64,000 bases of DNA, taken from the sequence record OP555982.1; one strand, written 5' to 3'. The first letter of the stretch is position 1. Every line of letters starts with the position of its first letter. This DNA is from Escherichia phage vB_EcoM-UFV11. Positions 1-64,000 of this stretch are shown one piece after another. The notes below the pieces were generated by a model, which had not been told where the DNA came from, searched no databases, and saw nothing but the letters and a program-made list of their open reading frames with translations. A program made the translations under genes and the position numbers.

Positions 1-10
1 ATTTTCCTTA

Positions 11-2188
11 TTAGGCCGCAAGGGCCTTCATAGTTTTAGCGATTTGGGAAACTTCATCATCACTTAAAGAGTTGCGATAACCGATGAAGTCGGAAACAAT
101 ACGGAATTTCTTGGTAAACTCAGCAACCATTTTATCACTATTTTTTGAAGCATTACGTGATAATTCATCAAAGAGATTAGTTACTGTCCAGATATCATGA
201 CCGATGGTATCTTTTCCACCGTTGAAGTATACACCCTGTAATGAACTAACCATATTAGCGAGTCGTGTATATTCTTCAGAAACTTCATCTACACTGAAGT
301 ACTTCATCATAAAATCTAATTCAGGATACTTGATAATTTTATCAATATATCGTTTAGCTGAACTTGAATAACCTACATACTTATCATAATCTACATCATC
401 AAAAGCATCTACATATAAATCACGCAAAGCTTCAAAAATACATTGGCACTGACCGAGTTCTTTTACCTTTTTCTGTAAAAGCGGACGAATAACATAAAAT
501 TCATTAATGCCAATAAGATTAGCCATACGAATCAAAATATTCATAGATGGATGACAAAGCGATGTAGTACCATCCATAGAGAAAATATCAGAACGATGCA
601 TATACGCTACATAACCAGTAATTTCATCTGCTTCTGATGTGAGCGTAAATAGTTCCTCTTTTTCCCAGCGCCCGTCTTTAATTTCAAACTTAAATGCTGT
701 AGCAGCTTTAGGACGAGGAGCTTTACTTTTAACTACCTTTGGAATATAGCTTTTAACTAAAGCTTCAATTTCTGACAAATAATGAATGTTAACTTCATCA
801 CTTTCAAACATTGCCATAATATCAGGTAGTAAATCAATCTGCGATTCTACTTCCGGATTAATAAACAGAAGGCGTTCGTTATGATGAATATTCAAAGTGT
901 TATTAAATTCACTATCATCTAACGCTCGTGCTAATCCACGAACAATATTAACACGATTTTTAATATTATCAATAACGATATTAATTTTTGTTGTATTAAT
1001 ACCAAACAGACGATAACTTGATGCAACGGCTGAAGTTTCATGACTTTGCTTAATGCGCTTCAGTCGAGGGTCAAGATTTACTTCATACACAACTCCTGCA
1101 TTGCATAACTTACTGTCAGGTTCAAACATGCTCTGCATCTTCTTATATGACAGATTTTTAGTCGTGAATTTGACTGAATTACTAATCATATAATCTCGAG
1201 CAGAATACCCCATCTTCATCAATTCACGGTATGTGTGACGAGGAGATGTAGATTCTTTAAATCGTTTTACATCTTCATTAAATGCTTTCTCACTAAGCTC
1301 TTTAACTCGTTCAATAATATTTTTACGAGTGCGATCATCTAATGAAAGAGCTTCGCGTGATGGAGCAATATCCAGTGAACCCATTGGAAATTTAATGTAA
1401 TTCACTTCATTGCGAATGCTTAACCAGTTACGGTCTCTAATAACACCATCGATAGGATAAACAATACCGCCATAGATAGCGTACAATCCACCACGATCAG
1501 GCCAGTATCTTTCTGGATTTACACCGTAATAGTCATCAAAATCCGGAAAATAATCAATTTCGCGGTCAAGACCATTAATGATAGCCAAATCTTTGAATGG
1601 TCGCATGATATAAGAAACTTCATAAGCAAAGTTTCTAAAGTCTTTTTCTTCAACTGGAACTACGATTTCAATACCAGTTTTATCATTTGGACCCATTTCT
1701 TTTACGAATGTAGGTTTAATTTGTGGACCATCGCCATCCATGTAAGCTACATAACCACGAATTTCACCTTTATGATATGAAGTAATACTAAATGTATCAG
1801 TATAACTAAACGGAGATTTAGAACCTAAACCAAATCCACCAATGAAATCATTAGATTCAGCCTTAGATGAACTAAAGTATGAATTATACAACCCAGGAGA
1901 ATTATCATCACCCTGAATATCAAAATCACTCATACCCGGACCAAAATCTCGACAAACAAATCGTGGATCTAAACGTCCAGGAACTTGAATGATAAATTTT
2001 TCAGGATTTCCATTGAGAGCATGGGCATCAATCATGTTAGTAATCAATTCACGGACTACTGCGCGAATCTTGTTTGTATACAAATCAGATGACAGAATTT
2101 TAAATACTTTAGGAGATGCTGTGATGCTAAATGCTTTTGATTTAGAACCATTACCAAGAATTGTTTCTTTTTCAGTGGTGATAATCAT
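11..2188 (-). CDS. rIIA: rIIA protein (725 aa)
   Basis: 725-aa ORF, ATG at 2186-2188; N-terminus [16 protein letters not shown] and length match T-even rIIA as recalled. Confidence 0.93.
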
Positions 2189-2198
2189 AATTTCCTCA

Positions 2199-2402
2199 TT
2201 AATTCATATTACGCTTAATAACTTCGGCAACTTCTAGTAGTTCATCTTTAGTTGCGGTGTCGGATTGAATTTTATCTCTAATATCCTTAAAGCGGTTTTT
2301 AAATTCTTCGGCTTCTCCCATATCGAAAAAGCGTTGAATGATTCTATATTCTCGATGAACTGCTTTATCAAAAAGTTCTAAATTTACTTTATATGATTTC
2401 AT
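2199..2402 (-). CDS. hypothetical small protein (rIIA.1 position)
   Basis: 67-aa ORF after early promoter, SD GAGGA upstream of ATG. Confidence 0.6.
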
Positions 2403-2427
2403 TTCAATATCCTCATTTGCCCAATTA

Positions 2428-2458
2428 ATTATACCACATCCTTGTGGTAAAGTAAACT
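2428..2458 (-). promoter_or_regulatory. T4-type early promoter (GTTTAC-N17-TATAAT)
   Basis: minus strand GTTTACTTTACCACAAGGATGTGGTATAAT upstream of 2402 start. Confidence 0.6.
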
Positions 2459-4274
2459 ACTGGCTCATCCATTCTTTACGAAGGTCAGCATTATCTCCCA
2501 TGAGCATTTCAAAAAGCTCTTTCCAATTCTCAGGAAGTTTAACAACATCATATACTGGGTTTTGAATCATCTCACGATATTCAGATTTTTCCAAAGAGCC
2601 AAGTCCTTTAATATAACGGATGCTATGTTTAGGTAGAGCATCTTTGGCACTCTCATATTCAGCGACTGTATAAAACCATTCTTGTTTTTTACCGACCTGA
2701 GCGATGATTACAGGAGTTTTGACAAAGCGAATTCGTCCTTGCTCAAACAATTCTGGCCAATTACTAAAAAATCCGAGCAGAGAAGGATAAATGCTTCCTA
2801 AACCATCATGGTCAGCATCGGTCATAATAGCAATATTATGATAATTCAAGTTTTCAGCTTTTTCACCAAGAACTAATCCAGTGATTGCGCAAATATCAAA
2901 CAGTTCTTTGTTTTTAAGCATATCAGCATATGACATACCCCAGCTATTAAGAACTTTACCACGCAATGGATAACCACCGTGAAGTTCTTTATCACGAACA
3001 TCAATAAGATATCCGATAGCAGAATCACCCTCAGTCAAGAAAAGAGTAGTGTCAGCATCTTTACCACAAAGATTCGCTTTGATATGTTTATGAACCTTAG
3101 CTTTAGAAGCCTTTTTAGCTGCTTTAGTTTCTGCTGCTTTTTCTGCCGCCAATTTACGAGCAAGGGCAGCTTCAATGATTGGCATTAAAATTGCTTCATT
3201 ATTTAGAATAGCGCGTGAAATCTTTTTAGCATCAAGTTGAATATGACTACGAATTTCGCCAAATGGAGAAGTCAAACGCTCTTTAGTTTGAGAATCAAAT
3301 CGCATGTTTTTCATATCACGGACAAACATAACGATAGTCAAACATTCTTTGACACGTGCTTTAGTCACATCAATTTTGAACTTACGTTTGATTTGTGGAA
3401 TAAGGTCTTCACAAATATCATCCATAACACAGTCAATGTGATGGCCACCATTCTTAGTGTGAATGTTATTCACATAAGTTAATTGACGAAATCCATCCGG
3501 TGAACGACCAACAGCAATAGAACAATTTTCTTGTTCTTGAACAATAGCATGTTCATCATACTGTCGTGCATATTTCTTAAAATTGCCCTGAACCTTTTTA
3601 CCATTAAAGGTAAATTGAATATCAGGATAAACAACAGCAAGTGTCTGGAGACGATCTAGTGTAATGTCAAGATAAACTTGGGACAGCTCATTAGTTTCAA
3701 ATGACATAAAATCTGGAATGAAAGTAACACGAGTTCCTTTCCATTTTCCAGGAATAGTTTCCCAGGATTTATTTTCCATGCCATTTGAACAACGAACTAC
3801 AATATTATTTTGACCATCGCCAGTTTCACCGACAAACATCACAGAAAAAATGTTAGTTAAACTAGAACCAACACCATTCATACCACCGGTGACGCGTTCT
3901 TTATCATCACCAAAGTTACCACCCGCTTTTGGAATAGTCCATGCAGCAACAGGACCAGGAATTTCTTCACCGGTAGGTGTTTTAACCATCGCTTGCGGAA
4001 TACCGCGACCGTTATCTTCAACTGTCACCTGATTATTTTTAATGGTAACATTAATTTTATTCGCGAATTTAAACTTAGTACGAATACCTTCATCGACTGA
4101 GTTATCGATAATTTCATCAATAAGCTTAACAAGACCAGGTACATACTGAACACTTTCCCATTTACCAAACAGAAAGCGCTCATGCATTTCATTAGCAGAA
4201 GAGCCAATGTACATGCCACTACGCTTTTTGATATGTTCAATATCGCTCAGAATTTTAATTTCATTCTTAATCAT
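2457..4274 (-). CDS. 39: DNA topoisomerase II large subunit, uninterrupted gene 39 form (605 aa)
   Basis: 606-codon ORF; first in-frame codon is GTG, ATG at 4272-4274 with SD GAGGA 6 nt upstream; N-term MIKNEIKILSDIEHIKKRSGMYIGS; GyrB-like motifs. Confidence 0.9.
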   Translation of the reverse strand: MIKNEIKILSDIEHIKKRSGMYIGSSANEMHERFLFGKWESVQYVPGLVKLIDEIIDNSVDEGIRTKFKFANKINVTIKNNQVTVEDNGRGIPQAMVKTPTGEEIPGPVAAWTIPKAGGNFGDDKERVTGGMNGVGSSLTNIFSVMFVGETGDGQNNIVVRCSNGMENKSWETIPGKWKGTRVTFIPDFMSFETNELSQVYLDITLDRLQTLAVVYPDIQFTFNGKKVQGNFKKYARQYDEHAIVQEQENCSIAVGRSPDGFRQLTYVNNIHTKNGGHHIDCVMDDICEDLIPQIKRKFKIDVTKARVKECLTIVMFVRDMKNMRFDSQTKERLTSPFGEIRSHIQLDAKKISRAILNNEAILMPIIEAALARKLAAEKAAETKAAKKASKAKVHKHIKANLCGKDADTTLFLTEGDSAIGYLIDVRDKELHGGYPLRGKVLNSWGMSYADMLKNKELFDICAITGLVLGEKAENLNYHNIAIMTDADHDGLGSIYPSLLGFFSNWPELFEQGRIRFVKTPVIIAQVGKKQEWFYTVAEYESAKDALPKHSIRYIKGLGSLEKSEYREMIQNPVYDVVKLPENWKELFEMLMGDNADLRKEWMSQ

Positions 4275-4326
4275 CACTTATCCTCGTTTGGTTTCGGGAA
4301 TATTATACTCCGGCAATCATAAAGCT

Positions 4327-4344
4327 AAAGGCCCGAAGGCCTTT
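4327..4344 (-). terminator. hairpin terminator AAAGGCC-UUCG-GGCCUUU
   Basis: perfect stem with UUCG tetraloop on minus strand just downstream of 4344 gene. Confidence 0.5.
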
Positions 4345-4613
4345 TATTTAAAACGAATAGTTGAATCCTTAAAGAACAGCCCAGAACATACTGTTCCTTC
4401 TACTTTCTGCCCGGTAGGTCCAATAGCACGAAATCCAGTATGCTGGAAATCATTTTCAGAGCAACCGAACCAATTGTATCCAGTGATTTCAATATTCGTA
4501 AAACCACTTGATGATAAAATTTTAGTTGCATTATCAGCATCAGTACATCCTACTAAAGATACTGCTAATACTAATGCTGCGATAGAACGATTAACATATT
4601 TCATAATTTTCAC
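4344..4613 (-). CDS. putative lipoprotein
   Basis: 89-aa ORF; signal peptide with lipobox LVGC. Confidence 0.6.
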   Translation of the reverse strand: MKIMKYVNRSIAALVLAVSLVGCTDADNATKILSSSGFTNIEITGYNWFGCSENDFQHTGFRAIGPTGQKVEGTVCSGLFFKDSTIRFK

Positions 4614-4984
4614 TTAAATTTAATGGCTTGAAGGAGACTAATAATTCTCAAACGGCTTCTTTCATCTTTAACTGTAAAAGAAAGAGGGTCGCCAGATTTC
4701 ATGGTAATAGTGCATTCAAAATCAAAATCTTCAGTGACTTCTTCGAAGAAGTCAAATTCTTCATCATAAATTAGAACACTACTTTGCAGACTGTGAAGAG
4801 TTTTTCCAGCATTTCTGCTAACTGCTGTACTAATCATTGTAACATTATGACCTTTCATATCTTCAACGATAAATTCACTAGTCAATATTACAGCATTAAT
4901 AGAACTATTCCTATTACTAACAGAAAGTAGAAATTTCTGTTCTTCACCTTCACGAATACGATATTTCTTACCAATTTTAAACAT
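4610..4984 (-). CDS. hypothetical protein
   Basis: 124-aa ORF, start overlaps stop of downstream gene. Confidence 0.55.
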   Translation of the reverse strand: MFKIGKKYRIREGEEQKFLLSVSNRNSSINAVILTSEFIVEDMKGHNVTMISTAVSRNAGKTLHSLQSSVLIYDEEFDFFEEVTEDFDFECTITMKSGDPLSFTVKDERSRLRIISLLQAIKFK

Positions 4985-4986
4985 AA

Positions 4987-5163
4987 TTACCCTTTAAGTA
5001 AATCGTAAAATCCACCATTCACATGCTTAGGAGCAGAAGGCCGACGAGTAGACAAACGATGACATTTAGGACAAACATCATTTTCTCGTTCAGAAATCTT
5101 TTTAATTTTTTCATATTCATGCCCGCAATCTTCGGATTGGCATTTATAATCATACATTGGCAT
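4987..5163 (-). CDS. small zinc-ribbon protein (FmdB-like CxxC...CPxC)
   Basis: 58-aa ORF MPMYDYKCQSEDCGHEYEK...CPKCH; ATG 3 nt after upstream stop. Confidence 0.45.
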   Translation of the reverse strand: MPMYDYKCQSEDCGHEYEKIKKISERENDVCPKCHRLSTRRPSAPKHVNGGFYDLLKG

Positions 5164-5165
5164 AA

Positions 5166-5591
5166 TTATTCCTTAAAATGGGCTTTCAGCATCTGATACA
5201 AAGACCACGCCTGTTCATTATTTTCAATAGTAACTTTCATGACCGGGAATTCTGTGAAATCTTCTATCTGTTCTTGCTCTTTCTCTTCCTGCTCTTGCTC
5301 TTCGGCTGCCTGGTATGGATTTTCCACTTCATCAAAGAACACAGCTTCGCTCGTTGAAAGCCAGATAAAATCTTCATCCAAAATATCTTTACCAGAAGAT
5401 AACGCCAATTTTCCACTAGATGTCACAAGTTTAGTAGGACGACCAAGATAGTCAATATCTGTAACTCTAAAAGGTTCCATACCAAGACGACGTGCATAAA
5501 TTCCGTTTTCAGTATGGTCCTTGATAAAATCTTCTTGAGCTTGTTTATTTTTAAATTGATACCATTTATTAACTTCAAATTTAATAGCCAT
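5166..5591 (-). CDS. hypothetical acidic protein
   Basis: 141-aa ORF with [12 protein letters not shown] acidic stretch. Confidence 0.55.
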
Positions 5592-5806
5592 TAATAAGTT
5601 TCCTTCCAGTAAGTTGTGCCATCTTCAGTAATTTCACGAAACACACCATAAATTGGTTGTTTATCACCAACTTTTTCGTACACATAAACCGAAGTCAAGT
5701 GAGTAAACTTAACGGTATGTTCCTTTTGAACCACTACCAAATCTGGATCAAATAATACATCTTCAAATTCGTCATTAGTGCAATTCTGAACAATTTTACG
5801 TTTCAT
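5591..5806 (-). CDS. hypothetical protein
   Basis: 71-aa ORF, translationally coupled. Confidence 0.5.
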
Positions 5807-5819
5807 TACAATTTCCTCA

Positions 5820-6089
5820 TTAATTGAACAGTGGAGCGATGCGTTTCAGAAGAGTAGCAGCACCTTTAGCGAATTTTACATCATGAAAAACAGTTTCTTC
5901 TTCCGTTACAACACGAGCTTTAATGTTTTCACAATCCCAATTTTTGCGAACAATCTTCAAAAGCTGCAGTAAATCTTTACATTCAACAATATCGATAACA
6001 CATCCACGAGAATCTTCCATTATCGCACGATAACCGTAAGCCATACCATAATCGTTGAAAGATTGCTCGATGATAATTAAGTTTTCCAT
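5820..6089 (-). CDS. hypothetical protein
   Basis: ORF track starts at TTG; ATG at 6089 preceded by conserved leader TTGGAGAATAAAATG. Confidence 0.5.
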   Translation of the reverse strand: MENLIIIEQSFNDYGMAYGYRAIMEDSRGCVIDIVECKDLLQLLKIVRKNWDCENIKARVVTEEETVFHDVKFAKGAATLLKRIAPLFN

Positions 6090-6186
6090 TTTATTCTCCA
6101 AGTTATTTTCTGTATCAGTAGTTGATATTGATATAGTACCATAATCAACTACTGATGTATATAGTTTTATGAAAAAATTTTAAACT

Positions 6187-6678
6187 TTATGCATAGCGAG
6201 CTTTGCTATAGTGTTTAATCCAACTTTCAGGAATGACTTTGTATGTTCCTAAATATACCGCGTTGTACAGCTTAACACCGTCTTCTACCCACTGATCAGT
6301 AATGTATGCACACATAGCGCGAGTACGGTTAACAACACCTTCCTCACCTTCAGTAAATTCGAATTCATAAGGAGCAACGAACTTGATAGCTTGACCGAGT
6401 TTCCACTTAAAGTCTACACCTACATGTGAAGTATCAATCGTTTCAATTCCTTTAGCAGGAACAGCTTTCAAAAACGCAGACTCAAGAAATTTCGCACGAA
6501 CATAGCCAAACTGAGGTTTAGACTTTCCATCTTTAGGAATGATACGCACTTTTACTTCAGAATCTTCATCTTTAACACCATGTTTAAGCTGAATGCTTAC
6601 AATTTCGACCAATTTTCCTGCTGCTTTAGAGCGGGATTTATCAGATACACGAGCTAATTCACCAATATTAATAATCAT
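6187..6678 (-). CDS. hypothetical early protein (MotB-like position), paralog of 6752-7186
   Basis: 163-aa ORF; C-terminal motif TDQWVEDGVKLYNAVY shared with next gene. Confidence 0.5.
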   Translation of the reverse strand: MIINIGELARVSDKSRSKAAGKLVEIVSIQLKHGVKDEDSEVKVRIIPKDGKSKPQFGYVRAKFLESAFLKAVPAKGIETIDTSHVGVDFKWKLGQAIKFVAPYEFEFTEGEEGVVNRTRAMCAYITDQWVEDGVKLYNAVYLGTYKVIPESWIKHYSKARYA

Positions 6679-6722
6679 AGTTATCTCTCACTTGTTAAAA
6701 AGATTTTATACTCCACGGGACC

Positions 6723-6752
6723 ATTATACTCTGGTCCCAAGAGTTTGTAAAC
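6723..6752 (-). promoter_or_regulatory. T4-type early promoter
   Basis: minus strand GTTTACAAACTCTTGGGACCAGAGTATAAT. Confidence 0.55.
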
Positions 6753-7186
6753 TAGCTTACACGAACATTAATCACTGCGCTACGAGGAACTACAGAGTAT
6801 TCTCCAGCATGAACTACGTTCAGAAGTTCAACGCCATCTTCAATCCACTGGTCAGTTACCCAACCGCCGACCGGATTCGCGAATGGACGACGAATGTAAA
6901 CCGCCTTACACAACAAATCAGTCGGATCTTCAGGTTTTTCAATTTCTGTCAATAGATTAAAATCTTCTTCATAGATGATGAATGATGATACCCTTCCATA
7001 ATAGTTTCTAATTTCCATGTACACTGTACCAATGAGAATTCCGCTATTAACCCTAATAACAGTAAAAGGATATCCGCCAGTTGTACCAAGAAGTTCCCAA
7101 AACTTGCTATCAGTCGTATTCGACATTGTCTGGAAATCAATTTCAGATGGTTTTTTCATTTGATACGCAGTATTAATTTTAATCAT
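6752..7186 (-). CDS. hypothetical protein, paralog of 6187-6678
   Basis: 144-aa ORF; shares TDQWIEDGVELLNVVH motif. Confidence 0.5.
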   Translation of the reverse strand: MIKINTAYQMKKPSEIDFQTMSNTTDSKFWELLGTTGGYPFTVIRVNSGILIGTVYMEIRNYYGRVSSFIIYEEDFNLLTEIEKPEDPTDLLCKAVYIRRPFANPVGGWVTDQWIEDGVELLNVVHAGEYSVVPRSAVINVRVS

Positions 7187-7195
7187 AATTTTCCT

Positions 7196-7708
7196 TTAAT
7201 CTAAGGTAATAAAGCCTTTTAATTCGGCATGCGATTTGCGGAACATTACTTGGTGACCGCCAATGATAACTTGGTCATCAGGAACTTCATAAATCGCAAT
7301 GTACATTCCACGATCTTTTAAGTCTTCACGCTCTTCTCGAGTAAACCATCTCATTATATCATATTCACTAGCGAAAGCAAAATGATATAATGCAATAAAC
7401 CACAATGGAATATAATTTTCAATTCGTGAATAATCTTTATTCCATTTAGTTTTAATAGCATCATTAGCATTTTCAACTAATAACTTATCATCGTGTGGAA
7501 TAGGAATACTTTCATGACTTTCATAATCATTGCTATGATGATGAAATGACGATGAATTAATACCGCAAAATTTTAGCCAAGTTCGAGTTTTCATAGAATC
7601 AAATCCACGATAAGGAGTTGATTGAACGCATAACTCTTGCCTAATTTTCACTATACCACTATCATCATTTAATGCGCTAAACGATGATTCAACACGATAA
7701 ATTTTCAT
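7196..7708 (-). CDS. hypothetical protein
   Basis: 170-aa ORF downstream of early promoter at 7736-7765. Confidence 0.55.
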   Translation of the reverse strand: MKIYRVESSFSALNDDSGIVKIRQELCVQSTPYRGFDSMKTRTWLKFCGINSSSFHHHSNDYESHESIPIPHDDKLLVENANDAIKTKWNKDYSRIENYIPLWFIALYHFAFASEYDIMRWFTREEREDLKDRGMYIAIYEVPDDQVIIGGHQVMFRKSHAELKGFITLD

Positions 7709-7735
7709 TTTATTATCCTCAGTAGCTATGGTGTT

Positions 7736-7765
7736 ATAATACCATAACTAACCGAGGAAGTAAAC
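7736..7765 (-). promoter_or_regulatory. T4-type early promoter
   Basis: minus strand GTTTAC-N18-TATTAT upstream of 7708. Confidence 0.45.
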
Positions 7766-7771
7766 AACTTT

Positions 7772-8455
7772 TTATCGTTTTGTTGGAAGAGATAGAGGAT
7801 CACACTCTTCCTCTGATGGAGCGTCTTCAAGACCCATAGCATAGCGCAAAGCATACTTCATCATCAGGATGTCTTTCGCACAGTCATGAATAGAATCATG
7901 CGCAACGAATCCATCTAAAGTTCCTTTTGGAAGAGGACACGTGGTCATATCACGAACAAGGAGAAGTGCTTCAATTCTGGTACGAATATCACGCTGATTC
8001 CAAAATTTACAAGGTTCTAACTTAAATGTATCAAGCTCATTCTCGGAAACGCCGTTAAAACGTTGAATATCGCGAATGAGATCGACTAAAATTGGAAAAT
8101 CAAACGACATTCCACGGCACCAGCCTTGAGATTTCCAAGGATCGATATTATGCGCATTGATGTAATCATTAAATTTTGCAATACCATCGATAGTGCTTAC
8201 ATCTTCATCTGATGGCGCAATATTTTTTCGAGCTTCAGGAGATTGATTCTTCCACCATTCAATAGTGCTTTTAGTAAAAAGACGGTGTCCTTTTTGACTT
8301 TTTAAGTCAAATTTAATTTTAATGCCACGTGAAACTAGTTCATCGAATGTTTCAACAACTTCTGGGTTAGGGTCAAAAGCAATTACAGCCAAATCAATAA
8401 CAGCTGCTTTTTCACCACTTCCCATCGTTTCAAAATCTATAATAAAATCAAACAT
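7772..8455 (-). CDS. dexA: exonuclease A (DexA, 227 aa)
   Basis: 227-aa ORF MFDFIIDFETMGSGEK; DEDD-type exonuclease motifs; T4 order. Confidence 0.88.
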   Translation of the reverse strand: MFDFIIDFETMGSGEKAAVIDLAVIAFDPNPEVVETFDELVSRGIKIKFDLKSQKGHRLFTKSTIEWWKNQSPEARKNIAPSDEDVSTIDGIAKFNDYINAHNIDPWKSQGWCRGMSFDFPILVDLIRDIQRFNGVSENELDTFKLEPCKFWNQRDIRTRIEALLLVRDMTTCPLPKGTLDGFVAHDSIHDCAKDILMMKYALRYAMGLEDAPSEEECDPLSLPTKR

Positions 8456-8745
8456 TAAACTTTCCTCGCTAAATCGCGAATTTGACCTACAGTATAATCT
8501 TGGATATAAACTTTATTAATAGGCTCATCAATAAATTTTGCCATAGATTCAATATCTTTTTGCATCTCTTCAAGACTGTATACTATCTTTGAAGCTTTTT
8601 CACGAATAGTTGCATTTTCAGGTCCTGGATTTTCTTCAATGACAGCTTTAACATTTGCCATAAGAGATTTAAACTGATACCAACTTAATTCAATCATTAA
8701 TAACCGCCTTATAAAGATGGTTAATTTCACCCAAAACATAATCAC
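8455..8745 (-). CDS. hypothetical protein
   Basis: 96-aa ORF. Confidence 0.5.
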   Translation of the reverse strand: MIMFWVKLTIFIRRLLMIELSWYQFKSLMANVKAVIEENPGPENATIREKASKIVYSLEEMQKDIESMAKFIDEPINKVYIQDYTVGQIRDLARKV

Positions 8746-8950
8746 TGATTGTGACAGTTTTCACTTCGCCGCAAAAGAATTCTAACGCAATTAAATCTCG
8801 TTCAATTTCTTCTAATTGAAGCATTAACTTGCCAGATTCAATTTTTACATTTCTACGATTTTTACTATAAGCTATTTCATAAATTTCGCTCACTTTATCT
8901 TGAAGCAGATAAAACTGGTCTTTAGTTATTTCCACGAATAGCTTCCTCAA
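8690..8950 (-). CDS. hypothetical protein
   Basis: 86-aa ORF; true start may be internal. Confidence 0.4.
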   Translation of the reverse strand: MRKLFVEITKDQFYLLQDKVSEIYEIAYSKNRRNVKIESGKLMLQLEEIERDLIALEFFCGEVKTVTISDYVLGEINHLYKAVIND

Positions 8951-9182
8951 ATTTAATTAGTAATTTACAGACACTTTCATCTAGTGTAATTACCGTATCT
9001 GTATTACTGTGATATGATTGTTTTTCAATTCGTTTAATTGCTAATATAGTATCACTTATAAGATAAAGCTTATGAAGGAGCTCAGCTCCTGTTACCATAA
9101 CATCGAGATTATCTTGCTTATTAGTATGCTTCCTTATACCATCTATTAGACGATTTAAATATTTTGAATTGATGTTAATCAT
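8922..9182 (-). CDS. hypothetical protein
   Basis: 86-aa ORF. Confidence 0.45.
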   Translation of the reverse strand: MININSKYLNRLIDGIRKHTNKQDNLDVMVTGAELLHKLYLISDTILAIKRIEKQSYHSNTDTVITLDESVCKLLIKFEEAIRGNN

Positions 9183-9188
9183 ATATCC

Positions 9189-10508
9189 TCACACATAAAA
9201 TACGTCATAACGACCACGGGTAACACCAACATAAAGAAGTTGTTGAGCCAATTCAGCATCTGCATAATGAATACAAGGCGTATAAATGAAAGCACGGTCT
9301 ACAGACATACCCTGAGCTTTATGGAATGTTGATGCAGGAAGTGCTTTCACTTTACTAAACTGTGATTTAGCATCCCAAAAATCACTCCATGGAGCTTTTC
9401 CGCCTTTGTTCCAATTTTTATAAGTTTCTGCCGTTTTACCTAAAAATAAGTTAAACTTATACAGCTCTTCATCAGATGAAATTATTTTAATCTTTTCACG
9501 ATAATATTCATCATCGCCGTAAGTTTCTACTGTTAAATCCCAATGACGAATTAGATATTCTCCAGGAACACCACGAGCTTTAACAAATGTTGATGTATAT
9601 TCTGCTTCTATAATACGAACTAATTGTCCGTTATTAAAAATAATTTCTGACACAGGCTTTCCATCAATTTTATATGTTTTAATTAATGGTTCCTGCATTA
9701 CAATAATTTCACCGACAATAAAATCTTTATCAGTTTCAAAAATCTTTTTACGAATAATGCTATTTAACTTGTCAACAGATTTATTCGTAAATGCCATTAC
9801 GCGATTTTCAAACAAATCATCTAGTGATTTGACGATTGAAAAATAATTTACCATAAAATCGCGTAAAGCGGTATCACCAGTAAATCCACGTACTCCATGC
9901 CCGTCAACAACTTTATCATAAATCCACTTACCGTTGCGAACATCAGTAGCTACATCAATAATAGGAGCATTACTGCGTTTAACTTCAGTGAGTTCACACT
10001 GATAAAAATCTTTGTGTGTAAAAAATGGACTGATATAAGCAGTGTTTTCTCCTGGGTCAACAGGTCTAATTTGCTTATTATCACCTATTCCAATTATAGT
10101 ACACCACGGCGGGATAGTTGAAAGCAGAATTTTAAATAGCTTTCTATCATACATTGACACTTCGTCGCAGATTAATACCCTGCATTTAGCTAAATCTGGT
10201 ACTTCCTTCTGTTCAAAAAGAACGTTTTCTTCATATGTTACGGGGTTAATTTTAAGAATACTGTGAATAGTACTCGCTTCTTTCCCCGACAGTTTTGAAA
10301 GAATCTTTTTAGCTGCATGTGTAGGAGCTGCCAAAATGATACCAGTTTCGCCCGTAGATATTAAAGCTTCAATGATGAACTTAGTAAGAGTAGTCTTACC
10401 AGTACCAGCAGGTCCATTAATAGTTACATGATGTTTCTTTTCTTTAATAGCCCTCATAACGATGTTAAAGGCATTTTTCTGACCTTCGGTCAAATCATCA
10501 AATGTCAT
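9189..10508 (-). CDS. dda: Dda DNA helicase (439 aa, SF1)
   Basis: 439-aa ORF; Walker A GPAGTGKTT; matches recalled T4 Dda sequence. Confidence 0.95.
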   Translation of the reverse strand: MTFDDLTEGQKNAFNIVMRAIKEKKHHVTINGPAGTGKTTLTKFIIEALISTGETGIILAAPTHAAKKILSKLSGKEASTIHSILKINPVTYEENVLFEQKEVPDLAKCRVLICDEVSMYDRKLFKILLSTIPPWCTIIGIGDNKQIRPVDPGENTAYISPFFTHKDFYQCELTEVKRSNAPIIDVATDVRNGKWIYDKVVDGHGVRGFTGDTALRDFMVNYFSIVKSLDDLFENRVMAFTNKSVDKLNSIIRKKIFETDKDFIVGEIIVMQEPLIKTYKIDGKPVSEIIFNNGQLVRIIEAEYTSTFVKARGVPGEYLIRHWDLTVETYGDDEYYREKIKIISSDEELYKFNLFLGKTAETYKNWNKGGKAPWSDFWDAKSQFSKVKALPASTFHKAQGMSVDRAFIYTPCIHYADAELAQQLLYVGVTRGRYDVFYV

Positions 10509-10816
10509 CGTAAATTCCCTGCAATTGGTATACTAACAATACGCCCAGTATCTAAAATTCGCCGATATAATCTTTGTGTGTCTACATCAGGCTTAACGTG
10601 TTTAACTTCTATTTTATTAAACCAAAACTTGCGTGGAGTCTCAACTAGTCTTGGAATTCCCATACCTAAAGCTAGTTTATATTGGTCTTTGAGAGTAGTA
10701 AAAACTCTATCAGCAATCTCTCTTTCAAAAAACACAGCAGGACGATGTTCATCAAGAGGAACTGGCGCAGTAAATCCATCTTTGTCTCGGTAAACTATCG
10801 CATATACATAAACCAT
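10505..10816 (-). CDS. hypothetical protein (dda.1 position)
   Basis: 103-aa ORF. Confidence 0.55.
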   Translation of the reverse strand: MVYVYAIVYRDKDGFTAPVPLDEHRPAVFFEREIADRVFTTLKDQYKLALGMGIPRLVETPRKFWFNKIEVKHVKPDVDTQRLYRRILDTGRIVSIPIAGNLR

Positions 10817-10817
10817 A

Positions 10818-11573
10818 TTATCCTCGGATAAGTTTAAAAATTGAACAATTTAGCGGGTATCCTCTTTTCAGTTTAAGTTTATCAATAAAAGACAAGTTTT
10901 GATACCGCTCTACACCTTGAATAATTTTATCACACATATCATATTGCATTTCTGCTTCTGACAACTTTTTCACAATTTTCCAATCCGAGCCTTTAAGAAG
11001 AACGTTCAGTTTAACAACTTCAGCGCCTTCTGCTATGCGAGAACCATCAATACGAGCTTTAAGTGCTATAATCCTTAGCTTAATGTCAGAGGTCTGTTTT
11101 GATTTAGAAAGCTGAGAAATGTGTTCAATTCGATTTTCACGCTTTTTCTGTATAGCTTTAATTTGATTATAAGTCTTTTTGATTTTAGCCCATTTCTTTT
11201 CATCTAAATTTAGTTTATGAACTTTTTTCGCAGATGAACGACCAATTCGCAAAGCAAATAAATCACGCTTTTCAATCAACTCTTCTAAAGTATAATCAGA
11301 ACGAAATGTATTATACTTTTTCTTTACTGCAATAACGTTCCCTTTAATGTATCCAACGTTATTATCAAAACGTTCTAATGATAATTTCTCTCCTTCAATA
11401 CGATTATCAAAAGGTTCTCCTGAATAGGCACAAACTTTTTGATCTAAAATGTTCTTAATGTAATTGAAGTCTAAGTTAAAATCTTTAGAACGTCTTTTTG
11501 CAGATGCCTGAGTGTGCTCTAAACGACGTTTAATTTTACGAATTTGATTATTAGACATATTATGCAGTTTCAT
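10818..11573 (-). CDS. hypothetical basic protein (Srd-like position)
   Basis: 251-aa ORF between dda.1 and modA. Confidence 0.5.
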   Translation of the reverse strand: MKLHNMSNNQIRKIKRRLEHTQASAKRRSKDFNLDFNYIKNILDQKVCAYSGEPFDNRIEGEKLSLERFDNNVGYIKGNVIAVKKKYNTFRSDYTLEELIEKRDLFALRIGRSSAKKVHKLNLDEKKWAKIKKTYNQIKAIQKKRENRIEHISQLSKSKQTSDIKLRIIALKARIDGSRIAEGAEVVKLNVLLKGSDWKIVKKLSEAEMQYDMCDKIIQGVERYQNLSFIDKLKLKRGYPLNCSIFKLIRG

Positions 11574-11602
11574 ATTTTTCTCACATCTTACGGACGGTTG
11601 AC

Positions 11603-11637
11603 TACTATACTATAACATTTTTACCTTAGCTTGTAAA
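11603..11637 (-). promoter_or_regulatory. T4-type early promoter
   Basis: minus strand GTTTACAAGCTAAGGTAAAAATGTTATAGTAT. Confidence 0.5.
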
Positions 11638-11695
11638 CAACTTTATGCAAAAATGCTTTAAAAATTTCATGGTATAATGAATCTAAGTCCTTCCA

Positions 11696-12298
11696 TTATA
11701 GATTAAATCCTTCAAAATCAAGAGTATAGATAGTGTATGTTGAATACTTTTTATACTCATATCTATCTGCAATTCTAAATACACTTCCAGCTGGTATCAT
11801 TACTTCTTGTTCATCTGAAACTAATTCCATATTACGATAACGATGGCTATCCGGAAACTTAAAGTTTGGATTGTATTCTTTACAGCGTAGAGCTTTTATA
11901 GCATACTCCTGGAAATTGAATACCATAGGAGCTTTGAATTCAAAAATAACCTGTGTGTTATACTCTAAACCAGAAGCAAAATGTAGAGCTATATTTTTAT
12001 CATATGAAGCTGATACGACTTTATCAAATGTAATAATATCAATTCCTTGATTTAACACCTGCTTAGTCTCAGCTGGAACACCTCTCCAAAGAGGTTTATC
12101 GTTTGGAACCAAACGAGATTTGATTATTTCATTTAACCAAGTATGGTCATCTGGTTTGTTGGTAATACAATGAATTAAAAGTTCAATTTCAGATAAATTA
12201 AACCCTTCAGAAAGTAATTCTTCACGAATAGAAGCACGCACCGATGCATCCATTGATTTTATTTTAAAATCTTTTAGTTGCATTACTGAGTATTTCAT
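11696..12298 (-). CDS. modA: ADP-ribosyltransferase ModA (200 aa)
   Basis: 200-aa ORF MKYSVMQLKDFKIKSMDASVRAS; T4 order. Confidence 0.8.
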   Translation of the reverse strand: MKYSVMQLKDFKIKSMDASVRASIREELLSEGFNLSEIELLIHCITNKPDDHTWLNEIIKSRLVPNDKPLWRGVPAETKQVLNQGIDIITFDKVVSASYDKNIALHFASGLEYNTQVIFEFKAPMVFNFQEYAIKALRCKEYNPNFKFPDSHRYRNMELVSDEQEVMIPAGSVFRIADRYEYKKYSTYTIYTLDFEGFNL

Positions 12299-12918
12299 TC
12301 AACTACCTCAATATCATAAACTTTAAATGTTCCAAATGAATCGTGTAATTTTTCTTTTGAAATAGAAGTTATTCTATACTTTCCAATTGGAATCATCCAT
12401 TCTTGTTCACGCACAATCATCATTAAGTTATCAGTACGCTCTGAATCTAACCCATCAGTATCTTCATATGTATACTTAAACTCAGTATTAGGAGAAGAAA
12501 GTATAATATCGCTGATATGGTCAGAGTAATTAAAAGCTTTATCAGTTTTTAAGCGAAGTATTGTTTCAGTGAAATATTCAGCATAAGAAAAAGAACACGC
12601 TGTATGCAAACTAGTAGTAAATGAATCTACCCTGTTCGTTGAAAACACTTCTCCAACTTGTAAATCTTTAATGAGTTCTTTTGTCGATTTTGATATACCA
12701 CGATATAATTGATAAGGCGATTTAGTTAAATGCTTTTTAATGATTTTATTCAACTGTCTGTGAAGAGCTTCATTCTTTTTGGCTTCCATACATTGCCAAA
12801 GAATTGACTGTTCAAAGTCAGTAAATTTTTCACAGACCTTTTTATACATATCATATTGAAAATCAACGCTTTCGGCTTTTATAGATAACTGTTCAACATC
12901 TGCAAGATTAATAATCAT
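12295..12918 (-). CDS. modB: ADP-ribosyltransferase ModB (207 aa)
   Basis: 207-aa ORF adjacent to and similar in architecture to modA; SD GGAGG. Confidence 0.75.
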   Translation of the reverse strand: MIINLADVEQLSIKAESVDFQYDMYKKVCEKFTDFEQSILWQCMEAKKNEALHRQLNKIIKKHLTKSPYQLYRGISKSTKELIKDLQVGEVFSTNRVDSFTTSLHTACSFSYAEYFTETILRLKTDKAFNYSDHISDIILSSPNTEFKYTYEDTDGLDSERTDNLMMIVREQEWMIPIGKYRITSISKEKLHDSFGTFKVYDIEVVE

Positions 12919-12944
12919 GATAGCCTCCGTATACTTCAGAAGCT

Positions 12945-12975
12945 ATCATATCATCGTTAGAAAGGAAAGTAAACA
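12945..12975 (-). promoter_or_regulatory. T4-type early promoter
   Basis: minus strand GTTTAC ... TATGAT upstream of modB. Confidence 0.45.
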
Positions 12976-12985
12976 ACTTTTTGAA

Positions 12986-13168
12986 TTATTTTGCCCAGGG
13001 AGCCCAAGGCGGAGGGTCAAGATGGTATGAAGCTAGTTCTTCTAGAAGAGCATCTGGGGCTTCAATTCCATAATTCTGTAATACTATACGGTACTCTTTC
13101 TTATAATCACTAGAATCATTCTGGATATTCGTAGAATGATTATCTTCTAACATCTCAAATAAATCCAT
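12986..13168 (-). CDS. hypothetical protein
   Basis: 60-aa ORF. Confidence 0.45.
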   Translation of the reverse strand: MDLFEMLEDNHSTNIQNDSSDYKKEYRIVLQNYGIEAPDALLEELASYHLDPPPWAPWAK

Positions 13169-13176
13169 ACTAATTC

Positions 13177-13647
13177 CTAGCGATAAAAACCAAATTGACG
13201 ATTAGCTTCAATAATCTTTCTTTCTTCTTCGGACATTCTCCAGCGTAGTCCAACATCAAAATGAGCCCAGACCATCTTAACAAATGCATTTATATCTTTA
13301 ATATCTTCAATAATGAATGTTTTACTTTTAGAAGGTTGACTCGCTAATTTAACTTTATCGTCTTCAAACAGGTCAAAAAGACTATATTCATGAGCTCTTT
13401 TATAGCCTTTAATAGTTAAAGCTTCGGAAGAAGAAAACGGCGAATCAGTATTCTGCAAAATATCTTCAGTATGCTTTATAATTAGAATAACATTTTCTGG
13501 ATATTTTCTTTCTTTTATATCTTTAATTAAAATATCCGGATTTTCTGCTAAAGGAATAATTAATGAGCACTTTTTATCAAGTGTATTTACTGATTTACCT
13601 TCTTTAGACATAAATTCTATTGAATAATGTTTTGCTACTTCAATCAT
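13177..13647 (-). CDS. hypothetical protein
   Basis: 156-aa ORF. Confidence 0.55.
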
Positions 13648-13800
13648 GTGATTTCCTTTTGCCTACTAATGGACCGTCAGGAATTTTATTTTCCTGAATG
13701 TATTTCTCATTTTCTTCCATCATTTTACTGCCAATTTTAAGAAGCAAATCCATTGCTTCATTTGCTTTAGCCTTGGCCTCTTCCAGCGTCATATCTTTGT

Positions 13801-14004
13801 TCATGATTTATCACCATAGATGTCTCTCATCAATTTAAGCGCTGAGCGTTCTAATTTCTTTTCTTTCTCAGCACTAATCATTGATTTCATCCATTCTTCT
13901 GATTCGTTCTGCATTTCTTTATTTGCTTGTTCAACCCAACCATCATCAATATACATTGAGTTTGGTCTATTAAACCATTCAAGAATCTTCTTGAGAGCTT
14001 TCAT
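13801..14004 (-). CDS. hypothetical protein
   Basis: 67-aa ORF. Confidence 0.45.
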
Positions 14005-14464
14005 TTATTTTACCTAAAACAATAGTATGGACACCGTCAAATTTATGAATTTTTAGCAAATTAGGATTTAAATTATTCCATAAAGAGGTAATAAAATATG
14101 ATAGCGCACTTTCGTCCGTAATTATAAATTTATTTCCCTTATCAATTTTCCAGTCATATATTGAATCATATGAATAGAAGGATAACGGTTTATTGTTATA
14201 GTATGCTTTAGCAACATCAATATAGTTAGATTTAGTAAATGCTTGAATTGCCATAAATGGAGAATTTTGTACAGTTTCAATAATTCCGATCTTTTTAAGT
14301 TTTATTTCAACATCTTCTGGAACTGGCATTGAAATAAAATCTTCTACTAGATACATGTTATTGTCATATCTTTTATCAATCATTACTGCTACGGTAATTG
14401 GAACATCCTTGACAAACGCCATACTAATACTATTGATAGACATTTCAAACAAAATCGCTTCCAT
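13979..14464 (-). CDS. hypothetical protein
   Basis: start moved to ATG at 14464 with SD GAGGA 4 nt upstream. Confidence 0.5.
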
Positions 14465-14472
14465 AATTTTCC

Positions 14473-14814
14473 TCAATCGCAAGATGTAGATGAACAACTA
14501 GAATCACAAGAACTTCCACATGAATCGCCCGTCCATACATGAACAGGAACATTAGTATCATATGAATCAGAACTAGACTGTGTATTCTGTGCATTAGATG
14601 ATGTAGTAGGTGTTGACCAGCGCCAAGGATTTTTATAATATTCTTGGGCTTCTTCATAAGTCATAGTAACTGCTTCTACTGTTCCATCTCCCATATAAAC
14701 ATATTCAACTACAGTTAAAGGAAGATAGTCATTTGAAATAGGAACTACACCTTCTCCGGGAGTTGTAGAGAAAAAATCTGTAAAGAAATTTTTAAACCAA
14801 TTAAAGATAAACAT
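14473..14814 (-). CDS. hypothetical protein with Ser/Cys-rich C-terminal tail
   Basis: 113-aa ORF ending [18 protein letters not shown]. Confidence 0.5.
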
Positions 14815-15020
14815 TACAAAAAGCCTCTTTTGAATTCGACTTGTTTATCGCCATAATCATATCGAATCTCTGCGTTAAATTCAACAGAACCATCTGCGTA
14901 CATCATAAATGAATGCACAACAACTTCTGTAGACCATGGTTGCAATTCATATTTCTTCATTACATGCCGTGAAATGATAATATCTAAATCTTCATTTGGT
15001 TTAATCCAACGATTTAACAT
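14814..15020 (-). CDS. hypothetical protein
   Basis: 68-aa ORF, SD AGAGGAG, downstream of early promoter. Confidence 0.5.
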   Translation of the reverse strand: MLNRWIKPNEDLDIIISRHVMKKYELQPWSTEVVVHSFMMYADGSVEFNAEIRYDYGDKQVEFKRGFL

Positions 15021-15046
15021 AGTGCTCTCCTCTATAAGATAATTCT

Positions 15047-15076
15047 ATTATACCATACTCATTTTGGAAAGTAAAC
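15047..15076 (-). promoter_or_regulatory. T4-type early promoter
   Basis: minus strand GTTTACTTTCCAAAATGAGTATGGTATAAT. Confidence 0.6.
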
Positions 15077-15090
15077 CGGTAAAATGAAAA

Positions 15091-15112
15091 AAGGACTCCC
15101 GAAGGAGTCCTT
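15091..15112 (-). terminator. hairpin terminator GGACUCC-UUCG-GGAGUCC plus U-run
   Basis: perfect 7-bp stem with UUCG loop after soc. Confidence 0.6.
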
Positions 15113-15118
15113 GAATTA

Positions 15119-15355
15119 TTAACCACCTATTTCTGTGGGTGTAAACATTGCAGCATTCTTAGTTTTCCAGTCAGCTGCATCAGAAACTACAGTAGAATAT
15201 GCCGCCTTTTCAGAAGGAAAGGTCTGATAATGAGAATCTGCAATACGATGCTCGTTAGAATAAATTTCAAACGGAACAGAAACTTCCATACCTTTAACTT
15301 CTTTGCCTTCACCTGTTGGATGAGTAAAGGTCTTGATGTTAACGAAACCACCCAT
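15119..15355 (-). CDS. soc: small outer capsid protein Soc
   Basis: 78-aa ORF with HYQTFPSEKAAYSTV motif; late promoter upstream. Confidence 0.8.
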   Translation of the reverse strand: MGGFVNIKTFTHPTGEGKEVKGMEVSVPFEIYSNEHRIADSHYQTFPSEKAAYSTVVSDAADWKTKNAAMFTPTEIGG

Positions 15356-15386
15356 AATAAACTCCTTTATTGTTTAATTACAGGTG

Positions 15387-15394
15387 TATTTATA
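15387..15394 (-). promoter_or_regulatory. T4 late promoter TATAAATA
   Basis: exact TATAAATA on minus strand ~32 nt upstream of soc ATG. Confidence 0.6.
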
Positions 15395-15536
15395 ACTTAC
15401 AATTTAGCGGCTTTCCAGAGTTGTTCAATAATCTCTTGGTCTATTTCTTTAGTTATTTCATTACGTAATAAAGCAGTAAGGGCTTTCGCCCTTTTCTTAT
15501 TCAACTTTTTGAGTTGGCGTTTATTTAAACGGGACA

Positions 15537-16055
15537 TTAATAACCTCGGTCTTGACGTGCGAAATTTTCAGCATTTTTCAGATAATAAAGTTTAAAGATT
15601 TCTTCTGCTGTAAGACCAAGACCCTGGAACATATTCAGAACGAAATGAAGAATATCAATCATTTCAAATTTAATTTCTAACTGGTCTTGTGGAGACAAAT
15701 CAGTAATCAGAGTTTCACGACGTTCACCATGCTGCGACTTCCAAGGTTTCCATACAGCAGATGCGTCTTTTTCACCATTACTCATACCACCAAGAGAAGT
15801 CAGAAGTTCACGGAATTCATCGTCAATATAATCTTTCTGATTACGCAACCAATCAACAACTTCACCGGCAGTAGCTAAGTCATCAGGATGACGATTATAT
15901 TCAGGTTTATCTTTAGCTAAACGAACCTGCAAAGATTTCTGCATATCAAGCATTACCTGCAGCGGGTCTTTTTCATCGCCGAGAATATCCCAATATTCAT
16001 TTTGAGCTTTATCAGCGCCTTCAATCAGTTGTGAACATTCGTTAAAGTAAGCCAT
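15537..16055 (-). CDS. 56: dCTPase/dUTPase gp56 (172 aa)
   Basis: ORF track begins at upstream GTG; ATG at 16053-16055 gives MAYFNECSQLIEGADKAQNEYWDILGD, T4 gp56-like. Confidence 0.85.
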   Translation of the reverse strand: MAYFNECSQLIEGADKAQNEYWDILGDEKDPLQVMLDMQKSLQVRLAKDKPEYNRHPDDLATAGEVVDWLRNQKDYIDDEFRELLTSLGGMSNGEKDASAVWKPWKSQHGERRETLITDLSPQDQLEIKFEMIDILHFVLNMFQGLGLTAEEIFKLYYLKNAENFARQDRGY

Positions 16056-16126
16056 TATTTTTCCTTTCAATTCATGGGTTAGTAGATTAATTATACAATA
16101 AATATATAAAGCAATAAGGAGGACAT

Positions 16127-16327
16127 ATGGTACAAAAATTAATGGCACTTGTTAATGCCATCAAAGGTAATAAGAAACGTATAGCTTTTACTATTTCTGC
16201 TATGGTAGGAATTTTACTCTGGAACTTTATTTTATCACCAATTGCAATTGCGCATGGTGTTAATATTCCAGTAGTTACTCTTGATACATTCGTAGATCTA
16301 GCATTTGCTTTAGTTGGGTTGATTTAA
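16127..16327 (+). CDS. hypothetical small membrane protein (plus strand)
   Basis: 66-aa hydrophobic ORF; strong SD AAGGAGG 5 nt before ATG; between 56 and 61. Confidence 0.5.
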   Translation: MVQKLMALVNAIKGNKKRIAFTISAMVGILLWNFILSPIAIAHGVNIPVVTLDTFVDLAFALVGLI

Positions 16328-17352
16328 ATCTTAGCATATTTAGATAGCCGCATTTTAGCCATCAACCCCTGGGCAATATTATTTTTCATATATTCCATAA
16401 TTTGTTCAGGGGTTGCACCTTCCTTTCTAATCATATCATTAACATCTTTAGATTTCCAGGGAGATTTATCCCAAAACATAACCCTTTCTCCTGCATCAAC
16501 TAATTTAGTCATTCGTTTGATAGTGTCAGGGTGACGAGGTTCATTATCTAAAACCCACACTCGTCTATCTTTAAATGGAACAATTTCTAGGTCTAATTGA
16601 CCACCCGTAATAGCTATACCATTTTCAATAAAAAGTGAATCTATAGGTCCTTCTAGAACATATACATCGCCATCTTTAACTCGTTCGACTCCATAGATTT
16701 TTGTTGCCTCAGGATAAGCTTTAATGGTGATATATTTTTGAGGAGCATTTTTCTTTAATGCACGCCCTTGAAACGACTCGGCTTTTCCGTTAGCATTATA
16801 AATTGGAATAACAAGACGAGGCTCAGGTATTTCCTTTTTATATGTTCCCGGTGCTATGCTATTAACCAATTTAGGCCATTCGGTTGTAAACCAAAGATAT
16901 TTCCATTTATCCTTTGGAATACAACGAGCTTTTACGTATTTTATAATTGGATGGTCTTCCGCCAGTTTATCTAATCTAACACATGACGGAAGAGATTTAA
17001 TTATTTTCTTCTCAGGTTGTTTAGGAAGTTCTTTAGGTTTTTCTACTGGACGACTTTTACCTTTTTCTTTTCTTATTTCAAAGATATACTCACGATATAA
17101 ATCAGGTTCAAACTCCTTTAAATATATTCCGATTGGTGCGTGATAGTTACAGTTATAACAATGAATATTTCCTTCATTATTATCACCATAATACCATCCA
17201 CGAGCTTTATTCTGGTCGGTTTTTGAATCTCCACAAACGGGGCATCTAAACCGCAATTTAAAAGTTGAACTATTATTTACTTGTGTGAATTTAGGTAAAT
17301 GAGCCAATGCACGATACGCAAACTCATTATCAATCCAAGGTATTGATGACAT
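16324..17352 (-). CDS. 61: DNA primase gp61 (342 aa)
   Basis: 342-aa ORF; zinc-ribbon CPVCGDSK...CYNCNYH and TOPRIM-like region. Confidence 0.93.
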   Translation of the reverse strand: MSSIPWIDNEFAYRALAHLPKFTQVNNSSTFKLRFRCPVCGDSKTDQNKARGWYYGDNNEGNIHCYNCNYHAPIGIYLKEFEPDLYREYIFEIRKEKGKSRPVEKPKELPKQPEKKIIKSLPSCVRLDKLAEDHPIIKYVKARCIPKDKWKYLWFTTEWPKLVNSIAPGTYKKEIPEPRLVIPIYNANGKAESFQGRALKKNAPQKYITIKAYPEATKIYGVERVKDGDVYVLEGPIDSLFIENGIAITGGQLDLEIVPFKDRRVWVLDNEPRHPDTIKRMTKLVDAGERVMFWDKSPWKSKDVNDMIRKEGATPEQIMEYMKNNIAQGLMAKMRLSKYAKI

Positions 17353-17354
17353 TT

Positions 17355-17519
17355 TTACTCTTCTTTTTCTTTAGATTCCTCTTTTTTCTTTTTAGGAATC
17401 TGTTCAGGACCTTTATTTACTACAGCACCTGATGTTGTTCCAGTAGAGATATTTTCAGGATTACCACCTGAATCTCCAGCAACCATATCTTCTTTAATAA
17501 ATTCTTTATATGTTTTCAT
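17355..17519 (-). CDS. small protein with internal-protein-like N-terminus MKTYKEFIKE
   Basis: 55-aa ORF, Lys/Glu-rich tail, stop 3 nt before gene 61 ATG. Confidence 0.45.
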   Translation of the reverse strand: MKTYKEFIKEDMVAGDSGGNPENISTGTTSGAVVNKGPEQIPKKKKEESKEKEE

Positions 17520-17520
17520 A

Positions 17521-17877
17521 TTAACCTCTATTCATAAAAGCATTAAAAATTTGGTCATCAATCGATGGAATAGCAACTTTTTCTGCATCATTTAGCAAAT
17601 CATTAATTTCATCAGATAGCATAACACATGTACCTTTATTTCCTGTAATTGTTACTGCACAATTACGAACGTTTTCTTTATTAAATTTTAGGTTAATATT
17701 TTCGTAATGAAAATCCTTTAATGCTGAATATATTTTTAAAATAAAATTGTCTTTTACTACAATAAACCCAACCTCACTATTAAAACGTGGTTCATGGAAA
17801 CTGTAATAAACCTTTTCATCTATAAAATCGTATGAAATTTTTTCCATTTTTAAATATGAAAATTCAGAACTATACAT
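17521..17877 (-). CDS. hypothetical protein, paralog of 17879-18520
   Basis: 118-aa ORF; C-terminus SIDDQIFNAFMNRG shared with neighbour. Confidence 0.55.
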   Translation of the reverse strand: MYSSEFSYLKMEKISYDFIDEKVYYSFHEPRFNSEVGFIVVKDNFILKIYSALKDFHYENINLKFNKENVRNCAVTITGNKGTCVMLSDEINDLLNDAEKVAIPSIDDQIFNAFMNRG

Positions 17878-17878
17878 A

Positions 17879-18520
17879 TTAACCTTTATTCATAAAAGCA
17901 TTAAAAATTTGATCGTCAATAGAAACTTTTACTTTAGGATGTTCTTCAAACGGTAATTCATATCCACATATTACAATTTTGTGATCGATACCAAAATACA
18001 CAGAAGCAATATGATTAATATTATTTTCAGTGAAATCTAAATCAACATCAATATCTTTTTGACTAACGCTCAAAGGATAATTAATACGAATAATTCGATT
18101 ATCTTTAACAAAGATTCCACCGACATACTCTGTGTTGCGTTTAAAGTTTACACGTTTCCTAAATGAAAAATATTCAGGTTCTTTATGAGCCCGACTCATA
18201 GGACACAATGAGTAGCTAGAATAAGAGATGTCAAATCCTACACCTTCAATATGAGCCAACGTGTCATGATTAAACCAATTATAATCATACGCCAAATCCA
18301 TTATATTGTAATATGTGAAAGGCACCGGATTAACATCATATATTGTACCTTTAAAATCTGCCCAGGCAACGATTTCATTATCTTTAACAATTACAAAAAT
18401 TGTGCCAATAAGATATCCACGGTTATTTTCATCAGGCGTTATATTATAACATTGTGCATCAGGAAATTTACCGTATTTAAACGGTGGATTTTTGTGCATA
18501 TAATAAATCATATTATTCAC
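17879..18520 (-). CDS. hypothetical protein
   Basis: 213-aa ORF; C-terminus VSIDDQIFNAFMNKG. Confidence 0.55.
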   Translation of the reverse strand: MNNMIYYMHKNPPFKYGKFPDAQCYNITPDENNRGYLIGTIFVIVKDNEIVAWADFKGTIYDVNPVPFTYYNIMDLAYDYNWFNHDTLAHIEGVGFDISYSSYSLCPMSRAHKEPEYFSFRKRVNFKRNTEYVGGIFVKDNRIIRINYPLSVSQKDIDVDLDFTENNINHIASVYFGIDHKIVICGYELPFEEHPKVKVSIDDQIFNAFMNKG

Positions 18521-18806
18521 CTGTGATTTCGGTTACGATATCTTTGTTATCAAAATTAGGGTCACAATACAAAACATAGTTATACTGCATCACACCACCT
18601 GATTTAAGCTGTTTTTGTACTTCAACTTTCATATTGGGACGATCACGCTCAACGATATTCATAATATCCGCTTCAATTTGAGTTTCAACTTCAGTCTGAT
18701 CTGCAGTCATAGACCATTCACACAAATCTTTATCATAACCTGCCATAGCAGGCTGAGCAGCACAAGAAGCTAAAGCAAAAATTGCAGCAAAGATAAATTT
18801 TTTCAT
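18513..18806 (-). CDS. sp: Spackle periplasmic protein Sp (97 aa)
   Basis: 97-aa ORF with signal peptide MKKFIFAAIFALASCAAQPAMA. Confidence 0.75.
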   Translation of the reverse strand: MKKFIFAAIFALASCAAQPAMAGYDKDLCEWSMTADQTEVETQIEADIMNIVERDRPNMKVEVQKQLKSGGVMQYNYVLYCDPNFDNKDIVTEITGE

Positions 18807-18832
18807 GATAATCTCCTCAGTAGTTTATGTTT

Positions 18833-18864
18833 ATATAGTATCTCAATTTCCAACAAAAGTAAAC
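18833..18864 (-). promoter_or_regulatory. T4-type early promoter
   Basis: minus strand GTTTAC ... TACTATATAA upstream of sp. Confidence 0.45.
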
Positions 18865-18866
18865 AG

Positions 18867-19124
18867 CTATTTTAAAACTTCTGCATAATCACATGTTACA
18901 AACTGTTTCTCTAACTTGACGATTTTACGAAAATACCTTTTACACTGACGAATCTGTCGCTTCGTAGGACGTACAGCAAACTTAATAAATTCCACTCGAC
19001 CAAATGGAGGACTTTCTTCTGCTGGAATATCTAGCACCAATTCCCACGTATCTGCAATAAGTGCTTTGAATTGCGTATTTTTCCTGACGTTATACGGAGT
19101 AGGTTTAAATAAAACAATATGCAT
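18867..19124 (-). CDS. hypothetical protein
   Basis: start moved to ATG at 19124 with SD GAGGA; avoids overlap with dmd. Confidence 0.5.
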   Translation of the reverse strand: MHIVLFKPTPYNVRKNTQFKALIADTWELVLDIPAEESPPFGRVEFIKFAVRPTKRQIRQCKRYFRKIVKLEKQFVTCDYAEVLK

Positions 19125-19125
19125 A

Positions 19126-19308
19126 TTATCCTCGGCAATCCACTTCGCACACTTTCTTGTCATCAATGAAAGCTTCAACTAATGCTTTATTAACTTCAGC
19201 ATATTGAGTAGTAGCCCATTGAACGTCATCTTTCATCATTGTGGTTTCTTTAGTAAACATGCTTTCATTCTTAAACCACCCCATAAAAACTACCTTTACC
19301 AATTCCAT
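19126..19308 (-). CDS. dmd: Dmd, discriminator of mRNA degradation (60 aa)
   Basis: 60-aa ORF MELVKVVFMGWFKNESMFTKE; T4 order. Confidence 0.8.
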   Translation of the reverse strand: MELVKVVFMGWFKNESMFTKETTMMKDDVQWATTQYAEVNKALVEAFIDDKKVCEVDCRG

Positions 19309-19337
19309 AACAATCTCCTCATTTAACCAACAAAACT

Positions 19338-19367
19338 ACTATACCATAGTCTTGTCAGCTTGTAAAC
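19338..19367 (-). promoter_or_regulatory. T4-type early promoter
   Basis: minus strand GTTTACAAGCTGACAAGACTATGGTATAGT. Confidence 0.5.
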
Positions 19368-20794
19368 TAAAATTTTAATTCATTTGCCAAAGCATCTAAC
19401 TGAGCTCGAGCTGATTCGTTTCTTTGATAGCGATTCTGTTCAGCCTGAATCTGCTGTGAACCTGCTACTTCACTCACTTCGGTTGGAGTAGAATCTTGTT
19501 CAATTTCTACCCATTTTTGATTTCCTTTTTGAACACCCATCAAAAACTTATTCCACTTATTCTTATCACCATATCGTGATTTGATTTGCTTAATGAGTTG
19601 TTGTTCAGCAGCTGCTAGCTCCTCGGTTTCAATGACCGCAAGCATAAAATCAGCTGTTGCTGGAAGACCAGCAGATTCTGCAATATCGCTCATGTTAACA
19701 TCGGAAGAGTCCCAAGCTTGTTTACCGACCTGTGCTGCAGTCCAAAGAACAGTTTCTGTTTCAACAGCCAGAGCACGTAATTCCTCTGCAATAGCTTTAA
19801 CAGTGGTGTAACTATTTTCTGAATAAACTCTAATGCGGCAAGATTTACAAATACCTAGATAGTCGACAATAATGATTGTTGGAACAAAATTCTTTTTGAG
19901 CTTCAATTCATTCAAGAGAGACCTGAATGTGTTAGCGTCTGCTCCACCAGTAGGATATTGCTTAACGATTAAACGACCGAGAGTAGATTTCTCACGCCAT
20001 TTTTCCATTTTTCCTTTATACTCGGCATAAGAAATATGTCCATCATCAATATCGTCAAGAGAAACATCGAGCATGTTAGCATCAATACGTTTAGCACAGA
20101 CTTCTTCTGCCATTTCCATGGAGATATAAAGAACGTTATGACCAAGCTGCAAATAATCTGCTGCTAATGAACAAAGTCCTAATGATTTACCAACGTTAAC
20201 GCCAGCCATTAAAACGTTCAGTGTTCCAGTCTCAGCTCCGCCTTTAGTAATTTTGTTTAGAATTCTGAGTTTAAATGGAACCTTACGAGCTTTATTCATA
20301 TAAGATAGCCAACGCGCTTCATAGTCATCCATCCAATCATGACCAACGTAGCTATCAAATGAAATTGATAATGCTTGGCGCATGATGTCAGGAATAGCAC
20401 CTACATCTGGCATTTTCTTATTTCGTTTTTCCGGAGGAAGCTCAGCATTAGTTTGAATTTCAATTATTTTAGATGTGGCGTTAAACATCGCCCTTTGCTG
20501 AACATATTTTTCTGTTTCTTTTACTAACCAGCTATGGTCTTCCGGAGAATCGGCCAGTTTTGAAATAAGTGTTTTTACACCAGAATATTCTGTTTCAGTA
20601 AATGAACTATTTTCTAATGCAACATTTAACGCATTAATAGATGGAACGTTATGGTATTCATTAACATGAGATTTAATTAATTTGAATGTATTTTTAGCTG
20701 GACCACTTTCAAAATATTCTGAATCCATATATGGCCAAACTTTTGAAAAATAAGCTTGATCAAATATGAGATGAGAAAGAATAATTTCTACCAC
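19367..20794 (-). CDS. 41: replicative DNA helicase gp41 (475 aa)
   Basis: DnaB-family motifs; GTG start at 20794 with SD AAGGAG. Confidence 0.93.
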   Translation of the reverse strand: MVEIILSHLIFDQAYFSKVWPYMDSEYFESGPAKNTFKLIKSHVNEYHNVPSINALNVALENSSFTETEYSGVKTLISKLADSPEDHSWLVKETEKYVQQRAMFNATSKIIEIQTNAELPPEKRNKKMPDVGAIPDIMRQALSISFDSYVGHDWMDDYEARWLSYMNKARKVPFKLRILNKITKGGAETGTLNVLMAGVNVGKSLGLCSLAADYLQLGHNVLYISMEMAEEVCAKRIDANMLDVSLDDIDDGHISYAEYKGKMEKWREKSTLGRLIVKQYPTGGADANTFRSLLNELKLKKNFVPTIIIVDYLGICKSCRIRVYSENSYTTVKAIAEELRALAVETETVLWTAAQVGKQAWDSSDVNMSDIAESAGLPATADFMLAVIETEELAAAEQQLIKQIKSRYGDKNKWNKFLMGVQKGNQKWVEIEQDSTPTEVSEVAGSQQIQAEQNRYQRNESARAQLDALANELKF

Positions 20795-20803
20795 ACTTAC
20801 TCC

Positions 20804-21166
20804 TTAAAAGAATTTAAATTTTTTCTTTGACCTTTTATTAAATGCATCTTGTAGTTGCATTGTAATACATTTTTCTACATGAGGAGCTAACTCAGCTTTT
20901 CTTTCTTGGTCAAGAACAGCAAAGTCCATTACGACTTTTCCATCAACCCAATCTAATTTTGTCACATACACAATGTGTGTAGAACCGTCTTCTAGTTTAA
21001 TGACAATCTCCTGGATAACATTTTCCATGGCAGATTTAATTATCTTAAGAGATTCATTAAAAAGACGTTCTTTTCTTTCTTCTTCCCCCTCCGAAGAGGG
21101 GGATTCATCGATAATTTTTAGATCTAAATCTAAATCATCTTTATTCATTAAATTCTTCCATATCAC
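20804..21166 (-). CDS. 40: gp40-like protein
   Basis: 120-aa ORF between uvsX and 41. Confidence 0.55.
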   Translation of the reverse strand: MIWKNLMNKDDLDLDLKIIDESPSSEGEEERKERLFNESLKIIKSAMENVIQEIVIKLEDGSTHIVYVTKLDWVDGKVVMDFAVLDQERKAELAPHVEKCITMQLQDAFNKRSKKKFKFF

Positions 21167-22322
21167 TTAACTGATCTAGGTCAGTTTCTAAATCAGCTGC
21201 TGATTTACTTTTACTTTCTGGAGATTTAAATTTTTCAACCTTTGAGTTAATCAATTCATCAACTTCAGCTTCAACAATTTCATTACTATCAATAGCACCT
21301 AACTGATAAGCACGTTTAATAGCATCTCGGAACGGTTGATGCTTAAATAAAGGACCCCAGAATGTAGTGCAATTGGTATCTTTTGCACGCCAAGATTTTT
21401 CTTCGCGAATCATCTCGCCGGTTTCTTCGTCAAGAAATTCACGAGCATACCAGCCATTTTTAGGTTTTACCACAAATCCTAATTCTAAAGCCATATCTAA
21501 CAATCCAGAATAAGGATCGATGCCACCGTCAAATTTAACATCAATAAAGAATTTACTTTTTTCTTTGACGGTACGAGATTTTTCTACATTTAGAACAAAT
21601 TGATACCCCTGAAGATCAGAACCATCTTTAATCTGGCGCTTACCGATAATGAATACGGTATCAGCCGAATACATTACACCTGTACCACCTGTCATCACGG
21701 TTTTACTAAACATTTCAATTGTTTCAATTGTGTGGTTAACCGCAACACATGGAATATTTTTAATACTAAAATAAGGAGTAACAATACGGAATAATGACTT
21801 CAGTGATTTAGCACGAGTCATATCTGCCACAGATTTTTCATTCAAGGCATCTTCCGTTTCTTTCTTAGAAGCCATATTACCGATTGAGTCGATGAATACA
21901 ATAACTTTTTCACCACGCTCAATAGCTTCAAGCTGATTCACCATATCAATTTTCAGCTGTTCAACTGACTGAATTGGTGTATGAATTACTCGTTCCGGAT
22001 CAACTCCCATGGATCGCAAATAAGCTGGAGTAATACCAAATTCGCTATCATAGAATAGACACACCGCGTCAGGATATTTGTTCAAATACGCCGCAACCAT
22101 AGTCAAAGACATATTTGATTTAAAGTGTTTAGAAGGACCTGCAAAAATGGTTAAACCAGACTGCATACCACCATCAATCGCACCTGAAATAGCGATATTA
22201 AGCATTGGGATTTTTGTACGGATTACATCCTTTTCATTAAAGAATTTAGATGTAGTCAGTTCAGCAGTCATTTTAGAAGTGGAAGCTTTAATCAAACGGG
22301 ATTTTAAATCTGCAATAGACAT
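21141..22322 (-). CDS. uvsX: UvsX recombinase (RecA-like)
   Basis: 393-aa ORF; Walker A GPSKHFKS; matches recalled T4 UvsX. Confidence 0.95.
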   Translation of the reverse strand: MSIADLKSRLIKASTSKMTAELTTSKFFNEKDVIRTKIPMLNIAISGAIDGGMQSGLTIFAGPSKHFKSNMSLTMVAAYLNKYPDAVCLFYDSEFGITPAYLRSMGVDPERVIHTPIQSVEQLKIDMVNQLEAIERGEKVIVFIDSIGNMASKKETEDALNEKSVADMTRAKSLKSLFRIVTPYFSIKNIPCVAVNHTIETIEMFSKTVMTGGTGVMYSADTVFIIGKRQIKDGSDLQGYQFVLNVEKSRTVKEKSKFFIDVKFDGGIDPYSGLLDMALELGFVVKPKNGWYAREFLDEETGEMIREEKSWRAKDTNCTTFWGPLFKHQPFRDAIKRAYQLGAIDSNEIVEAEVDELINSKVEKFKSPESKSKSAADLETDLDQLSDMEEFNE

Positions 22323-22375
22323 TCATTTTTTCCATAGGCATCATTATATTTTCCTCACTGGTTAAAGATAAAGTA

Positions 22376-22402
22376 ATTATAACACAATAAATTTAGGCAT
22401 TA
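22376..22402 (-). promoter_or_regulatory. MotA-dependent middle promoter
   Basis: minus strand TAATGCCTAAA then 12 nt then TATAAT upstream of uvsX. Confidence 0.5.
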
Positions 22403-23248
22403 ATCAACTGCTATTGGATGAATAGCATTAAACTTATGAAACGCTTCTGATTTTTCTTTGCGCGAAACACACATGCGAAGAACCTTTAATGGCTCGTCTT
22501 CTTCACCCAACGATTTTCTCTTTTCAATATTAGAAGTTTTCCAACGAGCTTGCTCTGGAAACTCTCTATTGATTTGCTCAAGAGCTCTATTATGTTTTGA
22601 ATTACTACGAATTGAACTACATCCGCCTGGAGCTTGTGCTTTTCCAGATACAACCAGATATTTGAACAAGGCCAAATGCGGATAACCTTGATTAATTAAA
22701 TTGAGAAATGCATACATATCTTCGCATAAATCAATTTTTCCATACCCAATTTGTTCTGTTGTAAGTTTCCCGAGGTCATACCAAGTATTCGTGAATCCAT
22801 ATGAATTTTCACGATAATTACCCCAAGATGAAGTAATTTTAAAAATTGGTAAACGAGCATGGCCATGATAATACCCGCAATCCATGGCATCTTCAACGTA
22901 TTGAATCAATTCATAGAACTGTTCACGAGTTAACTGATTAATTTTATCTACGCAGCGACGGTCATCTTTCTTTCGCATTGAACTCATACGAATAGTAGTA
23001 TCATCGTCAATCATCCAAATTCGTTGACCTGCATACATATCAGTAATTGCTTTACGAGTACCAGCAATTCCGTTAACATCATCAGGAATAGTTATAATTT
23101 TAGCTCTAGACCCGTAAGCGTCATAATAAGCTTTTTCTTCGTGTTCACGTACTACAATATGTGGTTCATAATCAGTCGGAAACATATCAAGGGCAGAAAC
23201 TGCCCCTACGCGTTGATAGCTTGGAATTACGAATTGAATCATTTCCAC
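22400..23248 (-). CDS. putative GT-A fold glycosyltransferase (candidate hmC-DNA sugar transferase)
   Basis: 282-aa ORF; VIPSYQR and DXD (IWMIDDDTT) motifs; sits where T4 has beta-gt. Confidence 0.5.
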   Translation of the reverse strand: MEMIQFVIPSYQRVGAVSALDMFPTDYEPHIVVREHEEKAYYDAYGSRAKIITIPDDVNGIAGTRKAITDMYAGQRIWMIDDDTTIRMSSMRKKDDRRCVDKINQLTREQFYELIQYVEDAMDCGYYHGHARLPIFKITSSWGNYRENSYGFTNTWYDLGKLTTEQIGYGKIDLCEDMYAFLNLINQGYPHLALFKYLVVSGKAQAPGGCSSIRSNSKHNRALEQINREFPEQARWKTSNIEKRKSLGEEDEPLKVLRMCVSRKEKSEAFHKFNAIHPIAVD

Positions 23249-23979
23249 TCACCGTTATAATCTTTTTTCGCAATATGAGTTTCGCCAGTTTTCCACCAAT
23301 GGTCAACCAAATAAAAATGACGGGAATACACATGAAGGCTCCCGACATTCCATATAATGGAACCTGCTTTATACTGACGGGTTGAATCACCTGCATTCAA
23401 ATCAGATACTAATTTATCTAGTACGTATTTTTGCCATGCATAATCATTACGGAATCCGAAGACCACGTCATTTGAACGCATGCTTACTACTGCATTGACT
23501 TTCTTATCACGAATCAGGTACTGTACTGTATTCGTACACATGAAATCTGACATACCATCTTTATTGTAGTCAAACTGCATGGATGGACGAGTATAAATCA
23601 TGATACCACGCCGAGAATCAGGATTTTGACCAAGTTCAGCTAAACACATATCATACTGAGCATAGTTATCTTCTGACCAAATAGCCCAACCATAATTCGA
23701 GTTAATTTCGCCTTTAGAAGATGCTACCTGTTGCCAAATCTTCGGTGTTTCACCTGGAATATCTTTAACAAACAGGCTTTGAGACTTATACCATTCAAGT
23801 TCACGCTGAATGTATTCATCATTAAGAGCGCCAAAAATAAAAGGTTCATCTGCTACAAATGATGCACCAATAATTTCAATAGTTTTAACACCAGTTTTAT
23901 CAATTACGAAATCTTTTTCCTTTAATGCAAGACCCAAATCAAGACGGATTTCTTCAACTGTCATATAATCGTTAATCAT
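23239..23979 (-). CDS. 42: dCMP hydroxymethylase gp42 (246 aa)
   Basis: 246-aa ORF matching recalled T4 gp42. Confidence 0.95.
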   Translation of the reverse strand: MINDYMTVEEIRLDLGLALKEKDFVIDKTGVKTIEIIGASFVADEPFIFGALNDEYIQRELEWYKSQSLFVKDIPGETPKIWQQVASSKGEINSNYGWAIWSEDNYAQYDMCLAELGQNPDSRRGIMIYTRPSMQFDYNKDGMSDFMCTNTVQYLIRDKKVNAVVSMRSNDVVFGFRNDYAWQKYVLDKLVSDLNAGDSTRQYKAGSIIWNVGSLHVYSRHFYLVDHWWKTGETHIAKKDYNGEWK

Positions 23980-23986
23980 TTAAACC

Positions 23987-24136
23987 TCAATTGATGCATT
24001 CATATTTAATTTGTAACAGTAATAAACCCCAACCTATAATAAGTGTCGGAATCATACAAGGAACCGTTACGCTATAGTATATACTTATTATAATCATCAA
24101 GATTAAAAGCAATACTGCTAAAATTTTGCTTTTCAT
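23987..24136 (-). CDS. small hydrophobic membrane protein
   Basis: 49-aa ORF; ATG overlaps imm stop (ATGA). Confidence 0.35.
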   Translation of the reverse strand: MKSKILAVLLLILMIIISIYYSVTVPCMIPTLIIGWGLLLLQIKYECIN

Positions 24137-24384
24137 TCCTTCTCTCTGATGATAATTACTTGATTTGGTTGTACAGATTTTTTAGTTTCACCTGCAATTG
24201 ACCAAATAAATGTAATAAACCAACCAATGATTGACCAGTTAAACAGTAAAGATGTGAAAAAGATTCCTACTGTCGATTTTGACCCACGCATCAAGGCGAT
24301 GAACCATGGAAGCATGTATATAATAATAGCCAACACGCCTGAAACTAAAACCATAAAAATTGAACCTGCTACTAAAGTTTCCAT
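24133..24384 (-). CDS. imm: immunity to superinfection protein Imm (83 aa)
   Basis: 83-aa two-TM membrane protein. Confidence 0.85.
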   Translation of the reverse strand: METLVAGSIFMVLVSGVLAIIIYMLPWFIALMRGSKSTVGIFFTSLLFNWSIIGWFITFIWSIAGETKKSVQPNQVIIIREKE

Positions 24385-24391
24385 ATTTTCC

Positions 24392-24772
24392 TCACTTAGT
24401 CAAATTTTTTACGCATGAATTATAAGAATTCACTACATACTCCATCGGAGCATTTTTACCTGTACGCCATTGGTAATTATTAGCCCAATTAGCCCAAAGC
24501 TCAGCGCAGTAGTTTTCAATTTTTTCTTCGCGTGTAATTACATCTGAATTACGATATGCTTGAGCAGATTCATCTGGGCGAATAGCTTCGTCAAAATTCG
24601 CCTGCATCTGTTCTACTGTCTGTTTTGGAGCTTCTTTATAACACTTAACATTAGGATTATAAAATTTGCTTGAACAGTTTACAATTTTTCCTACATCAGA
24701 TTGATTTACTACCGGTCCTTGAGCTACACAGCCAGTAAGACCTAATGCAATAACCAAAATAGCGATTTTCAT
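24392..24772 (-). CDS. putative lipoprotein (imm.1 position)
   Basis: 126-aa ORF, signal peptide with lipobox LTGC. Confidence 0.6.
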   Translation of the reverse strand: MKIAILVIALGLTGCVAQGPVVNQSDVGKIVNCSSKFYNPNVKCYKEAPKQTVEQMQANFDEAIRPDESAQAYRNSDVITREEKIENYCAELWANWANNYQWRTGKNAPMEYVVNSYNSCVKNLTK

Positions 24773-24782
24773 AATAATTTCC

Positions 24783-25019
24783 TCAAATACAAGTAGTAAT
24801 TACTCCAGTAGTGCTTACACAGGTATTACCTAATTGAACACCCAACGTTCCATTAGTATTCATATGAAGATTATCATCAATTTTTGTTGATACTTTACCA
24901 TTCATGTGAATAATAGTATTAGATTCAATCACATTCTGAGTGTCATTTTCAATATCAATAAATGGAACAGTTGCTAATGCAACTAAACACACTGCTAAAC
25001 AACCATAAACAATTTTCAT
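24783..25019 (-). CDS. hypothetical secreted/membrane protein
   Basis: ATG at 25019 after conserved leader GGAGAATAAAATG; N-terminal hydrophobic segment. Confidence 0.5.
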   Translation of the reverse strand: MKIVYGCLAVCLVALATVPFIDIENDTQNVIESNTIIHMNGKVSTKIDDNLHMNTNGTLGVQLGNTCVSTTGVITTCI

Positions 25020-25053
25020 TTTATTCTCCAAATCCGTATCAGTTGATAGTTGT

Positions 25054-25083
25054 ATAGTACCATGGAAGAACGGGGATGTAAAT
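25054..25083 (-). promoter_or_regulatory. T4-type early promoter with conserved leader
   Basis: minus strand ATTTACATCCCCGTTCTTCCATGGTACTAT; 42-bp leader identical to 52671-52712. Confidence 0.5.
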
Positions 25084-25170
25084 AGTTTTGTGAAAAAATT
25101 TTTAATGAATTTACAGGACCTAGAATCATCTATTTTTCCTAAGTATAGATTTATATTACTTGTATGAAAA

Positions 25171-25188
25171 AGGGACCCGGAGGTCCCT
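25171..25188 (-). terminator. hairpin GGGACC-UCCG-GGUCCC
   Basis: perfect 6-bp stem downstream of gene 43 stop. Confidence 0.5.
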
Positions 25189-25200
25189 AGATTTATTCTA

Positions 25201-27897
25201 TCAGCCAAACAGGAAGTCTAACGAAGCTTTTTCCTCATAGTCCATACCTGCCGATTCACACATGCCCGCAAGCGGTTTAACAAACGATTTTTGGAACAAA
25301 GTTGAGTAGTCAATCCAAGATAGTACGTCAGAACGAATTTCTTTTGGAAGTTCCGTACCCGATGGCCAAGCAATGCACTTGTCACCAAATGGATTTCCCT
25401 CACGTAACGGAAGAACCATTACCTTATTTCCATCCAAAATTGGAGCTACACCTAAACCGCTAACAGCTCGACGATAAGTTAGCACCCCACGAATATGGAA
25501 CGGGCATTTAAACCCTGGCCAACCTTTATCGTCATATTTCGCTATATCGTTCGCGGTTTTTACTTCAGCAATAACTTTATAGTCAAGTTGACGGTATTCT
25601 TTCTCAAAGTTCTTATAGTATTCTTGGACAGACTCTTCGCCTTCCTGAAGAATACGACGAATACTTTCTTCGAGAGCTTCTTGCACTGCTTTTGGTGTTG
25701 AACTCTGCTGAGTTTCCATACCCATGATTTTTAGATGTGGTTCAGCGAATCGCTTATCTTCCATATCATAAACGTTCAGAGCATAACGCTTTTTCGCTTT
25801 CCAAAATCCACCAACGCCCTTTGAACCAAGTGGAGGGCAAGAAATAGCTTCACGGTCCATATGCATCAGATGCTCGCGGTTATTCATATAATCACATAAC
25901 TCACGATATGCAACATCAATCATAGGTTCCATCTTTTTCTTACCGAACTGATTCATGAATTCAACTAAATCGTTCTGCTCTTTGAATCGGTCAAGACCAA
26001 CTTTTTCAATAACTTTATCTACACAAACATATACCGAATCAGTATCACCTGCTGCAATGAAATCTTCGCCATTAGTTCCGCACACTTTATTCAGATACTC
26101 ATTAATTTTACGAGCAATCCACTGAATACCAACTTGGCCGAAAATTGTGATAGCAGTAGCATTTCGCAAATCATAGTAACGGAAATGAATATTACCAAGA
26201 GCACCATAAAGACTGTTAATAAGAATTTTACGGTTCAGCTGATTTGTGTTAGCAAGTGTAGCTGCTTTTTCACATTCTTCAATCAAACTATTGAGAACAG
26301 ATTCAGTGTAATTCGATAATTCATTTAAGAAATCATCGCTGAACTTAACATATCGTTCAACTTCTGGTTTAGTTGAACAAGACCCTGCACCTTTCATAAT
26401 AATCTTTTTAATAGCTTCGGCATTCATTTCTTCAGCGAACATTTTCTTTTTCCAATCTTTACGCTGGAAAAATACTTTAGCGATTTCCTTTGGAATGATA
26501 CCTTCTTGATGCTTATCATACATCCATCCATTCGGAGAACAAGAATATTCATCACTTGGCTTAGGAGCTGTTCCTGCGATATATTCATGAATTGGATGAA
26601 CTTTAAACTGACCACGAATAGTTTCAGGACTAATGTTAACCTGGCGAATAATGCTCGGATACAGAGACGTCAAGTCAAAACTCATAATATATCGACGAGC
26701 AATTGGTTTAGGTTCAAACACAAATGCACCCGGAAAACTCTGTTTAACGTGTGAACCTTGTTGAGGAATAACCTTATGTTCACCTTTCAATGAGTTAAAA
26801 ATAATAGCATCCCAAGTTTTAATAGGACTCATTACACCAGAAAAAGGCATTTTAGCGTAATAAGACATACTTAAAACTAGATCAATAAACCCACGAATTT
26901 TATCAATTGCTTGAACTGATTCTACGTCAATGATGTTATAACTAATGTATCGTTGATGATTAGTCTCACGAAGTTTATTAATAGGACCGTCGTATGGTAA
27001 TTTACCTTTTTTGGTTTCATGCTGAGCAACTGATTCCAAAGAGAATGACGGCAAATTAGTAAATGCGAATTTCTTATACAAATCTAAATAATCAAGAATA
27101 GATACGCCATCAATAGAATAAATTTCTTTGCTACCGTACATATTTTGGATAAGTTTAGATTTTACTCGACCGATTGGAGAGAAGCGTTTCATACTGCGTT
27201 CACCAAGAACCATTTTAACGCGATTCATGATATACGGAACGTCAAATCCCTCAATATTCCAACCAGTAAAAATAGCAGGTCGTTTCTGTTCCCAGAGATT
27301 GATATATTCCATGAGCATATCACGCTCATTATCGAATGGCATATAAATTACTCGGTCAAGAATTTCTTGAGGAACTTCATCACCACCTTCACAGTCAAGC
27401 TTAGCAGCTAACTTTGCATCCCATTTTGATACTGAACCGTACATTGAATTCAAAAGGTCGAAAACATAAAAACGATCATCAATTGAATCATAATGAGTGA
27501 TAGCATCAATTTCATATTCTGCTTTCATTGGGTCAGGAAATTTATCACCAGTAACCTCAATGTCACAGTTAGCTACACGAACAAATTTTCGGTCATAAAC
27601 AATTTCTGAACCGTATGTATCACTGATATAAGCGAGTTTAAAATCGTTCATACCGAGAGCTTCGAGACCGATGTCTTCCATTCGCTTCATCCAATCTCGA
27701 GCATCTTTCATTGATGGAAATTTTTGAGGAGCGCAATTTTTACCATAGATGTCTTTGTATTTTGACTCTTCCTTACAATGCCTAAACATAGTTGGAAGAT
27801 ATTCTACTTCACGAGTACGTTCCTTTCCGTTTTCATCAATATAACGTTCAACAATGTTATTTCCGACTGTTTCAATAGAGATATAAAATTCTTTCAT
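25201..27897 (-). CDS. 43: DNA polymerase gp43 (898 aa, family B)
   Basis: 898-aa ORF; exonuclease and polymerase motifs (YGDTDS). Confidence 0.97.
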   Translation of the reverse strand: MKEFYISIETVGNNIVERYIDENGKERTREVEYLPTMFRHCKEESKYKDIYGKNCAPQKFPSMKDARDWMKRMEDIGLEALGMNDFKLAYISDTYGSEIVYDRKFVRVANCDIEVTGDKFPDPMKAEYEIDAITHYDSIDDRFYVFDLLNSMYGSVSKWDAKLAAKLDCEGGDEVPQEILDRVIYMPFDNERDMLMEYINLWEQKRPAIFTGWNIEGFDVPYIMNRVKMVLGERSMKRFSPIGRVKSKLIQNMYGSKEIYSIDGVSILDYLDLYKKFAFTNLPSFSLESVAQHETKKGKLPYDGPINKLRETNHQRYISYNIIDVESVQAIDKIRGFIDLVLSMSYYAKMPFSGVMSPIKTWDAIIFNSLKGEHKVIPQQGSHVKQSFPGAFVFEPKPIARRYIMSFDLTSLYPSIIRQVNISPETIRGQFKVHPIHEYIAGTAPKPSDEYSCSPNGWMYDKHQEGIIPKEIAKVFFQRKDWKKKMFAEEMNAEAIKKIIMKGAGSCSTKPEVERYVKFSDDFLNELSNYTESVLNSLIEECEKAATLANTNQLNRKILINSLYGALGNIHFRYYDLRNATAITIFGQVGIQWIARKINEYLNKVCGTNGEDFIAAGDTDSVYVCVDKVIEKVGLDRFKEQNDLVEFMNQFGKKKMEPMIDVAYRELCDYMNNREHLMHMDREAISCPPLGSKGVGGFWKAKKRYALNVYDMEDKRFAEPHLKIMGMETQQSSTPKAVQEALEESIRRILQEGEESVQEYYKNFEKEYRQLDYKVIAEVKTANDIAKYDDKGWPGFKCPFHIRGVLTYRRAVSGLGVAPILDGNKVMVLPLREGNPFGDKCIAWPSGTELPKEIRSDVLSWIDYSTLFQKSFVKPLAGMCESAGMDYEEKASLDFLFG

Positions 27898-27955
27898 AGA
27901 TATTCCTTAGTTTATAGCCCGAGTTATTAGGCTCTTGATATATTATACTCCAAAT

Positions 27956-27974
27956 AAGGGGCCGAAGCCCCTTT
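27956..27974 (-). terminator. hairpin GGGGC-UUCG-GCCCC
   Basis: UUCG tetraloop hairpin between upstream gene and gene 43. Confidence 0.45.
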
Positions 27975-27978
27975 GCTT

Positions 27979-28215
27979 TTAAATTTCTATTGTATGACGC
28001 GATATAACGGACTTGCCATCTTTATTTGTGGTTTTGATAATCGCATGAAATACGCGTTGGCGTGGGTAAACTAATCGTTGGAATTCTTTTTGGAATTCTA
28101 TTTGTTTATCTTCTGGGAGGTCAAAAACCAGTTGGGTAGAAGACAGACCATATGTTTGTTTTAGATTTTCGAATATTAGAAAAGCTTCGGTAAACTGAAT
28201 CTTTGATTGTGTCAT
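27979..28215 (-). CDS. hypothetical protein
   Basis: internal ATG at 28215 with SD AAGG; avoids overlap with regA. Confidence 0.45.
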   Translation of the reverse strand: MTQSKIQFTEAFLIFENLKQTYGLSSTQLVFDLPEDKQIEFQKEFQRLVYPRQRVFHAIIKTTNKDGKSVISRHTIEI

Positions 28216-28225
28216 ATAATTTACC

Positions 28226-28594
28226 TTAATTACCAATCGTATATTTAGGAACGAGTTTCCATTCATGTTTTTGTTTAAAAGAAATAACTCGGAAGTTATT
28301 AGTTAAATCTTTCATAAAAGTTCTTTGACCAGGAACGATTTCAATCAGTCCCCAATCTTCTAACAGCCATGCAATCGAATCACGACGAACTTCATCTTCT
28401 TCTGTCATTTCAACTTGACGGCCATCCATACGAAGCATTTCTTTAAAATGAACGATATAGTATAGTCCTTTTTTCTGGAGAATGTGGCAGGACTGATACA
28501 GAACTTTATCTTTATTATTAGCAATTCCCATACGAGTCAAAGTTTCTTTTACTTTCAGAAAATCTTCAGGTTTTTTAAGAGTAATTTCAATCAT
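28226..28594 (-). CDS. regA: translational repressor RegA (122 aa)
   Basis: 122-aa ORF MIEITLKKPEDFLKVKETLTRMGIANN. Confidence 0.88.
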   Translation of the reverse strand: MIEITLKKPEDFLKVKETLTRMGIANNKDKVLYQSCHILQKKGLYYIVHFKEMLRMDGRQVEMTEEDEVRRDSIAWLLEDWGLIEIVPGQRTFMKDLTNNFRVISFKQKHEWKLVPKYTIGN

Positions 28595-28595
28595 T

Positions 28596-29159
28596 TTACC
28601 ATTCCAATGCTAGTTTTTTGAGTTGTTTCTGTTCTTTTACATTCTTAGTCACTTCTTTTAAAAAATCATCCGTGACTAAACCTTTTAGTTCTTTTAATAC
28701 TAAAGGAAGTTTTCCATTTTTAGTAAGAATTGATTTATAGTTAATTGCATCATTTGTATTAACTTGATACCGCTTAGCAAGTAACTTAATAATCAATACT
28801 TCAGTAGAATCTTCGACCAGTTTTGCCCATTTACCATATCTTTTACCCCGAGGAACAGCAGCCATCAGGTAATTAAAATGGGCTTCATCGCTTAAACCTG
28901 ATCCAATTAAATTCATAGCATATACAGCTGGCATGCATTCAGGAAATTGTGATAATGCATTCTCAACCATGTATTTTGAATAATCTTTTTGAGCAATAGA
29001 GCATTTAGTTTTATTATTAATAGCTCCAATTATTTCAAAAAACTCATTTTCAGCTTTTTCTTTAAAAGAATCAGCAGCAGATTGGACAGCTGTCCAATCT
29101 TTTGAATACCAAGCAACTTGATGCTCGTTTAATTGAATATCATCTTCAAATAAGCTCAT
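28596..29159 (-). CDS. 62: clamp loader small subunit gp62 (187 aa)
   Basis: ATG at 29159 (MSLFEDDIQ) overlaps gp44 stop; T4 order. Confidence 0.85.
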
Positions 29160-29160
29160 A

Positions 29161-30120
29161 TCACTTCCACTGCATTTCACATGCTAACTGAATGAAAAGA
29201 TAAACTAGATGCAATTCAGTATTAGCTGCAATACCATGATACTGATTATTTTCGCCGACAATTTCGTACATACGAATAATACTCTGTGGAGTTACACGTG
29301 AATAGATTTCTTCGGCAAGTTTACCCACGAACCACGAATAATCGGCTGCATATTTTGGCGCTAAAGCTCTGAGTTGTTTAACATCTTTATTTTTGAGAGA
29401 CTCAAGAACATCATCAATAGCACCACGATCGTTAGTAACCAGTGATAAAATACCAGCATCCAAAACACCTTTAGATGAATAACTATCGAGCTCGCCAATA
29501 GTTTTACGAAAATCAGGAAAATTCTTTTTAACCAAAGCTGCTACAACTTTCATATCAGCTATAGCAATTCCTTCATGCTTACAGATTTCAGTCAACCGAC
29601 GAATCATCTGCTTCATCATTTCAATTTTATCTTCATCGGTCGGTTGACCGAATGTGATAACTCGGCAGCGTGACTGAAGCGGTTTAATAATACCATCAAT
29701 ATTGTTAGCAGTAATAATAATACTACAGTTTGAGCTGTAAGCTTCCATAAAGGAACGAAGATGTCGCTGAGACTCTGCTAATCCTGAACGGTCAAATTCA
29801 TCAATAACGATTACTTTTTGACGACCGTCAAATGAAGCTGCGCTAGCAAAATTAGTCAAAGGACCACGAACGAAATCAATTTTACAATCTGATCCATTCA
29901 CAAACATCATATCAGCATTTACATCATGGCACAATGCTTTTGCTACAGTTGTTTTACCTGTTCCTGGAGAAGGAGAATGAAGAATAATATGTGGAATCTT
30001 ACCTTTACTTGTAATAGATTTAAAGGTTTCTTTATCAAAGGCGGGAAGAATACATTCATCGATAGTAGATGGACGATATTTCTGTTCAAGAATGTGTTCT
30101 TTTTCATTTACGGTAATCAT
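29161..30120 (-). CDS. 44: clamp loader large subunit gp44 (319 aa, AAA+)
   Basis: ATG at 30120 ([17 protein letters not shown]); Walker A GTGKTT. Confidence 0.9.
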
Positions 30121-30155
30121 AATTTCCTCATTCAAGTTTTAGTGTAAATTATAAA

Positions 30156-30169
30156 GGGCCGAAGCCCTC
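30156..30169 (-). terminator. hairpin AGGGC-UUCG-GCCCU
   Basis: UUCG hairpin downstream of gene 45. Confidence 0.45.
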
Positions 30170-30171
30170 TA

Positions 30172-30858
30172 TTAAAAATCGTGGGTAGAATCAGCTTCAA
30201 GAGCTACTACATAATTCGCGTGTTCACCTTCAAATTTAGCAGCACCTTGTTTACCTTTTGCCCAGAGCAGAAGTTTATAATTTCCTGGTTGCATTTTCAT
30301 ATTTGCCATATTGATAATGAAATTAAATGTATTTTCACCATCATAATCACCAAGAGTCAAAGAATATTTAACACGGGTCAGAGCAGAATCTTCTACTTTA
30401 TTAAAACCGTTAATTACGATTTTACCTTCTTTTACCGTGATAGCAATTGTATCAATCTGCAGACCACGAGATACACGCAACAGTTGTTGAAGGTCTTCAG
30501 CTTTAATTTCAGTAACAACAGATGCTACCGGGAATGGAATTGGTTTATTAGGAGCAACTACTGTACTCGGATCGGCTGCTGGCCAAAAAATTGTTGAACG
30601 GGCATCAGCAATTTTAATATTTCCATCTTCTGACTGGGAAATTTCTGCATCATCATTAACTAGAGACAGAATACCGAGAAAACCGTTCAAATCGTAAATT
30701 GCTACATCAAAATCAATAACGTCAGAAATATTTGCTTCCGCATAAGTTGTACCATTAACTGCGCGAGTCATAATAAATTGACCGGATTTAAGCATAATAC
30801 CAGAGTTAATAGTAGCGAAATTTTTAAGCAGAGCAGTAGTATCTTTAGACAGTTTCAT
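30172..30858 (-). CDS. 45: sliding clamp gp45 (228 aa)
   Basis: 228-aa ORF MKLSKDTTALLKNFATINSGI. Confidence 0.93.
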   Translation of the reverse strand: MKLSKDTTALLKNFATINSGIMLKSGQFIMTRAVNGTTYAEANISDVIDFDVAIYDLNGFLGILSLVNDDAEISQSEDGNIKIADARSTIFWPAADPSTVVAPNKPIPFPVASVVTEIKAEDLQQLLRVSRGLQIDTIAITVKEGKIVINGFNKVEDSALTRVKYSLTLGDYDGENTFNFIINMANMKMQPGNYKLLLWAKGKQGAAKFEGEHANYVVALEADSTHDF

Positions 30859-30913
30859 GTAATTTCCTTCAATTCAAATGAGATTTAATTTTATAACTAA
30901 TTTAATAAAGCAA

Positions 30914-31303
30914 TTAACGATTAAAATCAGCCGCAATTGTTTCCACAACAATTTGAGCAGCAACAATTAGACGTTCATCTGCATTACCACAATAATCATC
31001 TTCAAGGCGTTCACCGCATGAAGTCATAATAAATTTAGCACCGGCGTTTAGGGATTCTGTAGTATGTTTGCGCATTAGTTCAATCCATTTATTACTTACT
31101 TCACGATCGATAGCTTCATAATACGCATGACGAGCAGGTGCAGATTTAATTTTGTTCTGAATAACTTCCATTGCGTTATCAGAAAGAGACAAAACCCATG
31201 CTCGACGAATTTTATTTTGGTTTTGTGGATTTGATTCAGAACGCACGTGTTTTGGCTGAATATCTTTTACGTCAACAGTATAATTCACAGTAATTTTAGT
31301 CAT
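30914..31303 (-). CDS. rpbA: RNA polymerase binding protein RpbA-like (129 aa)
   Basis: 129-aa ORF directly upstream of 45. Confidence 0.6.
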
Positions 31304-31312
31304 AATACACCT

Positions 31313-31504
31313 TTAGTCATAATAATCAGTAACAGTCCAAGCTTCATTTCTATTGGACATTATTTTTGTATATTCTGCTTTAAATGCATTCCTAAGCATA
31401 GATTCAGTAACTATATGCTCTTCATTAGAAAAATTATTTCTCAGAATATATCGTTTTATTTCAGGAATAGTTAATAGATGCTGTCCAGTTGAATATTCTG
31501 CCAC
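31313..31504 (-). CDS. hypothetical protein
   Basis: 63-aa ORF. Confidence 0.5.
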   Translation of the reverse strand: MAEYSTGQHLLTIPEIKRYILRNNFSNEEHIVTESMLRNAFKAEYTKIMSNRNEAWTVTDYYD

Positions 31505-31514
31505 AGTTCCTCCG

Positions 31515-31522
31515 TATAAATA
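31515..31522 (+). promoter_or_regulatory. T4 late promoter TATAAATA (plus strand)
   Basis: exact TATAAATA ~34 nt upstream of HNH gene ATG. Confidence 0.5.
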
Positions 31523-31555
31523 TGTTTATCACTCGCTGTATCAAAAGGATATGTT

Positions 31556-32272
31556 ATGAATTATAAACTAATTTATGAAAAGTTAATCTCTAATGCTAAA
31601 TCTCGAAAACTTGATTGCTATACTGAATCTCATCACATTATACCGCGCTGTTTAAATGGAAGTGATGATGCTTCAAACTTAGTAGATTTAACACCAGAAG
31701 AGCACTATGTAGCTCATCAACTTTTAGTAAAAATTTATCCTTCTGAACCAAAATTAGTCTATGCTGCTAACATGATGACAGTTTCTACGAAATACGCTAA
31801 ACGCAACAATAAAACTTTCGGTTGGATTCGTCGTAAACTCTGGGAAATAGAAAAGAACAAAGAATTCTCCCAGGAGACACGAAAGAAAATGTCTGATGCA
31901 GTAGCTAATAAAGCAAGATTAACTTGTCCTCATTGCGGTAAGTCTGGATTAAGCGGAAATATGAATCGTTGGCATTTTGATAACTGCCCAAATCACCCTA
32001 ATCCTAAAATTAGACCACCAATGTCTAAAGAACACAGAAATAATATCTCAAACGGGCTTAAAGCAATCGTTCTTGAAGAAACATCCTGCGAATTCTGCGG
32101 AATGATAGGCAAGAAATGCGTTATCGCAGCGCATAGAAATTTCTGCAAGAAAAATCCAAATGGACGCAAGAAAACTGAAAAGACTGGTACTTGCGTCCAT
32201 TGTGGTAAAGTTACCACTTTCGGAAATTTATCAAGATGGCATAATGATAACTGTAAATATAAACTTAGCTAA
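31556..32272 (+). CDS. HNH homing endonuclease with three C-terminal Cys-His zinc-finger repeats
   Basis: 238-aa plus-strand ORF; HNH motif ESHHIIPRCLNGSDDASNLVDLTPEEHYVAH; three CxxCGK...RWHxDNC repeats. Confidence 0.8.
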   Translation: MNYKLIYEKLISNAKSRKLDCYTESHHIIPRCLNGSDDASNLVDLTPEEHYVAHQLLVKIYPSEPKLVYAANMMTVSTKYAKRNNKTFGWIRRKLWEIEKNKEFSQETRKKMSDAVANKARLTCPHCGKSGLSGNMNRWHFDNCPNHPNPKIRPPMSKEHRNNISNGLKAIVLEETSCEFCGMIGKKCVIAAHRNFCKKNPNGRKKTEKTGTCVHCGKVTTFGNLSRWHNDNCKYKLS

Positions 32273-33953
32273 TCTTAGCTAAACTAAATCTACCAACTTT
32301 TTCCATCTGAATATGCTGACCATATTCTTGTGGGTCATGGTCTTTATGTGAAATTATGAAGAAGTTGGTATCCTTCAAACCATCTAAAATTTTAGCTACA
32401 TTTTTAATACCTTCAGCATCAAATGCACCGTCATACACTTCATCAAGAAATAAACAACTTATTTTAACACCTGAAACTTTTTCAGCAATATCACGCCAAG
32501 TAAATAAAAGAGCAATATCAATTCGCGCTTTTTCACCTTGACTGAATGAAGCATAACTAAAATCTTCACGACCACGGGATTTAATTGTCTCATTAAATTC
32601 TTCATCTAATGTAAACACATAATCCGCTTCCATTATTTTAAGATAATGGTTAATCTGCTTATTAAATAATGGAATGTACTTTTTAATAATAGCACCTTTA
32701 ATACCAGAATCTTTGAGCATATCAGTCAAAATTCCTCGGTGGTATTTTTCCATTACTAAATTAGTTTTTGTCTTAACAATTTTATCAAGTTCTTCTTGAA
32801 GCAGTGCTATTTCATCAGCATGGTCAATAAACTCAGAAGATGCTTTTTCTATAGCCGCTTTAACCTTTTTAGCTTTATCTACTGCTGCGATCAGAGATTG
32901 CTTTTTATTGCGAATATCATTTGCCAACGACTGCTGGGTTTTAATATTATCTCGGTATTCATCAACAAGAACTTTTAAATTATCACGATGTGTTGAAAGA
33001 TGTTCAAACGAATGCGTGCATTCAGAAACTTTATCTTTAATTTTAGAAACAACTTTATCACCGGAACTTAATTGTGACAAACAGGTTGGACATAATCCAC
33101 CTTCGTGATACATATTAATGACTTTATTATACGAGTCAATTTTTGATTTAATTAAAACTGCTTCTTGACCGATTTTATTAAATGCATCAGTCGGGTCTTC
33201 ATCTAAAACAATATTAACTAATCTTTCATTAGCTTCTTCTATTTCCGATTTTAGCGTTCTAGCTTCTTTTGCCAAATCATCATACATATTTTGAAGACGA
33301 GTAAGGTTGTCACCCGTTAATTTTTTCTGGCGTTCAACGTTATCATTATATATTTTAATTTGTTGGATAATACTATCTTTTTTAACATCAAGCACTTGGT
33401 TTTGTGAATTTAATTCACGTATTAGTGCTTTATTAAGCTTATCCATTTCAGCTAATGTTCCTACCTCGAGCAGGTCTTCCACAAGCTTTCTTCGCGCAGG
33501 GGTCGACAAACCCATGAAAGGGGTATACCCTGCTGTACCAAGGACAACAATCTGCTTGAAACTGGCATATGACATTCCGATAAGCTGTTCAAATTCTGCT
33601 TGGAAATCTTTACTGCTGGCAGATTCATTAAGACGTGTACCGTTAACGGTGATTTCGAAAACGTTTGGTTTTTGTCCTCTTTTGATATAATACTTTTTCT
33701 CATCATATTCCATCCACAGTTCAACTAAAAGTTCTTTCTTATTTGTGCTGTTTATTAATTGACCTTTCTTTACATCACGAAATGGCTTGCCAAAAAGCCC
33801 AAATGTGATGGCTTCTAACATAGTAGACTTACCACCGCCATTTCGTCCAGTAATAAGAGTTTTTTGAACCTTATCTAATTGAATGTCAATAGGATTTCCA
33901 CCTACTGACATTATATTTTGATACCTAACTCGGTTTAGTTTAAAATTCTTCAC
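32265..33953 (-). CDS. 46: recombination endonuclease subunit gp46 (Rad50/SbcC-like)
   Basis: 562-aa ORF; Walker A GRNGGGKST, coiled coil with CPTC hook, signature SQGEKA. Confidence 0.93.
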   Translation of the reverse strand: MKNFKLNRVRYQNIMSVGGNPIDIQLDKVQKTLITGRNGGGKSTMLEAITFGLFGKPFRDVKKGQLINSTNKKELLVELWMEYDEKKYYIKRGQKPNVFEITVNGTRLNESASSKDFQAEFEQLIGMSYASFKQIVVLGTAGYTPFMGLSTPARRKLVEDLLEVGTLAEMDKLNKALIRELNSQNQVLDVKKDSIIQQIKIYNDNVERQKKLTGDNLTRLQNMYDDLAKEARTLKSEIEEANERLVNIVLDEDPTDAFNKIGQEAVLIKSKIDSYNKVINMYHEGGLCPTCLSQLSSGDKVVSKIKDKVSECTHSFEHLSTHRDNLKVLVDEYRDNIKTQQSLANDIRNKKQSLIAAVDKAKKVKAAIEKASSEFIDHADEIALLQEELDKIVKTKTNLVMEKYHRGILTDMLKDSGIKGAIIKKYIPLFNKQINHYLKIMEADYVFTLDEEFNETIKSRGREDFSYASFSQGEKARIDIALLFTWRDIAEKVSGVKISCLFLDEVYDGAFDAEGIKNVAKILDGLKDTNFFIISHKDHDPQEYGQHIQMEKVGRFSLAKIS

Positions 33954-34213
33954 AAAAGATTCCTTTTAATGTATCTTTTAGACCATTCTATCATATCATC
34001 ATAATCTAAAAAGTATTCATCAAATTCAGCCATGCAAACAACACCTTGTGCTGCTTTTGATGTGATATAAATTATTCCAACATATCTAGAATCTTCTTCG
34101 GTATAATCAATATTTGCTATGAATTCATCATTAATGTCAAATGTCGAAAACTTCACAGTATGCATCCTTAATACAAGATACAGCCATATCTTGTAATGAT
34201 TTAGGTGTATCAT
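33950..34213 (-). CDS. hypothetical protein
   Basis: 87-aa ORF. Confidence 0.45.
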   Translation of the reverse strand: MIHLNHYKIWLYLVLRMHTVKFSTFDINDEFIANIDYTEEDSRYVGIIYITSKAAQGVVCMAEFDEYFLDYDDMIEWSKRYIKRNLL

Positions 34214-34400
34214 TATCTAAAATGTTGAAGTTAAAAGATACAGCCCAATCTGTACAGACCGTAACCTTTTTAATACAATTATCTTCAACCTCTAACGGTT
34301 CAAACCAATATTCAATAATTTCTTTATGCCCAATATCATCTTTTACTTCGCATTCAAAATGCTGACTCATCATAACATTTTTAAATTCATCAAAAGTCAT
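34137..34400 (-). CDS. hypothetical protein
   Basis: 87-aa ORF, overlaps neighbour. Confidence 0.45.
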   Translation of the reverse strand: MTFDEFKNVMMSQHFECEVKDDIGHKEIIEYWFEPLEVEDNCIKKVTVCTDWAVSFNFNILDNDTPKSLQDMAVSCIKDAYCEVFDI

Positions 34401-35416
34401 TGTGTTGCCTCTACATATAGCTGGTTTGCATATTGAATAAGTGCTTCACGATCAGAATCAGTGATGTCTGGAATTGCATTAATGTATTCTTCCATCAACG
34501 TCTGAAGAGATTGAACTTCAACTTCTTCACTGTCATCTGACTCGACAGAGTTATCAATTTTTGACACAACTCGTAATGAATGCACAACTTTTTCTAGTTC
34601 AGATTCGAACTTCGTCAGATTTTTGTCTACTTCAGTTACTATAACACGTACTGATAGATTTGTAAAATCTTTATAGTCAATTTTTCCTTTAAATGGATAA
34701 TGAATTCTACGATGCCAGGTAGTATTGTTTGGAATAAATTCCATTCGTTCTGTTTCTGTATCAAACATCCAGAACCCACGAGGGTCATTCTCGTCACCTG
34801 CAGTTAGTGTCCATGGTGTCCCAATATATCTGACGTTAGCAGCCTCAGAGATAGTATGGAAGTGACCAGACCACACTTCTTTATAAGTCTTAAGGAAATC
34901 AGGTTCAAGACCATGAGATTTCATTCCTTTATAAAAATAAAATCCGTTCAGTTCCCAGTGACCGACGCAAAAAGAAGCAGATGAAGTTTTGATGTGCTCA
35001 AGAATTTCACCAGTATTTTCTTCACACATCCAAGGAATTAAATCAATTAAACATCCGTCAAAATCTACTGTAGTAGGCTTATCATATACTTTAACATTAG
35101 GATATTTAGCCAAAAGCTCAGTAGAAGCATTTGGATGCATTACATTTTTATAGTGGAGATCGTGATTTCCTACAATAGTATGTAGGGTAATACCAGCATC
35201 ATCAAGCATTTGAACTATTTCACGGGCAAACTCCATAGTTTTATGCGTGATCGCTTTTCGCACATCAAAAATATCACCGTATTGAATCCAAGTAGTAATT
35301 CCATTTTTCTTAGAATATTCTATCGCTTGCTTAATTCCATCAATTTGAATACCGCGAATCCACTCATCATCGGCTTTAACGCCTAAATGCCAATCACCTA
35401 AATTTAAAATTTTCAT
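34397..35416 (-). CDS. 47: recombination nuclease subunit gp47 (Mre11/SbcD-like)
   Basis: 339-aa ORF; phosphoesterase motifs GDWHLG, GNHD, GHFH. Confidence 0.93.
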   Translation of the reverse strand: MKILNLGDWHLGVKADDEWIRGIQIDGIKQAIEYSKKNGITTWIQYGDIFDVRKAITHKTMEFAREIVQMLDDAGITLHTIVGNHDLHYKNVMHPNASTELLAKYPNVKVYDKPTTVDFDGCLIDLIPWMCEENTGEILEHIKTSSASFCVGHWELNGFYFYKGMKSHGLEPDFLKTYKEVWSGHFHTISEAANVRYIGTPWTLTAGDENDPRGFWMFDTETERMEFIPNNTTWHRRIHYPFKGKIDYKDFTNLSVRVIVTEVDKNLTKFESELEKVVHSLRVVSKIDNSVESDDSEEVEVQSLQTLMEEYINAIPDITDSDREALIQYANQLYVEATQ

Positions 35417-35568
35417 ATATCAAGAACCGTCATTGAAATGCAAAATAAAATTATTGAAATAAAACCATCTGGAGTACTAAAGAATCCAACCCAACACGCT
35501 CTAGTGAAAAGATAAAACGCGAGAAAAAGTATCACATATCCAAGAAATATCATTATATCAAACTCCAT
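35413..35568 (-). CDS. small hydrophobic membrane protein
   Basis: 51-aa ORF; stop overlaps gene 47 ATG (ATGA). Confidence 0.35.
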   Translation of the reverse strand: MEFDIMIFLGYVILFLAFYLFTRACWVGFFSTPDGFISIILFCISMTVLDI

Positions 35569-35576
35569 ATAAAGCT

Positions 35577-35594
35577 AAAGGGCCGAAGCCCTTT
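35577..35594 (-). terminator. hairpin AAAGGGC-UUCG-GCCCUUU
   Basis: UUCG hairpin immediately after a-gt stop. Confidence 0.5.
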
Positions 35595-36795
35595 ATTTTG
35601 TAATAATGTCAAACTGCTCTTTAAAGCAGAAGCTTGAATCTTGGTGCTGATACAAAAATTCATAAGCTTTTTCGCGTTCACGGTCATAAAGAGTTCGGTC
35701 AGATGACAGTTCTTTAATACGTTCAAATGTTGATTCCATGTCATTTTCATCAAACCAAATGATACCGCTATCATGCGAGGTCAAAGGAGTATTATCAACA
35801 CGGAATTTTAAATTTTCGCCTGTAGATTTCCAAAATACCGGAATTGTTCCACATGCACCAAGCTCGAGATGAGTATATTCTAAAGAACGTTGTAGATATT
35901 TTTTGTCCAACTTACTCAGCTGATAACCAAATCCGGATTTACTCATGCGTTCAAGCATTTCGCTATTTACATAACGGTCAAGAATTTGCGTTGGCAAATT
36001 AGGAGCAATTTTAATTTGGTCTACTTGATGAAGACGATAATACTCGTATGGAATTCCTTTTTCTTTAATAGGAATGAACGCTGGAGAACGTTCCAGACCT
36101 TCCATAATAGTACTTAGTCCTGCAGGTTTAAGATGTTTTTCATGAAAATCAAACATCTGATAAAAACCTTTCCACGTAGTAGTACGACCAATCCAACGAT
36201 TGATATTCATGTTAATTTCAGAAACATCTTTCCAGTAGGTTGATCGAACCTTTGCAATATCCATCGGAGGCTGAAAGTTATATACTGTCGGTGCTTCTTC
36301 AATATCATCAAACAGAGAAACTGTTTCAGGATACCATTCTTTCATCAGAACTTTATTAAAATCGCCATTATCAGAATGGCTAAAAATAACATCAGCTCGA
36401 CGAACAGTTTCTTCTAATCCCAAATTTCGACGCAAAGAAAGAGAAGAATGGTCATGTTGATAAACTACAACACGAACAGAAGGTTTAATGTTATCAATAA
36501 TTTTTTTATAGTTATTAATAGTGTCTTCTTCAACTGAAGTAGCAGGAACTGAATTGATAATTAGAATATCACAATCATTTACCAGCTTAAGTGTTTTATC
36601 GTATTCTTTTGCCAATAAAACCGGAATTGAAAATGATTTATAATCATGCGCGCAATTACGAGTAAATGATTTATCTTTAGCATAAACCAAAGTTACTTCA
36701 TGACCATTTTTAATAAACCAATCACGTTGCTCAAGAGAAAATTTAGTTACACCACAACCTTCAAGACCTCGAGCCATAAAAATACATACTTTCAT
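35593..36795 (-). CDS. a-gt: DNA alpha-glucosyltransferase (400 aa)
   Basis: 400-aa ORF matching recalled T4 alpha-gt. Confidence 0.88.
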   Translation of the reverse strand: MKVCIFMARGLEGCGVTKFSLEQRDWFIKNGHEVTLVYAKDKSFTRNCAHDYKSFSIPVLLAKEYDKTLKLVNDCDILIINSVPATSVEEDTINNYKKIIDNIKPSVRVVVYQHDHSSLSLRRNLGLEETVRRADVIFSHSDNGDFNKVLMKEWYPETVSLFDDIEEAPTVYNFQPPMDIAKVRSTYWKDVSEINMNINRWIGRTTTWKGFYQMFDFHEKHLKPAGLSTIMEGLERSPAFIPIKEKGIPYEYYRLHQVDQIKIAPNLPTQILDRYVNSEMLERMSKSGFGYQLSKLDKKYLQRSLEYTHLELGACGTIPVFWKSTGENLKFRVDNTPLTSHDSGIIWFDENDMESTFERIKELSSDRTLYDREREKAYEFLYQHQDSSFCFKEQFDIITK

Positions 36796-36845
36796 TTAAT
36801 ATCCTCTTTGTTTTGGTTTATTTTACCAAAAATTTATAAAGCAAT

Positions 36846-36865
36846 ATAGGAGCCGAAGCTCCTAT
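36846..36865 (-). terminator. hairpin GGAGC-UUCG-GCUCC
   Basis: UUCG hairpin overlapping stop of small ORF. Confidence 0.4.
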
Positions 36866-37032
36866 CCGCATAATACACCATACAAAGGCTCATTAGAGCT
36901 TCTAAATTTTATGCGCTTATATGTTATAGTTCCTTCTGCTTTAGCTTTATCATGAGACTCTTTAAAGCGTCTCATCATTTCCTTTTTAGAGGAACGAATT
37001 TTATAATCTATTTCAGAAGTCTGGGTGTTCAT
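36862..37032 (-). CDS. hypothetical small protein
   Basis: 56-aa ORF between 37036 gene and a-gt. Confidence 0.35.
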   Translation of the reverse strand: MNTQTSEIDYKIRSSKKEMMRRFKESHDKAKAEGTITYKRIKFRSSNEPLYGVLCG

Positions 37033-37035
37033 CTT

Positions 37036-37242
37036 TCATAACTGCCACCATTTTTTGACTTGATAAGAATCAACCCACACTTTCATATTAGGGTCTGCTC
37101 TTACAATAGGAGGATTAACTTCTTTAATTGAACTATCATGGTATTCTTTTTCAGAAATTTTCACACAAAGATGACCATTCAAAGATTCAGTAAATCCTGC
37201 ATTAATTTTAAGACGCTTGAATTTTACGTGTGTAAGCATCAA
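37036..37242 (-). CDS. hypothetical protein
   Basis: 68-aa ORF. Confidence 0.5.
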   Translation of the reverse strand: MMLTHVKFKRLKINAGFTESLNGHLCVKISEKEYHDSSIKEVNPPIVRADPNMKVWVDSYQVKKWWQL

Positions 37243-37525
37243 TCATATCCTCAATCTGCGATCTAGTAGTCTTCCAAAGAATACTAATGAGTTCATCGTT
37301 ATATGGCTGTTTTAGAATATCCCGACTTTTCTTGATAGCATATTCGTATTGAGCAAAATTATTATTTTCAGCTGCAATCTGAGCGTGCTTATAAAGACGA
37401 TTCAGTTCGCGTTTGTTTTTAGACAATAACTTATTTGCTTTTCTTTCTGCTTCAAGACGGTTCTTTTCTTCAATAGAAGAAATAAGCTTTTCCACTTCAT
37501 CATTAATTTCGGGTTTATCAGTCAT
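37208..37525 (-). CDS. hypothetical protein
   Basis: 105-aa ORF, predicted helical. Confidence 0.5.
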   Translation of the reverse strand: MTDKPEINDEVEKLISSIEEKNRLEAERKANKLLSKNKRELNRLYKHAQIAAENNNFAQYEYAIKKSRDILKQPYNDELISILWKTTRSQIEDMIDAYTRKIQAS

Positions 37526-37526
37526 A

Positions 37527-37745
37527 TTATTTCTCTAATATAAAATAAAAATCATCATCTGTTAAATGATACCGATAGTTTAATTCTACACCATTAGATT
37601 TAAAAGCGGTATCATACGGATTTTCTGGATCAATATCAATGTCAAGAGCTAAAACTTCCCTGAGATACATTTTAAGTAAATAGGGAATAGCTTCAACTTC
37701 AGGTATTTCTTCCAAGAATCCGGAGAGGTTAATCGTTAGCCTCAT
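37527..37745 (-). CDS. hypothetical protein
   Basis: 72-aa ORF. Confidence 0.5.
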
Positions 37746-38286
37746 ATAAAAAATCCAAACTAGGAGAATCGTCTACAACACTTTTCTTTTCAGCCCCCGG
37801 TGTTCTATAGGTTGATTCTTCGTAATGCGTCATTTTATCGTAGATGTCTTGAATAAAAGTTTCATCTACTAACGCAACCATATCGTCGTCACGGCTGTCA
37901 TAGACATTGTGAACGAAGTAACTATATTTCTTTGCAACTTCCTTACGTTCTTTTTTAATACGTTGGACGAATGCATTAAAACAAGCTTGAGTTATATACG
38001 CATGTGGGTTTTTATATTTCGTTTCATCAAAATTATGAAGCCCCTTAATAGAAGCTTCTATACCATCTGCAATCATTTCTTGTTTCCAAGATTGGGTGTA
38101 TCCTGAAAAGTTGAAACGTTTAGATAAGCCTTCTGCAATAAGCATAATGGCTAATCCGATAGTATCATTCTGACGAACTACTTTATTTGGGTCTTTATTA
38201 TTTGCTAATTCTGTTTTCCAATCAATAATAGCTTGTAAAAGCTCTTTATTGTTTACGTAATTATATTTAGGCTTAGTTTCTGACAT
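37729..38286 (-). CDS. 55: late transcription sigma factor gp55 (185 aa)
   Basis: ATG at 38286 gives [24 protein letters not shown]4 gp55-like. Confidence 0.88.
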
Positions 38287-38364
38287 TTTCACCTCTTAGC
38301 TCAATTCATAGATCTATTATATCATAATATTTGAAGATCTATCTTAAAGCATAGAGGATATCAG

Positions 38365-38634
38365 TTATCTAAGTAAACAGTATGCTTGGAACACTTTCTC
38401 CATCATCTTTTTAAATTCATGAATATCTATATAATGACTAGTTAGATCAGCATGATATAAAAAGTCTAAAAACTTTTCATGTGTACTAACATATTCGCTT
38501 TCATTTAATTCAGAAACATGGCTTTCCCAATATCCAACACCAGTCTTATTTGGGAAAAATGAAATTTTCATGTATTGGTCAACATAGAAAATGCCATAAT
38601 TTTCAATAGTAATAGAAATATTAATAAATTTCAT
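38365..38634 (-). CDS. hypothetical protein
   Basis: 89-aa ORF. Confidence 0.5.
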   Translation of the reverse strand: MKFINISITIENYGIFYVDQYMKISFFPNKTGVGYWESHVSELNESEYVSTHEKFLDFLYHADLTSHYIDIHEFKKMMEKVFQAYCLLR

Positions 38635-38846
38635 ACATTCATCAACTTAGCCGCTTCAAGAGCTGCATCTAGTGAATCAAATTGGTCAACATATTCAATC
38701 AATTCGCCGTAATTAGCGTATAACCACCATTGACTGAATTCATATTCAAGGATAAATCCATTTCCCTCAATTTGAGTTAAACCATTGCCGTTTGTATTTA
38801 CTTCATATCCGGCAAGACGCAAATCGTTAATAAGAGCTTCGTTCAT
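38631..38846 (-). CDS. hypothetical protein
   Basis: 71-aa ORF. Confidence 0.5.
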   Translation of the reverse strand: MNEALINDLRLAGYEVNTNGNGLTQIEGNGFILEYEFSQWWLYANYGELIEYVDQFDSLDAALEAAKLMNV

Positions 38847-38848
38847 AA

Positions 38849-39175
38849 TTATACCTTAGTAATTTTCAGGTCTGCAAATTTTTTCTTGCGTTGATTTTTC
38901 ATGCGACGAATAGTTTTATCGGAAATTTCATGCTTTTGATAAGCTTTAGATTCTACACCGAAAGCTTTAACATCAAATTCTGACAAGATATATTGAACCA
39001 ACAATTCGCGGATAGTGTTGCGTCCAATCTTCTGATCATTCTGTTTCATCGTCTGATGAAGCTCTTTTTCCCATTTATCCAAAATTTGAGGAGTTACAAT
39101 ATCGCCTTTTTCTAACAAAGAAACTACTTTATCATATGCGTAAGAATTGATGGCGTTTTTAATTTGAATAGTCAT
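38849..39175 (-). CDS. hypothetical protein
   Basis: 108-aa ORF. Confidence 0.5.
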   Translation of the reverse strand: MTIQIKNAINSYAYDKVVSLLEKGDIVTPQILDKWEKELHQTMKQNDQKIGRNTIRELLVQYILSEFDVKAFGVESKAYQKHEISDKTIRRMKNQRKKKFADLKITKV

Positions 39176-39214
39176 ACATTATCCTCAATTGCATTAAAAT
39201 TTTATTATCCAAAA

Positions 39215-39230
39215 AAGGGCCGAAGCCCTT
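39215..39230 (-). terminator. hairpin AAGGGC-UUCG-GCCCUU plus U-run
   Basis: UUCG hairpin followed by T-run on minus strand. Confidence 0.55.
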
Positions 39231-39429
39231 AGCTAAACTTTTTGGCACCCTTCCAGCCTTCGTACATCATTGCGGCTGATATTAATATTGCTCCTGAGCA
39301 ACTTGAATATTTGTGATTCCAAAACCAGTTTAGAAAAACTTCGTCATCAATACCTTGGGCTATCATATTTTCAAAGAACTGACGACGAGATTCGGCAATT
39401 CGTTGCGATAATTTAGATTCAGGATTCAT
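39229..39429 (-). CDS. hypothetical protein
   Basis: 66-aa ORF. Confidence 0.45.
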   Translation of the reverse strand: MNPESKLSQRIAESRRQFFENMIAQGIDDEVFLNWFWNHKYSSCSGAILISAAMMYEGWKGAKKFS

Positions 39430-39561
39430 TTAAATTTTCCAGTTACCATTTTCATCAATAAATTTAATCCAGTCATTTACTGACCACTTAGTTGTATCAC
39501 CTTTTGGAGTAACATTTAAAGTATATAACCCCTGCTTAAAAAGCATTCGTTTGATATTCAT
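39430..39561 (-). CDS. hypothetical small protein
   Basis: ATG at 39561 with SD GAGGA; longer ORF-track start overlaps upstream gene. Confidence 0.35.
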   Translation of the reverse strand: MNIKRMLFKQGLYTLNVTPKGDTTKWSVNDWIKFIDENGNWKI

Positions 39562-39568
39562 ATTTTCC

Positions 39569-39862
39569 TCAGCTGTAACGATAACACTCGTTTGATTTAC
39601 GTTTAGCAACTCGTTGAGAAGTATTATAATCAAAATCATCGTCAATGTAAACTGATTTTTTCAACTTTCTTACTTCACCACGCAGTTGACGATTTAACTC
39701 ATCTTTAACTTCTGAATCAATACCTTTCATTCTACGCCATTTATCTGAGCGAAAAATGTTTTCAACCATATCTTTATGACTTACACCATCAGGAGCTTTA
39801 CGCTTTCCGAAATAGTCATAATCACGTACTTTTAAATCTCTACGACGATACGTTTTACCCAT
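39569..39862 (-). CDS. hypothetical basic protein
   Basis: ATG at 39862 with SD AAGGA; Arg/Lys-rich. Confidence 0.45.
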   Translation of the reverse strand: MGKTYRRRDLKVRDYDYFGKRKAPDGVSHKDMVENIFRSDKWRRMKGIDSEVKDELNRQLRGEVRKLKKSVYIDDDFDYNTSQRVAKRKSNECYRYS

Positions 39863-40171
39863 GGAGTTTAATTTCCTTAGCAACTGAACTAAATACAGCA
39901 CGGTCACAAATCATACGTTTGTTCCATTTAATCACGGTATAATGAACATCTAAATCATCGACTGCTGTGACAATAACGATATGTCCGTTAACACGATAGT
40001 ACTGGTCAATTTTAATCTCTTTATCAACCATATCAATTCCTCAAAGGTAATTCATATGTTAATAATACCACGGTTTGAACTTGTTGTAAACAACTTTGTG
40101 AAAAATATTTTATGGAATGATAAGAAAGGAACGATAGCTTACAATGGTAATATACAGAATGTGAGAAAGAA

Positions 40172-40186
40172 GGGCCCAGAGGGCCC
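40172..40186 (-). terminator. hairpin GGGCCC-UCU-GGGCCC
   Basis: perfect 6-bp GC stem after NrdH-like gene. Confidence 0.4.
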
Positions 40187-40189
40187 GTC

Positions 40190-40513
40190 TTAGTCTTCTA
40201 TGATATCTCTATCATATCCAAGTGAAATGAGAGTTTCTTTGAAGTGTTTAATGTTCTTTTGTCTAGAATCATTAATGAAAATGACAGGATACCGAATATT
40301 AAGAGATGTGAATCCGGCGCGTTTGGCAAGAGATACAATCAGTGGACGATCATACTCAATCTTACCATTATTAGTAAGAACTTTATAGAAAGTAAAAGGA
40401 GCATTGAGCTCCTTTAGAAGTTTTGTAACTGATTGACATCCAGGACAACGACCTACTTCATCTGGAATTCCATAGACTTCAATCTTATTCTTTAAGTTCG
40501 AGTTTTGTTCCAC
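40190..40513 (-). CDS. glutaredoxin/NrdH-like redoxin (CPGC active site)
   Basis: thioredoxin-fold ORF with RCPGCQ; no in-frame ATG after upstream stop; candidate GTG start at 40513 with SD AAGGA; alternative start at 40642. Confidence 0.45.
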   Translation of the reverse strand: MEQNSNLKNKIEVYGIPDEVGRCPGCQSVTKLLKELNAPFTFYKVLTNNGKIEYDRPLIVSLAKRAGFTSLNIRYPVIFINDSRQKNIKHFKETLISLGYDRDIIED

Positions 40514-40796
40514 GAGAAATAATTCCTTGGTAAGCCCAATAAGGAGGATTAACAGAATCCTCACCAGAGTTTTCTTCAGGAAAATAAACCTGGATAACGA
40601 AGCCGGATTCATCAAAGGTGAAATAAGTAGTAGGCAGTTCACCTAACAAATCGGCACGAGCATTAATTTCTTCGAGGTCTTGTTCACGTCCAACCCAGAA
40701 GCTTGGGTTCAGACTACATTCATAGAAATAATAGTCATTACCGAACATATCAAAACCATTCCAACTCTCTACTACATACCGCTCAAAACTAATCAT
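40485..40796 (-). CDS. hypothetical protein
   Basis: 103-aa ORF. Confidence 0.5.
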   Translation of the reverse strand: MISFERYVVESWNGFDMFGNDYYFYECSLNPSFWVGREQDLEEINARADLLGELPTTYFTFDESGFVIQVYFPEENSGEDSVNPPYWAYQGIISRGTKLELKE

Positions 40797-40798
40797 AA

Positions 40799-41014
40799 TT
40801 AAGCCTTTTTATCAAGAACAGCATTCAGCTTGTTAGTAATTTTATCCAGACGCTCATTGAACTCACTAGAAGATAAGCCCTTTTCTGGAGAAATTAAACT
40901 AATAACGAAAAATACAACAATAAAAGGAATAAGGAAAATAGCTCCAACTGCCATAAACAGAAAGAATGTTACAGTTGTAAGAAAATCAGCTAAACCTTTA
41001 CGAAATTTATACAT
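40799..41014 (-). CDS. hypothetical membrane protein
   Basis: 71-aa ORF with one long hydrophobic segment. Confidence 0.5.
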   Translation of the reverse strand: MYKFRKGLADFLTTVTFFLFMAVGAIFLIPFIVVFFVISLISPEKGLSSSEFNERLDKITNKLNAVLDKKA

Positions 41015-41129
41015 ATTTTACCCTTAATTGATTAACCAAGCATTGATAAACACTAAACTATATTGGGAATAAAATTCTGGACCAAAATGAAAAATCATAT
41101 CATTTATAGTATCCATAATGTAATTCAAT

Positions 41130-41600
41130 TTAATCATGTTTCCACACCCCATCGGTATTTGACCAAAGTCGCTGATTATCTGATCCTCGCCACAGCTTTT
41201 TAGTCGGAAGATTTTTCTCATACTTCCCATCAATAATAACATCAACATATTTAAGCATTTCTAGTTGTTTAATATCTTCAAACTTATATCCTGTCCACAA
41301 CCAAATGCTTTTATTAGGATAAAGATTTTTAATAGTTTGAACCACAGAGTGAATCACGTCTCTGTTATCAGGATAGAGAGGGTCACCTCCAGTTATAGTT
41401 AATCCTTCTATATAATCATTATTCAAACATTCAATTAATTGTTCTAGTGTTTCACCAGTGAATGGAACGCCATTTCTAGCATTCCATGTTGATTTATTAT
41501 AACACCCTTCACATTTATGCAAACAACCTGTAACGAAAAGAACGACCCTGCATCCAGGGCCATTCACAAAATCACAGGGATAAAATCTATCGTAATTCAT
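41130..41600 (-). CDS. nrdG: anaerobic ribonucleotide reductase activase NrdG (radical SAM)
   Basis: 156-aa ORF; CxxxCxxC cluster GCLHKCEGC. Confidence 0.9.
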   Translation of the reverse strand: MNYDRFYPCDFVNGPGCRVVLFVTGCLHKCEGCYNKSTWNARNGVPFTGETLEQLIECLNNDYIEGLTITGGDPLYPDNRDVIHSVVQTIKNLYPNKSIWLWTGYKFEDIKQLEMLKYVDVIIDGKYEKNLPTKKLWRGSDNQRLWSNTDGVWKHD

Positions 41601-43414
41601 TGGTGTTTAACCCTATGCATGATTTCTTTATTTTTGCCGAGATTAAATCCGCGTTCGTTCGGATTTCCCAAATAACCACATGTTCTTCTTATTGTGTTCA
41701 TCTTTTTAGGATCAGTTTCTCCACAAATAGAACAAACAAATCCGTTTTCAGTAGGAGTCATTTCATGGGTACTTCCACATGTAAAACATTTATCTACTGG
41801 CATATTAACACCAAAATAATCTAAATGTTGTGCAGCATAATCCCATACGGCCTCAAGACCCTTTAAGTTATTTTTCATATCAGGAAGTTCAACATAAGAA
41901 ATGTGGCCGCCTGTCGCAATGAAATGATATGGTGCTTCGCGAGAAATCTTTTCAAACGGAGTAATATTTTCTTCTACTGAAACATGGAAACTGTTAGTGT
42001 ACCAACCTTTATCGGTAACATCCTTTACACTTCCATATTTTTCGGTATCAAGTTTACAGAAGCGATAACAAAGGTTTTCAGCAGGAGTAGAATACAAACT
42101 AAAAGCAAACCCAGTTCTTTCAGTCCACTGTTTAAGACGAGCATTCATTTTAGTTAAAATTTCCTGTCCAATATCACGACCGACAAGAATATTCAATTCG
42201 TGAATACCAATGTATCCTAGAGACACTGAACTTCTGCCATTTTTAAATAACTCAATTATATCGTCATCAGGTTTAAGACGAACCCCGAATGCACCTTCTT
42301 GATAAAGAATAGGAGCAACAGTCGCTTTAACTCCTTTTAAGGAACTAATTCTACACATCAAAGCTTCAAAACATAAATCCATTCGTTCATTGAATAATTC
42401 AACAAATTTCTGTTCATTGAACTGTGTTCCAATATAAGAATCTAATGCGATACGAGGAAGATTCAGTGTTACAACACCGAGATTATTACGTCCATCAAGA
42501 ATTTCATTGCCAGTCGAATCTTTCCATACGCTCAAGAAACTACGACAACCCATTGGAGAAACAGGAATAGATGAGCCGGTGATAGCTTTATTGTTCTTAG
42601 CCGAAATAATATCAGGATACATTCTTTTGCTTGCGCACTCTAGAGCAAGCTGTTTAATATCATAGTTCGGATCGTCTTTATAAAGATTAACACCTTCTTC
42701 AACGAACATAACAAGCTTAGGGAAAATAGGAGTTATCCCATCACGACCAAGACCTTTAATACGATTTTTCAGAATTGCTTTCTGAATCATTCGTTCAGTC
42801 CAGTCAGTTCCTGTACCAAATGTAATTGTTACAAAAGGTGTTTGTCCGTTTGAGCTAAAGAGAGTATTTACTTCATATTCATAAGCTTGGAATGCATCGT
42901 ATACATCTTTTTCTGTTTTAGATTGAGCATAATTCAACGCATCAGCGATTTGCCATTTTTCTGCATCCTCAATATGTTTTGCATAGGTGCGTTTAACATA
43001 AGGAGAAAGTACTTTATCTACATTAGCAAAAGTCGTTCCGCCGTATTGATGGGAAGCAACCTGTGCAGTAATTTGTGCCATAATTGCAGTAGCAACACCG
43101 ATTGATTTAGGAGTTTCAATCTGTGCATTACCAAGCTTAAATCCGTTCTCAAGCATTCCTTTTAAATCTACTAAACAACAATTAGTAAATGGAAGAGCAG
43201 GGGAATAATCAATATCGTGGAAATGAATAATTCCGCTTTCATGCGCTTTCATAATAAAAGACGGGACCATATTTTTGGCAATGTGTTTAGACACAATACC
43301 AGCCATAAGGTCCCGTTGAGTTGGAAAAACACGAGAATCTTTATTAGCATTCTCGTTTAAAAGGTCTTTATTAGTTTTATGAATCAATCCTTCAATTTCT
43401 TTTTCAATTGTCAT
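41597..43414 (-). CDS. nrdD: anaerobic ribonucleotide reductase NrdD (605 aa), uninterrupted
   Basis: single 605-aa ORF; C-terminal zinc ribbon and glycyl-radical region RRTCGYLG. Confidence 0.95.
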   Translation of the reverse strand: MTIEKEIEGLIHKTNKDLLNENANKDSRVFPTQRDLMAGIVSKHIAKNMVPSFIMKAHESGIIHFHDIDYSPALPFTNCCLVDLKGMLENGFKLGNAQIETPKSIGVATAIMAQITAQVASHQYGGTTFANVDKVLSPYVKRTYAKHIEDAEKWQIADALNYAQSKTEKDVYDAFQAYEYEVNTLFSSNGQTPFVTITFGTGTDWTERMIQKAILKNRIKGLGRDGITPIFPKLVMFVEEGVNLYKDDPNYDIKQLALECASKRMYPDIISAKNNKAITGSSIPVSPMGCRSFLSVWKDSTGNEILDGRNNLGVVTLNLPRIALDSYIGTQFNEQKFVELFNERMDLCFEALMCRISSLKGVKATVAPILYQEGAFGVRLKPDDDIIELFKNGRSSVSLGYIGIHELNILVGRDIGQEILTKMNARLKQWTERTGFAFSLYSTPAENLCYRFCKLDTEKYGSVKDVTDKGWYTNSFHVSVEENITPFEKISREAPYHFIATGGHISYVELPDMKNNLKGLEAVWDYAAQHLDYFGVNMPVDKCFTCGSTHEMTPTENGFVCSICGETDPKKMNTIRRTCGYLGNPNERGFNLGKNKEIMHRVKHQ

Positions 43415-43884
43415 TTTAAACTCTTTCTAAGCTGCTTCTTAAATGAAGCTATTAATTGTGTTTTAGTGTCAGATTCATTATATTCAAATCCTCTTTGAAG
43501 CATCTCGGCCATCATTTCCTCTTTTCCCAAACGAGAAAATTCCTTTGATTTATCTCCAACAAAGTTAGGGTGAATATTATTTTGGGTGTAATCGGATTTT
43601 AAATAAGTAAGTAAATTTTCTAACCATTCAAGATAATCAACACCTTGTCCCTTTAAGCCAGAACGATTAAATTTATGCTTCATTTGACCTTCTGCGGCAT
43701 TACAGAGATTACAAAGCAATCCACGCACCTTTCCTGCTTTCGGTCCATTTAATTCATGGTCATGGTCGAGGTGATTAGCTTGAACATCAGGATTTAGTTC
43801 TCGTTGGCAAATTAAACATTTACCATTTTGTGCATCATAAAATTTCTGTTTTTCTTCTTTGTATAATTTGCCAGTCAATAACAT
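43411..43884 (-). CDS. 49: endonuclease VII gp49 (157 aa)
   Basis: 157-aa ORF MLLTGKLYKEEKQKFYDAQNGKCLICQRELNP. Confidence 0.93.
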   Translation of the reverse strand: MLLTGKLYKEEKQKFYDAQNGKCLICQRELNPDVQANHLDHDHELNGPKAGKVRGLLCNLCNAAEGQMKHKFNRSGLKGQGVDYLEWLENLLTYLKSDYTQNNIHPNFVGDKSKEFSRLGKEEMMAEMLQRGFEYNESDTKTQLIASFKKQLRKSLK

Positions 43885-43925
43885 AATAAACCCTTACCTT
43901 AAATAGATAAGGGTATTTATTATTT

Positions 43926-44102
43926 TCAAGTATTGTAAAAGGCTCGATGCAATCGCTTATACTGCCGAATCATCTTTTTAGTAGGACGAGAATAAGTTCC
44001 TACACAAGTGGTCATATTAGGGTCGGTAGGACTTCCTTTAATAAAAAGTTTCCAAACCTTACCACCATTTAACTTTTCAGTATAAATCAATTCAGTTTTC
44101 AT
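43926..44102 (-). CDS. hypothetical small protein
   Basis: 58-aa ORF; ATG overlaps upstream stop (TAATG). Confidence 0.35.
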   Translation of the reverse strand: MKTELIYTEKLNGGKVWKLFIKGSPTDPNMTTCVGTYSRPTKKMIRQYKRLHRAFYNT

Positions 44103-44566
44103 TAAAACGCTCGGTCAGAAAAAGATTTTTGGGTTTCAAGCCATTCAATATATTCTGCCGCAGCTTGCATCAAATTTCCTTCATAGCCATCGTTATTTTC
44201 TTGTGCAGCTAATTTAGCCAATGCGTATGAAATACGTTCACCTTGAAAATCAGCTTTAGGCTTCTGGACAACTTGATTAGTTCGCTCTACAACTTCTTCA
44301 ATTTCGCCATTTTCGACTGATTCAGTATTCCACAAGCACCAATACGTAATTGGCTTATCGTAGATGTTAATAATCTTTCCATCAGAAAGTTCAATTTCAA
44401 TAATTCCAGTGTCAGGCTCTATATCATCTTCACATTCTTTTGCAAGTTCACGAACTTTAAAGACAGTACCTGCACTAAGTTCCGGCCAGTAATTACATAG
44501 CCCTGTATCAGCACGATTAATTCTAAACCACTTATCTACTGTAATCATGTCCCATCTCCATATCAA
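44102..44566 (-). CDS. hypothetical protein (Pin-like position)
   Basis: 154-aa ORF between nrdC-side genes and 49. Confidence 0.5.
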   Translation of the reverse strand: MIWRWDMITVDKWFRINRADTGLCNYWPELSAGTVFKVRELAKECEDDIEPDTGIIEIELSDGKIINIYDKPITYWCLWNTESVENGEIEEVVERTNQVVQKPKADFQGERISYALAKLAAQENNDGYEGNLMQAAAEYIEWLETQKSFSDRAF

Positions 44567-44671
44567 TTAAGTCATTTATCGTTGGTTCATTATATACTGT
44601 TTCTTCATCAGTGTAAACCGGTTCTTCCGGCTCTGGCTCTACAGTTTCCCATCTAGCCGCCCACCAAGGTT

Positions 44672-44992
44672 TTATAGCGTAATCCATTCTCGTACTATCT
44701 GAGTTACTACACGTTCACGGGGCTCGACTAGTTCAACAGTCGGAACTGCATAATACCAGTCAGAATGATAGGAACCTGACCGAGATTCATTTACAGCCAC
44801 ATGTACATTATGTTTTGGACTAAAGTAAACACACTGACGATATTGGCATTTACCATCTTGCACCCAGTCTTCTATTTCGATAGGTTTAAGATAATCGGAA
44901 AAATCGAAATCATAGTTTTCCGAAAATGCATCATGGTCTTCAATGATTTCGCTCAGAACTGCATCAACATCTAATTTATTTTCAATAGTCAT
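44672..44992 (-). CDS. hypothetical protein
   Basis: 106-aa ORF. Confidence 0.5.
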   Translation of the reverse strand: MTIENKLDVDAVLSEIIEDHDAFSENYDFDFSDYLKPIEIEDWVQDGKCQYRQCVYFSPKHNVHVAVNESRSGSYHSDWYYAVPTVELVEPRERVVTQIVREWITL

Positions 44993-45175
44993 TTTTCACC
45001 AATTAATTTCGCAATTTATTAAGTTCTTCATCATCAATCCAGGATTCTAATCCTGATGGCAGGGCACATTCAATTTCCCAAAGAAGTTCTTCAATTTTCT
45101 GAAGACGATCTAGTTCTTCGGCTGGAATAGTAACCATTGACGGAGCTCGTGATACATTAATATCGTAAATCATAT

Positions 45176-45391
45176 TTACCCCAATTTAACCATACAATCG
45201 CCGTATTTCCACTTAGAAATAGACTTTTCACCATTAGAATAATAAACTTCGAGTTTAGCACGATTATTTTTAATTTGAATAACCTTTGCTGTCATCAAAG
45301 TTCCATACCCATAATAAACTGCAACTTCATCACCTACATATACCGCGCTTCCGCGGTAATCATGGATATAATCAGTTCCTTCGAGAATCAT
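45176..45391 (-). CDS. hypothetical protein
   Basis: 71-aa ORF. Confidence 0.5.
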   Translation of the reverse strand: MILEGTDYIHDYRGSAVYVGDEVAVYYGYGTLMTAKVIQIKNNRAKLEVYYSNGEKSISKWKYGDCMVKLG

Positions 45392-45651
45392 TTAAAGTAT
45401 TCTCGCAGTTGGTCAAATCCACCAATATGACTTCCATCAGGAGCAAATACCTGAGGCATTGTCAAGCCGATTTGAGTATCACGACTTAGTTTAGTCAGAA
45501 GCTCAGCGATTTTCTCATCATCAAAAACACCTTTTTCCGGCATAATGTTGATAAATTCAAACGGCTGTTTCTTCACGGTCAAAAGACGTTTTGCATTATC
45601 ACAATACACACATTTATGGATGTTGCTATCATAACCATATAATTTAAACAT
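45388..45651 (-). CDS. nrdC: thioredoxin/glutaredoxin NrdC (87 aa)
   Basis: 87-aa ORF with CVYC active site; matches recalled T4 thioredoxin. Confidence 0.9.
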   Translation of the reverse strand: MFKLYGYDSNIHKCVYCDNAKRLLTVKKQPFEFINIMPEKGVFDDEKIAELLTKLSRDTQIGLTMPQVFAPDGSHIGGFDQLREYFK

Positions 45652-45652
45652 A

Positions 45653-45895
45653 TTATTCCTTAATTCCTAGTACTTGTTTAAAAGTCTCGTCGTAATCAAG
45701 ACTTTGGCCCGTTTGTTCTTTATGTTTGTATATAATATCACTTACTTCTGATAGCATATTTTTATATGAACGAGTTAAAGCAGATTTAAGCACGCTGTAT
45801 CTATCAGGAAATTTACCGTGTTCATTATAATAAGCTATTGCTAATTCACGGACTGCCTTTTCAGCAGCCTCCATATATTCTTTACGCTTGGTCAT
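45653..45895 (-). CDS. hypothetical protein
   Basis: ATG at 45895 ([13 protein letters not shown]). Confidence 0.5.
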
Positions 45896-45896
45896 T

Positions 45897-46286
45897 TTAA
45901 TCCAAAATATTATTAGGCATTGGTTGAACACTCACAAGTTCTTTAAAGAACTCAGTAGAGTCAGGCAATTTAACCATTTCCGGAGCATGCTTACTGAATT
46001 TATGTTTACATTGACGGCATTTATATTCAAGCTCTGGTTTACGCCAGTTAATCAATTGAACTTGTTCAGTACCGCATTCAGGGCAATTAGGAACGTTTTT
46101 AGAAGCTCTTTCACGTCGTTCAACCATAGCCATAATAGCATCCCATGCTGGAGGTTTAAAATCTAAATCGTCGCAGCCGTGAATCTTTCCACGCATTTCC
46201 ATATCATCTTCCTCACCAGCCATAATAATTTTAATTAGACTAGAATTACTTGAAGCTGCAATGTCTTCTAATAAACGCTTTTTCAT
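45897..46286 (-). CDS. hypothetical zinc-ribbon protein
   Basis: 129-aa ORF with CPECG...CRQCKHKF. Confidence 0.5.
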
Positions 46287-47209
46287 TTCAATACCTCAAT
46301 AGCATTACGTAAACCATTTGCTTTTGCGTTAAGAGATTTTAACAATTTGGTGTGTTCTGCAATTTGGGCTTCAACTTCAATCAAACGGGCATTGAGATAT
46401 TCGCGTTCTTCTTTCATAGTATCATTCCCATGATTGGGTTTTGGTGCAGATTTAAATTCACTAGGGTCCTTTAACTTAATAACAAATTTAGTTTCAAACA
46501 GTGAAAGACCATAATTCGTATTATCATCAAAGGATTTAACTACATCCATATTAGATAATAACTCATGCAAATTATAAGACAAAGAACTAATAGTTTCATT
46601 GTGTTTATTAGCTTCGCGTGGTTTCATATACGGAAGATTTTTATATATCTCATGCGGAGCACAAATGATAATTGACAATTCAAATTGTCCATTCTGGGAC
46701 GATGGAGTGAATTTAGCCGTAACCCAGTCTTTTACATTCACATTAATAGTACGGTTATCACCATGACAAAACAATCTACGAGAATGCTTAAAAAGCATAT
46801 TCACGTTATTATTGAATTCGTGTGAAAATTCACTGGCAAATTTTTCTTTACTATCTTTAGAAAACCATTCTTCTAAATAAGTTCTTTTCACGTCGTTAAT
46901 AATATTAAATGTAACAACATTAGCATTTGATACATTAGTCTCAATGTAGCTTGGATACATAAATTTTTTAACATTATTAACAGCTATCACAGAAGATAGT
47001 AATCGGGAACGTTTGAACCACTCGAGCAAAGAACCAAGAGAATGTGAATACGCGTTTTGCGTATCTTTACAAATATGGTTTTCCCATCCAATATAGTCTA
47101 AAAAATCACGAAGAATATTATTGATTACTGCTCTGTGTCCTATCTGATAATTACGATGTTTAGTAATAAGACTGTCAAAATAATCAATATAATGTTTACG
47201 AGTTTTCAT
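46283..47209 (-). CDS. hypothetical protein, C-terminal coiled coil (tandem set 1 of 4)
   Basis: 308-aa ORF ending in heptad-rich tail. Confidence 0.55.
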   Translation of the reverse strand: MKTRKHYIDYFDSLITKHRNYQIGHRAVINNILRDFLDYIGWENHICKDTQNAYSHSLGSLLEWFKRSRLLSSVIAVNNVKKFMYPSYIETNVSNANVVTFNIINDVKRTYLEEWFSKDSKEKFASEFSHEFNNNVNMLFKHSRRLFCHGDNRTINVNVKDWVTAKFTPSSQNGQFELSIIICAPHEIYKNLPYMKPREANKHNETISSLSYNLHELLSNMDVVKSFDDNTNYGLSLFETKFVIKLKDPSEFKSAPKPNHGNDTMKEEREYLNARLIEVEAQIAEHTKLLKSLNAKANGLRNAIEVLK

Positions 47210-47263
47210 GTTCTTCTCACTTGGTTAATGATTTATACTCCGAGCCATCCTTGGCTTTAAATT

Positions 47264-48265
47264 TTACTTAATTAACTGTAAAGCTTGTTCAAGACGATCA
47301 AGACGATTAACGGATTCTTCCCAAATCTTTTTAGCCTTCTCATATTCTTTCTGTGCTTTATTAGAAATTTCTAGAGCTCCTTTATAAGCTTTTTCTAATG
47401 CAATAATTTCTGGACGAATTTCTACCGGTTCAGGCGAATCATCAAGATTATCCATTAGTTCCTCAAGGGTAGTTTCTTCTTTAGGGGTATTCACAATTTC
47501 TTCGCATTTTTGTTGGTAAATTTCTTTATCAGTCGGTGAATACGCACATTTCACTTCACGAAGACTAACTACAATTTTGTATCCTTCCCAACCACACATA
47601 TTCTTAAAAGGATATGTATGAATATTTTCTACTGTTTCCATACAAAGTAATGCAGTCTCTAACTGACGAGTTATAGTGCTAGCAATTGAGAAAAATTTAT
47701 TAATATTCTTTTGGTTAGCGTTTGGTGTAAAAAATCCATAATTCACAAAAATAGCTACTTTATTTTCGTCAAGCTCATATTCTTTTACGATAATCATATC
47801 AGAAGCCAAAGGATGAATTTGACGATAATCGCCATAACATAATTTAGAAGCTGATTTTAGAATTTGTCCTTTGAAAAGTCTGAAATTACTAATCCAACGA
47901 CGAGTAAAAATATTCTCAGGGTCTTCTTTATTATTAAGATGATAAGAATTAACATCACCGAACCAATTGTATCCTACTACATTTTTAGTTCGTTTAATTT
48001 CTTTCCCAAATTTACCAAGAATATCTCTGTTAACTAAATATGAAAGAAGACGAGACCCTTTAAAGGTTTCCTTAATATCATCTTTATCTGCACGACTAGA
48101 AATTTTATGAACTTCATGAATAAATTTGCTGGAAGAAACAATGCTTGCATCAGTATTATTGAGCCATTGATTGATAATAGAAATAACACTATTCTGACTA
48201 GACATAGGTTTAACTTTATCATCAATAACGCTATTGAATGATTTGATATATTCGTTGCGAGTCAT
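47264..48265 (-). CDS. hypothetical protein, C-terminal coiled coil (set 2 of 4)
   Basis: ATG at 48265 with SD GAGGAG; the ATG at 48295 lies within the promoter -10 box. Confidence 0.55.
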   Translation of the reverse strand: MTRNEYIKSFNSVIDDKVKPMSSQNSVISIINQWLNNTDASIVSSSKFIHEVHKISSRADKDDIKETFKGSRLLSYLVNRDILGKFGKEIKRTKNVVGYNWFGDVNSYHLNNKEDPENIFTRRWISNFRLFKGQILKSASKLCYGDYRQIHPLASDMIIVKEYELDENKVAIFVNYGFFTPNANQKNINKFFSIASTITRQLETALLCMETVENIHTYPFKNMCGWEGYKIVVSLREVKCAYSPTDKEIYQQKCEEIVNTPKEETTLEELMDNLDDSPEPVEIRPEIIALEKAYKGALEISNKAQKEYEKAKKIWEESVNRLDRLEQALQLIK

Positions 48266-48293
48266 ATTAATCTCCTCAGTAGAAAGTAAGAAC

Positions 48294-48323
48294 ATTATAC
48301 CACATCCTTGTGGCGAAGTAAAC
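48294..48323 (-). promoter_or_regulatory. T4-type early promoter
   Basis: minus strand GTTTACTTCGCCACAAGGATGTGGTATAAT, near-identical to the promoter at 2428-2458. Confidence 0.6.
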
Positions 48324-49342
48324 TAGTTTAGTGCATTTAGTGCATTGTTCAATTTAGAACGTTGCTTTGTCAGATTTTGAACCCTTGACTGAGCTTGTTC
48401 TAACACCTTTTCAGCTTCTAGCACTTCATTGGTCGCTTTAATGAGTTCAGCATCTACTGCCTTAAGAGACTTCTCAATCGCGTCAGCGTGCCATTTTTCT
48501 ACAGGTTTAAAATTTGAATTTTCAGTAGGAAGAAAATTCACTTTATTAAATTTCCATGCATCTTTATTACCTGAGCTATACATCCAAAATTTAGGATCGT
48601 TTGATGAGCAATTAGATAAATTTAAGTTATCTTGTACTTCCTGCTTTTTCTCTTGCGGGACTTCATCCTTTCTCAAAAAATCGTATTTAAATGAAACGAT
48701 CATATCAAGTTCATACGTTGTTGTATGTTCCCAATTTCGCTCAAAATGAGGTAAAATCTTAGACTGAACAGCGGCAACAACATCCATATACTTAAATGCT
48801 TCTGTCAACTGTGATTTAAGGCATTCACAAATTGAAAGAGAATTTTTTGTATTAGGCTTAAAGCTAATTCGTGCAGTTCTATTATTTTCTTTTAACGGTC
48901 TTACTTCCATCTGAAGAGTATAACCATCAAATTTCAGGTTCTTTAAGTTAATGTCAGAACCTTTTAATCGACTAGCAGTAGACAAAATTTGCTTTAATTG
49001 TTTACGGAATAAAGCAATAAATCTCCATTCAAGACGATAATGATTTGGATTAAAAAATCCTGTTGATAAATCAACCTTACTCTGACCAACGCCTTGAACA
49101 AATAGAGGATTTTTATAATCAATAGTTTTACAGAAATCGGTGAGCTGCTCACGAGCAGTCATTTGTGTAATATATCCCGCTTTACTAAAATGACGTAACC
49201 ATTCACTGCTATTCATATACTTAAAGTGAATGGAACTATTAACTCTATCAGGGTCTAAATTATTTTGGCACAAAAATGTCATAACATTACGGGTATAGCT
49301 AGCATTACGAACCATATCTTCAATTTGAGAACGAGTTTTCAT
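48323..49342 (-). CDS. hypothetical protein, C-terminal coiled coil (set 3 of 4)
   Basis: 339-aa ORF. Confidence 0.55.
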   Translation of the reverse strand: MKTRSQIEDMVRNASYTRNVMTFLCQNNLDPDRVNSSIHFKYMNSSEWLRHFSKAGYITQMTAREQLTDFCKTIDYKNPLFVQGVGQSKVDLSTGFFNPNHYRLEWRFIALFRKQLKQILSTASRLKGSDINLKNLKFDGYTLQMEVRPLKENNRTARISFKPNTKNSLSICECLKSQLTEAFKYMDVVAAVQSKILPHFERNWEHTTTYELDMIVSFKYDFLRKDEVPQEKKQEVQDNLNLSNCSSNDPKFWMYSSGNKDAWKFNKVNFLPTENSNFKPVEKWHADAIEKSLKAVDAELIKATNEVLEAEKVLEQAQSRVQNLTKQRSKLNNALNALN

Positions 49343-49350
49343 AGTGTTCC

Positions 49351-50259
49351 TTAAGATTTAAGTAAATCAACAATTTTAATTAATTTTTCACGCTCAGATT
49401 TAGCTTTACTACTCAATCCAGATAGTCTGAAAATTTCATCGTCATACTGTTGAATAGAAATATTTAGCTCTTCAATTTGCTTATTAAAATAATCAATTTG
49501 CTCAGAATGTTTTTCATTACTGCGAACTGGTATAGGGTTTGTAGGCAATTTAGTTGAACTAGATTCATCCGGGCGATAAATTAAAATACAACTTGAACCA
49601 ATTGGACATTTTGCACCAGATGAATATTCTAATGTTCCGGCTTCTTTTAAAACTTCAAAAGCTAAACAGAGATGATGCCCCATATTAACATAATCTGTAG
49701 AGCGAGCTCTGATGTAATAATCATCTCCGCGAATACTAAATTTAAAGCATTTAAGGTCTTCTGTATTATTGGTCTTAAAAATCATTTGTTTATCTAGACC
49801 TTTAGCTAATCGAGCGCCTAATGCTAATAATCGTCGTTGATTTTCCCACAAATCTGCGATCATTTGGTCAAATGATAATTTCGGCATTAGTCGACCATAA
49901 AGGTCATATCCTTTATTATAATTACGAAGGATTTCACTCGCGTTAATACGAGACAATGCTCCAATTTTATTAAGGGCTTTCATAATGCGATTAGATAAAC
50001 CCATTCCAGACCCGTTTGTTCGCTGCAAATGTTTTTCTAATCCAAATCCAATATCAACTTTAAACTTATCTAAAATTTCTGCATGAACATCTCTGTCAAT
50101 AACATTCAAATCCAAAGTTGGGTTAAATCTATGAAAAAATTTATCTGGCTCTCCACGACGAAGTACAGTCCATTCATTCATTTTTTTATTAACTAAAGAT
50201 TTAATTACTGTATTGACATTATTAATTACTACTGACATATTTTCCTCACTCAATTTCAA
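49351..50259 (-). CDS. hypothetical protein, C-terminal coiled coil (set 4 of 4)
   Basis: 302-aa ORF. Confidence 0.55.
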   Translation of the reverse strand: MKLSEENMSVVINNVNTVIKSLVNKKMNEWTVLRRGEPDKFFHRFNPTLDLNVIDRDVHAEILDKFKVDIGFGLEKHLQRTNGSGMGLSNRIMKALNKIGALSRINASEILRNYNKGYDLYGRLMPKLSFDQMIADLWENQRRLLALGARLAKGLDKQMIFKTNNTEDLKCFKFSIRGDDYYIRARSTDYVNMGHHLCLAFEVLKEAGTLEYSSGAKCPIGSSCILIYRPDESSSTKLPTNPIPVRSNEKHSEQIDYFNKQIEELNISIQQYDDEIFRLSGLSSKAKSEREKLIKIVDLLKS

Positions 50260-50653
50260 TTTTACTAAATATACAGAATATGATGGAAAAGACTATATAA
50301 GCACCACAAACAGATTGAACTAATACCATTCCAAAGAACCAAACAATATTATCAAACCATGTCTGTTTTACGTCGAAAGGACGTAAACTTACAGTAATAT
50401 TATCACCTTTTTCTATTGAAGAATACATCTCTGGGGAAATATATTCACTAAATCTATAACCGTCTTTGAGTTCATATACAGCAATAAACGATAAACTAGA
50501 CCCCTTTCCTTGTGTTCCTGTAATAGTATTAACTACAGTAACATCATAATCTTTATAATGCATATAATCATTAATTGCGTAATAACCATATGCAACTACT
50601 ACACATAAACAACATATCAATAAATTCAATCTTTTAATTATCAACTGTTTCAT
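50246..50653 (-). CDS. hypothetical membrane protein
   Basis: 135-aa ORF with N- and C-terminal TM segments. Confidence 0.5.
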   Translation of the reverse strand: MKQLIIKRLNLLICCLCVVVAYGYYAINDYMHYKDYDVTVVNTITGTQGKGSSLSFIAVYELKDGYRFSEYISPEMYSSIEKGDNITVSLRPFDVKQTWFDNIVWFFGMVLVQSVCGAYIVFSIIFCIFSKIEIE

Positions 50654-50708
50654 AATAATCTCAATTAAAAGGGCTTAGAACCATTATACCATCCTTGGTA
50701 TAAAGCGG

Positions 50709-51236
50709 TTATGCGAGTACCGTCTTTAACCGTTCTTCAAACTTCCGAAGAGTATTCTGGCGTTCAGCTCTTTGCTTTTTGTAAGTTTCAATACGCTCTG
50801 AAATGAGAGTGTATCGTTCATTTACTGATTCTTTCATAAAATCAGGAATTTCACGAGAAGCTTTAATCTCGTCAAATTTATCAATAACAGCTTGCTCTTC
50901 AGCAATTAAGTTATCATACATCAAAATATCTTTCTTGATGAACTCAATATCTTCTTGAGTTACACGAGATAATTTAAATGCTTTATCCTTTTTGTACTGT
51001 TCGTTAGTATCACGAGACCAGTGTAATGTACGATTTTTATTCGTATTCTTATAAATTTCTACAATACCAATATCATCAATAATAACGATCCAATTCCAAC
51101 GGGATTTGTAAATTTGTCCTCCATCAACTGTGATTTCACCTCCGATTGAGATGTCATTAAAGAACTTGCTTTGTGCTTCTGATTTAAATTTACCATCGTT
51201 GTAATTTACCAAGTTGAAAATATCTTTAGCGTTCAT
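50709..51236 (-). CDS. hypothetical protein
   Basis: ATG at 51236 downstream of promoter; ORF-track start is inside the promoter leader. Confidence 0.5.
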   Translation of the reverse strand: MNAKDIFNLVNYNDGKFKSEAQSKFFNDISIGGEITVDGGQIYKSRWNWIVIIDDIGIVEIYKNTNKNRTLHWSRDTNEQYKKDKAFKLSRVTQEDIEFIKKDILMYDNLIAEEQAVIDKFDEIKASREIPDFMKESVNERYTLISERIETYKKQRAERQNTLRKFEERLKTVLA

Positions 51237-51265
51237 TTTCTGTTCCTCCGTAGTTGATAGTTGTA

Positions 51266-51295
51266 TAGTACCACAGAGGAACAGTCTTGTAAACA
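51266..51295 (-). promoter_or_regulatory. T4-type early promoter
   Basis: minus strand GTTTACAAGACTGTTCCTCTGTGGTACTAT. Confidence 0.5.
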
Positions 51296-51296
51296 A

Positions 51297-51599
51297 CTAA
51301 AAGAAACTTCTTTCACAATTTTTTCCACTGAACCACGCGCTCACTGCTTTCTTAGTCTCAGGAGCAGTGTTATCCATAAACCATTCAAAGGCAGCCTTTT
51401 TATGATTCTGGAGGGCTTCTCGGGCTTTAATCTGCTCACGGTCTATTAACACTAACATATGAGCCTTTCTTGTCACCATGGGCTTCTTATGATTTTTTGA
51501 ATATTCCCAATCATTTGTCCATCGCATCGTTGTTGCGAATTGAAGTACAGCTTCTTTAATTTTAGTTTCGTAAATTTCACGAGCCTTTGAGTATAACAT
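51297..51599 (-). CDS. hypothetical protein
   Basis: ATG at 51599 with SD GGAGG. Confidence 0.5.
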   Translation of the reverse strand: MLYSKAREIYETKIKEAVLQFATTMRWTNDWEYSKNHKKPMVTRKAHMLVLIDREQIKAREALQNHKKAAFEWFMDNTAPETKKAVSAWFSGKNCERSFF

Positions 51600-51700
51600 T
51601 ACTACCTCCATTTACCAGTTTAATTCTAGTCATCTTTTTGATGGCAGTCCATATAATCTATTTCTGAACTGCCTTTTTATCTTAGAAGGCCTCTTATGAA

Positions 51701-52669
51701 TTATTTCAGAAGAGTAACCTCAGCGATTTCTTCCCAACCGTTTTTGTCGGTCATAATAAAGTCAGCAAGATAAAGAGCAGTACGCAGTGAAACATTGCGT
51801 AAACGATTAACATTGACTTTCATCCATGATAATGCTTTATAAGTTTCTTCATCAGAAAGACCGCGCTTTTGCATCATGTCAGTTGAAAGAATAACATCTT
51901 CAACCCTGACCATAATTTCTTCATTAGTGTGAACACCCAAATCCAAATAAACTGAGCGGGACACTAATGCTTGTAAATGTGGAGCAAGTTTAGTACCACG
52001 GTCTAATTCGCGGTCAATGTCAACGTTTGTGATAAAAACAATCGTTCCTTTAAATTCAAACTCACGCTCAATGCCTTTTTCTTCTAAGTAAGAAGATGCA
52101 GTGCTCCAGCAGACTTTACGGGTCTCTCCAGTGTCCAGAGCAGCTTTCAGAAGATTAAGAATGTCCATATCAGAGAAAACATCCACATCATCAATCAAAA
52201 GGACAGAATTCTCTTCACGATTATTCCAAAGCTGCTCATAAAGACCAATACCAGAGATTTTACCATTAATGCTTTTATATTCAATGTATCCAATATCATT
52301 TGCTTTATTTAAAGCTTTATCTAAAGAATACGTTTTACCAATACCCGCCGCACCAGAGATAATTAATGAACGAATGTTTCCGTTAATAATACCATTCGTC
52401 ATCATTCCCATAACATTAAATCTTTTATTAATGCGGGTTTTCATATCTTCATATGATTCTTTAACTTCTTCAACTTTTACACCATCATATGAAATGTCTG
52501 ATTTGTAAACCCAAACACCGCGACGTTTACCGTCAATTTCAACAAAAACTTTACCATCTCCTTGTGCATCTACTGGGGCATTATCAGGGAACCACTCACC
52601 TAAGAGTTCAAAAGTTCCAGAGATTTCTTTGCCAAAGTAGATACCCTTATTGATAGTTACAGTTTTCAT
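51701..52669 (-). CDS. P-loop NTPase (AAA-like)
   Basis: ATG at 52669 after leader GGAGAATAAAATG; Walker A GAAGIGKT, Walker B VLLIDDVD. Confidence 0.6.
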   Translation of the reverse strand: MKTVTINKGIYFGKEISGTFELLGEWFPDNAPVDAQGDGKVFVEIDGKRRGVWVYKSDISYDGVKVEEVKESYEDMKTRINKRFNVMGMMTNGIINGNIRSLIISGAAGIGKTYSLDKALNKANDIGYIEYKSINGKISGIGLYEQLWNNREENSVLLIDDVDVFSDMDILNLLKAALDTGETRKVCWSTASSYLEEKGIEREFEFKGTIVFITNVDIDRELDRGTKLAPHLQALVSRSVYLDLGVHTNEEIMVRVEDVILSTDMMQKRGLSDEETYKALSWMKVNVNRLRNVSLRTALYLADFIMTDKNGWEEIAEVTLLK

Positions 52670-52703
52670 TTTATTCTCCAAATCCGTATCAGTTGATAGT
52701 TGT

Positions 52704-52733
52704 ATAGTACCATAAAGCTTTATGCTTGTAAAC
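52704..52733 (-). promoter_or_regulatory. T4-type early promoter with conserved leader
   Basis: minus strand GTTTACAAGCATAAAGCTTTATGGTACTAT. Confidence 0.55.
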
Positions 52734-52764
52734 TGTTTTGTGAAAAAATTTTTGAAATAAAAAA

Positions 52765-52782
52765 GGGAGCCCGAAGGCTCCC
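52765..52782 (-). terminator. hairpin GGGAGCC-UUCG-GGCUCCC plus U-run
   Basis: 7-bp stem, UUCG loop, TTTTTT after it on minus strand. Confidence 0.6.
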
Positions 52783-52784
52783 TA

Positions 52785-53798
52785 TCATTTATAATAACTT
52801 CGGTGGTTTTCAAGATAGACCTTCTCAAGGAAGTCATCCCAGAAACCCATGTCTACTTTTTGCTGCATACCGTTCTTAGAAGCTTCAGTAGATGCTGCTT
52901 CTACTTGATCGACCACATCTTCCAAAAACTCTTGAACTGTTTTAAATGGATGTTTACCCAACTTCACGTCGAGAATAAATGGAGCGTCTTGAAGTGGATA
53001 AACTAAGTCACCAGTTTTGTAAATTTCCAATAGTTGAAGTCCACCACGACAGGCATGGCTCAGAGCTTTCCAGTCAATACCTTCATTGGCTTCGGCCTTA
53101 CGAGCACGTTCACCATATTCAGCATCTAATTTGTTCAGTGACTGCTTAAGCTCAATAAGAGAAAGCGTTGTCTGATATTTACGACCCAACACAGTGTAGA
53201 ACGTTTGTGGGCCTGTTTTCTCATGATTATGGAACACCCATTCACAGAATTCGTTTTCTGGAAGACGATGCTTAATATCTTCAATTTTAGTGCGACGTTG
53301 TCCTTGTGTTCCATCTTCTCGGTAGACATTCCGTTGATCAGGAATTTGATTAACTACTTTCAACACATCACGTAATGCAGCCAAACGAGAACCCTTGACA
53401 CCGTATTTAGAAGCTTGCTTGCGAACATATCCTAAATAGGATTTCATGTTAGTCGTATAAAAACGAGAACGATTGTCTTGAATAAACTTCCACACATCAG
53501 GCAAATCAGATTTAACCACTAGTTCAGGTGGAGTGTGAAGCATATCCAATGCTACAGTTTCACCATCTGCTGCTAATTTAAAGAAATACTTAAGACTATA
53601 CAATTCGTGGTCAATATCATCTTTAGTGTTTTTAGATGATGTGTTGTTAGTGTTTTTACTCATGTGCTCTTTGACATTTCCAATAAGAATATCGCGAGCA
53701 GGAGGAACAAAGATTTCTTTAAAATCTACATCAGATTCTGGAGTAGAAGTTCCATAAAGATGACTACCAAAATAGCTTTTCATTACTGTTTTCATCAT
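52785..53798 (-). CDS. putative polymerase-beta-type nucleotidyltransferase
   Basis: 337-aa ORF; N-terminal GS-x11-DVD motif (GSHLYGTSTPESDVDF), later acidic residue near LDMLH, helical C-terminal domain. Confidence 0.5.
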   Translation of the reverse strand: MMKTVMKSYFGSHLYGTSTPESDVDFKEIFVPPARDILIGNVKEHMSKNTNNTSSKNTKDDIDHELYSLKYFFKLAADGETVALDMLHTPPELVVKSDLPDVWKFIQDNRSRFYTTNMKSYLGYVRKQASKYGVKGSRLAALRDVLKVVNQIPDQRNVYREDGTQGQRRTKIEDIKHRLPENEFCEWVFHNHEKTGPQTFYTVLGRKYQTTLSLIELKQSLNKLDAEYGERARKAEANEGIDWKALSHACRGGLQLLEIYKTGDLVYPLQDAPFILDVKLGKHPFKTVQEFLEDVVDQVEAASTEASKNGMQQKVDMGFWDDFLEKVYLENHRSYYK

Positions 53799-54256
53799 TC
53801 AGCCTTATATTCAATAACAGGACATACTTTAGCTTTACGGGCTTTTAAAAATTCGACGATAATAGATTTCTTGGGTTGAATAGGAGGTAAACCTTTATAC
53901 GCCCTATCAATATTTTCTACATGTAAAGCATAATCCTTTTTCCATTTATAATCTTTATATTTTTCATGCAGTTGTGCAGGAATAACAAATGAACCAATAA
54001 TAAGTAAAACAAGCAAAATGGCAAGTATAAATGCCGATGGAATAAGAGTCCATAAACTACCAAAAATAAGCCATTTCTGTATGATTTCTGCGCAGATAAT
54101 AGTTAGACCTGCGAGTATAGTACATCCGAAAAAAGAAACGAAAAATGTAGGGATAACAATAGACCAAAAGTATGCACACAGTGTCTTAGGTCGTTTCCAT
54201 TCGTCGTTAAACAGTTTGAATAATTTATAGTGCCAAGAGTTTTCATTAATAATCAT
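53795..54256 (-). CDS. hypothetical multi-pass membrane protein
   Basis: 153-aa ORF with ~3 TM segments; stop overlaps nucleotidyltransferase ATG (ATGA). Confidence 0.55.
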   Translation of the reverse strand: MIINENSWHYKLFKLFNDEWKRPKTLCAYFWSIVIPTFFVSFFGCTILAGLTIICAEIIQKWLIFGSLWTLIPSAFILAILLVLLIIGSFVIPAQLHEKYKDYKWKKDYALHVENIDRAYKGLPPIQPKKSIIVEFLKARKAKVCPVIEYKAE

Positions 54257-54258
54257 AA

Positions 54259-54780
54259 TTATCCTTTCATTGAAGGTGTAACAGTTGTTAAATACTTAAT
54301 CATAGCTTCAGCTTCTGATTTTGATAATGAAATTTCTCCATTGTTTTGACGAATAGAAATAAAATCCGGATGACGGTCACCACCAGCTTTTAAAACACAC
54401 ATATAAGTATCAGTTTCATCTTCAATATCTGAAATGATTGAAGCAGTTCCGCATGAATGTGGTTTTTGATAAATCAATACAGCTTTTCTTCCACCATTTG
54501 ACTGTTCATAGGCTTTTAATACATCAAACAAATCAGTTCTTTTATCAATAGCTAAAATGTTATTTTCATCTTCAATGTTAAATCCTTCGGATACTTCATA
54601 AAGTGTTACCCATAAATCACCGATGTCAATAACAGCATTTCCTTTTCCACGACTTTCAAGAATATGACAAATTTTCTTTATTTCGTCATAACTCATTTTA
54701 ATAATATCATCTCCTTGAATAAGGAAGATGTCATTTTTAAATTTAACGCGAATTAAACCGCTTTCACTAGAAATAAACAT
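54259..54780 (-). CDS. hypothetical protein, paralog of 54787-55344
   Basis: 173-aa ORF; C-terminal SIRQ...EAEAMIKYLTTVTPSM matches neighbour. Confidence 0.5.
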   Translation of the reverse strand: MFISSESGLIRVKFKNDIFLIQGDDIIKMSYDEIKKICHILESRGKGNAVIDIGDLWVTLYEVSEGFNIEDENNILAIDKRTDLFDVLKAYEQSNGGRKAVLIYQKPHSCGTASIISDIEDETDTYMCVLKAGGDRHPDFISIRQNNGEISLSKSEAEAMIKYLTTVTPSMKG

Positions 54781-54786
54781 ATTTCC

Positions 54787-55344
54787 TCACTTTGAAATCA
54801 TAGTTGGAATAACAGAATCAAGATAAGTTTTTAGTGCAATAGCTTCGTCTTTGTTTAATGTAATGATATGTGATCGAAAATCGTCAATTTGACGAATAGA
54901 TACTACATCTCCCTCTTCATAGCATTTTGAAACATTTAAAATAGTTTCATCATTCTGATTACAGGAGTTAGTAATAATAGCATTACATTTTTTAAACCAT
55001 TTTAAATTATGTTTTCTTTTAGTAGAATCATAAAAATATTTAATGTTAGTTATAAAATTATCCCAATTATTAATTGATAAGCACATTGACTCGCTTTTAA
55101 TATTAAATCCTGGGCATGAAGAATAAAAATGAATTTTATGCTCATCATTAATGCTTACAATTTTATCAGTGTAAGCATATTCAATTTGGGTTAAACGAAC
55201 AATTTCACTAGGCGTAAAATATAACATGTCGTCTTCTTGCGTCAAACGATACATGTTATTTACTTTTTCGATCGCTAATTCACCAAAAAGCACACTATCT
55301 TCTAATACTAATCGTTTCATATTGATTCTCTTCGACTCACTCAC
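54787..55344 (-). CDS. hypothetical protein, paralog of 54259-54780
   Basis: 185-aa ORF; GTG start with SD GAGGAG. Confidence 0.5.
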   Translation of the reverse strand: MSESKRINMKRLVLEDSVLFGELAIEKVNNMYRLTQEDDMLYFTPSEIVRLTQIEYAYTDKIVSINDEHKIHFYSSCPGFNIKSESMCLSINNWDNFITNIKYFYDSTKRKHNLKWFKKCNAIITNSCNQNDETILNVSKCYEEGDVVSIRQIDDFRSHIITLNKDEAIALKTYLDSVIPTMISK

Positions 55345-55478
55345 AATTACATACTCCTCTGAATCATATCAATAATGTTGTTCACCAGATTATAAGTAAA
55401 CATTGGGTAATTATATTGAATCATCACATACACAACAAACAAAACTTTCATTCTCTTCTCCTTGGCAGTTGACAAGAT

Positions 55479-55509
55479 TACTATACCATAACCTTGCCAA
55501 CTTGTAAAC
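55479..55509 (-). promoter_or_regulatory. T4-type early promoter
   Basis: minus strand GTTTACAAGTTGGCAAGGTTATGGTATAGT. Confidence 0.5.
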
Positions 55510-55511
55510 CA

Positions 55512-55784
55512 TTAAATGACGTTTTCAATAAAATTCTGAAGCTTTGTGTGAGCATCAACCATGATTTTCATTTCTTCTTTGGCGAAAGCTGTACCTCTTT
55601 CCCGAGAAGAACACTCATAGTCAGAAACTGCATTAGCATATTCTTCAATTAGTTTCATTAAAAACATCTGCTTTTCAGTTTTCATTATTCCACCTAATCC
55701 CCGAGAAGAACACTCATAGTCAGAAACTGCATTAGCATATTCTTCAATTAGTTTCATTAAAAACATCTGCTTTTCAGTTTTCAT
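55512..55784 (-). CDS. hypothetical protein with internal 33-aa tandem duplication
   Basis: 90-aa ORF; MKTEKQMFLMKLIEEYANAVSDYECSSR occurs twice. Confidence 0.5.
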   Translation of the reverse strand: MKTEKQMFLMKLIEEYANAVSDYECSSRGLGGIMKTEKQMFLMKLIEEYANAVSDYECSSRERGTAFAKEEMKIMVDAHTKLQNFIENVI

Positions 55785-55798
55785 TATTCCACCTAATC
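55601..55798 (-). repeat. perfect 99-bp tandem direct duplication (2 copies)
   Basis: 55601-55699 identical to 55700-55798; each copy carries SD GGTGGA plus ATG. Confidence 0.85.
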
Positions 55799-55968
55799 AT
55801 TTCAAGATATTGAACTAACTTAGCTTTAGATTTATCCAAATCCTTTTTAGCTGCTTCTATACCGTCGTATGAATATCCTTCACAATGCTCAACTGCTAAT
55901 TGATATGAATCTATTTCAACATCACGTGCTAATTTAATGATTTTTTCAAACTGTTCGTGTGTCAGCAT
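55774..55968 (-). CDS. hypothetical protein
   Basis: 64-aa ORF. Confidence 0.45.
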   Translation of the reverse strand: MLTHEQFEKIIKLARDVEIDSYQLAVEHCEGYSYDGIEAAKKDLDKSKAKLVQYLEMIRWNNEN

Positions 55969-55970
55969 AC

Positions 55971-56174
55971 TTAAACTCTCGTATTGTGATCGATAATTTC
56001 ATCAAGAAACATATCTAAAGCTTCCACAGCATTATCAACTTTAGCTTCAAGTTCATCAATACCTTTATTTGCAATGCCTGACGAAAACCAAGCAAAGTCG
56101 CTAAGTTCCTCATCTGCTTTACGAATTAAAGCTACCAATTCCTTAATTTTATCCGCTTGTTCGATACTAATCAT
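55971..56174 (-). CDS. hypothetical protein
   Basis: ATG at 56174 with SD GGTGGA, overlaps upstream stop. Confidence 0.45.
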   Translation of the reverse strand: MISIEQADKIKELVALIRKADEELSDFAWFSSGIANKGIDELEAKVDNAVEALDMFLDEIIDHNTRV

Positions 56175-56362
56175 TATTCCACCACATATGAAAGAGAGAA
56201 TATTGCACATGCCATGTGAGTTGCAACTTCATCACACATATTATAACGTTTCTTAAGAAGTTCTACAAGTTTTTCACTAGTAACTTCATCCATGTTGACG
56301 AAAAAATCACCATTAATGATGACGTAGATATTTCCTTCTTGATTGAGTGCTTCAATTTTCAT
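56174..56362 (-). CDS. hypothetical protein
   Basis: ATG at 56362 with SD GAGGAG; ORF-track start lies within promoter. Confidence 0.45.
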
Positions 56363-56390
56363 GATGTTCTCCTCTTTATCCGATAGTTGT

Positions 56391-56420
56391 ATAGTATAAC
56401 AGCTCAAACGGAAAGTAAAC
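56391..56420 (-). promoter_or_regulatory. T4-type early promoter
   Basis: minus strand GTTTACTTTCCGTTTGAGCTGTTATACTAT. Confidence 0.5.
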
Positions 56421-56435
56421 CGGTAAAATGAAAAA

Positions 56436-56453
56436 AGTCTCCCGAAGGAGACT
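56436..56453 (-). terminator. hairpin AGUCUCC-UUCG-GGAGACU plus U-run
   Basis: 7-bp stem with UUCG loop; same cassette layout as 15047-15112. Confidence 0.6.
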
Positions 56454-56457
56454 AATG

Positions 56458-56844
56458 TTATTCGAGGGAAAGAAGATACTTACTCTGGTAAAACATCCCA
56501 GTAATATCATCTATCGTGCTTTGGATGGCTGGAGGCATTTCTTTATAAATGCTGTTAGATTGGTCTAGTATGCGATCAATCATTTTAATTGTGTCGGTAG
56601 GAAGTTTACTGGCATCTGGAATTGAAGGCGTGTATTTTCTACCAGAATACCCCAAATATTGCTCACCAAATTTATCAATCAAATCTGGCAACTCGGAAAA
56701 AATAAAATCGTATGCTTTGTGTCTAGCATAACTTTTAGTTTCAAAATGTGCAGAATGAAAATAAGCTTGTGCAGCCATTAATAAACCTAAGTATTCATCT
56801 GCCTTTGAAGGTTTTCCACTTTGTGAAAAGTCGCTGAATTTCAT
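56458..56844 (-). CDS. hypothetical protein (rI.-1 position)
   Basis: 128-aa ORF translationally coupled to rI. Confidence 0.55.
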
Positions 56845-57134
56845 TCAGTCTCCAATTTAATGTTCATAATTCTAGCGTATGATTGTGCCATCTCCGCGCC
56901 TCGTTCTATACATTCAAAATCAGAAGAGCACGGGTCATTTTTATAGGTCGTTCTCATAAAACTATAGAATTGTTCAGACGATTCTACGCTTTTATTTTCA
57001 AAAAGTGTATAAACGTGCCTAATACCAGATTCCATAAATTTATCAAAATGAGGATCGACATTCGCTTCAATTGATGGAGATAAAACAAATGACAATCCTA
57101 GCATGGCAAAAAGTGCCGTTGCTTTTAAGGCCAT
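56841..57134 (-). CDS. rI: lysis inhibition regulator RI (97 aa)
   Basis: 97-aa ORF MALKATALFAMLGLSFVLSPSIEA with N-terminal signal-anchor. Confidence 0.9.
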   Translation of the reverse strand: MALKATALFAMLGLSFVLSPSIEANVDPHFDKFMESGIRHVYTLFENKSVESSEQFYSFMRTTYKNDPCSSDFECIERGAEMAQSYARIMNIKLETE

Positions 57135-57146
57135 AAAGGCCTCCTA

Positions 57147-57359
57147 TCATTTTTGTCCTGTATTTACTTTATGCCGATGCACGGCCTTAACTTTATCAAG
57201 GTATTTTTCAAAATTTCGCAATCTAGTATAGTCTGCCGGAGATTGGTTGAGTGATACTTCTCGACGCAAAGCTGAAATGATATTTCCAACTTCCCTACGA
57301 ATTTCATCTAATTGAAGCACAGTAAGATTGCGAAGTTGCTTTTCAGTTAATTGTAGCAT
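57147..57359 (-). CDS. hypothetical protein (rI.1 position)
   Basis: 70-aa ORF. Confidence 0.5.
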
Positions 57360-57401
57360 ATATACCCCTTTAGTTAGATAAACCTATTTATAACTTTTGC
57401 A

Positions 57402-57983
57402 CTAACCGAGCTTTTTAGTTAATTCATTCCAATGTTTTCTACACAAAGAAACATAAATTTCATCACCAATACAGATTTGATTACCTTCTTTAACTGGTGT
57501 TCCATCTTCCATTAATCGAGCTGTCATAATCGCTTTTTTACCGCAATGACAAACTGCCTTTAGTTCAATAAGTTTATCTGCAATCGCTAAAAGTTCTTTA
57601 GAACCTTCAAACAATTTTCCAGCGAAATCAGTCCTTAATCCATAAGCCATAACAGGAACATTATATGTATCAACAATTCGACTTAATTGATGCACCTGTT
57701 CAGTTTTTAAAAACTGAGCTTCATCTACAAATACGCAATGAATATCTTTTTGTGCTTCAGCCCATTTATAGAACTCGAAAATATCCATATCATCTGTAAT
57801 AATATTCGCTTCCTGTTTAATTCCAATGCGAGAAACAACTTCACAGACAGAATCGCGAGTATCAATAGCAGGCTTAAGAACTAATACACTCATTCCACGT
57901 TCTTTATAATTATGTGCAGCAGTCAAAAGAGAAGCAGATTTTCCAGCATTCATTGCTGCATAAGTAAAAATTAAACTCGCCAT
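57402..57983 (-). CDS. tk: thymidine kinase (193 aa)
   Basis: 193-aa ORF; P-loop NAGKSAS and zinc site CHCGKKA. Confidence 0.93.
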   Translation of the reverse strand: MASLIFTYAAMNAGKSASLLTAAHNYKERGMSVLVLKPAIDTRDSVCEVVSRIGIKQEANIITDDMDIFEFYKWAEAQKDIHCVFVDEAQFLKTEQVHQLSRIVDTYNVPVMAYGLRTDFAGKLFEGSKELLAIADKLIELKAVCHCGKKAIMTARLMEDGTPVKEGNQICIGDEIYVSLCRKHWNELTKKLG

Positions 57984-57992
57984 ATCACCTTC

Positions 57993-58178
57993 TTAAAGCG
58001 TATTCACATAAGCTATTAATTCATTTTCTTTCTTATCAAACCGATCAGCAAATTCTTCCTGCTGCTCGGGAGATAGCGGGCCGTATTCATCATAAAAGGT
58101 GTTTGCTTCTATATGCTCATCTAGAAGTTCATGGATAAGCTCAAACAATTTATCTTTTTGTTCTTTGCTTAGACTCAT
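57993..58178 (-). CDS. hypothetical acidic protein
   Basis: 61-aa ORF. Confidence 0.5.
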   Translation of the reverse strand: MSLSKEQKDKLFELIHELLDEHIEANTFYDEYGPLSPEQQEEFADRFDKKENELIAYVNTL

Positions 58179-58348
58179 ATATTAATTTCCAGGAGTTTTA
58201 AAATAATTCGCTTTTGCTTAAATATTTCCATAGTTAAATGACCAGTATCTTTTTGACCGATTCCAATGGCAAAACCTTTATTAACAGCGAGTTCAATTAA
58301 ATTATCAAGCTCACGTAACACTTCGTATTGTAACTCAAAACTATTCAT
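58175..58348 (-). CDS. hypothetical small protein
   Basis: 57-aa ORF coupled at both ends (ATGA overlaps). Confidence 0.35.
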   Translation of the reverse strand: MNSFELQYEVLRELDNLIELAVNKGFAIGIGQKDTGHLTMEIFKQKRIILKLLEINI

Positions 58349-58557
58349 TTTGGTTTACCTTCTTTAACGAAATCAGGATAAGGGTAAAATCCTGAATAAA
58401 ATCCTTCACCTTTATGATTGATGCATCCTTTATTAGAACAATAGCACCAATAATCGAAATCACAAGCCATTTCATCGTTGCATAAAGCAAAAACAACCGG
58501 CCACTTACACTTTTCACAGTGGGCATTTTTAAGAATACTAGTTTGGCTCATAACCAT
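58345..58557 (-). CDS. hypothetical Cys-rich protein
   Basis: ATG at 58557; CEKCKW...CNDEMAC...CYCSNKGC. Confidence 0.45.
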   Translation of the reverse strand: MVMSQTSILKNAHCEKCKWPVVFALCNDEMACDFDYWCYCSNKGCINHKGEGFYSGFYPYPDFVKEGKPK

Positions 58558-58760
58558 GTAACCTTTAAGCAATATTCTTCTACATGTTGTTTACGACCTT
58601 TCTTATCAATAAAGGTATATTCAACGAATGTTCCAATGTAGTCTTTATCTACATCATGTGGACTATTAATTGGACATTTAGTACGGCAAATGCGTTCCCA
58701 TTGACGAATAATTTCCACTTTGTTTTTAGGATCAAACGGATGTGGGTAATGTACTTTCAT
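58548..58760 (-). CDS. hypothetical protein
   Basis: 70-aa ORF. Confidence 0.45.
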   Translation of the reverse strand: MKVHYPHPFDPKNKVEIIRQWERICRTKCPINSPHDVDKDYIGTFVEYTFIDKKGRKQHVEEYCLKVTWL

Positions 58761-59211
58761 AATCCACCACTATTAAATCAATATCAGGAGTAAACATGTC
58801 GATTAATTTAGAAACCTTATCCCAATCGCCGCCAGCAATACCACAACCTATGCGTGGAATGTAAATTACTGGTTTAAACAAAAGGGTTTCTGCCTGTAGA
58901 TTTAATTCTATCATGCAGTTTACTAAAGCACCATAATCAAGATTAGGACCTGGTTCGTATTGCGTATACAAGTTATAACATATGCCAAAACCATTAGGTT
59001 TATGTTTAAAAACAATAGACATATCGCCTAATTTATCACGAGAACCGTACTCGGTAGTGGTTTTATCTATTTCTAAAATTTTGGGATAGGCTCTTGCTAA
59101 TTGACCAGCTACACCACTGCCCATTGTATGAAAACAATTGCACCCGTGCGCAATAATATTACCTTCAAGAAAGAGGGCGACAATATCGCCCTTGATATAT
59201 TTTACAATCAT
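58732..59211 (-). CDS. putative macro-domain protein (ADP-ribose binding/processing)
   Basis: 159-aa ORF; HGCNCFHTMGSGVAGQLA and IGCGIAGGDW motifs resemble macro domains. Confidence 0.5.
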   Translation of the reverse strand: MIVKYIKGDIVALFLEGNIIAHGCNCFHTMGSGVAGQLARAYPKILEIDKTTTEYGSRDKLGDMSIVFKHKPNGFGICYNLYTQYEPGPNLDYGALVNCMIELNLQAETLLFKPVIYIPRIGCGIAGGDWDKVSKLIDMFTPDIDLIVVDYESTLPTSV

Positions 59212-59555
59212 CTAGTACTCAATCCTCGATTATAAGAATCTACCAAACGGTCAACCATTGAATGACAAGCGGCTTTATCTTTCTCCTCCGCAACTGAACA
59301 TTCTAAGGTATTCCACTTTTTAGCATATCGTTTTAATAATGTATCGTTTTTGTATCTGCTTGATTTATCTCTTTCTCCGTCTTTATATGCATATATTAAT
59401 TTCTGCGCAAATTCAGCTTGGCATGCTTTATTTTTCCCACAATAATCTGCCGCAGTGCGGTTCACATACTCCCTAATTTCAGTATATGATGTATCTGCTG
59501 ACGCATAAGCAGAAAATGAAATTAATCCTATACATAAAACCAAAATTTTAGTCAT
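59208..59555 (-). CDS. hypothetical secreted protein
   Basis: 115-aa ORF with signal peptide MTKILVLCIGLISFSAYASA. Confidence 0.5.
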   Translation of the reverse strand: MTKILVLCIGLISFSAYASADTSYTEIREYVNRTAADYCGKNKACQAEFAQKLIYAYKDGERDKSSRYKNDTLLKRYAKKWNTLECSVAEEKDKAACHSMVDRLVDSYNRGLSTR

Positions 59556-60093
59556 TTACTATTTCCAAAAGTTTATTATTTTTAAGGTAGTTAGCCTTTT
59601 CTAGGACTTCAGAAGCATATTTAGAACCTGCTTTAACATTCCATCCCGAATTATAAGAGGATATTGCTTTTCTTATATCGCCCTTATGTATATTTAACCA
59701 ATAAGAAAGTTCAATGTACGCCCAGGAAGCTGAATTGGATCGTTTATTCAACATTCTTTTTATTTCAGCATCGGTCATATTATAACCAAGTTCCTTAACT
59801 CTTGCTCGCATAGTAGGCAAATAATTTTGGAACATTCCATAAGCGTGATGCTTTGGTTTAGATTTTAAATTAACTCCGCCAGAGCTTTCTTGCCATAAAA
59901 TAGCAGCCATTATATGACCTAATCCGCTCTTGTGGATATTTTTATGTGTTTTATATTTTCCATCCTTAGAAAACTGTTCCCCGAATTGATACGCGTAACG
60001 CATGTTATCGAGTTGGACATTACTGAAAGTATGCTCGGAGCTATGTGCCATCATTGAAATGGCCAATAGACCAGCGAGTAGTGCTTTTCTCAT
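59548..60093 (-). CDS. putative secreted lytic transglycosylase-like protein
   Basis: 181-aa ORF; signal peptide; WQESSGG...YGMFQ resembles SLT catalytic motif. Confidence 0.5.
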   Translation of the reverse strand: MRKALLAGLLAISMMAHSSEHTFSNVQLDNMRYAYQFGEQFSKDGKYKTHKNIHKSGLGHIMAAILWQESSGGVNLKSKPKHHAYGMFQNYLPTMRARVKELGYNMTDAEIKRMLNKRSNSASWAYIELSYWLNIHKGDIRKAISSYNSGWNVKAGSKYASEVLEKANYLKNNKLLEIVND

Positions 60094-60100
60094 GCTTACC

Positions 60101-60562
60101 TCATTGAGTTTTAATTACTGCTTTAGAAGCCTTTCCTGGTAAACGACGACTGTTAATAATTGCCATCCTGCATTGAAGCGACGGGTCTTTGAACTTCGCA
60201 TTAGGTTTACAAACTGTAAATCCAAGCCAAAGATTTCCATCTGTGATTTCTAAACGTCCAGGACGATATTCAACCCCATCAATAAAATCCTCGTCAATGT
60301 CAGGACGCGGAGGCATACTCAGGAATTCATTAACTTCTAAAACATGGTCTTTTATTTTATGGAATAATTCAAAAACGTATGTCTCATCAATCTCCCGTTG
60401 AATTGCGCGATCAAGAAGATGTTGAGAATATTTTAGATGAAACGATGAGACCCCTGCTGCTTTTGATGCCTCACGAATCTCATTGTTAATTTGACGAAAC
60501 TCCGACTCAAAGTGACGACGAAGCTTATTTCGACGGATAAAAACTTCTGTGTTGATAGTCAT
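60101..60562 (-). CDS. regB: endoribonuclease RegB (153 aa)
   Basis: 153-aa ORF MTINTEVFIRRNKLRRHFESEFRQINNEIREASK. Confidence 0.9.
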   Translation of the reverse strand: MTINTEVFIRRNKLRRHFESEFRQINNEIREASKAAGVSSFHLKYSQHLLDRAIQREIDETYVFELFHKIKDHVLEVNEFLSMPPRPDIDEDFIDGVEYRPGRLEITDGNLWLGFTVCKPNAKFKDPSLQCRMAIINSRRLPGKASKAVIKTQ

Positions 60563-60589
60563 GTTATTCTCCTCTTAACTGATAGAAAA

Positions 60590-60619
60590 ATTATACCACA
60601 GTCAAGAGGAAAAGTAAAC
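60590..60619 (-). promoter_or_regulatory. T4-type early promoter
   Basis: minus strand GTTTACTTTTCCTCTTGACTGTGGTATAAT upstream of regB. Confidence 0.55.
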
Positions 60620-60621
60620 AG

Positions 60622-60942
60622 TTATTCTTTAAATCTAATCAATTTATTCATAGACTTTGAAACTTCTGTACGAACCTCATGTAGATTTTTGAGTTGTTCA
60701 AGACGCTGCGTATAGTAAGCAATTTCATCTTCTTCGAGACAGTCCTGTGAATCTTCTTTAAGATAGCGTGCATAGTCCTGGAAAGCGTTACGGATTACTT
60801 CCTGGAAATCATCAAGACTTTGAATTTTCTTAGGAGCAGCAGATACACGACGAGGGGCAGTATAATACTCATAACCAAACCCTGCGCTTAATTGAGCCAT
60901 TAGTATTTTTCCTCTGGTTGGAACACAGCACGACAAGCCCAC
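60622..60942 (-). CDS. hypothetical protein
   Basis: 106-aa ORF. Confidence 0.5.
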
Positions 60943-61202
60943 ATACTGGCTTCTTTGAGTTTCGTTTTAGCAATAGTTAACTGATCGAGGCTTTCGGCGT
61001 AATTCTTCGCGAGTTCATCATCTTCACAGCTATCAAATGCTTCCCAAAATTCATCGTATAAAGCATCAAAGATAAGTCCTAAACGAACTTCAGCGTCTTT
61101 AATAGCATTTACTTTACCGATTTTTTCGTCGGTATGTGGCTTATAACCTTTAATATCTTCAATCATATTTGACTTCCTCACCAGTACATAAATCGTATTC
61201 AA
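60900..61202 (-). CDS. hypothetical acidic protein
   Basis: 100-aa ORF. Confidence 0.5.
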
Positions 61203-61380
61203 CTAAACGAATAGGTTCATGAATGCCATATCCCTGAACAGAAATTTCTGTCGTAGGATAAATTCCATCAATATCACCCATATTCCAGGCTTCGTTAAAT
61301 TGCTGTTCGCCTGAATTACTAAACCACTCGGCGAAAGCATTTAGCACATCTTTAGAACCTTCAATAATTATCTTTGCCAT
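61159..61380 (-). CDS. hypothetical protein
   Basis: 73-aa ORF. Confidence 0.45.
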   Translation of the reverse strand: MAKIIIEGSKDVLNAFAEWFSNSGEQQFNEAWNMGDIDGIYPTTEISVQGYGIHEPIRLVEYDLCTGEEVKYD

Positions 61381-61742
61381 TACAAACTCTCGGTAAAGGT
61401 ACGAGCGATAACGTCGCGCTGCTGTTCCGGAGTCAGAGAGTTAAAGCGAACTGCATAACCGGATACACGGATGGTCAGCTGCGGATATTTTTCCGGATGC
61501 TTAACTGCATCTTCCAGAGTTTCACGACGCAGAACGTTAACGTTCAGGTGTTGACCACCTTCAATTTTAACTGTAGGCTGTTGCTCAATTTCAATTTCAC
61601 GGGCATGCAAACCGTAGAAAATTTCTGGGTCTACAAAAGAGTCCTCTTTAAAAGTTTTAGAGACAATAATTCGTGCTTGAATACCATCTTCAAAATAAAT
61701 AGTACCTTTATGCGTGCCTTCAAGAATTTGATATGCTTTCAT
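61380..61742 (-). CDS. autonomous glycyl radical cofactor (GrcA/YfiD-like)
   Basis: 120-aa ORF; glycyl-radical motif [13 protein letters not shown]; GC-rich 3' half. Confidence 0.85.
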
Positions 61743-61749
61743 ATAAACC

Positions 61750-62079
61750 TCAATTAGAAAATAAATTTATCCAAGATTGTTCTTTAATTAAAAATGGCTC
61801 AGAATCATATGCCATTAAACTCTGCGTGATTAGTCCTTTAAAAGGTCCATCAATAAATTCCATGGTAAAATATGGAATTTTATTCATTAGCCGTGCGTTA
61901 GGAGCAGTACATAAAACTCTGCATCCTTTGAATACGCCTTTTTGTAATTTGTATTGCTTAGGATAAAATTCGCTCAAGACGTTGTTATTTGCCAAAATTT
62001 CAAAATGATTCACCAATTTATTTTTAATAGTTTTTGGCGAAAAATAAAGATATTCGAAAAGTTGCGTGTCTGTCATCAT
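61750..62079 (-). CDS. hypothetical protein
   Basis: ATG at 62079 overlaps upstream stop (ATGA). Confidence 0.45.
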
Positions 62080-62615
62080 TGCATTCCGATTATGAAAAAC
62101 TGTGGACGAGTAATACCACCAATGCAACATTTAATATTACAGCAGCAGTGTACAGTTTCAATATGGACACTATAAATCTTATCCATATCAGGAGATTTGA
62201 CAGGTTCATCAATTATATACAAAATTCGCGAAAGCGATAAACCTCTGAACTTGCTTCCTTTATTACCAATAAAACTGCGCACAGAATCAGCAAATAAACG
62301 AAAACGTATATCATCATTAGAATAACGCGAAAATTCCTTTTTAATGTTATTTGAAGAAATTTTAGCGTAAGCTGAAGTATTAGAAAGAACAATAACTGTT
62401 CCGCCATCATACAACCAATTAGCGGCAAAATTAGTTACTGCAGTTGATTTACCGGATTGACGTCCACCATCTAGTCGAAGTGTGCAATACTGCTTAAGTA
62501 AGTCTTCAAATGGTGGGATATAATCGTTTTTACAAATTTCTTCTACTCTAGCGTCAGAATGGTGTGTAAAAGCATTCATCAGGGATAGATAAGGACCAGT
62601 TAAAAATGTTCTCAT
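62076..62615 (-). CDS. small P-loop NTPase
   Basis: Walker A GGRQSGKST, Walker B ILYIIDEP; start set at ATG 62615 with SD AGAGAGAA. Confidence 0.45.
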   Translation of the reverse strand: MRTFLTGPYLSLMNAFTHHSDARVEEICKNDYIPPFEDLLKQYCTLRLDGGRQSGKSTAVTNFAANWLYDGGTVIVLSNTSAYAKISSNNIKKEFSRYSNDDIRFRLFADSVRSFIGNKGSKFRGLSLSRILYIIDEPVKSPDMDKIYSVHIETVHCCCNIKCCIGGITRPQFFIIGMQ

Positions 62616-62768
62616 TTTATTCTCTCTAAATTTGGGCCATTCCATGGCGCATGAATTGTCCATTTCTGTATTTACCCATTACCGCACTTGGGCTCGACCT
62701 TATTACAGGTTGGCGGGAATCCCTCACAGAATCATGAGGTCCAGCTTGTTCCCATATTTCTTATTTGC

Positions 62769-63242
62769 TTATTTGAATGATTTAACGTACTGAATAGAAC
62801 CTTTACTATTCACAAAGGCAATTTTACCATTTTTGTTATACATAGTAGCAGTACGTTGATAGCCATAAGTTTGTTTACCAGATTGATAACCAACTAATGC
62901 GAAATTATCTTCACCCATTTTATTCTGTTTAGCGCGAATGCGTTCATGACCATGTGCCATAAGAACCTTAGCATCACCAGTTGCAATGGACCGACGAGTT
63001 TTTTCATCTTCAACTGTATTAACAAAGTCGTCAAATGAATCAAATTTAGCATGAGATTTATTATACAGTTTTCCATCTACTGCATAATTATATCCTTGTA
63101 CATCCATCTCAACTTCTGTACCATCATCTAATACCGCAGTAATTTTCTGTCCTTTTTTAAATTTCAAAAGATCAGTAAAAGATTCAGCAATAATTTGAGA
63201 ATTAATAGCTGCTTCAGTAATAAATTCTTTATACGTTTTCAT
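62769..63242 (-). CDS. capsid internal protein (IPIII-like)
   Basis: 157-aa ORF; N-terminal MKTYKEFITEA as in T4 internal-protein targeting sequences. Confidence 0.65.
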   Translation of the reverse strand: MKTYKEFITEAAINSQIIAESFTDLLKFKKGQKITAVLDDGTEVEMDVQGYNYAVDGKLYNKSHAKFDSFDDFVNTVEDEKTRRSIATGDAKVLMAHGHERIRAKQNKMGEDNFALVGYQSGKQTYGYQRTATMYNKNGKIAFVNSKGSIQYVKSFK

Positions 63243-63258
63243 GTGTATCCTTTAATTT

Positions 63259-63576
63259 TTATTCTTTAGGGAAGTTTTTAGAATATGCATCATAAAGCTT
63301 ATTTCCAATACGGCGGAAAACTCTAGCCGCAAAACGATTTTCTGGGTTTTTAATCATGATTTGCATCATATAAGTACCCGCGTCAGAAAGAGCTTCTTCA
63401 TAGTACCCGTTAATTTCTTTAAGAGTCCTACGTTTACCACCAGGACCATCAACAGTGATTTTCCATTTACCTGTAGAAGTGCGACTTGGCGGTTCAACTT
63501 GTTCAATCCAGATATAACCGCCTTCTACACGCTGTCCTGCAACAGATTCTGCAATAAATTCTTTATACGTTTTCAT
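63259..63576 (-). CDS. capsid internal protein (IPII-like)
   Basis: 105-aa ORF; N-terminal MKTYKEFIAES; 5' DNA near-identical to neighbour. Confidence 0.65.
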   Translation of the reverse strand: MKTYKEFIAESVAGQRVEGGYIWIEQVEPPSRTSTGKWKITVDGPGGKRRTLKEINGYYEEALSDAGTYMMQIMIKNPENRFAARVFRRIGNKLYDAYSKNFPKE

Positions 63577-63612
63577 GTGTTTCCTTTAAATATTTTAATT
63601 AGTAACTGTGAA

Positions 63613-63643
63613 TATACTATCACAGTTTTAGGAGAAAGTAAAC
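63613..63643 (-). promoter_or_regulatory. T4-type early promoter
   Basis: minus strand GTTTACTTTCTCCTAAAACTGTGATAGTAT. Confidence 0.45.
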
Positions 63644-63647
63644 AACT

Positions 63648-64000
<353 letters not shown>

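Follow-up and report, generated by a model that had tools for sequence, protein, structure and literature searches.

Self-cleaving ribozymes of the HDV-like "theta" kind, the subject of work by Kienbeck et al. in Nat Commun 2024, reportedly lie beside phage tRNAs, and T4-type phages are said, in an account by Arbiol, Comeau and Krisch from 2010, to carry PeSL (promoter-early stem-loop) cassettes. The put RNA of HK022 consists of two plain hairpins and is confined to HK022-like phages. We analyzed a 64,000-nt stretch of Escherichia phage vB_EcoM-UFV11 (OP555982.1; the window), in which a spacer (62616-62768) precedes two small genes on the minus strand. Comparison across phages shows this spacer to hold a predicted structured RNA, a discrete element of ~120 nt encoded on the gene strand. 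Only the RNA family is new; the vs.8-vs.7 pair and the absence of denV are ordinary and were already known. Taken as a whole, the locus is probably best explained as a structured phage RNA lying beside ordinary vs.8 and vs.7 genes, a self-contained module that would act at the RNA level.

The phage is a Tequatrovirus of the T2/PP01 type, and vB_EcoM-UFV09 is 100% identical to the window. The gene names vs.6, vs.7, vs.8, ipIV, and ip10 come from the annotation of PP01 and AR1. The order e-ip10-ipIV-spacer-vs.8-vs.7-vs.6 of the window corresponds to e-ipIII-ipII-denV-vs.8-vs.7-vs.6 in T4, with the T2/PP01-type internal-protein cassette (ip10 and ipIV) occupying the place of ipIII-ipII-denV. A previous reading of the locus, made from the sequence alone, had described these features at the right positions, small corrections aside, and had remarked on the lack of a pyrimidine-dimer glycosylase gene. 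Using T4 DenV as query, tblastn finds no match better than E 0.55 in the window and the remainder of the identical genome MZ291552.2 (control loci give 1e-58 to 1e-94). Hence, denV is absent altogether from this phage, being missing from the window and from the whole UFV09 genome, with no homolog elsewhere. The sequence-only reading erred in placing the ATPase gene pair "instead" of denV: T4 has vs.8 and vs.7 directly downstream of denV, and T4 63500-64942 matches 61322-62757 of the window at 95.5% identity, the homology stopping exactly at the T4 denV stop codon. Among T4-like phages, denV is a variable accessory gene.

The same comparison disposes of the suggestion that the spacer is a deletion scar, since T4 has the same sequence together with denV, and ~1,000 other phage genomes carry it. 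More broadly, the spacer might have no RNA function, being either a scar or something that works as DNA, such as a promoter, a recombination junction, or a homing-endonuclease site. The homology between the T4-type and T2-type cassettes does break at the upstream edge of the element; in T4-like phages the element bounds the conserved vs block on its left and has variable upstream neighbors. However, T4 has both the element and denV, as do 26 of the 35 T4-like loci, the element is conserved in unrelated phages, it has no promoter match, and its compensatory changes and G:U pairs are strand-specific. A purely DNA-level role is therefore very improbable.

The two downstream genes, vs.8 and vs.7, are an ordinary T4-family module. 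The vs.8 ortholog (62076-62615, minus strand) encodes a protein of 179 aa, predicted to be a small single-domain P-loop NTPase of the ASCE/RecA-like type, with GGRQSGKS as Walker A and ILYIIDEP as Walker B. It matches phrog_1488 over the full length of the family (E 7.3e-79, residues 3-179 on profile positions 2-177 of 177). The 16 homologs compared all share DGGRQSGK and the acidic residue of Walker B (E137 of IIDEP), and the D before it is nearly invariant. The AlphaFold2 model (pLDDT 80.8, pTM 0.82) has a single domain, for which Foldseek returns only generic ATPase/helicase domains (TM ≤0.49). An assignment to the ATPase of the terminase large subunit (Terminase_6N, phrog_2) was considered and rejected: the Pfam score is 14.3 bits for a cut-off of 22 and covers the P-loop region only, the protein has 179 aa in one domain, and among structural matches to TerL ATPase domains the highest TM is 0.47. 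The vs.7 ortholog (61750-62079, minus strand; phrog_2049, E 2.8e-54) has a start that overlaps the vs.8 stop by ATGA. The coupling of a 179-aa P-loop protein to a smaller gene had thus been read correctly, save that the second product has 109 aa and not 110. Neither Vs.8 nor Vs.7 has a match among Pfam, NCBIfam, or PDB sequences. Homologs of Vs.8 occur in 1,009 phage records, and 39 of 40 such records sampled are T4-likes of ~154-175 kb, the other one being a partial match in a ~100-kb record. In 27 of 35 T4-like loci, vs.7 lies immediately 3′ of vs.8.

The spacer was described as GC-rich and lacking an early-promoter consensus, and it is: its G+C content is 43.8%, compared with 34.5% in the window (98th percentile of 153-nt windows), and its minus strand contains neither a sigma-70-like promoter nor an intrinsic terminator. 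The conserved element within it (62634-62753, minus strand) reaches 50.8% G+C. "ORF-free" was approximately true, as the spacer contains an ORF of 33 aa that starts with GTG (62626-62727) and, in frame upstream, an ATG (62663); neither is conserved. The T4 ortholog of the element (NC_000866, complement 64819-64938, ~95% identical) occupies the same position, directly 5′ of the internal ATG of vs.8. It is annotated there as codons 1-40 of vs.8 (product of 219 aa), which would explain why it went unnoticed, and in most genome records the region carries no annotation.

If the element were protein-coding, it would be either the true N-terminus of Vs.8, as in the 219-aa product of T4, or a separate peptide of ~33 aa, as in the UFV09 record. 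The frame is indeed open and in phase with vs.8 in T4 and in one other locus (L053), PHANOTATE calls the 33-aa ORF in UFV09, and two of the four differences between T4 and UFV09 in this frame are synonymous. Yet the start codon varies, the upstream ATG of T4 being GTG in the window, and deletions relative to T4 of 7 nt (window) and 8 nt (PP01) shift the frame with respect to vs.8. Of 93 non-redundant copies, 32 have the frame interrupted, and none of the reading frames is open throughout the set; ORF length goes up to 219 aa, while some copies have no ORF that begins upstream of the core. Met1 at the internal ATG is invariant in 16/16 Vs.8 homologs (identity down to 39%), and the PHROG profile spans 177 aa. 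Across families, codon positions 1, 2, and 3 are equally invariant, and the compensatory changes are of the RNA type. A coding role is thus most unlikely, and these data indicate that the 40-codon extension of vs.8 in T4 is an annotation artefact.

The element extends from helix a to a 3′ hairpin (22 aligned T4-like sequences), and all its parts are given here on the minus strand for the short form of the T4 type. Its 59-nt core (62665-62723) scores 73.5 bits with the covariance model R1 (cmsearch, E 3e-21) and is the only copy in the window; elsewhere in the genome nothing exceeds 12.3 bits (E 0.42), and the T4 copy has 72.4 bits. The alignments, among them A4 (64 distinct sequences) and A5 (the long form), support a fold in which a 5′ hairpin, composed of helix a and an inner hairpin, would stack on a very short closing helix, Pa, which would open into a three-way junction with the hairpins Hb and Hc. 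They also support pairing of the internal loop of the 5′ hairpin with the 3′ tail (pseudoknot Pk), which would result in a nested double-pseudoknot topology.

Helix a pairs GGGAA (62749-62753) with UUCCC (62715-62719), and 94% of its cells are paired in A5. A compensatory GGGAG/CUCCC is found in L025, and other lineages have different sequences at the same position; statistical support is weak, with a combined p of 0.006 in a permutation test over 26 lineages. The inner hairpin, CCUCA-UGAUUCUG-UGAGG (62722-62739), is present in the minimum-free-energy fold, has 98% of cells paired in A5, and is maintained as CCUUA/UAAGG in L098 and as CUA/UAG in L016 and L058. For Pk, we infer from its position in the long form that CUG (62742-62744) pairs with CAG (62666-62668) in the window. 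The three equivalent pairs are paired in 14/14 cases in A5, with types CG/AU/GC and GC/CG/AU at two positions, and Pk is invariant within the T4 type. A pairing between the Hb loop and the tail in the T4 type (CUGUA/UACAG) was discarded, being superseded by the positionally equivalent and covarying Pk of the long form.

Pa pairs GCC (62712-62714) with GGU (62674-62676). In A4, its pair 11:49 is distributed as CG45/GC14/AU4 and its pair 12:48 as CG45/GC9/UA9/AU1. Two other registers, "c = -1" and the CC:GG of RNAalifold, were rejected because only the -3/+3 and -4/+4 pairs fit the cross-lineage covariation. An alternative pairing of the DE16 type, CUAACCU/AGGUUAG, was also set aside, as the C/G versus U/A covariation favors Pa. 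Hairpin Hb (ACCU-GUAAUA-AGGU, 62697-62710) has the loop pattern G-U-R-N-N-A and three invariant pairs; its outer A:U becomes G:C in two rows of A4 and in the second copy of the element that exists in L049/L384. In the mini-hairpin Hc (GC-CCAAGU-GC, 62684-62693), pair 32:39 of A4 is CG54/UA6/GC2/AU1. The strand GGUAAUG (62677-62683) makes up the junction core with CGA (62694-62696), and both are invariant or nearly so in A2, an alignment whose sequences were gathered with a search pattern that itself enforced part of the core invariance. The set anchored on proteins relaxes this bias and shows changes at G29 and G42. Such changes are rare (G42 to A in L375 and L377; G29 to A, U, C, or a deletion), and the junction strands N, CGA, and GGUAANG are, with Hb, almost invariant. 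The 3′ hairpin GCCA-UGGAA-UGGC (62636-62648), just 5′ of the ribosome-binding site of vs.8, is specific to T4-likes, all forms of which keep it, be it followed by vs.8 or by an ip gene; in A5, 96% of its cells are paired, with no covariation.

In A4, 88% of cells are paired, compared with 76.6% in shuffles, and the covariation score is 0.288 versus 0.081, with none of 500 shuffles reaching the observed value and slid controls at most at 0.067. The whole-structure score in A5 is 0.148 versus 0.035. Each covarying helix has only 2 to 4 bp, and the three inner pairs of Hb and most junction contacts are invariant, which places them beyond the reach of covariation. A single sequence folds no more stably than its shuffles on either strand (z = +0.36 and -0.07). 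The G:U pairs and the co-orientation with flanking genes and tRNAs point to an RNA of the sense strand. Of the three origins first offered for the spacer, a scar, a structured leader, or a small RNA, comparative evidence thus favors the last two.

The 59-nt core is found in 1,033 to 1,093 phage records by BLAST, a count that includes 18 from Campylobacter and 23 from Vibrio, the former and most of the latter being BLAST matches alone. Beyond T4-likes, carriers include rV5-like phages, Phapecoctavirus, Pseudomonas PsgM04F, Vibrio F93, and phages of ~45 kb. Core identity stays at 90% or more between unrelated phages of Enterobacterales, Pseudomonas, and Vibrio, and only virulent phages carry the element. 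A host origin was rejected: 5,426 E. coli genomes give no match, and a scan of bacteria and archaea with a single genome per species (185,579 species) yields only two matches, both to the 18-mer in bacterial MAGs and both due to chance. Coding matches to looser patterns, one PPK2-like (LFEGRDAAGKGG) and the other KKKVESKFGK, are also due to chance. This distribution shows an apparent spread of the element among unrelated phage families.

The genomic context differs between these groups. The element is upstream of vs.8 in 33 of 34 T4-like loci gathered through protein homology alone, in which Vs.8 identity goes down to 34-44%. In JD18-type phages it is followed by an ip gene. Non-T4 carriers have it co-oriented inside or adjoining tRNA gene arrays, and no Vs.8 homolog is found in the flanks of 40 such loci. 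In rV5-like and ~45-kb phages, a sigma-70-like promoter lies after the element and before the next gene, a position that fits an element at the 3′ end of a transcript better than a leader. The tight linkage with vs.8 in T4-likes would also fit a cis-regulatory leader.

One can imagine such a leader as a riboswitch-like sensor, whose junction core would bind a small molecule (e.g., a nucleotide-derived signal) and control the vs.8-vs.7-vs.6-...-vs.4 block or the tRNA arrays. Its position before vs.8 in the protein-anchored loci would agree with this, as would the conserved T4-like hairpin between the core and the ribosome-binding site. Aptamers typically show an invariant junction and short covarying helices, and in some lineages there are segments that could pair alternatively with the 5′ half of Hb. 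However, the covariation of the DE16 type favors Pa over such a pairing, there is no match to a riboswitch in Rfam, and the downstream gene is inconsistent across families, being an ip gene in JD18-type phages and separated by a promoter in rV5-like and ~45-kb ones. This makes a sensor leader rather unlikely.

The element might otherwise be a binding site or a decoy for a conserved host macromolecule, acting either in a put-like antitermination of RNA polymerase or as a mimic that titrates a host RNase, a tRNA-modifying enzyme, or an anticodon nuclease. A core so similar across unrelated phages fits a partner conserved in the hosts rather than in the phages, and the location within long early or tRNA operons also speaks for it. 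The U-G-U of the Hb loop may resemble the anticodon loops of Q-family tRNAs. On the other hand, put RNAs are two simple hairpins and not a pseudoknotted junction, the element is single-copy, unlike sponge RNAs, and the stable RNAs of T4 (rnaC and rnaD) are unrelated to it. The T4 neighborhood is rich in counter-defence genes, including the ip genes (PMC9391042), which is consistent with the decoy. Overall, binding of a host macromolecule also seems improbable.

Because it has no promoter of its own, the element would be transcribed within a polycistronic early or tRNA transcript, and it would act at the RNA level in a self-contained manner, independently of lineage-specific proteins. Tentatively, processing of the transcript at operon junctions ranks first among the possible mechanisms: a small self-cleaving ribozyme, or a fold recognized by a conserved host RNase, would cut the preceding message away from the genes or tRNAs that follow. 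Nearly as likely as processing would be the sensing of a ligand, or the binding of RNA polymerase or a host factor.

It is quite conceivable, if somewhat doubtful, that the element is the first known member of a new class of functional RNAs, confined to virulent phages and exchanged among them. Members would be self-cleaving ribozymes trimming early mRNAs and tRNA-array transcripts, or aptamers sensing a metabolite of the host or of immune signaling and gating counter-defence cargo. In the aptamer case, this cargo would consist of the tRNA arrays and the vs block, which includes the anti-CBASS gene vs.4. Hidden in a mis-annotated ORF of T4, the best-studied virulent phage, the element is among the most conserved non-coding sequences common to T4-like, rV5-like, Phapecoctavirus, and other large lytic phages. 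That the core of a pseudoknotted junction is invariant across unrelated phages implies a biochemical activity, presumably catalysis or binding of a ligand or host factor, and the element could explain the processing or regulation of phage early and tRNA transcripts. The analysis also corrects the gene model of vs.8 in T4 and in many derived annotations.

Among the 4,227 models of Rfam 15, searched with E up to 10, no family overlaps the element in the window, in the rV5-like L004, or in L040, L006, L041, and L038. Likenesses to ToxI, helix 44 of 23S rRNA (GUAAUA loop), P13/P14 of RNase P RNA, the T-loop, and the anticodon loop of tRNA-Tyr were dropped, as they offer no testable alignment. A tRNA or tmRNA was equally rejected: ARAGORN calls no gene anywhere in the window, nor at the position of the element in other loci, and the Rfam tRNA matches in L040 do not overlap it. 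In the literature, no paper was found that mentions the sequence of the element or a leader RNA of vs.8; PMC10690425 has thousands of unnamed candidate viral RNAs, and the element may be one of them.

Like the element, T4 rnaC and rnaD (species 1 and 2 RNA) are phage-encoded non-coding RNAs associated with tRNA genes, but kinship was rejected, as there is no similarity in sequence or model (R1 ≤7.2 bits in the T4 tRNA region) and the locus is different. PeSL cassettes are also short non-coding modules placed at gene boundaries in plastic regions of T4-like genomes. They combine a simple stem-loop with an early promoter, whereas the element is promoterless, has a complex predicted fold, and shows a conservation that reaches far outside the T4-likes. 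HK022 put is likewise a cis-encoded phage RNA, and both would act via a conserved host machine in long operons; its two plain hairpins contrast with the pseudoknotted junction of the element. With the hammerhead, twister, pistol, and hatchet ribozymes, the element shares a small three-way junction, very short covarying helices, an invariant core, and a sporadic presence in unrelated phages. The Rfam models of these four give no match, and the element differs from the hammerhead both in its junction strands, which are 1-3-7 from 5′ to 3′ instead of 1-7-3, and in having N, CGA, and GGUAANG in place of the CUGANGA/GAAA core.

P4 is dispensable in HDV ribozymes, and it is in the equivalent of P4 that the element has its invariant nucleotides. 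The element also differs from HDV-like ribozymes in lacking P1.1, a complement of L3 after a′, and the conserved C in the equivalent of the J4/2 strand: between Pa-3′ and Pk-3′ one finds AAAUA in the T4 type, UUUACAUA in the JD18 type, UCU in the rV5 type, and U in the DE16 type. No HDV family of Rfam matches it with E up to 10. The resemblance lies in the helix order P1-P2-P3-P1′-P4-P2′, with helix a as P1, Pk as P2, the inner hairpin as P3, and Pa with the junction as P4. This order (helix a, Pk, inner hairpin, a′, Pa/junction, Pk′) is found in the pair counts of A5 and, by inspection, in four other lineages. Like the element, theta ribozymes are phage-borne and often near tRNA genes, and helix a of the element usually starts with G.

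By its sequence, the phage of the window is a Tequatrovirus, identical over 61300-63300 (100%) to vB_EcoM-UFV09/05/06/10 and ~96-97% identical to PP01, AR1, and their relatives. With gene names assigned from the curated records of PP01 and AR1 and from Pfam/PHROG matches, the locus comprises, all on the minus strand, e (lysozyme, from 63648), an ip10-like gene (63259-63576), an ipIV-like gene (62769-63242), a spacer (62616-62768), vs.8 (62076-62615), vs.7 (61750-62079), and vs.6 (61380-61742). The order in T4 is e-ipIII-ipII-denV-vs.8-vs.7-vs.6, and T4 63500-64942 aligns with window 61322-62757 at 95.5% identity; the T2 record shares the ip4-spacer arrangement of the window. The vs.6 product is an autonomous glycyl-radical cofactor (GrcA/YfiD-like; Pfam Gly_radical, E 2.5e-18), found in just 11 of the 35 T4-like vs.8 loci when 1.2 kb of flank is searched. 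The window and MZ291552.2 (the UFV09 record) are probably assemblies of one phage with different permutations. The window's positions 1-98 (~98 bases) are absent from the parts of that record compared (three, from 63800 to its end) and, judging from the coordinate offset, would precede its position 1.

A sequence-only reading of the locus had remarked that denV is missing. This is borne out, as the T4 DenV query matches neither the window nor the rest of the identical genome record, with five control loci found at E 1e-58 to 1e-94. denV, an accessory gene, occurs in 479 Escherichia phage records versus 550 for Vs.8 and in 44 Klebsiella phage records versus 162; in 26 of 35 T4-like loci it lies upstream of vs.8 at a distance of no more than 1.2 kb. 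T2 is more UV-sensitive than T4, which is classically ascribed to the missing v (denV) function, and loss of denV is known and ordinary. The same reading saw an ATPase gene pair in place of denV; this is wrong, because in T4 both vs.8 and vs.7 come right after denV. The window does encode a 179-aa protein containing GGRQSGKS and ILYIIDEP, and its gene overlaps the next by ATGA, although Vs.7 has 109 residues, not 110. The pair is already known and ordinary. Vs.8 and Vs.7 match phrog_1488 and phrog_2049, both families of unknown function, and neither has a score above the Pfam or NCBIfam cut-offs or a PDB sequence match. The AlphaFold2 model of Vs.8 (pLDDT 80.8, pTM 0.82) predicts one ASCE/RecA-like ATPase domain, whose likeness to helicase and terminase ATPase domains is generic only (TM ≤0.49). 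Vs.8 is found in 1,009 phage records, and 39 of 40 rows sampled across the ranking are ~154-175 kb T4-likes, the remaining one matching only in part, in a record of ~100 kb. vs.7 directly follows vs.8 in 27 of 35 loci.

The spacer is GC-rich, as first noticed (43.8% G+C versus 34.5% in the window as a whole, at the 98th percentile among 153-nt windows; 50.8% in its conserved part), and its gene strand contains no sigma-70-type promoter, in agreement with the reported lack of an early promoter, and no intrinsic terminator. It had been proposed to be a deletion scar, a structured leader, or a small RNA. The scar is rejected, since T4 homology continues through the spacer as far as the stop codon of denV, where it ends; the evidence supports a structured leader or small RNA. 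Apart from the one-residue correction in gene length, what the sequence-only reading observed is confirmed. In the T4 annotation, this stretch is read as codons 1-40 of vs.8, giving a protein of 219 aa (NC_000866 64793-64912, minus strand; 3294-3413 of our T4 locus, L003). This extension appears to be spurious, the conserved internal ATG giving 179 aa: T4's ATG is GTG in the window, where a 7-nt deletion also shifts the frame (8 nt in PP01), the internal ATG is the invariant Met1 (MRTFLT/MKTFLT) of 16 Vs.8 homologs with identities down to 39%, and the phrog_1488 profile is 177 residues long. Across 93 non-redundant copies of the ~120-nt element lying in the spacer (62634-62753, minus strand), no frame is consistently open; T4's is broken in 32, and ORFs range from none starting upstream of the 59-nt core (62665-62723) up to 219 aa. 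A coding stretch is thus, like a scar, an unlikely explanation. The core is left unannotated in most genome records; the UFV09 record calls a 33-aa ORF over the element (window 62626-62727).

Alignments A2 and A4 support a core fold that is a three-way junction of helices Pa, Hb, and Hc. The core covariation score is 0.288 versus 0.081, matched by none of 500 shuffles (slid controls ≤0.067), with 88% of cells paired, versus 76.6% in shuffles. Closing helix Pa varies at pairs 11:49 (CG45/GC14/AU4) and 12:48 (CG45/GC9/UA9/AU1), and mini-hairpin Hc at 32:39 (CG54/UA6/GC2/AU1). In hairpin Hb (ACCU/AGGU), the outer A:U becomes G:C in two rows of A4 (model-based; 77 hits, 64 distinct sequences) and in the second copy of L049/L384. 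The junction strands (one variable nucleotide, CGA, and GGUAANG) and the Hb loop pattern G-U-R-N-N-A are almost invariant, an invariance in part imposed, in A2 (44 non-redundant cores), by the pattern used for collecting sequences; in the protein-anchored set, G29 may be A, U, C, or deleted, and G42 may be A. A further hairpin, helix a, directly precedes Pa on the 5′ side in all lineages, its sequences being unrelated (GGGAA/UUCCC in T4, GGGAG/CUCCC in L025, AAAGCUA/UAGCUUU in JD18, GUACC/GGUAC in F93, GCGGC/GCCGC in L086, and GUGUAU/AUACAC in L127). Its combined p in a permissive permutation test is just 0.006. In A5 (14 long-form T4-likes), its internal loop pairs with the 3′ tail as pseudoknot Pk, with 14/14 paired at three positions (CG/AU/GC and GC/CG/AU) and a whole-structure score of 0.148 versus 0.035 (slid controls ≤0.039). 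Complementary segments occupy equivalent positions in the T4 (CUG/CAG), rV5 (CCAG/CUGG), L027 (GAGG/CCUC or AGGG/CCCU), and DE16 (CGGA/UCCG or CGGU/GCCG) types. The single-sequence folding energy is nothing out of the ordinary. Both the G:U pairs and the orientation of the genes favor the sense strand, and an element acting as DNA only is also unlikely. The version in DE16, PsgM04F, and ~46-kb phages has an extra outer helix, GUUGUGA/UCACAAC (AAUG/CAUU in L277; L040 ~1947-2068, columns 19-30 and 108-116 of alignment A6), extra conserved single-stranded blocks GAAAGCAAA and GGUUAGUAG, and, ~60 nt downstream, a core-like CCUGUGCACAAGGUC within a long hairpin.

Phage records matched number 1,033 with the 166-nt spacer and 1,093 with the 52-nt core. 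Besides T4-likes (Tequatrovirus, Mosigvirus, Jiaodavirus, Karamvirus-type), several unrelated groups match at 86-95% identity: Vequintavirinae (naswa, APECc02, rV5), Phapecoctavirus DE16, Pseudomonas phage PsgM04F, Vibrio phage F93, the 44-kb phage EcoPhCCP1, and many uncultivated phage contigs. At E up to 1, the core query also returns 18 Campylobacter and 23 Vibrio phage records; F93 (L038), the one Vibrio phage inspected among them, is confirmed. The element is unmatched in 5,426 complete E. coli genomes, and across 185,579 species of bacteria and archaea, with one genome each, an exact 18-mer scan yielded two matches, both without flanking similarity. The window and the whole UFV09 genome have one copy each. 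Some Enterobacter-type T4-like contigs have two tandem copies ~110 nt apart upstream of vs.8 (L373, 963-1021 and 1077-1133; L384, 970-1028 and 1083-1139; also L052, L121, and L049); the second is a shorter variant in which UCAG or CCAG replaces UCGAG, and its Hb closing pair is G:C in one of two lineages.

Among 34 vs.8 loci fetched via protein homology alone (identity down to 34-44%), 33 have the motif upstream of vs.8 on the same strand. The sole exception, L396 (900-1200), is the most divergent (34% identity), with vs.8 ~45 nt past the upstream ORF. JD18-type phages have an ip gene between motif and vs.8, and the flanks in non-T4-like phages contain no Vs.8 homolog. The upstream neighbor also varies (denV, ipIV, others), its stop codon abutting helix a in the T4 and the JD18-, SonariX-, and L016-type sequences inspected and lying 15 nt away in the window. 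In non-T4-likes, the element is co-oriented with tRNA gene arrays, inside them or a few hundred nt away (≤ ~1.2 kb); this is the case for naswa, L022, L027, L029, DE16, PsgM04F, L042, L045, L051, L056, L063, L055, L127, L044, and L079. Downstream of it, rV5-like and ~45-kb phages have a good sigma-70-type promoter. A repeated motif (CCCCUUAGAGGGCUUGAUAGUGC..) flanks the element on both sides in rV5-like phages (L004 651-735 and ~2440-2470; L027 ~70-100 and 185-215), labeled repeat_region in the naswa record. Among the genes that ARAGORN calls in the nearby arrays are tRNA-like ones whose anticodons have four bases (atcc, ctgg, gtac; L004 3582-3680, L022 1714-1812, L127 3587-3669, L079 4505-4594), and one tRNA of L044 has the anticodon CTA; they could be suppressors (frameshift or nonsense) or miscalls.

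Taken together, sequence comparisons show a pseudoknotted RNA fold that is conserved, restricted to phages, and shared horizontally, and that is embedded in early or tRNA operons without a promoter of its own. It would work autonomously at the RNA level via its invariant junction. A ligand-sensing leader and, equally, action through a host factor, on RNA polymerase, or as a decoy are less likely alternatives. The function ranked first, still tentatively, is RNA processing at operon boundaries, in which the element would cleave itself or be recognized by a conserved host RNase; it is favored because of the association with tRNA arrays, the position at gene ends, the ribozyme-like architecture, and the independence from lineage-specific proteins.

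Five representatives of different lineages have no Rfam 15 family match at E up to 10, ARAGORN calls no gene at the element, and T4 rnaC and rnaD are unrelated to it. We found no paper describing it, and it may be among the unnamed candidate RNAs of PMC10690425. It lacks the hammerhead core, and its junction strand lengths come in a different order. Its nested double pseudoknot has the helix order of HDV-like ribozymes, but membership fails because it has neither the conserved C in the J4/2-equivalent strand nor the P1.1 pairing, and its invariant core sits in the P4-equivalent. That the RNA element represents a new family is well supported.
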